Source: Candidatus Saccharimonadota bacterium (GTDB lineage Bacteria; Patescibacteriota; Patescibacteriia; 2-12-FULL-60-25). Taken from it: 32,000 bases of DNA. The position numbers and the translations under genes were made by a program. The notes under the pieces were generated by a model. That model did no database searches, had not been told where the DNA came from, and worked only from the letters and a program-made list of their open reading frames with translations. This document shows, piece by piece, positions 1 to 32,000 of the stretch. Each line of letters starts with the position of its first letter. Positions within the stretch are counted from its first letter, which is position 1. The DNA is taken from NCBI GenBank assembly GCA_023898425.1, contig CP060222.1, forward strand, positions 120,001-152,000, in the 5' to 3' direction.

Positions 1-366
1 AAAGAATTTGGTGAAGACATCTTGTCTCATGCTGTTGTTCGTCAAACGCTACTGTCTGACAAAGAGATTGTTGTTGTGGATGGTATTCGCCGATTAGAAG
101 ATATTATGGCATTTGAGCCTTTACCTCAGTTTGTTTTGATAGGTGTTGATGCCCCAGCAGAAATCCGCTTTGAACGTATGAAAAAACGCGGTGAAAAGGC
201 AACTGAGTCTGATATGACATGGGAGCAGTTTCAACGAGAAGAGCAAGCGCCCACGGAGACTACGATCCCTGCTGTCATGAAACGAGCTACTATCACACTT
301 GATAATTCAGGCACGCAAGAAGAGTTGGTAAAAAAGATCGAAGCATTTCTACAAACGTTAAAATAA
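1..366 (+). CDS. Small P-loop nucleotide/nucleoside kinase-like protein (dephospho-CoA-kinase / adenylate-kinase-like class), C-terminal part; the 5' end lies outside the window
   Basis: The frame is open from base 1 (KEFGEDILSH...) to TAA at 364-366. The pattern VVVDGIRRLEDI...VLIGVDAPAEIRFERMKKRG...TWEQFQREE resembles small archaeal/bacterial kinase-like ATPases. A hairpin terminator follows. Confidence 0.45.
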   Translation, partial: KEFGEDILSHAVVRQTLLSDKEIVVVDGIRRLEDIMAFEPLPQFVLIGVDAPAEIRFERMKKRGEKATESDMTWEQFQREEQAPTETTIPAVMKRATITLDNSGTQEELVKKIEAFLQTLK

Positions 367-371
367 GAAAG

Positions 372-399
372 ACCCTGCGCCATATGGTGCAGGGTTTTG
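372..399. terminator. Bidirectional hairpin terminator between the kinase-like gene (+) and the P450 gene (-)
   Basis: ACCCTGCGCCA-TA-TGGTGCAGGGT stem followed by TTTT on the plus strand; A-rich on the other side. Confidence 0.6.
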
Positions 400-420
400 T
401 ATTTCTCTTGCGAGAAACGT

Positions 421-1767
421 TCAGTTGAAGGTTATTGGCTTGATGCCAACGATGATGTTTTTCTTTGCATACGTGAGGTGCACGCACACATACTTTTTTT
501 CGATCCCCGAAGGGAGCGAAAACTCGAATTCAGAAAGAAGTCGCTTATTGATACGCGTAATGATTTTACGCGTAGGTTTTTGTGCAGGGCAGCCAAAGGC
601 GCCTTTACCAAAAGTGATCGGTTTCTCTACGCTCTTGTCGTAGTAACGAAACGGATGAAACTCCTCTGGAGATTCGAAGAGGTCAGGATCGTGATTGATG
701 CCCATGGTGAAGACACCAATGAACCCCTTGTCAGGGAGTCTCCACGTCTTATCGCCAATCGTCACTTCTTGTGCGCTATCGGGATTGCGAATCACAGAAG
801 AGATTGGATTGATACGAATCGTCTCTGTGAGGCAGTGCTCGAGAAGAGTCTGACGTTCGTTATCGGTTGACGCCGCGAACGCCTGGAGCACCTCGGTATT
901 ACCTAAGATGTCCACCATATTCCACATGCCGTAGGCACCGGGATAGGTCATGGCATTCCACACCGTCCACATCACGAACCACGGAAGATCGCGATCGTTG
1001 ATAGGTGCATCATTGACGATAACCTTGCGCATCTCTTTGTAGAACCATGTCTGTTGGACCTCTGGGTCTTGCATGGCAGTACGAAGAAAAGTTTCGACGC
1101 GCTTAGTGGCACGGTATTTGCTATCAAGTCGACCACGAAGGATGGTCCCAGTGGTGTGCGGGATCTCAATACCATCGGCAATCTCGCGCATATCCTTACG
1201 GATAGTGCGAATCTTGACCCACAAATCCATACCAAGAATGGCGGCGCACGCAGCCTCGTGATAGAGCTCAACGAGTTCGGTGGTAAAGTTGATAGCCTCT
1301 TGATGACGCCATGTCTCGAGATAGGTCTCAAGCACGGCATCAATCGAGCTATCCATCTGCTGGACTCGATCCTTTGAGAAAAGGACATTGGCCATGAACT
1401 GACGTCCAGGAATCACGAGCTTCTGCACGTAGTCTGGATCATCTGATGTCTTATCAAACCAGTATCCCACCGTAGGGATTTTGGCGATAACAGCACCGAT
1501 ACGCATTCGGTCGGCTGGCTGCTTCATGAACCAGTCTTAAAAGGCGCGCGGTGAATAGGTCTTGTCTCCGAAGAGATACGTCAGGTCAAAAACACCTGCG
1601 TTCCAGATAGACACCGGACCATACTTTGCCGAGGTTTCTTTTGCGAGACCAACCGGATTGAAGATGATGTTGGGAATTCTGGATGCTGACAACACGCGAT
1701 TGATGACACCTTGTCCTGGTGCAGCATAGTTGGGGGTAAGGACGACAGGAGTCGTTTGCTGATTCAC
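421..1767 (-). pseudogene. Cytochrome P450 interrupted by a single in-frame TAA (complement of 1537-1539). N-part is 1540-1767, C-part is 421-1527.
   Basis: The two minus-strand ORFs are in the same frame and read ...YSPRAF*DWFMKQPADR. The C-part has a K-helix ExxR (ETIR), a meander PEEFHPFRY and a heme-thiolate loop FGKGAFGCPAQ. The N-part has the typical P-rich/KYGPV start. Combined length is about 448 codons. AGAGG lies 5 nt before the GTG start at 1767. Confidence 0.7.
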
Positions 1768-1932
1768 GGGAACCTCTTTGTCTTTTGTTTTGACACATGA
1801 TGACCTGTTTTTAAGTGCACGAACGTTTATCGTTTGCTTAGAAACATGTCATCGGCGAGGAGTATATCTTGTGAGTATTCGTCCTACAATCAAAATGGCA
1901 TATTTTTTGTGGATAAATATTTTTCTTCAAAG

Positions 1933-1963
1933 AAAAAAAAGCAGCAAACATTTTGTTTGCTGC
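1933..1963 (-). terminator. Intrinsic terminator after the oxygenase-domain gene
   Basis: Minus-strand hairpin GCAGCAAAC/GTTTGCTGC followed by a run of 8 T (plus-strand A-run 1933-1940). Confidence 0.6.
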
Positions 1964-1977
1964 TAGGTCTTATCAAG

Positions 1978-2493
1978 TCATTTCGCAAATGTACGGAAGA
2001 TTTTTATCGCTGTGTCGCTTGGCTCGAGATGAGGCTTCGGAAAGCGCTTCGTGGGTCCTTCGATAACAGATTTGTCTCGATAAAACTCACGAGTAGTGAG
2101 TCGTTTTGCCATCATTGAGAACCCATGACAGGCGATGTTTGGCAGCAGAGGCGCAGAAGCACGAACGTCTATGCGAATAGTCGTTTCTTTGTCGGCTATT
2201 GCCTCAGCTTCATACGATACGCGATAATTGATGCCAAGATCTTTGGTGTCAATTGTTGCTTGCCATCTCGTCTCACTTATTCTTGTTACGGTGTAGTGAT
2301 AAACGATGGTGCGTTTTAAAAACCTACCATAACACAATGAGTAGACGGCGGTGTATTGATTGTCCTGGTACGAGCAGTGAATGAGCTTCGGGTTAGAGTA
2401 GTGACCATGAATTGGTTCAAAATGATCAAAGTCAACGTGATTTTCAAAGAACACCTGAGGTAAGCAGTTGATGACATGAGTTGGCATGATCAC
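1978..2493 (-). CDS. Rieske-type (non-heme iron) oxygenase catalytic-domain protein lacking the Rieske [2Fe-2S] domain
   Basis: The N-terminus carries ENHVDFDHFEPIH, which fits E-x3-D-x2-H-x4-H, the mononuclear-iron motif of Rieske oxygenase alpha subunits. A later FYRDKSVIEG could hold the Asp ligand. AAGGAG precedes the start; ATG at 2487 (8-nt spacing) is more likely than GTG at 2493. Confidence 0.5.
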   Translation of the reverse strand: MIMPTHVINCLPQVFFENHVDFDHFEPIHGHYSNPKLIHCSYQDNQYTAVYSLCYGRFLKRTIVYHYTVTRISETRWQATIDTKDLGINYRVSYEAEAIADKETTIRIDVRASAPLLPNIACHGFSMMAKRLTTREFYRDKSVIEGPTKRFPKPHLEPSDTAIKIFRTFAK

Positions 2494-2523
2494 ATCTCCT
2501 TTTCGGACGCGGGTAGCCTAGCA

Positions 2524-2560
2524 CAAAAGAAATAGCCAAGGAATGAGAGTTCCTTGGCTA
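2524..2560 (-). terminator. Intrinsic terminator after the dCTP-deaminase-like gene
   Basis: 11-bp stem TAGCCAAGGAA/TTCCTTGGCTA with a 6-nt loop, followed on the minus strand by TTTCTTTTGT. Confidence 0.65.
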
Positions 2561-2566
2561 GATAGC

Positions 2567-3682
2567 TCAGCTTTCTCGAAAGAATTTTGCGAGCTTAATA
2601 TCATCTTGAATGCCGTAATTTGAGTTGATGCCCGATCCATACATCGTCTCGGGTTCGCGCAGCATTTTTTCGTAGGCCATAATGCAGATCGGTTGCCCGT
2701 CTCGTAGGACGGTAGAGCTGCTATGTACTTCGACTTCAAGTACGGCAACATTGCCCTTGATTGAAGTGTCACCATCCGCACGCCAACCAAAACCAGGATC
2801 AAAGAATCCGGCAAAGTGCGTAAAGAGATTACCGATCGTCGCATTGTACTGCACCATTTCCGCTGCGTAGCAGGGTGGGATGCTGATGCGTTCTTTTGTC
2901 CCTAGGAGATAGAATTCTCCAGGCTTGAGTACGAGTTCATCGTTGGCTGGCCTGTGAATTGCCTCAAAGTAGTCATTCGGATTCGCACTCTTGAGTTGAC
3001 TCAGATCCACGGCTCGCCAGTGGTTTTTGGATCGATAGGCGATGATCTCATTTGAGCTCAGATCTACCGTCATCAAAACACCGTCCGGCGTGATGTGATC
3101 AGCCCCCGGTAGAGCAGATCCGTCTCGCGCCCGAAGGAGATTGTATTTTGCAAATGCCATCTCATGTTCAATGACGTTAAGTCTTCCGTCGCCATAAAAC
3201 AGCCGAAGCTGATTGAGACACATCTTTTCAGAAAGAATAATGTCGAAGGATTTCGGTACAACCTCGATCCAGAGATCGCCATGATATCCTTTGGGGATAT
3301 AATCGTAGCGAGAAACCTTGTCTGCAAGGAGGCGACATCTCGCGTCAACGCGTCCGGTTGAGCTCTTGCTACTAGACGATCCATCAACCGATTCGCGGAG
3401 CTTTAGACTAACTGCAAGACGGATCAGATGCACATCATCACGGCGCAACGGTGTGCCTATCGGGATCCGATCTCCGATAGATCCGCGTTTTACGAGGTCA
3501 CTAATGCTCTCCTGCGGTCGTGGCAAAAAAGATCCACGCATCCGATAGACTTCCTCAATGGAAATAGGTAGATCCATAGAAGACGGTTGCAAATGTTCCT
3601 CATTAGCACCGATGATTTCACCGCGCTCAATAAGCTCACGAAGTGTTTGAATGGGGAGGGTGCCATAAGTTGCTCGTGTCAC
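2567..3682 (-). CDS. 2'-deoxycytidine 5'-triphosphate deaminase-like protein, long tandem-domain form (dUTPase/Dcd superfamily)
   Basis: 371 aa. Motifs: LQPSSMDL near the N-terminus, SKSSTGRVD, YAAEM, HFAGFFDPGFGW, AVLEVEV, and a C-terminal YGS..NSNY...KLAKFF. All are typical of the ~360-aa Dcd-like family. GTG start preceded by AGAGGTG. Confidence 0.7.
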   Translation of the reverse strand: MTRATYGTLPIQTLRELIERGEIIGANEEHLQPSSMDLPISIEEVYRMRGSFLPRPQESISDLVKRGSIGDRIPIGTPLRRDDVHLIRLAVSLKLRESVDGSSSSKSSTGRVDARCRLLADKVSRYDYIPKGYHGDLWIEVVPKSFDIILSEKMCLNQLRLFYGDGRLNVIEHEMAFAKYNLLRARDGSALPGADHITPDGVLMTVDLSSNEIIAYRSKNHWRAVDLSQLKSANPNDYFEAIHRPANDELVLKPGEFYLLGTKERISIPPCYAAEMVQYNATIGNLFTHFAGFFDPGFGWRADGDTSIKGNVAVLEVEVHSSSTVLRDGQPICIMAYEKMLREPETMYGSGINSNYGIQDDIKLAKFFRES

Positions 3683-3746
3683 GATACACCTCTTTCAAAG
3701 GTTCAAGTCTCATGCATCTAAGCACTTTAGAAAAAACCTCGCAAAT

Positions 3747-3779
3747 CAAAAACCCTCTCACGAATGTAAGAGGGTTTTT
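3747..3779 (-). terminator. Terminator after rplA (bidirectional hairpin)
   Basis: AAAAACCCTCT-loop-AGAGGGTTTTT, 6 nt below the rplA stop. Confidence 0.65.
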
Positions 3780-3785
3780 ATGAAT

Positions 3786-4475
3786 TTACGCGATCTTTGC
3801 TGTATCGATTTTGATACCAGGACCCATGGTCGTGGAGATCGTAACAGACTTGAGATAGGTACCTTTTGCAGAAGCTGGCTTAGCCTTTTTAACAGCGTCG
3901 AGAAGAGTATTGAAGTTCTCGAGGAGTTCTTTGGTGCCGAGCTCTGTTTTACCAACAGCCTGATGAAGGTTTGCGGTATTGTCGGTTTTGAAAGCGACTT
4001 TACCTTTTTTCACATCTTCGATCATTTTCTTGACGTTAGCACCAACGGTATCTGTTTTTGGGTTAGGCATGAGACCGGTTGGACCAAGGATCTTTGCGAC
4101 CTTAGCAAGCTTAGGCATCATGTCTGGTGTTGCTACTGCAACGTCAAAGTCGATTTTACCGGTACGAGCGAGTTCAGTGATGTATTCTTCGCCAGCGACA
4201 ATGTCAGCACCTGCTTCTTTTGCGACGGCCTCGTTACCGCCGGAGACAAAAGCGATAACACGTTTTGCTTTACCAATGGAGTGAGGGAAGATGAGGGTTG
4301 AGCGAACTTGTTGGTCGCCTTTACGGACATCGATACCGAGATTGATATGAACTTCGACAGAACCAACGAATTTGGTTGTTGAAGATTTTTTAGCGAGTTC
4401 AAGGGCTTCTTCTGGTGAGTAGAGCTTGTTCGCATCAATAAGCTTTGCAGCTTCTACGTAGCGTTTGCTTGGCAT
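3786..4475 (-). CDS. rplA: 50S ribosomal protein L1 (uL1)
   Basis: 229 aa: MPSKRYVEAAKLID..., VEVHINLGID, GLMPNPKTDTV, typical uL1. Confidence 0.96.
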   Translation of the reverse strand: MPSKRYVEAAKLIDANKLYSPEEALELAKKSSTTKFVGSVEVHINLGIDVRKGDQQVRSTLIFPHSIGKAKRVIAFVSGGNEAVAKEAGADIVAGEEYITELARTGKIDFDVAVATPDMMPKLAKVAKILGPTGLMPNPKTDTVGANVKKMIEDVKKGKVAFKTDNTANLHQAVGKTELGTKELLENFNTLLDAVKKAKPASAKGTYLKSVTISTTMGPGIKIDTAKIA

Positions 4476-4483
4476 AGTGGTTC

Positions 4484-4502
4484 GGACGGCATATAGCCTT
4501 CC
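4484..4502 (-). promoter_or_regulatory. Small hairpin 9-27 nt upstream of the rplA AUG (possible L1 autoregulatory or translation-control element)
   Basis: Minus-strand RNA GGAAGGC-UAUAU-GCCGUCC, a 7-bp stem with one mismatch. The assigned function is speculative. Confidence 0.2.
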
Positions 4503-4540
4503 ACGTTAGTTTTTAGTGGCTGGATGGTAGCTTATAATGG

Positions 4541-5668
4541 TTAATTTGGCAAGGTTAAGAGCTTTTCGTGAGCCTCTAAGGTCTTTTGAAGAGGGAATCG
4601 TTCTGTGACGACGCGACGCGCTTGGTGGCCAAAGGCTTCGCGTGAGTCCGGGTCTCTTTCGATGCGTAACATAGCTCTGGCGAGATGTTCTGGGTTATGA
4701 GCGTCTACGATGAGTCCGGCGTCAGGCTCTATCATCCAACGCATAGCACCGACATCTGAGACAATGCAGGGGAGTGAAGCTGCCATAGCTTCGAGGAGCG
4801 AGATAGGCATCCCTTCTTTGGCGGATGGTAATGCGTAGGCATCAAAAGCTGCGAGATATTGCGAGGCATTTTCTTTGGCGCCGAGCAAGATGAAATACGA
4901 ATCTGCGCCGGTGGTTTGAATGGCGTTTTCGGTTTCAGTACGCAAAGGTCCATCACCGATAATTGCGACTACTCCGGTGCCGCCGAGTTCACGATAGCGC
5001 TTTGTTGCAAGTATGAAATTTGGTACATCTTTGGCAGGATAAAAATTCGCGATTGAACCGAAGATGAAATCTGAGCGACGGAGGCCTAGGGTTTCACGAG
5101 CGATTTCACGCGTGAGAAGCTGCGCATCAAAACTCGCGACGTCCACACCATTTGGAATAGAAAGAAGTTGTTGCTTTGGTTGAATGCCTTCACGCTTTGC
5201 CGCATCAACATCACCCGGATGCACGCAAACAATAACGTCACGAAACTTTGCGGCGATGCGTTCAGCAAAAATAATCATCGTACGTTTTGTTTTTGACATT
5301 GGTTCGAGAAAAGCCCAACCACCAATGCAATACACAATATTTTTTATACCTGAAAAATATCCAGCAAGAGAACCAAGTACACCCATCTTTGAGCTATTAA
5401 GATGTATGGCATTAGGTTTGAGTGCTTTGAGTATCTGCGTAAGTTCAATAAGTGCGCGTATATCTTTGTATGGATGGAGCTCGCGTTGCATCCAATGTAA
5501 TCGATGAAAGGGGATTTGTTCCGCAGTACATTTTTCGACAAGCCACTCACCGTCACCGGCAAGTACATGTACTTCATGACCAGCTCGTTTCAAAAAACGT
5601 GCCAAATCAAAAACGAAGACGGTAGCACCGCCCGGAACGGCTCGTGTGATGCAAATGGCAAATTTCAT
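4541..5668 (-). CDS. Glycosyltransferase, GT-B fold, family 4-like
   Basis: 375 aa. The N-terminal MKFAICITRAVPGGATVFV pattern and the C-terminal PSAKEGMPISLLEAMAASLPCIVSDVG (E-x7-E region) are typical of GT4 retaining transferases. Confidence 0.8.
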   Translation of the reverse strand: MKFAICITRAVPGGATVFVFDLARFLKRAGHEVHVLAGDGEWLVEKCTAEQIPFHRLHWMQRELHPYKDIRALIELTQILKALKPNAIHLNSSKMGVLGSLAGYFSGIKNIVYCIGGWAFLEPMSKTKRTMIIFAERIAAKFRDVIVCVHPGDVDAAKREGIQPKQQLLSIPNGVDVASFDAQLLTREIARETLGLRRSDFIFGSIANFYPAKDVPNFILATKRYRELGGTGVVAIIGDGPLRTETENAIQTTGADSYFILLGAKENASQYLAAFDAYALPSAKEGMPISLLEAMAASLPCIVSDVGAMRWMIEPDAGLIVDAHNPEHLARAMLRIERDPDSREAFGHQARRVVTERFPLQKTLEAHEKLLTLPN

Positions 5669-5677
5669 AGATATACA

Positions 5678-5703
5678 AAGAGCGTGCTTTGAAACACGCT
5701 CTT
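5678..5703 (-). terminator. Hairpin between the rplK stop and the glycosyltransferase start (weak terminator or processing/attenuation site)
   Basis: 9-bp stem AAGAGCGTG/CACGCTCTT. The downstream minus-strand tail UGUAUAUCU is only partly U-rich, and the next AUG follows 9 nt later. Confidence 0.35.
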
Positions 5704-5714
5704 CGTCAAATCTT

Positions 5715-6140
5715 TTATTCGGAAACGGTGATACCCATGTTGCGTGCTGTGCCCTCGATTTGCTTCATAGCAGATTCGATGGTGGAGCAGTTAAGGTCAG
5801 GCATTTTGATTTCGGCAATTTCACGGACTTGTGCTTTGGTGACCTTACCAACTTTGTCGGTGTGAGGCTTACCAGAACCAGAAGTGATATTTGCTGCCTT
5901 CATCAAAAGAGCTGATGCAGGTGCCGTTTTGAGAATGAAGTCGTAAGTACGATCTTCATAAAGTGAGATGATTGCTGGTACAACTTCGCCCATACGATCC
6001 TGTGTAGCTGCATTAATGCGCTGACAGAACTCGGCGATGTTCATACCGTGCTGACCAAGGGCAGGACCGAGTGGAGGTGCTGGAGTTGCACGGCCACCGA
6101 TGACCTGGACCTTGATATAGGTCTTTACTTTTTTAGCCAT
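5715..6140 (-). CDS. rplK: 50S ribosomal protein L11 (uL11)
   Basis: 141 aa: [21 protein letters not shown] and KTAPASALL motifs. Confidence 0.97.
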
Positions 6141-6189
6141 AGTAGTGTTGTTGAAGGGTTATCCAAGTGTCGCCGCAACAAGTGAATAA

Positions 6190-6236
6190 GGGAGACGGAG
6201 CGAGAAGCGTGCCGTGCGGGCGGCCTCTCCGGTCCC
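6190..6236 (-). promoter_or_regulatory. GC-rich multi-tier hairpin in the nusG-rplK spacer (candidate rplK leader / L1-binding or attenuator structure)
   Basis: GGGA..CGGAG...(GCCG-loop-CGGC)...CTCCG..TCCC. It is markedly more GC-rich than its flanks. No clean U-tract follows. Confidence 0.3.
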
Positions 6237-6250
6237 AAAAGTGAATTGGT

Positions 6251-6802
6251 TTATATCTTTTTCATCTGGGAGAAGTCAAGTTCGAGCGGTGTTTCACGTC
6301 CAAACATGCTTACCAAGACTTTGGCTTTGCCACGAGTAGCATCAATCTCATTGATCTTGCCTTCGAAGCCTTTAAATGGTCCATCGCCAATTTTGACAGC
6401 CATCCCTACCTGAAGATCAATGGTTACTTCTGGTTCAGCAGTGGTTGCCTCAGCACGTTTTAAGAGTGCATCGACTTCAGCTTGTGAAAGTGGTGACGGG
6501 GTATTACCCATACCAATAAAGCCAGTGACATTAGGTGTATTACGCACAACGTACCAAGAATCATCGGTGACGTTCATTTCTACGAGTACGTAACCCGGAA
6601 AAACTTTTTCTTCGACAACGCGACGTTTGCCGTTTTTAATTTTTACCTTTTTTTCTTTTGGAACAATGATATTAAAGATGAAGTCTTTCATGCCAAGCGC
6701 TTCGATGCGCTGCATGAGGCTTTCGGCGACATTCTCTTCATATCCTGAGTAGGTATGGACGGCGTACCATCGTCGTCCATAGGAGGCGGTTTGTTTTGCC
6801 AT
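6251..6802 (-). CDS. nusG: Transcription termination/antitermination factor NusG
   Basis: 183 aa. NGN start RWYAVHTYSGYE and a C-terminal KOW (VGMAVKIGDGPFKGFEGKINEID). Confidence 0.95.
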   Translation of the reverse strand: MAKQTASYGRRWYAVHTYSGYEENVAESLMQRIEALGMKDFIFNIIVPKEKKVKIKNGKRRVVEEKVFPGYVLVEMNVTDDSWYVVRNTPNVTGFIGMGNTPSPLSQAEVDALLKRAEATTAEPEVTIDLQVGMAVKIGDGPFKGFEGKINEIDATRGKAKVLVSMFGRETPLELDFSQMKKI

Positions 6803-6825
6803 AGTTGTTTAGAAAAAAAAGTGCG

Positions 6826-7140
6826 TTAGTTGTTAGGTGTGCCTTCTGTAACGGGTTCTGTCGTTACATCTACGTTGTCTACCTTTAGATTTTCAACAGG
6901 AATTTCTGTTGTTTGTGTTTGTGGTGCCTGACTTGAGATACCACGTTTCTCAAGAATAAGATCTGTTACCTTAGTAAGACCAAAGTCGATAGAGGCAAAA
7001 AAAAGAGCGGTGCCTACAGCGATAAGAATTACTAATACAGAATAACGAATAACCTCTTTTTGTGTTGGCCAGGTGACTTTTGCAAGCTCAGCTCTTGAGG
7101 CAGAAAAGTAGTTCAAAATTGGGCGGATAGGGTTTTTCAT
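6826..7140 (-). CDS. secE: Preprotein translocase subunit SecE with a ~40-aa C-terminal tail
   Basis: 104 aa. ELAKVTWPT motif followed by one TM helix (VLVILIAVGTALFFASIDF). Sits in the position upstream of nusG. Confidence 0.85.
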   Translation of the reverse strand: MKNPIRPILNYFSASRAELAKVTWPTQKEVIRYSVLVILIAVGTALFFASIDFGLTKVTDLILEKRGISSQAPQTQTTEIPVENLKVDNVDVTTEPVTEGTPNN

Positions 7141-7301
7141 AAAGCGTGTTTTTTAAAAGCCCGCACAGGGCGGACCGATGGCTACAGGATAGCAAAAAGC
7201 GGGGAGTTTGTCCAATATTAGATCTATAAAGACATTGCTAGGTTATTTATTAGGTATTAAGGTAATCCTTGTTACGTTCTTTCCAACAAAAGGGGATAGC
7301 T

Positions 7302-7955
7302 ATGGGTGCCAAAGAATATATTCAAATCTTAGAACATCTAGGCGGCCTGATTCGCGAGAGCCATGTTGTCTATGCTTCTGGATTGCATGGTGACGCCTAT
7401 ATCAACAAAGACGCTTTGTACCCACATACGAACTATACAAAATGGTTTTGCGATGGTCTGGCGAAGGGGTTTGCCGACGAGTCGGTTGATGTTGTGGTCG
7501 GGCCAGAGCTCGGAGGAATCATTCTTTCACAACACGTAGCGCATCACCTTACTAATATGGCGGGGCGTGATATTTTATCACTCTACGCAGAAAAGCTTCG
7601 GGATGGAACCAAAGGATTCCATTTCAATCGCGGATATGACGCTTTTATTCGTGATAGTAATGTCCTCATCGTTGAGGATGTACTTACAACTGGCGGTAGC
7701 GTTCGTAAGGTTGTAGAGGCTGTACGCGCTTGTGGGGGAGTAGTGACAGGGGTCGCAGCGCTTTGTAATCGAGGCAACGTAACGTGTGAACAACTTGGTG
7801 GTGTGCCAAGACTTCATTCATTATTTGACCTTGAAATGAACAGTTATACCGAAGAAGAGTGTCCGCTCTGTGCAACAGGTATCCCGATCCGTACAGATAT
7901 TGGAAAGGGTGCGAGCTATCTCAAAAAGTTGAGATTTCACGCAAAGACAGAATAA
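7302..7955 (+). CDS. Type I phosphoribosyltransferase (orotate-PRTase-like)
   Basis: PRPP loop VLIVEDVLTTGGS. ATG at 7302 is preceded by AAAGGGG. The ORF track starts at TTG 7269, which has no better support. Confidence 0.75.
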   Translation: MGAKEYIQILEHLGGLIRESHVVYASGLHGDAYINKDALYPHTNYTKWFCDGLAKGFADESVDVVVGPELGGIILSQHVAHHLTNMAGRDILSLYAEKLRDGTKGFHFNRGYDAFIRDSNVLIVEDVLTTGGSVRKVVEAVRACGGVVTGVAALCNRGNVTCEQLGGVPRLHSLFDLEMNSYTEEECPLCATGIPIRTDIGKGASYLKKLRFHAKTE

Positions 7956-7971
7956 TCACCAGCTATTTCTG

Positions 7972-8007
7972 AAAAACACCACGAAGGCTATCGTGGTGTT
8001 TTCATTT
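7972..8007 (+). terminator. Intrinsic terminator after the PRTase gene
   Basis: ACACCACGA-AGGCTA-TCGTGGTGT followed by TTTTCATTTT. Confidence 0.7.
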
Positions 8008-8075
8008 TGTGGACGTGTTTCGTGGAGGTGGTTGACGTATTGCTGAGACTACCCTTGACAATATCCCCAGTTTTC

Positions 8076-8104
8076 TTGCGTATTCTGAACGTTGCGTTCA
8101 TAAT
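8076..8104 (+). promoter_or_regulatory. Candidate sigma70-type promoter for hup
   Basis: TTGCGT, 17 nt, CATAAT. The same -35 hexamer appears in the tuf candidate promoter. Confidence 0.3.
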
Positions 8105-8159
8105 GTCCTTACAAACCCGACTTTTTCTTAATCATAACCTCGGGTTAACGCATCGCCCT

Positions 8160-8441
8160 ATGGCAAAAATGACAAAATCCCAGATCATGTCCGAGCTTGC
8201 TGCTAAGACTGGTCTCAGCAAGAAAGACACGACAATGTTTGTAGAAACACTTGTAGACATGGCTTTGACTCAAGTAAAGAAGAACGGTGAATTTGTTCTT
8301 CCAGGCATTGGTAAGCTCGTTAAAGTAAAACGCCCTGCTCGTGTAGGTCGCAACCCAGCAACAGGTGAATCCATCAAGATCCCTGCAAAAACGGTAGTGA
8401 AGTTCCGCGTAGCAAAGGCTGCAAAGGACGCTGTTCTCTAA
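8160..8441 (+). CDS. hup: DNA-binding protein HU
   Basis: 93 aa from ATG 8160: MAKMTKSQIMSELAAKTGLSKKD..., with the arm motif RVGRNPATGESIKIPA. The upstream in-frame extension in the ORF track is not HU-like. Confidence 0.93.
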   Translation: MAKMTKSQIMSELAAKTGLSKKDTTMFVETLVDMALTQVKKNGEFVLPGIGKLVKVKRPARVGRNPATGESIKIPAKTVVKFRVAKAAKDAVL

Positions 8442-8455
8442 GAGAATTGCATCAC

Positions 8456-8484
8456 AAAAGACCCCTTAAAAAGGGGTCTTTTGC
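8456..8484 (+). terminator. Intrinsic terminator after hup
   Basis: AAAAGACCCCTT-AAA-AAGGGGTCTTTTG. Confidence 0.75.
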
Positions 8485-8512
8485 TTGACAAAATATTATA
8501 GTCTGCTACAAA
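8485..8512 (+). promoter_or_regulatory. Candidate promoter for the 8534 gene
   Basis: Perfect TTGACA, 16 nt, TACAAA. A strong SD (GAAGGAGG) follows. Confidence 0.35.
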
Positions 8513-8533
8513 TCAATTACGAAGGAGGTCACC

Positions 8534-9364
8534 ATGGAAGCGCCGTTAAAGACGCGTGCCGTGAAGCCTCTGTTCGGAGGTCTCACGCGTGCAAAAGTAC
8601 ATGTCATGCGTTATGAGCTTGGCGGAAGGTATGGATCGATTTTTTTCCGGCTACTCTATTGGGCGCAGTTTTCGCACCAAGAAGGGTGGGTGGTAAAGCT
8701 ATACGATGATAACGGAAGTCTCTTGTTAGAGGCGAATGGGTTCGAGGCAGGGTCGACAGAGTCACAAGCTCTAGAAAATGCCATTCAGCGCTTTATTAAG
8801 CTGCGAGATGCTCCCTATCTACTCATCCGTGATTTATTGGGGCAAAAGCAGTTTGCGAGTGACGATAAGCCTCCTTTTGAAGTGTACCGACTTCCTATGG
8901 AGTTACATCAAGAAGATGTTACTACAAAACAAAAGTCCAGACACAAAAAGAAGTCTGTCACAAGCAAGAATCACAAGGTGCCGCATAGTCCGCGGATAAA
9001 GCTTTCGTCCTTGATAAAGTTACGGCCAGCAGAGCTGGTAGGACTCCTATCAGAATTACGCGTCATTGATCTTTTTGATCGGTCGGTCTGGTCCGTCGGT
9101 GAGAGGCCAGCTTGGTTTCATTCTATAACGAGCAGCACTCAATACGAGGACTTTCAAGAAGGTATTGATCTTTGGGTACACTGCAATGACGGAGCCCCGC
9201 CAATACCGATACAAGTGAAGAGCTCAGGAACGGGCGCAATGTACGCGAACACCAAGGTACCTATTATCGTGGCTGGGCAAAACTACACAGATCAGTTTAT
9301 CTATAAGCAACTGATACATGAATGTGATTTGCATAGATCGCATTATCTAGAATGCGTTTCATGA
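8534..9364 (+). CDS. Hypothetical protein with a C-terminal PD-(D/E)xK nuclease-like motif set
   Basis: 276 aa. The C-terminal third reads YED...GIDLWVHC...IPIQVKSS, an E / D / (Q)xK arrangement as in restriction-endonuclease-fold (DUF4365-like) proteins. A K-rich linker occupies the middle; the N-domain is unrecognised. GAAGGAGG lies 5 nt before the ATG. The TGA stop is followed by a hairpin. Confidence 0.4.
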   Translation: MEAPLKTRAVKPLFGGLTRAKVHVMRYELGGRYGSIFFRLLYWAQFSHQEGWVVKLYDDNGSLLLEANGFEAGSTESQALENAIQRFIKLRDAPYLLIRDLLGQKQFASDDKPPFEVYRLPMELHQEDVTTKQKSRHKKKSVTSKNHKVPHSPRIKLSSLIKLRPAELVGLLSELRVIDLFDRSVWSVGERPAWFHSITSSTQYEDFQEGIDLWVHCNDGAPPIPIQVKSSGTGAMYANTKVPIIVAGQNYTDQFIYKQLIHECDLHRSHYLECVS

Positions 9365-9392
9365 GGCCGATGTCATACGTCGGCTTTTTTCT
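9365..9392 (+). terminator. Intrinsic terminator after the 8534 gene
   Basis: GCCGA-loop-TCGGC followed by TTTTTT. Confidence 0.55.
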
Positions 9393-9393
9393 A

Positions 9394-9402
9394 TGGTATA
9401 AT
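9394..9402 (+). promoter_or_regulatory. Extended -10 promoter element (TGGTATAAT) for the LOG-family gene
   Basis: A TGnTATAAT match 13 nt upstream of the ATG at 9416, which implies a very short (near-leaderless) 5' UTR. Confidence 0.45.
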
Positions 9403-9415
9403 CCTATTTATCATT

Positions 9416-10330
9416 ATGCCAAAGTCATTAAAAAATCCGTTTGCACTTTCAAAGAAAGCAACAAAAAAAACAACAAACAATAAAGCTACCGCAAAGCGTG
9501 TAAGTAAGTCTTCTCGCAGAACAAAAGCACAAAAAGAGCTTAGTGTATCAAAAAAGAGTGATCATATTTTGCAACAGGCGGCACTTTCTCCTCAATGGCA
9601 ACCAAGTTGGACGGGACAATCCTTTGCAGCAGAACGTTTTAAACACTGGGTTGTTGGTAACAATAATACTTGTGTACCTGCTGCAAATGATGATTTTACC
9701 GGTGATGTACAATGGAAGATTTTTAAAATTATGGCAGAGTTTGTCGAAGGATTTGAATTTCTTTCACGACTCCATCAAGAAGTTTCTGTTTTTGGTAGTG
9801 CGCGTTGCAGTCATAAAGATCCTTACTATGCCGTCGCAAGAAAGATCGGATCATTATGTGCAAAACACGGTTATACGATGGTTACAGGTGGCGGTCCTGG
9901 TATGATGGAGGCGGCAAATCGAGGGGCTTTTGAAGCAAAGGGTGAGTCGATCGGACTAACCATCCAATTACCGATGGAGCAACGAACAAATAAGTACGTT
10001 AAGCGCTCGGTGGATTTTCATTACTTCTTTACACGTAAAGTTATGTTGAGCGCTTCTGCTCAAGCATATGTCTTTATGCCTGGTGGGTTTGGTACATTAG
10101 ATGAGCTCTTTGAGATTGTTACCTTGATTCAAACCGGTAAAATGTCTGATGGTGTTCCTGTGATTCTTGTTGGTAAAGAGTTTTGGAAGCCTTTATTGGG
10201 TTGGATTAAGAAGCGAGTATTGGATGCACATGGTTATATTGCTAAGGGTGATCTAGATATTTTTCATCTCGTTGAAACGGCAGAAGAAGCTTTTGAGATT
10301 ATTAAAACCACGCGCGAACGTTCGCTTTAA
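9416..10330 (+). CDS. LOG-family (TIGR00730-type) nucleotide phosphoribohydrolase-like protein with a Lys-rich N-terminal extension
   Basis: GGGPGMMEAANRGA and PGGFGTLDELFE motifs. The first ~45 residues are K/T/A-rich low complexity. Confidence 0.85.
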   Translation: MPKSLKNPFALSKKATKKTTNNKATAKRVSKSSRRTKAQKELSVSKKSDHILQQAALSPQWQPSWTGQSFAAERFKHWVVGNNNTCVPAANDDFTGDVQWKIFKIMAEFVEGFEFLSRLHQEVSVFGSARCSHKDPYYAVARKIGSLCAKHGYTMVTGGGPGMMEAANRGAFEAKGESIGLTIQLPMEQRTNKYVKRSVDFHYFFTRKVMLSASAQAYVFMPGGFGTLDELFEIVTLIQTGKMSDGVPVILVGKEFWKPLLGWIKKRVLDAHGYIAKGDLDIFHLVETAEEAFEIIKTTRERSL

Positions 10331-10332
10331 AC

Positions 10333-10364
10333 AAAAAACCCTCCAGTATACTGGAGGGTTTTTT
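10333..10364. terminator. Bidirectional terminator between the LOG gene (+) and rpmB (-)
   Basis: AAAAAACCCTCCAG-TATA-CTGGAGGGTTTTTT. Confidence 0.8.
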
Positions 10365-10375
10365 GTTTATTTGGC

Positions 10376-10624
10376 TTACACCTTTGCAGCAAGAGCAGCT
10401 TTCTTTGCGGCCTTCTTTTGGCGTTTGGTTGGGATTTCTCCGTGAGCCTTTGCAACGATGCGTTTAATTGTACGCAAGGTGCTTGTAGCAATGCGAACAC
10501 GCTGACCGTTGATGCGAACGGTTTGGAGATTTACCTTTTGTGTACGGCGAGTAGCAACGTTGGAGTGACTGCGGGAGTTCACTGCTTGTGGGCCTTTGCC
10601 GGTAATAGCGCAAATACGTGACAT
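10376..10624 (-). CDS. rpmB: 50S ribosomal protein L28 (bL28) with a K/A-rich C-terminal tail
   Basis: 82 aa: MSRICAITGKGPQAVNSRSHSNVATRR. Confidence 0.93.
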   Translation of the reverse strand: MSRICAITGKGPQAVNSRSHSNVATRRTQKVNLQTVRINGQRVRIATSTLRTIKRIVAKAHGEIPTKRQKKAAKKAALAAKV

Positions 10625-10690
10625 ATGGGCCGGATCTTAGCCAAAACGTTTCAGTTTGGCAAGAGGGCGAACGCATGAGAGAATACCTTC

Positions 10691-11335
10691 ATGAGTTTTT
10701 TAACAATCGCCTTTGAGCAACCACTGCTTTTTATTGTGCTTTTAGCGGGTTTTTTGCTTGCCCTCTCCTTTCATGAGATGTCTCATGCTTGGGTGGGGAG
10801 CTTGCTTGGGGATAAAACCGCCGAAGAACAGGGGAGACTTACGATCAATCCATTATCACATATTGACCCTGTTGGGCTCCTATTGCTTATTGTTGCAGGT
10901 TTTGGTTATGCAAAACCCGTACCCTACAATCCCTACAGACTAAGAGATCCTAAATGGGGGCCAGTACTTATAGCATTAGCAGGACCTATAAGTAATTTAT
11001 TATTGGGAATTATCGCTATTATTAGCTACGCACTCCTTTATACAAAGCTTGGGCCGAATAACTTACTTATTGTCGCCTTGTGGTTTTTGGCCAAGGTCAA
11101 TATCGTTCTTGCATTGTTTAATCTCGTGCCACTCCCGCCTTTAGATGGGTCTAAGGTCTTGATGCATGCTCTCGATCGTCCACAGACGAGGGGAGCTCAC
11201 ACATGGCTGGCGCAAAACGGCTCCTATCTATTGTTGATTGCAATCATTTTGAGTATTTCCGGTATTTTACCAGTTTTTGACTGGATAACGGTACTTTCTG
11301 ACGTTATTTTTACTGCGATCTTGAGCTTGTTCTGA
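10691..11335 (+). CDS. Site-2 protease family (peptidase M50) membrane metalloprotease
   Basis: HEMSHA (HExxH) lies in TM1, with NLVPLPPLDGS later; the protein has multiple TM helices. Confidence 0.85.
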   Translation: MSFLTIAFEQPLLFIVLLAGFLLALSFHEMSHAWVGSLLGDKTAEEQGRLTINPLSHIDPVGLLLLIVAGFGYAKPVPYNPYRLRDPKWGPVLIALAGPISNLLLGIIAIISYALLYTKLGPNNLLIVALWFLAKVNIVLALFNLVPLPPLDGSKVLMHALDRPQTRGAHTWLAQNGSYLLLIAIILSISGILPVFDWITVLSDVIFTAILSLF

Positions 11336-11353
11336 TATATCCCGACAAAAACC

Positions 11354-11382
11354 TTGACGACTGCCAAGAAAGGCGCTAGATT
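11354..11382 (+). promoter_or_regulatory. Candidate promoter of the str operon (rpsL-rpsG-fusA)
   Basis: TTGACG, 17 nt, TAGATT, 46 nt upstream of the rpsL ATG. Confidence 0.45.
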
Positions 11383-11427
11383 ACGCGCACATTTTCGTCT
11401 TTTTATACGGACGAACCAATATCCGAC

Positions 11428-11856
11428 ATGCCTACAGTAAACCAGCTGATCCGCCGCCCTCGAAAGGCTGTGAAGATCAAGTCCAAGAGTCCAGCGCTTC
11501 AGTACGCTATGGACACGCTTCACCGTAAGCGCACCGAACTCCGCAAGGGTTCTGGTTTTAAGCGCGGTGTTTGCACTAAGGTCACCACCATGACACCAAA
11601 AAAGCCTAACTCAGCTATTCGTAAGATTGCGCGTATTCGCCTTTCTAATGGTACTGAAGTTACTGCTTATATCCCTGGTGAAGGCCACAACCTTCAAGAG
11701 CACTCTATCGTGATGATTCGCGGTGGCCGTGTAAAAGATCTTCCTGGTGTTCGTTATCATATCGTTCGCGGTGTATACGATACTCAAGGTGTCGCTAATC
11801 GTCGTCGCAGCCGTTCACTTTACGGTGCACGTCGCCCTAAAGAAACAGCTAAGTAA
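11428..11856 (+). CDS. rpsL: 30S ribosomal protein S12 (uS12)
   Basis: [13 protein letters not shown]...[10 protein letters not shown]...[13 protein letters not shown]. Confidence 0.98.
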
Positions 11857-11870
11857 TTATTACTTGAACT

Positions 11871-12338
11871 ATGCGAGGTAAAAAAGCTCCAAAGCGCGAA
11901 GTCGCTGCAGACCCGAAGTTCTCCAACCAAACGGTTGCGAAGCTCATCAACTACGTGATGTACTCGGGTAAAAAATCTATCGCTCAAGGTATCGTCTACG
12001 ACGCCTTCGAAGAGATCGAAGAAAAAACAAAAAAACCAGCTATGGAAGTCTTCGAAGAAGCAATGAAAAATGTTTCTCCGCTCCTCGAGGTTAAATCCAA
12101 GCGTGTTGGTGGTGCAAACTACCAAGTACCACTCCAGGTACGTGCAGAACGTCGTGTTCAGCTCGCGTTCCGCTGGATCCTTGCTGCCGCTCGCGGTCGT
12201 AAAGGTAAGGCAATGTCCGAAAAGCTCGCCTTCGAAATCATGGAAGCCGCTCAAAATCAGGGCGACGCCGTTAAGAAGAAGCTTGACGTACAGCGCATGG
12301 CCGAAGCAAACCGCGCCTTCGCTCATTTCGCGAAATAG
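11871..12338 (+). CDS. rpsG: 30S ribosomal protein S7 (uS7)
   Basis: 155 aa: DPKF.N..V.KLIN.VM.SGKKS.A..IVY and VGGANYQVP motifs. TAG stop. Confidence 0.97.
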   Translation: MRGKKAPKREVAADPKFSNQTVAKLINYVMYSGKKSIAQGIVYDAFEEIEEKTKKPAMEVFEEAMKNVSPLLEVKSKRVGGANYQVPLQVRAERRVQLAFRWILAAARGRKGKAMSEKLAFEIMEAAQNQGDAVKKKLDVQRMAEANRAFAHFAK

Positions 12339-12346
12339 CACATCAC

Positions 12347-12395
12347 CCGTGGATCGCGGAGGGCTGAATAGGCTCCCTGTGGTCCACGGTTTTGT
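12347..12395 (+). terminator. Hairpin + U-tract between rpsG and fusA (partial terminator/attenuator)
   Basis: CCGTGGA...TCCACGG outer stem with an imperfect GC-rich interior, followed by TTTTGT. Confidence 0.4.
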
Positions 12396-12453
12396 ATAAA
12401 AACAATCTCTCGTTTACTTACACACTCAAATTTATTTCACTTATCTAACGAAT

Positions 12454-14538
12454 ATGCCTCGCGAATTCTCACTCAAAGATACCCGTAACTTTGGTATCAT
12501 CGCTCACATTGATGCTGGTAAAACAACCGTTTCAGAACGTGTGCTTTTTTATACTGGTCGCAAACACAAAATCGGTGAAGTTCACGAAGGTGAAGCAACC
12601 ATGGACTGGATGGAACAAGAACAGGAGCGTGGTATTACAATTACGGCTGCTGCTACCACTTGTTTTTGGAAGGGTACTCGCATGAACCTTATTGATACTC
12701 CAGGACACGTTGACTTTACTATTGAGGTTCAGCGCTCTCTTCGCGTACTCGATGGTGCTGTTACGGTTTTTGATGGTGTTGCAGGTGTAGAGCCTCAGTC
12801 TGAAACGGTTTGGCGTCAGGCAGATAAGCACAATGTTCCTCGTATTTGTTTTGTTAACAAGCTTGATCGTACGGGTGCTGATTTTTACGCAGATGTAAAA
12901 TCCATTCACGACAAGCTCACAAAGCGTGCTTACCCGATTCAATTACCAATTGGTACAGAAGGTAACTTCAATGCGATCATCGATCTTATCGACATGAAGG
13001 CAGAATTCTACCTCGATGAAATGGGTCAAAAAATTGAACAACGCGAAATCCCTGCTGAATATCTTGAAAAGGCAAAAGAATATCGCGCATCTCTCGTAGA
13101 AGCAATTGCAGAAACAGACGAAGCGCTCATGAATAAGTATCTCGCTGGTGAAGAGCTTACGGTTGATGAGCTTAAGTCAGGTCTTCGCAAAGCAACGATC
13201 ACAAACCAAATCTACCCTGTGCTTTGTGGTTCAGCGCTTAAAAACAAAGGCGTGCAATTCTTGCTTGATGCTATTATTGCTTACCTCCCATCTCCACTTG
13301 ATGTTCCTCCTACAAAGGCAAGTAATATCGACGATGAATCAATCGCGATTGATATCCACCCATCTGACGATGAGCCATTTGCTGCGCTTGCGTTTAAGGT
13401 GATGACGGATCCATTTGTTGGTAAATTGATTTTCTTCCGTGTGTACTCAGGTAAGCTTTCATCTGGTTCATATGTTATTAACGCAAAGACAGGTGAGCGC
13501 GAACGTATTTCACGTATTGTTCGTATGCACTCCAATGAGCGCGAAGAAGTCAGCGAGGTGTATGCAGGTGATATTGCTGCGGCCGTAGGTCTTCGATCAA
13601 CATTTACGGGTGACACTCTTTACGAAGAAAGTCGTCCTCTTGTTCTCGAATCCATCGTGATTCCTGAGCCTGTTATCTCGATTGCTATTGAGCCAAAAAC
13701 AAAAGGTGATCAAGAAAAAATGGGTGTTGCGCTTTCAAAACTTGCTGAAGAAGATCCTTCTTTCCGCGTACGTACAGACGAAGAAACACTTCAAACCATT
13801 ATCATGGGTATGGGTGAGCTTCATCTTGAAATCATTGTTGATCGTATGAAGCGTGAGTTTAAGGTTGATGCAACCGTTGGTGCTCCACAGGTTTCATATC
13901 GTGAAGCAATCCGTACAGCTGTTAAAAACATCGAAGGTAAATACGTTCGTCAATCGGGTGGTCGTGGTCAATATGGTCACTGTGTGATCAACCTTGAACC
14001 AAATGAACCAGGTAAGGGCTACGAATTTATCGAAGAAATCAAAGGTGGTGCTATCCCACGTGAATTTATTCAGCCAATCAACAAAGGTATTTCAGAAGCT
14101 GTGCAACGTGGTGTTATCGCAGGATATCCTGTACTTGATGTAAAAGTCACCCTCGTTGATGGTTCATACCATGATGTGGATTCATCTGAAGCAGCCTTTA
14201 AAGTTGCGGGTTCACTCGCGTTTCAAGAAGCGGCAAAACAAGCAGGTGCTTACTTGCTTGAGCCGGTGATGAAGGTTGAGGTAACAACACCAGAACAATA
14301 CATGGGTGATGTTATCGGTGACTTGAACGCAAAGCGTGGTCAAATCCAAGACATGGAAGAACGCGCAGGTGTTCGTATCGTCAACGCGCTTGTACCGCTT
14401 TCAGAAATGTTTAGCTATACAACAAATCTTCGTTCGATGTCACAAGGTCGTGCAAGTTTCTCGATGGAATTTAGCCACTATGGCGAAGTTCCAAGTAACG
14501 TTGCAAAAACGATCGTTGAAGGTCGTTCAAAGAAGTAA
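12454..14538 (+). CDS. fusA: Elongation factor G
   Basis: 694 aa: [17 protein letters not shown] and NKLDR GTPase motifs, with full domains II-V. Confidence 0.98.
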
Positions 14539-14548
14539 AAACAAATTG

Positions 14549-14586
14549 AAACACCCTCTCATCAGAACGATGAGAGGGTGTTTTGT
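14549..14586 (+). terminator. Strong intrinsic terminator after fusA
   Basis: 13-bp stem ACACCCTCTCATC/GATGAGAGGGTGT followed by TTTTGT. Confidence 0.8.
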
Positions 14587-14619
14587 AATGTATTGTGTCG
14601 AGTTGCGTTAGAAGGGTAT

Positions 14620-15132
14620 ATGATACAAAAAAATTGGAGAATCATTGCACTCGTCTTGTTGGTCGCTGCTATTATTGGCATATTTAGAATTTCGGATTCG
14701 TTGATATATCTACCGATAGGATTATTAACGCTCGCGATACTTGGCTTAAAAGAGTATAAACAAGCTCACTTTGGTTATCTTCTAGGGTCTATATTGATTG
14801 CGCCTATAAGCTTGTTACTGCCAGTTCTATTAGCGTCTGTCCCAGTGGTTATTAATTCAAGGATAGATATTGTCTTATACTGGTGGGTTATTTGGTTTAT
14901 TTATGCTATTGGGATGAGAAGGTATTTTATTGACTGGATTCGACCAGAGCTAAGAATATGGAGCGTATGTTTATCTGGTGGAATACTTGCATTGATTTGG
15001 ATCAAGGGTGTGCCCCTGCCTCTCATGCAACGTGAAGCTTTTCTTGACCTTCTATTTATTCCTGGGTGTATTTTAGTTGGTGTGCCGTTTTTAACATGGG
15101 CGTACAAAGCAGTATTAACACGTATTAAATAA
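14620..15132 (+). CDS. Hypothetical polytopic membrane protein (about 5-6 TM helices)
   Basis: Starts at ATG 14620 (MIQKNWRIIALVLLVAAIIGIF...); the ORF-track start at 14578 lies inside the fusA terminator. Hydrophobic segments run throughout. Visibly more AT-rich than the flanking genes. Confidence 0.6.
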   Translation: MIQKNWRIIALVLLVAAIIGIFRISDSLIYLPIGLLTLAILGLKEYKQAHFGYLLGSILIAPISLLLPVLLASVPVVINSRIDIVLYWWVIWFIYAIGMRRYFIDWIRPELRIWSVCLSGGILALIWIKGVPLPLMQREAFLDLLFIPGCILVGVPFLTWAYKAVLTRIK

Positions 15133-15215
15133 TTAGTTATACCAAGCCATGGGAGGGTCGTTGAGCTTCTCTTGGTGGGTTCGCATCAGCAATCATCTCT
15201 GCTAGGATCTCTACT

Positions 15216-15560
15216 ATGGAATGGAAACGCATCGAGAATGTCATCCGTCGCACAAAATTGCCGATGATTGTGACGGAGGGAGTAGAAGAGCCGTTGATTA
15301 TCATGCCCCTCACCGCCTACGAAAAACTAATAATAAAAGATGAAATTAATACAGAGGTAGAGGGCGCTAAGCCTGAAGCGGTCGAAGCGATAGGGGATGA
15401 GACATTCTTATTGCCCGATATGAACGAACAAAAAGAATCTGTTATACTCGAAGAGGTGGCATCACCAGCCATGCCTTTTACCGGCTTTTTGCGAGAGGAT
15501 CAGGGTCAAAATTTTGCTCAAATTAGCGATTTTTCAGCCTCTGAACGCCTGATGTTTTAA
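15216..15560 (+). CDS. Hypothetical small acidic protein; the N-terminus is weakly Phd/YefM-antitoxin-like
   Basis: 114 aa. [25 protein letters not shown] resembles the beta-strand/helix start of Phd/YefM-type proteins. The acidic C-terminal half appears disordered. Confidence 0.35.
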
Positions 15561-15575
15561 ATTTAGGGCTAACTC

Positions 15576-15604
15576 TTGCGTCTTTTTGGCCTTTTTGGTA
15601 CTAT
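15576..15604 (+). promoter_or_regulatory. Candidate promoter for tuf (and the downstream S10 operon)
   Basis: TTGCGT, 17 nt, TACTAT. The spacer is a tandem CTTTTTGG CTTTTTGG. Confidence 0.4.
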
Positions 15605-15667
15605 CTGGCCACTCGCTTTTCTATAGCGAACTTTAATCATCTTTGGCGATTATTTTTCCATAACACT

Positions 15668-16858
15668 ATGGCGGACAAGTTCAACCGTTCTAAACCGCAC
15701 GTCAACATTGGTACTATTGGCCACGTTGACCACGGTAAGACAACAACAACCGCAGCTATCCTCACCGTTCTCGGTGCGCATGGCATGACGGCTCAAACAA
15801 AAGGGATCGATGATCTCGATAAAGCACCTGAATCTAAATCACGTGGTATTACGATTGCAACGGCTCATACTGAGTATGAATCCGACAAGCGTCACTATGC
15901 TCACGTTGACTGTCCAGGACACGCTGATTATATCAAGAACATGATTACGGGTGCCGCTCAAATGGACGGTGCTATCTTGGTTGTGTCCGCAACTGATGGT
16001 CCTATGCCTCAGACTCGCGAGCACATTCTTCTTGCACGTCAGGTTGGTGTTCCTTCCATGGTTGTATTCCTTAACAAGGTAGACATGGTTGAAGACGCTG
16101 AACTTGTTGATCTCGTTGAAGAAGAAGTTCGTGAACTTCTTACAAAATACGAATTTGACGGTGCGAATACGCCTGTTATTCGTGGTTCAGCTCTTAAAGC
16201 TCTTCAGAATCCAAAAGACGAAGCAGCTGCAAAGCCAATCCTCGATCTTATCAAGGCTTGTGATGAATGGATCCCAGAACCTGTTCGTGAAACAGACAAA
16301 CCATTCTTGATGCCTGTTGAAGACGTCTTCACTATCGAAGGTCGCGGTACTGTTGTTACTGGTCGTATCGAACGCGGTATGGTCAAAATCAACGAAGCTG
16401 TAGAAATTGTCGGTCTTGGTGAAACTCGTCCAACGACGGTTACCGGTATCGAAATGTTCAACAAGCAACTCGACGAAGGTTTGGCTGGTGATAATGCTGG
16501 TCTCCTTCTCCGCGGTGTAAAGAAAGAAGATATTGAACGTGGTATGGTTCTTGCTAAACCAGGTTCAATCACTCCACACTCTGAATTTGAAGCCGAAGTT
16601 TACGCGCTTACAAAAGAAGAAGGTGGTCGCCACAAGCCATTCGTTACTGGTTACAAACCACAGTTCTACATTCGTACAACTGATGTAACGGGTGAAGTTA
16701 CTCTCAATGCTGATGTAGCCATGGTTCAACCTGGTGACACAGTAAAGATGACGGTTAAGTTGATCATCCCAGTTGCTATCGAAGACAAGATGCGTTTCTC
16801 CATCCGCGAAGGTGGTCGCACGGTCGGTGCTGGTGTTGTTCTCAAGATCATCAAATAA
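15668..16858 (+). CDS. tuf: Elongation factor Tu
   Basis: 396 aa: [21 protein letters not shown]. Confidence 0.99.
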
Positions 16859-16867
16859 TCCAATAGC

Positions 16868-16899
16868 GAGAGGAGGTTTCCTCCTCTCCGTTTGGTTTC
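16868..16899 (+). terminator. Hairpin after tuf (partial terminator), first of two stacked hairpins in the S10 leader
   Basis: GAGAGGAGG-TTT-CCTCCTCTC followed by CGTTTGGTTTCT. A second hairpin lies at 16888-16923 (CCGTTTG..CTGAG-TTCT-CTCAG..CAAACGG). Confidence 0.5.
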
Positions 16900-16957
16900 T
16901 GAGTTCTCTCAGTAATCAAACGGAGATGAGGAATGCCATGGCCTCCCTCAAAACCAC

Positions 16958-17293
16958 ATGACTGAAGCAAAAGCAAAAGCTCCTACAGCAGGAAATCGCG
17001 TGCGTATCAAAATTCGCGCCTACGACCATAAAATTATCGACCAAGCAACTCGCACGATCATTGAGACGGCGGAGCGCTCTGGCGCTAAAGTTATCGGTCC
17101 GATTCCTTTGCCTACAGAGAAAAAGAAGTGGACGGTTAACCGTTCTACCTTCGTCCATAAGAATGCTCGTGAGCAATTCGAGATGCGTATTCATAAGCGC
17201 GTCGTGGACATCGTTGACCCAAGTGCGAAGACAATCGATGCTCTAACATCGTTAACTCTTCCAGCTGGTGTCGACGTTGAGATCAAGATGTAA
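16958..17293 (+). CDS. rpsJ: 30S ribosomal protein S10 (uS10)
   Basis: 111 aa: [28 protein letters not shown]...GPIPLPT. Confidence 0.97.
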
Positions 17294-17429
17294 ATCTTGT
17301 CTCATTCTACAAACGTTTCCCAAGGAGAAAGCTCCCCCGAATCAGCAAGCTACTTGTAGCTTTGCCGGGTGGATAACCTCCCTGCAGCGAATCGCACATC
17401 CGTGAACCGGTTCCGTACGCAATTTTGCG

Positions 17430-17482
17430 CCCGGGGTTTGGGGACGATGTCGAAAATCGCCCGCAGACCCCGGGATTTTTTT
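17430..17482 (+). terminator. Strong intrinsic terminator/attenuator inside the rpsJ-rplC spacer
   Basis: CCCGGGGT-TT-GGGaCGAT-GTCGAAA-ATCGCCC-GCAG-ACCCCGGG, then A and a run of 7 T. It lies 28 nt upstream of the rplC ATG. Confidence 0.65.
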
Positions 17483-17510
17483 CATTCATATTTAGCGACC
17501 AATCCGAACT

Positions 17511-18116
17511 ATGAAAAAGTTCATTATCGGCGAAAAGATCGAGATGTCGCAGGTCTACCGCGAAGACGGAACGGTAGTTCCGGTGACGCTCATCAAGGCC
17601 GGCCCATGTGTCGTGACGCAAGTCAAGACAGCAGAAAAAGATCATGTTTCGTCAGTGCAACTCGGTTTTAAAGAGGCTAAGCGTCTTAATAAGCCAGAAG
17701 CAGGACATCTTAAGGACCTTCCATCCCTCTCAGTGCTACGCGACTTCCGTGTCGATGGCGAATCAACATTAAAGCGTGGTGACACGCTCGATGCTTCAAC
17801 CTTTGCTATCGGTGACGTTGTACACGTTGTCGGTACGTCAAAAGGTCGTGGTTTTGCCGGTGTTGTAAAGCGTCATGGCTTTAGCGGTTCCCCAGCTTCT
17901 CACGGTCATAAGGATCAACTCCGTATGCCTGGTTCAAGTGGTGCTGGTGGTCCACAACACGTTTTTAAAGGACACCGTATGGGTGGTCACATGGGCGATG
18001 CACGCGTAACGGTACAGAACTTAGTCGTTGTTGAGATCCGCGAAGGCGGTATCATCGCGGTGAAAGGCGCTGTCCCTGGTGCACGTCACTCAATCGTTGA
18101 AATCATTGCTGCGTAA
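17511..18116 (+). CDS. rplC: 50S ribosomal protein L3 (uL3)
   Basis: 201 aa: GTSKGRGFAGVVKRHGF.G.PASHG motif. Confidence 0.97.
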   Translation: MKKFIIGEKIEMSQVYREDGTVVPVTLIKAGPCVVTQVKTAEKDHVSSVQLGFKEAKRLNKPEAGHLKDLPSLSVLRDFRVDGESTLKRGDTLDASTFAIGDVVHVVGTSKGRGFAGVVKRHGFSGSPASHGHKDQLRMPGSSGAGGPQHVFKGHRMGGHMGDARVTVQNLVVVEIREGGIIAVKGAVPGARHSIVEIIAA

Positions 18117-18120
18117 TCGT

Positions 18121-18747
18121 ATGGCTACAATCTCTATCTACAACCAAGAAGGTAAAGTTGTCGGCGATCTCGCACTCAATGACAAAATCTTCGGTGTAAA
18201 ATCAAACCCAGCGCTTGTACACGAAGCCGTTATCGCACAACGCGCTAACGCACGTCGTTCAATCGCAAACACAAAAAATCGCGGAGAAGTCCGTGGTGGT
18301 GGTAAAAAGCCTTGGAAGCAAAAAGGTACCGGTCGCGCTCGTCAGGGTTCGATCCGCTCTCCTCAGTGGATTGGCGGTGGTATCGTATTTGGTCCACGCT
18401 CAGAACGTAATTTTGAACTTAAAATCAATCGTAAAGCAAAGCAGAAAGCGCTTTTCATGGCACTCTCTGACAAGCTTACAAACAAGCAACTTCTTGTTAT
18501 CGAATCAGTGAATACTGAAGCAGCAAAAACAAAAATTCTTGCTGAGATGATTAAGAAGCTCCCAGTAGGTCGTACGGTCCTCTTGGTAACTCCTAAGGCA
18601 GATGAATCGCTCATGCGTATGGTTCGCAATCTTCCTTCGGTAAAGCTTGTCTCTTCTAACTCTGTTAACTTGGTCGATGTTCTCGGTTACAAGTCGGTAG
18701 CTTTCTTAAAGGACGCTGTCACTTCGTTCGAGAAACTCTACGCCTAA
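18121..18747 (+). CDS. rplD: 50S ribosomal protein L4 (uL4)
   Basis: Starts at ATG 18121 (MATISIYNQEGK...). Contains RGGGKKPWKQKGTGRARQGSIRSPQW. Confidence 0.97.
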   Translation: MATISIYNQEGKVVGDLALNDKIFGVKSNPALVHEAVIAQRANARRSIANTKNRGEVRGGGKKPWKQKGTGRARQGSIRSPQWIGGGIVFGPRSERNFELKINRKAKQKALFMALSDKLTNKQLLVIESVNTEAAKTKILAEMIKKLPVGRTVLLVTPKADESLMRMVRNLPSVKLVSSNSVNLVDVLGYKSVAFLKDAVTSFEKLYA

Positions 18748-18752
18748 ATTCT

Positions 18753-19172
18753 ATGGCTATCCTCGATAAAATCCGTAAGCCTAAGGCTGCGGTTACAACC
18801 GAAGACACCAAAGCAAAGCGTGCTCCGGCCAAGAAAGCAAAGTCTGCTGACGAAGGTGCTGTGGCATCAAAGGCTACACAGGGCAATGCGCTCTCAAGTC
18901 GTTTGTTGCGCGCTCCACGCGTGAGCGAAAAGGCTGCGCGTCTCGCAGAAAAGGGGACCTACGTATTCGAAGTCGCGCAAGATGCAGAGAAAATCTCTAT
19001 CAAGCGCGCTGTTGAATCCCTCTATGGTATCAAAGTCGCATCGGTACGCATTATCAATGTTGGTGGTAAGCCTGTTAAAAAAGGCCGCCGTGTAAGCTAT
19101 CGATCCGATCTCAAAAAAGCTCTTGTGACTGTAAAGCCTGGTCAGAAGATTGATCTCTACGAAGGCGTCTAA
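18753..19172 (+). CDS. rplW: 50S ribosomal protein L23 (uL23) with a ~45-aa K/A-rich N-terminal extension
   Basis: 139 aa. The conserved core is RAPRVSEKAARLAEKGTYVFEV...IKRAVESLYGIKV. Confidence 0.93.
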   Translation: MAILDKIRKPKAAVTTEDTKAKRAPAKKAKSADEGAVASKATQGNALSSRLLRAPRVSEKAARLAEKGTYVFEVAQDAEKISIKRAVESLYGIKVASVRIINVGGKPVKKGRRVSYRSDLKKALVTVKPGQKIDLYEGV

Positions 19173-19180
19173 TCCTCCCT

Positions 19181-20020
19181 ATGCCGATCAAAAAAATTCG
19201 CCCAGTAACAATTGGGCAGCGCAATATCTCGGTGCAGGATTTCTCAGATATTACTGCAAGTAAGCCTGAAAAATCTCTCATCATCTCGCGCAAAAACAAG
19301 GCCGGTCGTAATGGCGGTAAAATCGCTGTTCGCCATCAAGGCGGAGGTCACAAAAAATTCATTCGTGAAGTTGACTTTACTCGCAGCCGTTACGATATTC
19401 CTGCCACAGTAAAAACTATTGAGTACGATCCTAATCGCGGCGCACGTATTTCGCTCGTTGCGTATAAGGACGGTGTAAAATCCTACGTACTCACACCAGA
19501 CGGGTTACAAGTGGGTATGACAATTGTCTCCTCACTTACAGAAGCAGAAATTCTTCCTGGTAACCGTCTTCCGTTAAGCAAGATCCCTGTTGGTACTACG
19601 GTTCATTCAGTAGAGCTAGCACCGGGTAAAGGCGGACAGCTTGGCCATGGTGCCGGCTCCCGTATCGAATTCATGGCTGTCGAAGACGACTGGGCTGTCA
19701 TCAAACTTCCATCCGGTGAAACCCGCCGTATTCCGAAGGGTTGTATGGCAACCATCGGCTCCGTTTCAAACCAAGATTGGCACCTCGTTCGTTGGGGTAA
19801 AGCTGGTCGCATGCGCCATCGCGGTATCCGTCCTACGGTTCGCGGTAAAGTCATGAACCCAGTAGATCACCCTCACGGTGGTGGTGAAGGTAAACATCCA
19901 ATTGGTATGAAATACGCTAAGACCAAGTGGGGCAAACATGCTCTCGGTGTCAAAACGCGTCGCCGTCATCTTGCTAGCGACAAATTCATTATTCGCCGCC
20001 GCAAGGGCAACACTCTCTAA
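19181..20020 (+). CDS. rplB: 50S ribosomal protein L2 (uL2)
   Basis: 279 aa: RHQGGGHKK, GRMRHRGIRPTVRGKVMNPVDHPHGGGEG. Confidence 0.98.
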   Translation: MPIKKIRPVTIGQRNISVQDFSDITASKPEKSLIISRKNKAGRNGGKIAVRHQGGGHKKFIREVDFTRSRYDIPATVKTIEYDPNRGARISLVAYKDGVKSYVLTPDGLQVGMTIVSSLTEAEILPGNRLPLSKIPVGTTVHSVELAPGKGGQLGHGAGSRIEFMAVEDDWAVIKLPSGETRRIPKGCMATIGSVSNQDWHLVRWGKAGRMRHRGIRPTVRGKVMNPVDHPHGGGEGKHPIGMKYAKTKWGKHALGVKTRRRHLASDKFIIRRRKGNTL

Positions 20021-20023
20021 TCT

Positions 20024-20311
20024 ATGTCTCGAAGTCTCAAAAAAGGACCTTTCACCGAGCCAAAGCTTCTTGAAAAAGTGAAGAAAGCTGGCCCTGGTTC
20101 AAAGGCTATCATCAAGACGTGGTACCGTTCTTCGACAATTACGCCGGAGATGGTTGGTTTTACCTTCGGTGTTCACAATGGCAAGCAACATGTAAATGTG
20201 CTCGTTGTTGAAAACATGGTGGGTCATAAACTTGGTGAATTCTCGCCAACACGTAAGTTCACACGTCATGGCGGTAAGTTAACTAAGTCCATTGACGCTG
20301 CTAAGAAATAA
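20024..20311 (+). CDS. rpsS: 30S ribosomal protein S19 (uS19)
   Basis: 95 aa: [10 protein letters not shown]...[17 protein letters not shown]. Confidence 0.98.
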
Positions 20312-20316
20312 TCGCT

Positions 20317-20730
20317 ATGGAAGTAAAAGCATCACTCCGCTTTCTCCGTATGTCTCCACGTAAGGTTCGCCTTGTTGTGGATACTGTCCGAGGAATGTCG
20401 GTCGCAGCCGCCGAAACAAAGCTAAAGTTTGTGCCCAAGCTCGCATCTGAGCCGGTACTCAAACTCTTGCTCTCAGCGGTTGCCAACGCAACACATAACT
20501 TTCATCTTCAAAAAGAAGACTTATACGTAAAGACTATCGTTGCTGACGGCGGTCCAACGCTTAAACGTTTTCGTGCACGTGCCTTTGGTCGTGCAGCACC
20601 GATTCGTAAGCGCACCACTCACATCACGATTGTACTTGCTGAAAAGAAGGACGCTCCTACTGAAAAAGTAGAAGCTGCTCCGAAGAAAGTCGTTCGTGCT
20701 AAGAAAGCTGCTACGCAAGTAACCGCCTAA
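20317..20730 (+). CDS. rplV: 50S ribosomal protein L22 (uL22)
   Basis: 137 aa: LRMSPRKVRLVVDTVRG..V..A...L.F and RFRARAFGRAAPIRKRTTHITIVL. Confidence 0.97.
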   Translation: MEVKASLRFLRMSPRKVRLVVDTVRGMSVAAAETKLKFVPKLASEPVLKLLLSAVANATHNFHLQKEDLYVKTIVADGGPTLKRFRARAFGRAAPIRKRTTHITIVLAEKKDAPTEKVEAAPKKVVRAKKAATQVTA

Positions 20731-20733
20731 CCT

Positions 20734-21594
20734 ATGGGTCACAAAGTCAATCCAAAAGTCTTCCGTCTCGGAATGACCACCACCTGGCCATCACGCTGGT
20801 TCGCCCGCAATGATGTCTATCGTCAATCACTTCAACAGGATCTTGGTATTCGTGAATACCTTGAGAAAGAATTGAAAGACGCAGGTGTAAACCGCATCGA
20901 AATCGAACGCTCACGTGGCGTTGTTACCATTACGGTTCATGCGGCACGTCCTGGCATTGCCATTGGTCGTGGAGGTGAAGGTTCAGATGCGCTCAAAAAG
21001 AAAATCGAAAAGAAATTCTTTCCAGGGCAAATCAAAACACTTCGCGTAAACCTTAATATTCAAGAGGTAGCAAACCCTGGTATTGAAGCCGCTCTCGTTG
21101 TTCAATCCGTTATTTCAGATCTTGAACGTCGCATGGCTTTTCGCCGCGTCCTCAAGATGACGATTGAACGCGTCAAAAAATCTGGTGCACTCGGTGTAAA
21201 AATCGCTGTATCAGGTCGTTTGAACGGTGCTGAAATTGCTCGTCGCGAATGGTTAGCTTGGGGAAAAATCCCACTCACAAACCTTCGTGCTGATATCGAC
21301 TACTCCGCAAATTTTGCCATGACAAAGGCCGGTGCTATCGGCGTAAAAGTCTGGATCTACCGCGGAGATATCTTTAACGGCGAACGTCCAGCGATCTACC
21401 AGCCAACAACTCCACGTCGTCGCGATGATCGCGGTCCACGTCGTGACGGTATGGGTGGTGGTCGTCCTCCACGTCGCGATAGTCGCGGTGGTGGTACGGG
21501 TCGCCCTGTCTCATTCGGTTCAGGTGCTAGTAAGTCAGCGGCTCCATCCGCTCCAGCTGCTCCTGCCGATTCTCAATCAGAAAAAGCATCTTAA
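20734..21594 (+). CDS. rpsC: 30S ribosomal protein S3 (uS3) with a ~70-aa Arg/Gly-rich then Ala/Pro/Ser-rich C-terminal tail
   Basis: 286 aa: MGHKVNPKVFRLG, KH domain, GRLNGAEIAR. The tail reads PRRRDDRGPRRDGMGGGRPPRRDSRGGGTGRP... Confidence 0.97.
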   Translation: MGHKVNPKVFRLGMTTTWPSRWFARNDVYRQSLQQDLGIREYLEKELKDAGVNRIEIERSRGVVTITVHAARPGIAIGRGGEGSDALKKKIEKKFFPGQIKTLRVNLNIQEVANPGIEAALVVQSVISDLERRMAFRRVLKMTIERVKKSGALGVKIAVSGRLNGAEIARREWLAWGKIPLTNLRADIDYSANFAMTKAGAIGVKVWIYRGDIFNGERPAIYQPTTPRRRDDRGPRRDGMGGGRPPRRDSRGGGTGRPVSFGSGASKSAAPSAPAAPADSQSEKAS

Positions 21595-21600
21595 TGCCCT

Positions 21601-22011
21601 ATGTTGATTCCAAAGAAAGTCAAACATCGCAAGTGGCAAAAAGGTCGCGCTCGCAACATTCGCACGGCATCCACAAAGATTGAGCTCGCTTTTGGTTCAT
21701 ACGGCTTGAAAGCAATGACTCCAGCATGGATTACTTCTCAAGAAATCGAAGCTGGTCGTCGTGTTCTCACTCGCTATGTAAAAAAAGGCGGTAAAGTCTG
21801 GATTCGCGTGTTCCCTGATAAGCCTGTAACGAAAAAAGGTAACGAAGTACCGATGGGTTCCGGTAAAGGTGCCCCGGATCACTACGTTGCGGTTATTCGT
21901 CCAGGTACAATCCTTTATGAAATGGACGGCATTCCGGCTGATATGGCTAAGCAAGCTCTACAGAGCGCTGCTTATAAGCTATCGCCGATTTGTAAGTTTA
22001 TAAGCAAATAA
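21601..22011 (+). CDS. rplP: 50S ribosomal protein L16 (uL16)
   Basis: 136 aa: [32 protein letters not shown]. Confidence 0.98.
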
Positions 22012-22014
22012 GCT

Positions 22015-22212
22015 ATGTCGAACTTCAAAGAGCTCTCACTGAAGACGCCTGTCGAACTTCGTCGCCAAGCTGAAGAGCTTCGTGCCGAATTGCGCGACCT
22101 CCGCTTCAAAGTGAAGACACGTCAATATCTCAAAGTACGTACAGTGCGCGTTAAACGTCGCGAACTTGCCCGTACAGTTCACGCACTCGCTAAAGCGACT
22201 GCTACCAAGTAA
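22015..22212 (+). CDS. rpmC: 50S ribosomal protein L29 (uL29)
   Basis: 65 aa: ELR....EL..EL..LRF. Position between rplP and rpsQ. Confidence 0.93.
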   Translation: MSNFKELSLKTPVELRRQAEELRAELRDLRFKVKTRQYLKVRTVRVKRRELARTVHALAKATATK

Positions 22213-22214
22213 TT

Positions 22215-22481
22215 ATGTCAACGACTCAATCATCCAAAACACAACCACATCGCTTGCAAGGCGTTGTTGTATCAACAGCGATGGCAAAAACCGCTGTGGT
22301 TCGTGTAGACCGCCGTGTTATGCACGAGAAGTACGGTAAGTACTTCACGATCTCGAAGAAATTCAAGGTCCACGACGAAATTGGTGCTGCCCATATGGGT
22401 GACATCATCGAAATCGAAGAGTGCCGCCCGGTGAGCCGCGACAAGAATTGGCGTTATTTGTCCACCATTAAAGCTGCATAA
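22215..22481 (+). CDS. rpsQ: 30S ribosomal protein S17 (uS17)
   Basis: 88 aa: [20 protein letters not shown]...HDE....GD.I.I.ECRP.S..K.W. Confidence 0.96.
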
Positions 22482-22486
22482 TCTCT

Positions 22487-22858
22487 ATGGTACAACATCG
22501 CTCAATGCTCTCTGTTGCTGATAACTCAGGAGCTAAAATTCTCCAGGTGATCCGTGTGAATGGTGGTTACCAAAAGCGCTACGGCCGCATCGCGGACGTT
22601 GTGACTTGCGCCGTCAAATCCGCAGATCCTCGTGGCGTTGTAAAGAAATCCGATGTCGTCCACGCTGTACTTGTGCGTTCTCGTAAAGAGACACGTCGTG
22701 CAGACGGTACGTACATTCGCTTCGACGAAAACGCTGGCGTTATCATCGATCCTAAAACAAAAGAACCAAAAGGTACTCGTATCTTCGGACCAGTTGCTCG
22801 CGAACTTCGCGCAAAAGGTTTTACGAAGATTGTATCTCTTGCGCCTGAAGTCCTCTAA
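22487..22858 (+). CDS. rplN: 50S ribosomal protein L14 (uL14)
   Basis: 123 aa: L.VADNSGAK....[18 protein letters not shown]. Confidence 0.98.
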
Positions 22859-22864
22859 TATCCT

Positions 22865-23128
22865 ATGACACAACTCCGTATTAAAACCGGCGATGAAGTC
22901 ATCGTGATTGCCGGGGCCGACAAAGGCAAAAAAGGCAAAGTCATCCAGACTTTTCCAAAACTCAATCGTGTCGTGGTTGAAGGTGTGAATATTCGCAAAC
23001 GCCATATGCGCGCTGCGAGTGCTCAAGCCCAAGGTCAGACCGTTGAGTTCTCAATGCCGATGAACTCATCCAATGTGATGCTTGTTATCGGTGGTAAACC
23101 TGCTCGTCATAATAAACGAGCTGCCTAA
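22865..23128 (+). CDS. rplX: 50S ribosomal protein L24 (uL24)
   Basis: 87 aa: IKTGDEVIVIAGADKGKKGKV (KOW), VEGVNI.KRH. Confidence 0.96.
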   Translation: MTQLRIKTGDEVIVIAGADKGKKGKVIQTFPKLNRVVVEGVNIRKRHMRAASAQAQGQTVEFSMPMNSSNVMLVIGGKPARHNKRAA

Positions 23129-23132
23129 TCCT

Positions 23133-23669
23133 ATGACTCTAAAAGAACAGTACCAATCAGCTGTCGTGCCAGCCTTGAAAAAGGACTTCGGTATCGAAAG
23201 CATCATGGCCGTTCCAAAAGTGAAGAGCGTGACGATTTCCGTCGGTCTTTCGCAGGGTCTTAAGGATCCGAAGGTCCTTGAAACGGTTGAACGAACGCTT
23301 GAGCGTATTACTGGTCAAAAGCCAGCAAAAACAAAAGCGAAGAAATCAATCTCAAGCTTTAAAATCCGTGAAGGTATGGTTGTGGGTATGATGGTAACGC
23401 TTCGTGGTCAACGCATGTGGGATTTTCTCACTCGCCTCACGAACTTTACTTTCCCACGTATCCGTGACTTCCGCGGTATTTCGTCCAAATCGATGGATGC
23501 CCATGGCAATCTATCCCTCGGCTTTCGTGAGAACATTGCGTTCCCTGAAATCCGTCCGGATGAAATTGAACGTATCCACGGTTTGCAAATCACCATCACG
23601 ACAACGGCTGGTGAACGCGCCGTAGGTACCGCTTTGCTCAAAGGCCTCGGCTTTCCATTCACGAACTAA
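23133..23669 (+). CDS. rplE: 50S ribosomal protein L5 (uL5)
   Basis: Starts at ATG 23133 (MTLKEQYQSAVVPALKKDFG). Contains FKIREGMVVG..VTLRG..MW.FL.RL and PRIRDFRG. Confidence 0.97.
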   Translation: MTLKEQYQSAVVPALKKDFGIESIMAVPKVKSVTISVGLSQGLKDPKVLETVERTLERITGQKPAKTKAKKSISSFKIREGMVVGMMVTLRGQRMWDFLTRLTNFTFPRIRDFRGISSKSMDAHGNLSLGFRENIAFPEIRPDEIERIHGLQITITTTAGERAVGTALLKGLGFPFTN

Positions 23670-23672
23670 CTT

Positions 23673-23858
23673 ATGGCAACACAAGCTCAAATCGCAAAAT
23701 CCAACCGCAAGCCGAAATACTCGACTCGCGAAGTGCGCCGTTGCTGGCGCTGTGGTCGTAAGCATGGCTACATGCGCGACTTCGGATTGTGCCGTATTTG
23801 CTTCCGTGAGCTCGCTAACCGCGCTGAGCTTCCAGGTGTGACCAAATCAAGCTGGTAA
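23673..23858 (+). CDS. rpsN: 30S ribosomal protein S14, short zinc-binding (type Z) form
   Basis: 61 aa with CWRCGR...CRICFRE (CxxC...CxxC). Confidence 0.96.
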
Positions 23859-23861
23859 ACT

Positions 23862-24254
23862 ATGCAAAACGATCCAATCAGCGACTTCCTGACACGCATT
23901 CGTAATGCGCAGGCCGCACGTCATGAGACGGTTTCTTTGCCGGGCTCCCGTTTGAAATTGGCTGTCGCCAAGGTGCTCGTCGAAGAAGGCTTTCTTGCAG
24001 ACGCAAAACAAACGTCAGAAGGTCCAAAAAAGACCCTCGTCGTAACTCTTAAATACATGGGCAAGACTCCATTGATTCGTTCTATCAAGAGCATTTCAAC
24101 TCCTGGACGCCGTGTCTATCGTAAAACCACTGAACTCCCTCATGTGTTATCTGGTCAGGGTATCCGCGTGATTTCAACATCCGCTGGTGTCATGTCTGAT
24201 CACGAAGCACGTAAGCGTAAGCTCGGCGGAGAAATTATTTGCGAAGTATCGTAA
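23862..24254 (+). CDS. rpsH: 30S ribosomal protein S8 (uS8)
   Basis: 130 aa: [22 protein letters not shown]. Confidence 0.97.
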
Positions 24255-24284
24255 GATCTTCGTTTCATTCTTCACTATTATTGT

Positions 24285-24830
24285 ATGTCTCGTATCGGTA
24301 AGAAACCGGTTATCCTGCCCTCGGGTTTTGACGTGACTGTCGAAGCTGGGAAGGTAACTGTGAAAGGCCCTAAAGAGTCTCTCACGGTTCCTCTCCACTC
24401 GGATGTCTCGATCGAGATCCAGGCAGAGCCAAGTGCTGTTATTGTAAACGTCAAAGACGAAAACAATGTGAAACAGCGTGCTCTCTGGGGTCTCACTCGC
24501 CAGCTCATCGCGAACGCGGTAGAAGGCCTTGTGAAACCTTACGAGAAATCCCTCGAATTCGTTGGTGTTGGTTACAAAGTCGCACTACAAGGCAATGTTA
24601 TTGTCATGGACGTCGGTTTTTCGCATCAGGTGAAATACCCTGTGCCTCCAATGCTCGAAGCGAGTGTTGATAAACAAATCCTAAAGCTTGTTTCTTCTGA
24701 CAAACACTTGTTAGGAGAAGTAGCGGCACAAATTCGCCGTGTACGTCCACCAGAGCCTTATAAGGGCAAAGGTATTCGATACACTGATGAGGTTGTTCGT
24801 CGCAAAGCTGGTAAGGCAGCCAAATCCTAA
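24285..24830 (+). CDS. rplF: 50S ribosomal protein L6 (uL6)
   Basis: 181 aa: MSRIGKKPV..P.GV.V, GVGYK, PEPYKGKGIRY. Confidence 0.97.
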   Translation: MSRIGKKPVILPSGFDVTVEAGKVTVKGPKESLTVPLHSDVSIEIQAEPSAVIVNVKDENNVKQRALWGLTRQLIANAVEGLVKPYEKSLEFVGVGYKVALQGNVIVMDVGFSHQVKYPVPPMLEASVDKQILKLVSSDKHLLGEVAAQIRRVRPPEPYKGKGIRYTDEVVRRKAGKAAKS

Positions 24831-24841
24831 CGCCTAAACGT

Positions 24842-25204
24842 ATGTCGAATCTCAACACTTCCACGGCGAAAGCTCGCCGCATTGCTCGCGTTCGCGCTCG
24901 CATCTCCGGAACGGCAACACGTCCGCGTTTGGCCGTCTTCCGTAGTATCTCTCATATTTATGTGCAAGCCATTGATGATGTCGCACAAAAGACGCTCGCG
25001 TCTGTCCGTGATACTGATATCGCTGAAGCACAACGAAAAGGTAAAAAGAAAACTGAAATCTCAACGGAGGTAGGCAAGATGATTGCCGAACGCCTTGTGA
25101 AACAGGGTATTAACCAGGCGGTATTCGATCGCCGCGATAAGCGCTATCATGGTCGCGTTAAGGCATTAGCCGAAGGCGCTCGTGAAGCGGGTCTCACGTT
25201 CTAA
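24842..25204 (+). CDS. rplR: 50S ribosomal protein L18 (uL18)
   Basis: 120 aa: R.RAR..GTA.RPRL.VFRS..HIY.Q.IDD, FDR....YHGRVKALAEGAREAGL.F. Confidence 0.97.
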   Translation: MSNLNTSTAKARRIARVRARISGTATRPRLAVFRSISHIYVQAIDDVAQKTLASVRDTDIAEAQRKGKKKTEISTEVGKMIAERLVKQGINQAVFDRRDKRYHGRVKALAEGAREAGLTF

Positions 25205-25207
25205 TCT

Positions 25208-25900
25208 ATGTCTGAAGAAATCAAACAAGCAGCAGAGAGCACAGCTCCTGCCGCGGCTCCAGCTCCTGCTGAAGCCCCTGTCGCAGCTCCAGCACCAACG
25301 GATAAGCCTGCACCTCGTGGTGCTCGTCCAGCTTTTGGTGCAGGTGGACGCGGTGGTCGTGGTGGTGCCGGTGGCGCTCGTGGCGGCCGACGTGACAATC
25401 GTCGCGGACGCGGTGACGTTCCTGCTGAGGCAGACTATGAAGAAAAGAACGTTGAGGTTGCTCGTGTTACACGTGTAACCAAGGGTGGTAAGCGTATGCG
25501 CTTTCGTGTTCTTTCGGTTATTGGTAACCGTAAGGGCCGCACAGGTTTTGGTCTCGCGAAAGGCGTGGATGTTGCAGGTGCAAGCAATAAAGCAAGCACT
25601 CAAGCAAGAAAATCGCTTATTACCGTCCCACTTGTAAACGAAACGATCCCTCATGCTGTAACAGCAAAATACGGTGCAGCTATGGTGCTTCTTAAGCCAG
25701 CTCCAAAAGGTTCTGGTGTAAAAGCAGGTGGCGCTGTTCGTATCGTGCTTGAACTTGCTGGTATCCCGAACGTTGTTTCGAAGATCCTCGGTTCAAACAA
25801 TAAGACCAACAACGTCAAAGCAACGTTTGAGGCGCTTCGTATGCTTCGCCTTCCGGTGAAGACAGAGAAGTCTGAAGAATCTGCTGTAGCGAAGAAATAA
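25208..25900 (+). CDS. rpsE: 30S ribosomal protein S5 (uS5) with a ~75-aa Ala/Pro-rich then RGG-rich N-terminal extension
   Basis: 230 aa. The core is VARVTRVTKGGKRMRFRVLSVIGN..G..GFG.AK. The extension reads GAGGRGGRGGAGGARGGRRDNRRGRGD. Confidence 0.96.
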   Translation: MSEEIKQAAESTAPAAAPAPAEAPVAAPAPTDKPAPRGARPAFGAGGRGGRGGAGGARGGRRDNRRGRGDVPAEADYEEKNVEVARVTRVTKGGKRMRFRVLSVIGNRKGRTGFGLAKGVDVAGASNKASTQARKSLITVPLVNETIPHAVTAKYGAAMVLLKPAPKGSGVKAGGAVRIVLELAGIPNVVSKILGSNNKTNNVKATFEALRMLRLPVKTEKSEESAVAKK

Positions 25901-25902
25901 TT

Positions 25903-26349
25903 ATGTCGCTTACATTACATTCTCTAAAACCAAAGCATGGCTCACGAAAGAAATCCTTTCGTATCGGTCGTGGTGAAGGTACTGGTATCGGTAAAACATC
26001 CGGTCGTGGTGCAAATGGTCAGAAATCCCGCTCCGGTGGTAAACATGGCTTAAAGCGTCTCGGTATGAAATCGATGCTCCTCTCCTTTCCAAAGGTGAGA
26101 GGTTTCCGTAGTCGTTATGACAAAGCAACCACGATCACGTTAAAGCGTCTTGAGGCGTTTGAAACGGGTTCTATGGTAACAATGCAAGAACTTCGTAAGC
26201 GTGGCCTCGTAACGCGTACAGCGAAAGCTGTAAAAATCGTGGGTAACGAAGCTATCTCGAAGAAACTTAATGTTTCTGGTGTAGCCATTAGCGCAAGCGC
26301 TAAGGCAGCTATTGAGGCTGCCGGCGGTTCCGTTAAAGACCGCACCTAA
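25903..26349 (+). CDS. rplO: 50S ribosomal protein L15 (uL15)
   Basis: 148 aa: L..L.P..GS.K...R.GRG.G.G.GKTSGRG..GQK.RSG. It starts 2 nt after the rpsE stop, so no rpmD lies between them. Confidence 0.96.
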   Translation: MSLTLHSLKPKHGSRKKSFRIGRGEGTGIGKTSGRGANGQKSRSGGKHGLKRLGMKSMLLSFPKVRGFRSRYDKATTITLKRLEAFETGSMVTMQELRKRGLVTRTAKAVKIVGNEAISKKLNVSGVAISASAKAAIEAAGGSVKDRT

Positions 26350-26361
26350 TCCCAACTTCTT

Positions 26362-27642
26362 ATGTGGAATACATTGACACAAGCGTGGCGTGTGAAGGAG
26401 GTGCGTAACGGGCTTTTGTTCGTTATTGCAATGATGGTCATTTTTCGTGTAGCGGCAAATATTCCGCTTCCGGGTATTGACCTTATTGCTTTGCGACGCT
26501 TTTTTGAAGCGAATCAATTGCTTGGCCTTCTCAATGTCTTCTCGGGTGGCACAATGTCTAACTTTAGCATTGTTGCTCTCGGTGTCGGTCCTTACATCAC
26601 GTCTTCGATTGTTTTTCAGTTGTTGACGATGATTGTTCCACGCTTAGAAGAAATCCAAAAAGAAGGGGAGGCAGGACAAAAGCGTATTAGCCAGTGGACA
26701 CGTCTTTTGACGGTGCCACTTGCGATCGTTCAGTCATTTGCGCTTCTTTCGATCATGCGTAATTCGTCGTTTCCTATCCTTACAACGCAAGAGCCTCTCT
26801 ATATTGTGATGCTTATTGCCTGTGTAACGGCAGGTACGATGTTCTTAACATGGTTAGGTGAGCTCATTACGGAGCGTAAAGTTGGTAACGGTATCTCGTT
26901 GCTGATCTTTGCTGGTATCGTTTCGGGTTTGCCATCGACGGTCTCTCGTTTCTTTGCGACCTATGACTCATCCCAATGGTTGACGGTTGTGCTTTACGCC
27001 GCGTCAGCCATTGCAATGGTTGCAGGTATCGTCTTTGTAAACGAAGGTCAACGTAATGTGCCGGTACAATACGCTCGCCAATCACGTTCTCTATCAGGAA
27101 CGGGTAGCGGCGGAATTACGTCATCATTGCCATTACGAGTAAACATGACGGGTGTTATTCCGATCATCTTTGCTGTGTCGATGCTCTTGTTCCCGTCCGT
27201 GCTCGCACAGTTCTTTGCGCAAGCAAGAACACCAGCTGTTGCAAATGCAGCAAACTGGCTTCTTGTTACGTTGCAGAACCAAACGATTTACGGCGTGCTG
27301 TATTTCTTGTTCGTTGTAGGATTTACCTACTTCTACGCGACCATCGTCTTTCAGCCAGAACGTGTATCGGAGAACTTGCAAAAACAAGGTGGTTTTATCC
27401 CGGGCATTCGTCCAGGAGCGCAAACAGCAGCCTATCTTTTACAGGTTGTTGAGCGTATCACCCTAGGTGGTGCATTGTTCTTGGGCTTTATCGCCGTTAC
27501 TCCACTCATCGCTCAGGCCCTTACTGGCTCGACGACGGTGAATATCGGTGGTACATCCTTGCTTATCGTCGTATCTGTAGTCATTGAGTCTATCAAGCAA
27601 ATTGAAGCTCAGATTACAATGCGTTCGTACGACGTGTACTAA
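26362..27642 (+). CDS. secY: Preprotein translocase subunit SecY
   Basis: 426 aa with 10 TM segments: LGVGPYITSSIVFQLL, GNGISLLIF, GGFIPGIRPG. Confidence 0.98.
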   Translation: MWNTLTQAWRVKEVRNGLLFVIAMMVIFRVAANIPLPGIDLIALRRFFEANQLLGLLNVFSGGTMSNFSIVALGVGPYITSSIVFQLLTMIVPRLEEIQKEGEAGQKRISQWTRLLTVPLAIVQSFALLSIMRNSSFPILTTQEPLYIVMLIACVTAGTMFLTWLGELITERKVGNGISLLIFAGIVSGLPSTVSRFFATYDSSQWLTVVLYAASAIAMVAGIVFVNEGQRNVPVQYARQSRSLSGTGSGGITSSLPLRVNMTGVIPIIFAVSMLLFPSVLAQFFAQARTPAVANAANWLLVTLQNQTIYGVLYFLFVVGFTYFYATIVFQPERVSENLQKQGGFIPGIRPGAQTAAYLLQVVERITLGGALFLGFIAVTPLIAQALTGSTTVNIGGTSLLIVVSVVIESIKQIEAQITMRSYDVY

Positions 27643-27647
27643 GTAAC

Positions 27648-27690
27648 AAAACCCCTCCTGTCCCAAAGATCAGGAGGGGTTTTGTGTTTG
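27648..27690 (+). terminator. Intrinsic terminator after secY
   Basis: AAAACCCCTCCTG-10 nt loop-CAGGAGGGGTTTTGTGTTT. Confidence 0.75.
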
Positions 27691-27731
27691 GGCTTTTCGT
27701 TTTTATCGTTGAGTGCTAGTCTGCAGATATT

Positions 27732-28379
27732 ATGGCGAAAAAACGCCGCTTACGAGCCGTCTTATTTGGGCCACAAGGCGCCGGTAAAACCACCCAAGGG
27801 AGGGCGCTTTCTGATCGCTATGGGGTGCCTTATATTTCTTCTGGGGAGTTATTGCGTGATGAGATATCGGAGGGGACGGCGCTCGGAAAGCTCGCAAAAG
27901 AATATGTGACGTCTCAAGTGATTGCACCAGATGAAGTTGTGGAGGCGATTATCATCAAAAGAATGAAACCCTATCTTTCTACGGGTTTTGTCTTGGATGG
28001 ATTTCCGAGAAATGTAGAACAAGCAATAACACTTGATCGTCATACCGCGCTTGATATTGCGATTCAACTAAAGATGTCTGATAAAGAATCTGTAAAGCGT
28101 TTAAGTGAGTGTGGACGCTGTGCGACCTGTCGATCAGCTGTTCCATTTTCTGTTTTAAAAGTTATAAAAAAGTGTCCTGTCTGTGGAGGAGAAGTGAAAA
28201 AACGTGTCGCAGATGAAGCGGATTTTGTGATGCGCCGTTTGGCTGAGTATCATTTTATGACGGAACCATTATCAGGTTATTATCGTCAACGCGGAATTTT
28301 GTTAGCGATAAAAGCTGAACAGACATTACCTCAACTTTCCGAAGAGCTTTTTCGTAAATTAACCAAGCTTGGGTTTTAG
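27732..28379 (+). CDS. adk: Adenylate kinase with a Cys-rich (zinc) lid
   Basis: 215 aa: P-loop LFGPQGAGKTTQG, DGFPR, lid CGRCATC...CPVCGG. TAG stop. Confidence 0.9.
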   Translation: MAKKRRLRAVLFGPQGAGKTTQGRALSDRYGVPYISSGELLRDEISEGTALGKLAKEYVTSQVIAPDEVVEAIIIKRMKPYLSTGFVLDGFPRNVEQAITLDRHTALDIAIQLKMSDKESVKRLSECGRCATCRSAVPFSVLKVIKKCPVCGGEVKKRVADEADFVMRRLAEYHFMTEPLSGYYRQRGILLAIKAEQTLPQLSEELFRKLTKLGF

Positions 28380-28383
28380 TTTA

Positions 28384-29631
28384 TTAACGCAAGTTCTTTA
28401 CGTAAGATTGAATTTCTTTTTTTAGTAGGTTCAAGTTTTTGTTTTCAGTTGTTGTTAGCGCTTGATCAATCCATGTCGCGATTTGTTTCATGTCTTTTTC
28501 TTTGTAGCCTTGTGATGTAACGGCGGCAGTACCGAGTCGAATGCCTGAGGTGACTGTTGAAGATTGCTCGTCAAAAGGAAGAAGATTTTTGTTTACGGTG
28601 ATGCCAATAGATTCAAGTTTTTCTTGCGCTTCAAGACCGGTAATCTTTTTTGGTGTGAGATCAACAAGAAAGCAATGATTGTCTGTGCCGCCCGATACAA
28701 TTCGGTAGCCTTTTTTTGAAAGCTCGTTTGCAAGGCATTGGGCATTTTTTATCACTTGTTTTGCATAGCTTTTGTAAGCTGGCGTTGCGGCTTCTGCAAA
28801 GCAAATTGCTTTGGCGGCAATCACGTGTTCAAGCGGACCGCCTTGTGTACCAGGAAAGACAGCGGAGTCTAATAGCTCACTTAGTTTTTTCTTTGCTTTT
28901 AATTTGCTGTACGGATGATTGATGTCGTGGCGTAACATGATAATTCCACCGCGTGGACCGCGAAGCGTTTTGTGTGTTGTAGATGTAACAACATGCGCGT
29001 AATCAAACGGATCATTGAGAAGTTTAGCTGCGATTAATCCTGCTGGATGCGCGATGTCTGCGAGCAGAAGAGCTTTTACTTCGTCAGCGATTTTTCGGAG
29101 TGTTTTATAGTCCCAGTCACGGCTATATGCGGATGCGCCACAGATAATGAGTTTAGGCTTTTCTTTTTTTGCGATACGACGAATCGCAGCATAGTCGAGC
29201 TGTTCTGTTTTTGGGTCAAGTTGGTAGCTCACGCCACGATAATTTTTACCGCTCGCATTTGCTATGAATCCGTGCGAAAGATGTCCACCGTGTTTGAGGT
29301 CTAATCCAAGAATCGTGTCACCCGGCGAGAGGAGAGCTTGATAGACGGCAAGATTTGCCTGTGTGCCAGAATGCGGTTGGACATTAACCCAGCTCGCGCC
29401 AAAGAGCTTTTTTGCTCGCTCGATAGCAATCTGTTCAATCGTATCTACCGTTTCGCATCCCGCATAATAACGCTTAAAGGGCTTACCTTCAGCATATTTA
29501 TTCGTAAGTACGGAACCTGTCGCCTCTAATATATCTTGACTAACGGTGTTTTCTGAGGCGATGAGATTGATGGTGTGCTTTTGGCGAACCTCTTCTTTTG
29601 TAATTAAATACTGGATTTTCTTGTCTTTCAT
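28384..29631 (-). CDS. glyA: Serine hydroxymethyltransferase
   Basis: NLIASEN, TNKYAEGKP.KRYY.GCE, VQPHSGTQAN, TTHKTLRGPRGG. The ATG at 29631 (MKDKKIQ...) aligns with typical SHMT N-termini. The ORF track extends to GTG 29679. Confidence 0.95.
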   Translation of the reverse strand: MKDKKIQYLITKEEVRQKHTINLIASENTVSQDILEATGSVLTNKYAEGKPFKRYYAGCETVDTIEQIAIERAKKLFGASWVNVQPHSGTQANLAVYQALLSPGDTILGLDLKHGGHLSHGFIANASGKNYRGVSYQLDPKTEQLDYAAIRRIAKKEKPKLIICGASAYSRDWDYKTLRKIADEVKALLLADIAHPAGLIAAKLLNDPFDYAHVVTSTTHKTLRGPRGGIIMLRHDINHPYSKLKAKKKLSELLDSAVFPGTQGGPLEHVIAAKAICFAEAATPAYKSYAKQVIKNAQCLANELSKKGYRIVSGGTDNHCFLVDLTPKKITGLEAQEKLESIGITVNKNLLPFDEQSSTVTSGIRLGTAAVTSQGYKEKDMKQIATWIDQALTTTENKNLNLLKKEIQSYVKNLR

Positions 29632-29643
29632 AGGAGGGGTGTC

Positions 29644-30459
29644 TTGTATAAAGTACCAGTTTTTGCTATGTTTCGCCACATGTCATTGCTCAAAACACCA
29701 GAAGAGATCGCTATCATGAAAGAGGGGGGTATTATCCTTTCTCGAGCACTTCGTGCCGCAGCAGACGCCTGCGTCGAAGGTGCGCATACAAAAGACCTTG
29801 ATGCTATTGCACGCAAGGTCATTGAAGACGCTGGAGCAACACCGTCATTTTTGGGGTACCGTATACATGGTGAGGGGATTCCATATCCTGATACCCTCTG
29901 CGTATCGATTAACGAAGAGGTGGTACATGGTTTAGCAACACCTGATCGCGTCATTAAAAAAGGCGATGTCGTAAGCTTAGATATTGGCTGTTGGTATAAA
30001 GAACTCTGTACCGATATGGCGATGACGGTCATTGTTGGCGAAGTAGATGAAAAAGTAAAAGAGCTCGTAAAGGTTACAAGAGAGGCACTGGTAAAGGGGC
30101 TCTCTGTCGTAAAAGCGGGTCGTTATATTCATGACATTGGTGCCGCGATCGAAGATTTTGTTAAACCTTATGGCTTTGGCATAGTTAAAGATCTTGTCGG
30201 CCATGGTGTTGGTCATGCTGTTCACGAAGATCCGCTTGTGCCTAATTATCGCGATCGACATATGCCTAAGGTAAAAATGCTCGAAGGGATGGTTATCGCG
30301 ATTGAACCAATGATCACTCTTAAAAAACCTGGCGTCCATATGAAAGATGATCAATGGACGATCGCAACAAATGACAAAAGTATTTGCGCGCACTCAGAGG
30401 TTACCGTTGCTATTACAAAAACAGGTTATGAATTAATCACCCCTTGGCCAGATGCCTAG
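29644..30459 (+). CDS. map: Methionine aminopeptidase, type I
   Basis: Metal-ligand pattern (DIGCWY..LCTDMAMT, GHGVGHAVHE, IEPM, SEVTV). TTG 29644 is preceded by AGGAGG (6-nt spacer). The internal ATG at 29680 (MSLLKTPEEI) matches canonical MetAP N-termini, so the start is ambiguous. Confidence 0.9.
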   Translation: MYKVPVFAMFRHMSLLKTPEEIAIMKEGGIILSRALRAAADACVEGAHTKDLDAIARKVIEDAGATPSFLGYRIHGEGIPYPDTLCVSINEEVVHGLATPDRVIKKGDVVSLDIGCWYKELCTDMAMTVIVGEVDEKVKELVKVTREALVKGLSVVKAGRYIHDIGAAIEDFVKPYGFGIVKDLVGHGVGHAVHEDPLVPNYRDRHMPKVKMLEGMVIAIEPMITLKKPGVHMKDDQWTIATNDKSICAHSEVTVAITKTGYELITPWPDA

Positions 30460-30489
30460 GGTTGATTTTATTATTGGTTTCTGCTAGCG

Positions 30490-30514
30490 TCCTTGTACCG
30501 TAAAACGGCAAGGA
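30490..30514 (+). promoter_or_regulatory. Hairpin sequestering the Shine-Dalgarno of the orphan gene
   Basis: TCCTTG-ta-CCGT-AAA-ACGG-CAAGGA. The 3' arm overlaps AAGGAGG (30510-30516), which sits 5 nt before TTG 30522. Confidence 0.45.
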
Positions 30515-30521
30515 GGCACCT

Positions 30522-31830
30522 TTGACACAAATAAACCAAAAGTCATCCAATGCAAAAAACGAGCCTAATGTGGGGCTGCTAGCGAAGGATGTCCGTCCAT
30601 GGGTCATGAAAAAAGAGCTATAAAGCTCAGCTCAAGGAAGGTCCTATTCTAGGAGAGGGTATATATCTCCCAGGTAGAGCTTTTTCATCGCTAACACCAC
30701 TTTCTGAGTCTGTACGTCATGGTCGTAGAAGATTTGCTGAAAAGCGATGGAGTTACCCGGGGTTTGTTATTGCGCCAAATAGGAGTCGTCAGAACTCCAC
30801 TCAAAAGAGTGTTACTCACTATGTTGTCGCGGATATCTACGGATATATGAGGCAACAGTGGTATATCGTCTCTGGTCTTAAAGACGAGAGAGCTCGGATG
30901 AAGCGATCCGTTGAGGAGGCGCGCGCCACGGCGAATCTACTACTCAATAAGGGGCATTGCACCAAAGGAGAGCACGACCACATCATGTCGGCTATACTGC
31001 GACTTGAGGCTCAGTACACGGATCCAGACTTTCGTGATGAGTTCAAGATTCGCGCAGGAGATCTGTTTATGCAGGTAGGTGTAGACGGTGACCCGCGACC
31101 AATGCGCAATGCTGTACATGCGATGACGACCTATCGAGGTGCAGCACATCTCGAAAGACGTCAACGTAATACGCATATCATGCTGCATTACTTTCAGCCA
31201 AGATTCTTGCAGGTGAGGGGAGTTGTCAGACAGCTCGAAGATCGACTGCATAGACTTGCACAAGCCTTGGCAAAAAACGGTCGTCTTACTCGTGCCTATC
31301 GCGCATTTCAATCACGTATCAATAGGCAGACGCGCAATGATCTGATTACTGAGCTAGGGGATTTTTCTGACGGCATTCTGATGCTGACATGGATTCAGCC
31401 CTTTGCTCCGCAGGCATTGCGTGCAAAACAATTGAGTGATGAATTGTGCGAGACTGTAAGTCTTGGCGAACATCACGAAGTGGACATGGAGGCGCTTTTT
31501 CAAGAAGTGTGCTTTCGTGTGATGCTGCTGCGGTTAATTGTTCGTGTTGAGCGAGACGGTGTATTGCCGCTTACCTTGCTCGAGCCACAGTTGGCCGAAA
31601 CGTCAGAAAGAGAGCATCGCTCACGTATCTTTGACGTTGTGCAAAGAGATATTGCTACACTTCATCAAAAGATTCTCGACGAGCAAAACGCGTCGCTATC
31701 TCTGCTTACGGGGCTAGACCCTTGGCTAGAAAAACTGCGGCTTTGCTCTAGAAATAACTTTTCTCATCATGGCATCATGCGTAATGACATGAAGTGCTTT
31801 TCGAGCTTTTTGGTCACGGCCGAGCTTTGA
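30522..31830 (+). CDS. Orphan, predicted all-helical protein. The reading frame is broken at an A6 tract (30609-30614). The ORF-track part is 30847-31830; the fused reading is 435 codons.
   Basis: SD+TTG at 30522 opens a 33-codon ORF. The adjacent frame is stop-free from 30610 into the annotated ORF (79 codons, with no ATG/GTG/TTG). Removing one A fuses them. AGR Arg codons are frequent, unlike in the r-protein genes. The TGA stop is followed by a long hairpin terminator. Confidence 0.5.
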
Positions 31831-31843
31831 GAGTCCGAATCTG

Positions 31844-31895
31844 TCACCTCGCGCCACCTCTTTTAGAGGGTACTGGCGCGAGGTGATTTTGTTTG
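31844..31895 (+). terminator. Intrinsic terminator after the orphan gene
   Basis: 13-bp outer stem TCACCTCGCGCCA/TGGCGCGAGGTGA with an inner CCTCT-TTT-AGAGG, followed by TTTTGTTTG. Confidence 0.8.
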
Positions 31896-31910
31896 TTAAT
31901 AACCTGTTGT

Positions 31911-32000
31911 ATGCCCGAATTACCAGAGGTCGAAACGATTAAAAGACAGTTAAATGAGCGCTTGGTCAATAAGCGTATTATTGGCGTTGAAGTTATCCAC
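31911..32000 (+). CDS. mutM: Formamidopyrimidine-DNA glycosylase (Fpg/Nei family), N-terminal 30 codons; continues beyond the window
   Basis: MPELPEVETIKRQLNERL is the hallmark Fpg N-terminus (catalytic Pro2, Glu3). Confidence 0.85.
   Translation, partial: MPELPEVETIKRQLNERLVNKRIIGVEVIH

Follow-up and report, generated by a model that had tools for sequence, protein, structure and literature searches.

A conserved 436-codon gene downstream of map is split by a two-base deletion private to one Candidatus Saccharimonadota assembly

Two neighbouring ORFs downstream of map in the genome assembly GCA_023898425.1, one of 33 codons and one annotated as encoding a 327-aa protein, are, as judged from their homologues, pieces of a single conserved gene of 436 codons. 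The reading frame is broken by the loss of two bases, CG, which are present in every relative covering the site. The lesion is more likely to be artefactual than a real allele; we regard it as probable, with some reservation, that the CG loss is a small-indel error left in the consensus of a closed metagenome-assembled genome (MAG) that was probably built from long reads. No new recoding biology is indicated; the locus presents as an ordinary single-lesion frameshift in an uncharacterised gene. The window analysed here is a 32,000-nt stretch of contig CP060222.1 (positions 120,001–152,000, forward strand), and all coordinates are those of the window.

Results and discussion

Gene organization of the split locus

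The features of the split locus are as follows.

30510..30516, plus strand: Shine-Dalgarno (SD) sequence AAGGAGG, read directly from the letters and separated from the TTG by a 5-nt spacer (CACCT)
30522..30524, plus strand: start codon TTG of the 436-codon gene; TTTGAC is invariant in a four-lineage alignment, and distant homologues begin with MTQ
30522..30623, plus strand: 5' fragment (33-codon ORF), i.e. native codons 1–29, four out-of-frame codons, and a premature TAA at 30621–30623
30609..30610, plus strand: site of the 2-bp deletion; relatives have ATGA, CG, and AAAAAG, with the CG between these two bases
30609..30614, plus strand: A6 tract, the product of the deletion; relatives have A, CG, and A5
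30610..30846, plus strand: stop-free, start-less stretch corresponding to native codons 31–109, which encode the predicted N-terminal beta-domain
30847..31830, plus strand: annotated 327-aa ORF (USN52613.1), i.e. native codons 110–436 and the stop codon, encoding the predicted helical C-terminal part

The genome is represented by a single contig of 1,032,900 bp, in which only the 327-aa ORF (locus tag H6759_00825) is annotated in GenBank. The ATG of this ORF (30847) has no SD sequence. Upstream of it, the same frame stays open for 79 codons, none of which is ATG, GTG, or TTG, and a TGA (30607–30609) lies immediately on the 5' side of this stretch. An earlier sequence-only reading of the window had drawn attention to this arrangement, and every coordinate that it gave for the SD sequence, the TTG, the 33-codon ORF, the A6 tract, the TAA, the 79-codon stretch, and the ATG lacking an SD sequence was confirmed. 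That reading put the chance of so long a stop-free stretch at about 2%, and with the base composition of the window taken into account it becomes 0.013. The window has 62 ORFs of 100 aa or more, and no other start-less extension among them is as long; the runner-up has 49 codons, and the present case is a genuine outlier.

The two ORFs belong to one conserved gene

The sequence-only reading also held that the two frames form one gene starting at the TTG behind the SD sequence, a proposal that the homologues bear out. A search with the fused product retrieved seven homologues of 412–440 aa with a query cover of 82–100% (93–100% for six of them). At identities of 35–99%, the homologues are uninterrupted and are aligned through the junction without a break; one of them (P0001, 436 aa) is 98% identical to the fused product, and the 5' fragment aligns to residues 1–29 of the intact 436-aa proteins. 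Three motifs encoded inside the start-less stretch, namely LPGRAF, YPGF, and DIYAY, are common to all homologues, and residues G46, A53, P79, G80, and Y106 are invariant in their alignment. The homologues do not start at the methionine of MRQQWYIV, at which the annotated protein begins, but further upstream. Several of them begin with MTQ, like the TTG-initiated product, and the start region (GAAGGAGG followed by TTG ACA CA) is kept in orthologues with 49% identity (L017 and L027).

The 90%-identity cluster of USN52613.1 comprises members of 436, 408, and 327 aa. The TTG was picked by several gene callers, yielding the 436-aa members (P0001, P0009, P0012, P0013, and P0017), whereas in the 408-aa members, whose upstream DNA is identical, the callers took the ATG at the junction instead. 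A second 327-aa member (P0015, locus L003) was considered as an independent frameshift allele and rejected, its contig starting inside the gene. More distant orthologues (L016–L019, L027, and L028; 42–49% identity) are intact and syntenic, sharing the order ribosomal-protein cluster, secY, adk, map, this gene, (fpg), a DNA-alkylation-repair gene, and UDG.

In the near-identical population, 23 synonymous and 7 nonsynonymous variants were identified over the whole gene (pN/pS 0.09). Codons 1–109 contain four synonymous variants and one nonsynonymous variant (pN/pS about 0.08), and the start-less stretch (30610–30846) contains three synonymous and no nonsynonymous polymorphisms. This synonymous bias shows that the upstream codons are under purifying selection. 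Because the homologues do not start at MRQQWYIV and the upstream region is conserved at the protein level, the single-gene reading stands. USN52613.1 is a truncated call of a 436-codon gene with a TTG start, which is of direct value for its annotation.

The lesion is a 2-bp deletion beside an A-run

An allele survey by DNA pattern, first gapped and then as a plain 28-mer, returned nothing from metagenome_contigs and genome_contigs, both of which evidently lack the lineage (a JGI contig carries the sequence). The loci of relatives were therefore gathered by exact-protein look-ups. Fourteen independent loci cover the site: four in NCBI MAGs (three under the label Ca. Magasanikbacteria and one under 'bacterium') and the others in JGI, ENA, and Logan contigs.

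In the nucleotide alignment, the relatives read GTC ATG ACG AAA AAG AGC and the window reads GTC ATG A--AAA AAG AGC; the longer context is ATGACGAAAAAG in L001, L002, and L004–L008 and ATGAAAAAAG in the window. The CG is present in all 14 covering loci and is missing from the window only, and the lesion is therefore a 2-bp CG deletion. Since the loss of CG joins the lone A to the A5, it yields the A6 tract, which is thus a by-product of the deletion and not the cause of the frame break. The sequence-only reading had repaired the frame by deleting one A from the tract, and the in silico removal of one A does give a continuous ORF of 435 codons. The frame continuity that it predicted is thus confirmed, but the actual repair is the addition of two bases, and the native product has 436 residues, one more than the 435-codon repair, with RPWVMTKKSYK at the junction (VMTKKSYK in place of VMKKSYK). 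More generally, a homopolymer found where a frame breaks can have arisen through the lesion instead of causing it, and sister assemblies settle this question quickly.

Features of the protein family

Sequence searches against Pfam, NCBIfam, PADLOC, PHROGs, and PDB gave no match above threshold, and the Foldseek hits in PDB were at noise level only (best E-values 0.77 for the full model and 3.0 for a separate model of the beta-domain). A profile search of 1.84 billion representative proteins detected 13 matches at E < 1e-3, five of which were below 1e-30, and the gene was found in only two GTDB species representatives. The family thus appears to be very rare and, so far, confined to Patescibacteria, mostly from wastewater samples.

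In the AlphaFold2 model (mean pLDDT 76.9, pTM 0.70), residues 1–24 are disordered, residues 31–103 form a small beta-domain (pLDDT 71 when modelled separately), and residues 106–432 form a long all-helical domain. Since the frameshift falls immediately before the first predicted beta-strand, the 327-aa call lacks the entire beta-domain. The protein is computed to be soluble and basic, with a pI of 9.7 overall and 10.4 for the beta-domain. From this charge and from the neighbouring genes for translation and base-excision repair, a nucleic-acid-associated role may be guessed at with low confidence. The gene for a remote relative (P0020) lies next to rpsB-tsf, a context that is uninformative on function. 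The models and the gene order together describe a family with a predicted beta-domain and a predicted helical domain, giving no fold match and occupying a fixed position between the ribosomal-protein/map cluster and base-excision-repair genes. Such an uncharacterised, Patescibacteria-restricted family, syntenic with genes for translation and base-excision repair, may merit a separate look.

Origin of the deletion: consensus error or recent mutation

Absence of the deletion from all 14 sister assemblies implies that a consensus error or a very recent mutation is most likely, and not programmed frameshifting. We consider the former the probable explanation. The native gene has 436 codons, with the SD sequence and TTG start, and its product is predicted to begin with a disordered segment, followed by the small basic beta-domain and the long helical part. 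The absence of CG between 30609 and 30610, in this assembly alone, shifts the frame and forms the A6 tract; the 5' fragment then stops at the TAA at 30621, and the 79-codon open stretch is left without a start, so that gene callers resort to Met-110 (native numbering) inside the gene and call a protein of 327 aa. If the lesion is a consensus error, the organism would make the normal 436-aa protein and no recoding would be involved. The sequence-only reading had listed a homopolymer consensus error among its possible explanations; the consensus-error part of that proposal survives, and the homopolymer part does not, as the lesion is a CG loss and not a miscounted run.

Several observations argue for an artefact. 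Only one assembly shows the lesion, and the gene is whole in independent assemblies of that population. The 327-aa product is confined to the NCBI record, and the allele is lacking both in the short-read assemblies and in all further public assemblies queried. The assembly also shows an excess of small indels over natural variation. Over the 26.4 kb of the window covered by at least two relatives, the relatives differ among themselves at 269 polymorphic sites and by no indels, whereas the window's private branch carries 21 substitutions and two indels whose lengths are not multiples of three (non-3n indels), both at A-runs (Fisher p = 0.006). These two indels are the CG loss and a difference of A8 versus A6 at 6813–6820. 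Such an assembly-specific excess of homopolymer indels resembles residual long-read consensus error, and it leans towards an artefact. The single 1,032,900-bp contig suggests a long-read or hybrid assembly. Circular Patescibacteria genomes from activated sludge, a sample of the same type, have been obtained by nanopore/Illumina hybrid assembly, with residual errors even after polishing (PMC8518188).

The other reading is that the deletion is real and very recent, a mutation abolishing function or truncating the N-terminus in the dominant strain of the sample and making the gene a nascent pseudogene; at best, the 327-aa helical fragment would then be made from Met-110, with no SD sequence. We regard this as possible rather than probable. 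In its favour, the assembly is otherwise clean, with only three indels over the 29.5 kb covered by relatives, and the CG loss is unlike a classic homopolymer miscount. The window also represents a distinct haplotype with private SNPs, including one at 30572, 37 nt upstream of the lesion, and a real strain-specific allele is possible for this reason. Only one other private difference is present in the well-covered 4.4 kb; the chance of such clustering, about 5% by rough estimate, is only marginal and was not used as evidence. In addition, a family as rare and patchy as this one (13 profile matches among the 1.84 billion representatives; two GTDB species) may be dispensable. Against a real mutation, purifying selection on the gene is strong in its own population (pN/pS 0.09), all 14 sister assemblies and the distant orthologues have it intact, the indel excess points to the assembly process, and the allele is found in no short-read assembly. 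The sequence-only reading had listed a decaying gene among its explanations. The window copy is disrupted relative to its intact orthologues, but no decay beyond the single lesion was detected: the copy contains no other indel or stop, no sign of relaxed selection was seen in it, and its sole private substitution is synonymous.

Recoding, slippage, and phase variation

A functional recoding or switching site is very unlikely. It could act through a +1 slip of tRNA-Lys on AAA-AAA-G, through transcriptional slippage on A6, or through slipped-strand phase variation, and each mechanism would give regulated production of the full-length protein. On A6, tRNA-Lys could formally re-pair perfectly in the +1 frame (AAA to AAA), with a stop three codons on, and low-level slippage of RNA polymerase on A-runs is known in general. 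Tracts that support efficient transcriptional slippage or phase variation are usually of 8–9 or more, and A6 is shorter. The frame break itself is unconserved, all 14 near-identical assemblies and all distant orthologues (35–49% identity) being in frame, and the tract is absent in the relatives, where ACG is followed by an A5 whose length is invariant among the 14. One orthologous gene (L016) contains no A or T run of six or more at all.

The individual mechanisms fare no better. For a prfB-like +1 shift, orthologues were never found in two frames, the codons after AAA AAA GAG are ordinary, and the sequence just upstream (GGGTCATG) contains no SD-like motif. A −1 shift at the tract runs into stops. 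RNA folding downstream of the tract gave z = −1.55, which is not significant relative to shuffled sequence, and an Rfam search identified no element. For programmed transcriptional slippage, the A6 was found in the window only; for phase variation, the 14 relatives are identical over ACGAAAAAG, and the window has lost CG and not a repeat unit. The proposals of phase variation and of programmed transcriptional or translational slippage in the sequence-only reading are thus contradicted, as all 14 sisters are in frame with a non-slippery ACG-A5 of constant tract length.

A mixed reading, in which the deletion is real and low-level slippage on the A6 partly rescues a 436-aa-type protein (with VMKKSYK at the junction), is equally improbable; if true, it would make visible the earliest stage in the emergence of a recoding site. 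The notion that the annotation is right, with a 33-codon leader peptide, an independent 327-aa protein, and an upstream frame open by chance, is barely credible: the 327-aa ORF does stand alone in the GenBank record, but both parts are covered by full-length homologues, conserved motifs and the predicted beta-domain are encoded in the start-less stretch, the ATG at 30847 lacks an SD sequence, and the 79-codon extension is an outlier in the window.

Other features of the window

A conserved block lies upstream of the gene.

30431..30490, plus strand: invariant block comprising the 3' end of map with the stop codon and the following intergenic sequence; candidate promoter/terminator elements upstream of the gene

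This block of about 60 nt is 100% identical in the window, L016, L017, and L027, in which the downstream protein is 42–49% identical. The synonymous positions of map are invariant as well, and the intergenic part reads GGGTTGATTTTATTATTGGTTTCTG(C/T)TAG. The conservation suggests a promoter, terminator, or other regulatory element, with only weak consensus and hairpin matches. On the other side of map, the serine hydroxymethyltransferase gene glyA (28384–29679, minus strand) is in this lineage inserted between adk and map, on the strand opposite to theirs; it is not at that position in L016 (42% identity).

The A8 at 6813–6820 lies in a short spacer beside the nusG ORF (6251–6802, minus strand); the run is A6 in three independent relatives. 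Apart from the CG loss, no further non-3n indel occurs in the 29.5 kb, and the A8 may be a second consensus error. In rpsE (25208–25900), an in-frame 15-bp deletion (CGTGGTGCCGGTGGC) at 25375 distinguishes the window from L011; it affects the Gly/Arg-rich N-terminal repeat of S5 (a protein of 230 aa here, against 235 aa in L011) and looks like natural variation in repeat number.

Window-private substitutions are clustered: of the 17 at depth 3 or more, 4 fall in 5065–5131 and 11 in 7778–8572, which suggests recombination patches rather than uniform divergence. A gene for a GT4-family glycosyltransferase (375 aa; 4541–5668, minus strand) is inserted between rplK (L11) and rplA (L1), interrupting the otherwise canonical secE-nusG-rplKA cluster, and is kept in all relatives. 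In the str operon region (approximately 14620–15560), two conserved ORFs with no Pfam match are present between fusA and tuf (170 and 114 aa in the relatives). Beyond the end of the window, fpg is called in L012 (GCA_035399205.1; 3738–4274) as an 87-aa zinc-finger fragment, compared with 272 aa in the other relatives, so that another assembly of this lineage may have a break in another gene.

Comparison with known systems

The site in the window is A-rich and looks slippery, an in-frame stop lies close by, and a +1 shift would restore the product; in these respects it is reminiscent of prfB (RF2) and of the A-AAA-AAG motif of dnaX. It differs from prfB in that the frameshift occurs in no relative and that neither a well-spaced internal SD-like stimulator nor a stimulatory structure is present, and from dnaX in that the dnaX motif promotes −1 shifting, whereas a −1 shift in the window hits a stop. 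Endosymbiont-type rescue by poly(A) slippage and homopolymer phase variation likewise involve an interruption at an A homopolymer, but the tract in the window is only six A long, relatives do not have it, and no length polymorphism was seen, all 14 sisters having A5. As in a recent frameshift pseudogene, the ORF is disrupted relative to intact orthologues, with truncation after codon 29; in contrast, the gene carries no further lesions, is not under relaxed selection, and showed no sign of the disrupted allele in other assemblies. The split-gene errors of long-read or hybrid MAGs differ from the present case in one respect, i.e. the CG beside the run is missing here and the A count is not miscounted. 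Like them, the present lesion is private to one assembly and located at an A-run, and that assembly has a further indel of this kind (A8 versus A6); the source is, as is typical of long-read closure, a single 1.03-Mb contig, and the gene is intact in all short-read-type assemblies.
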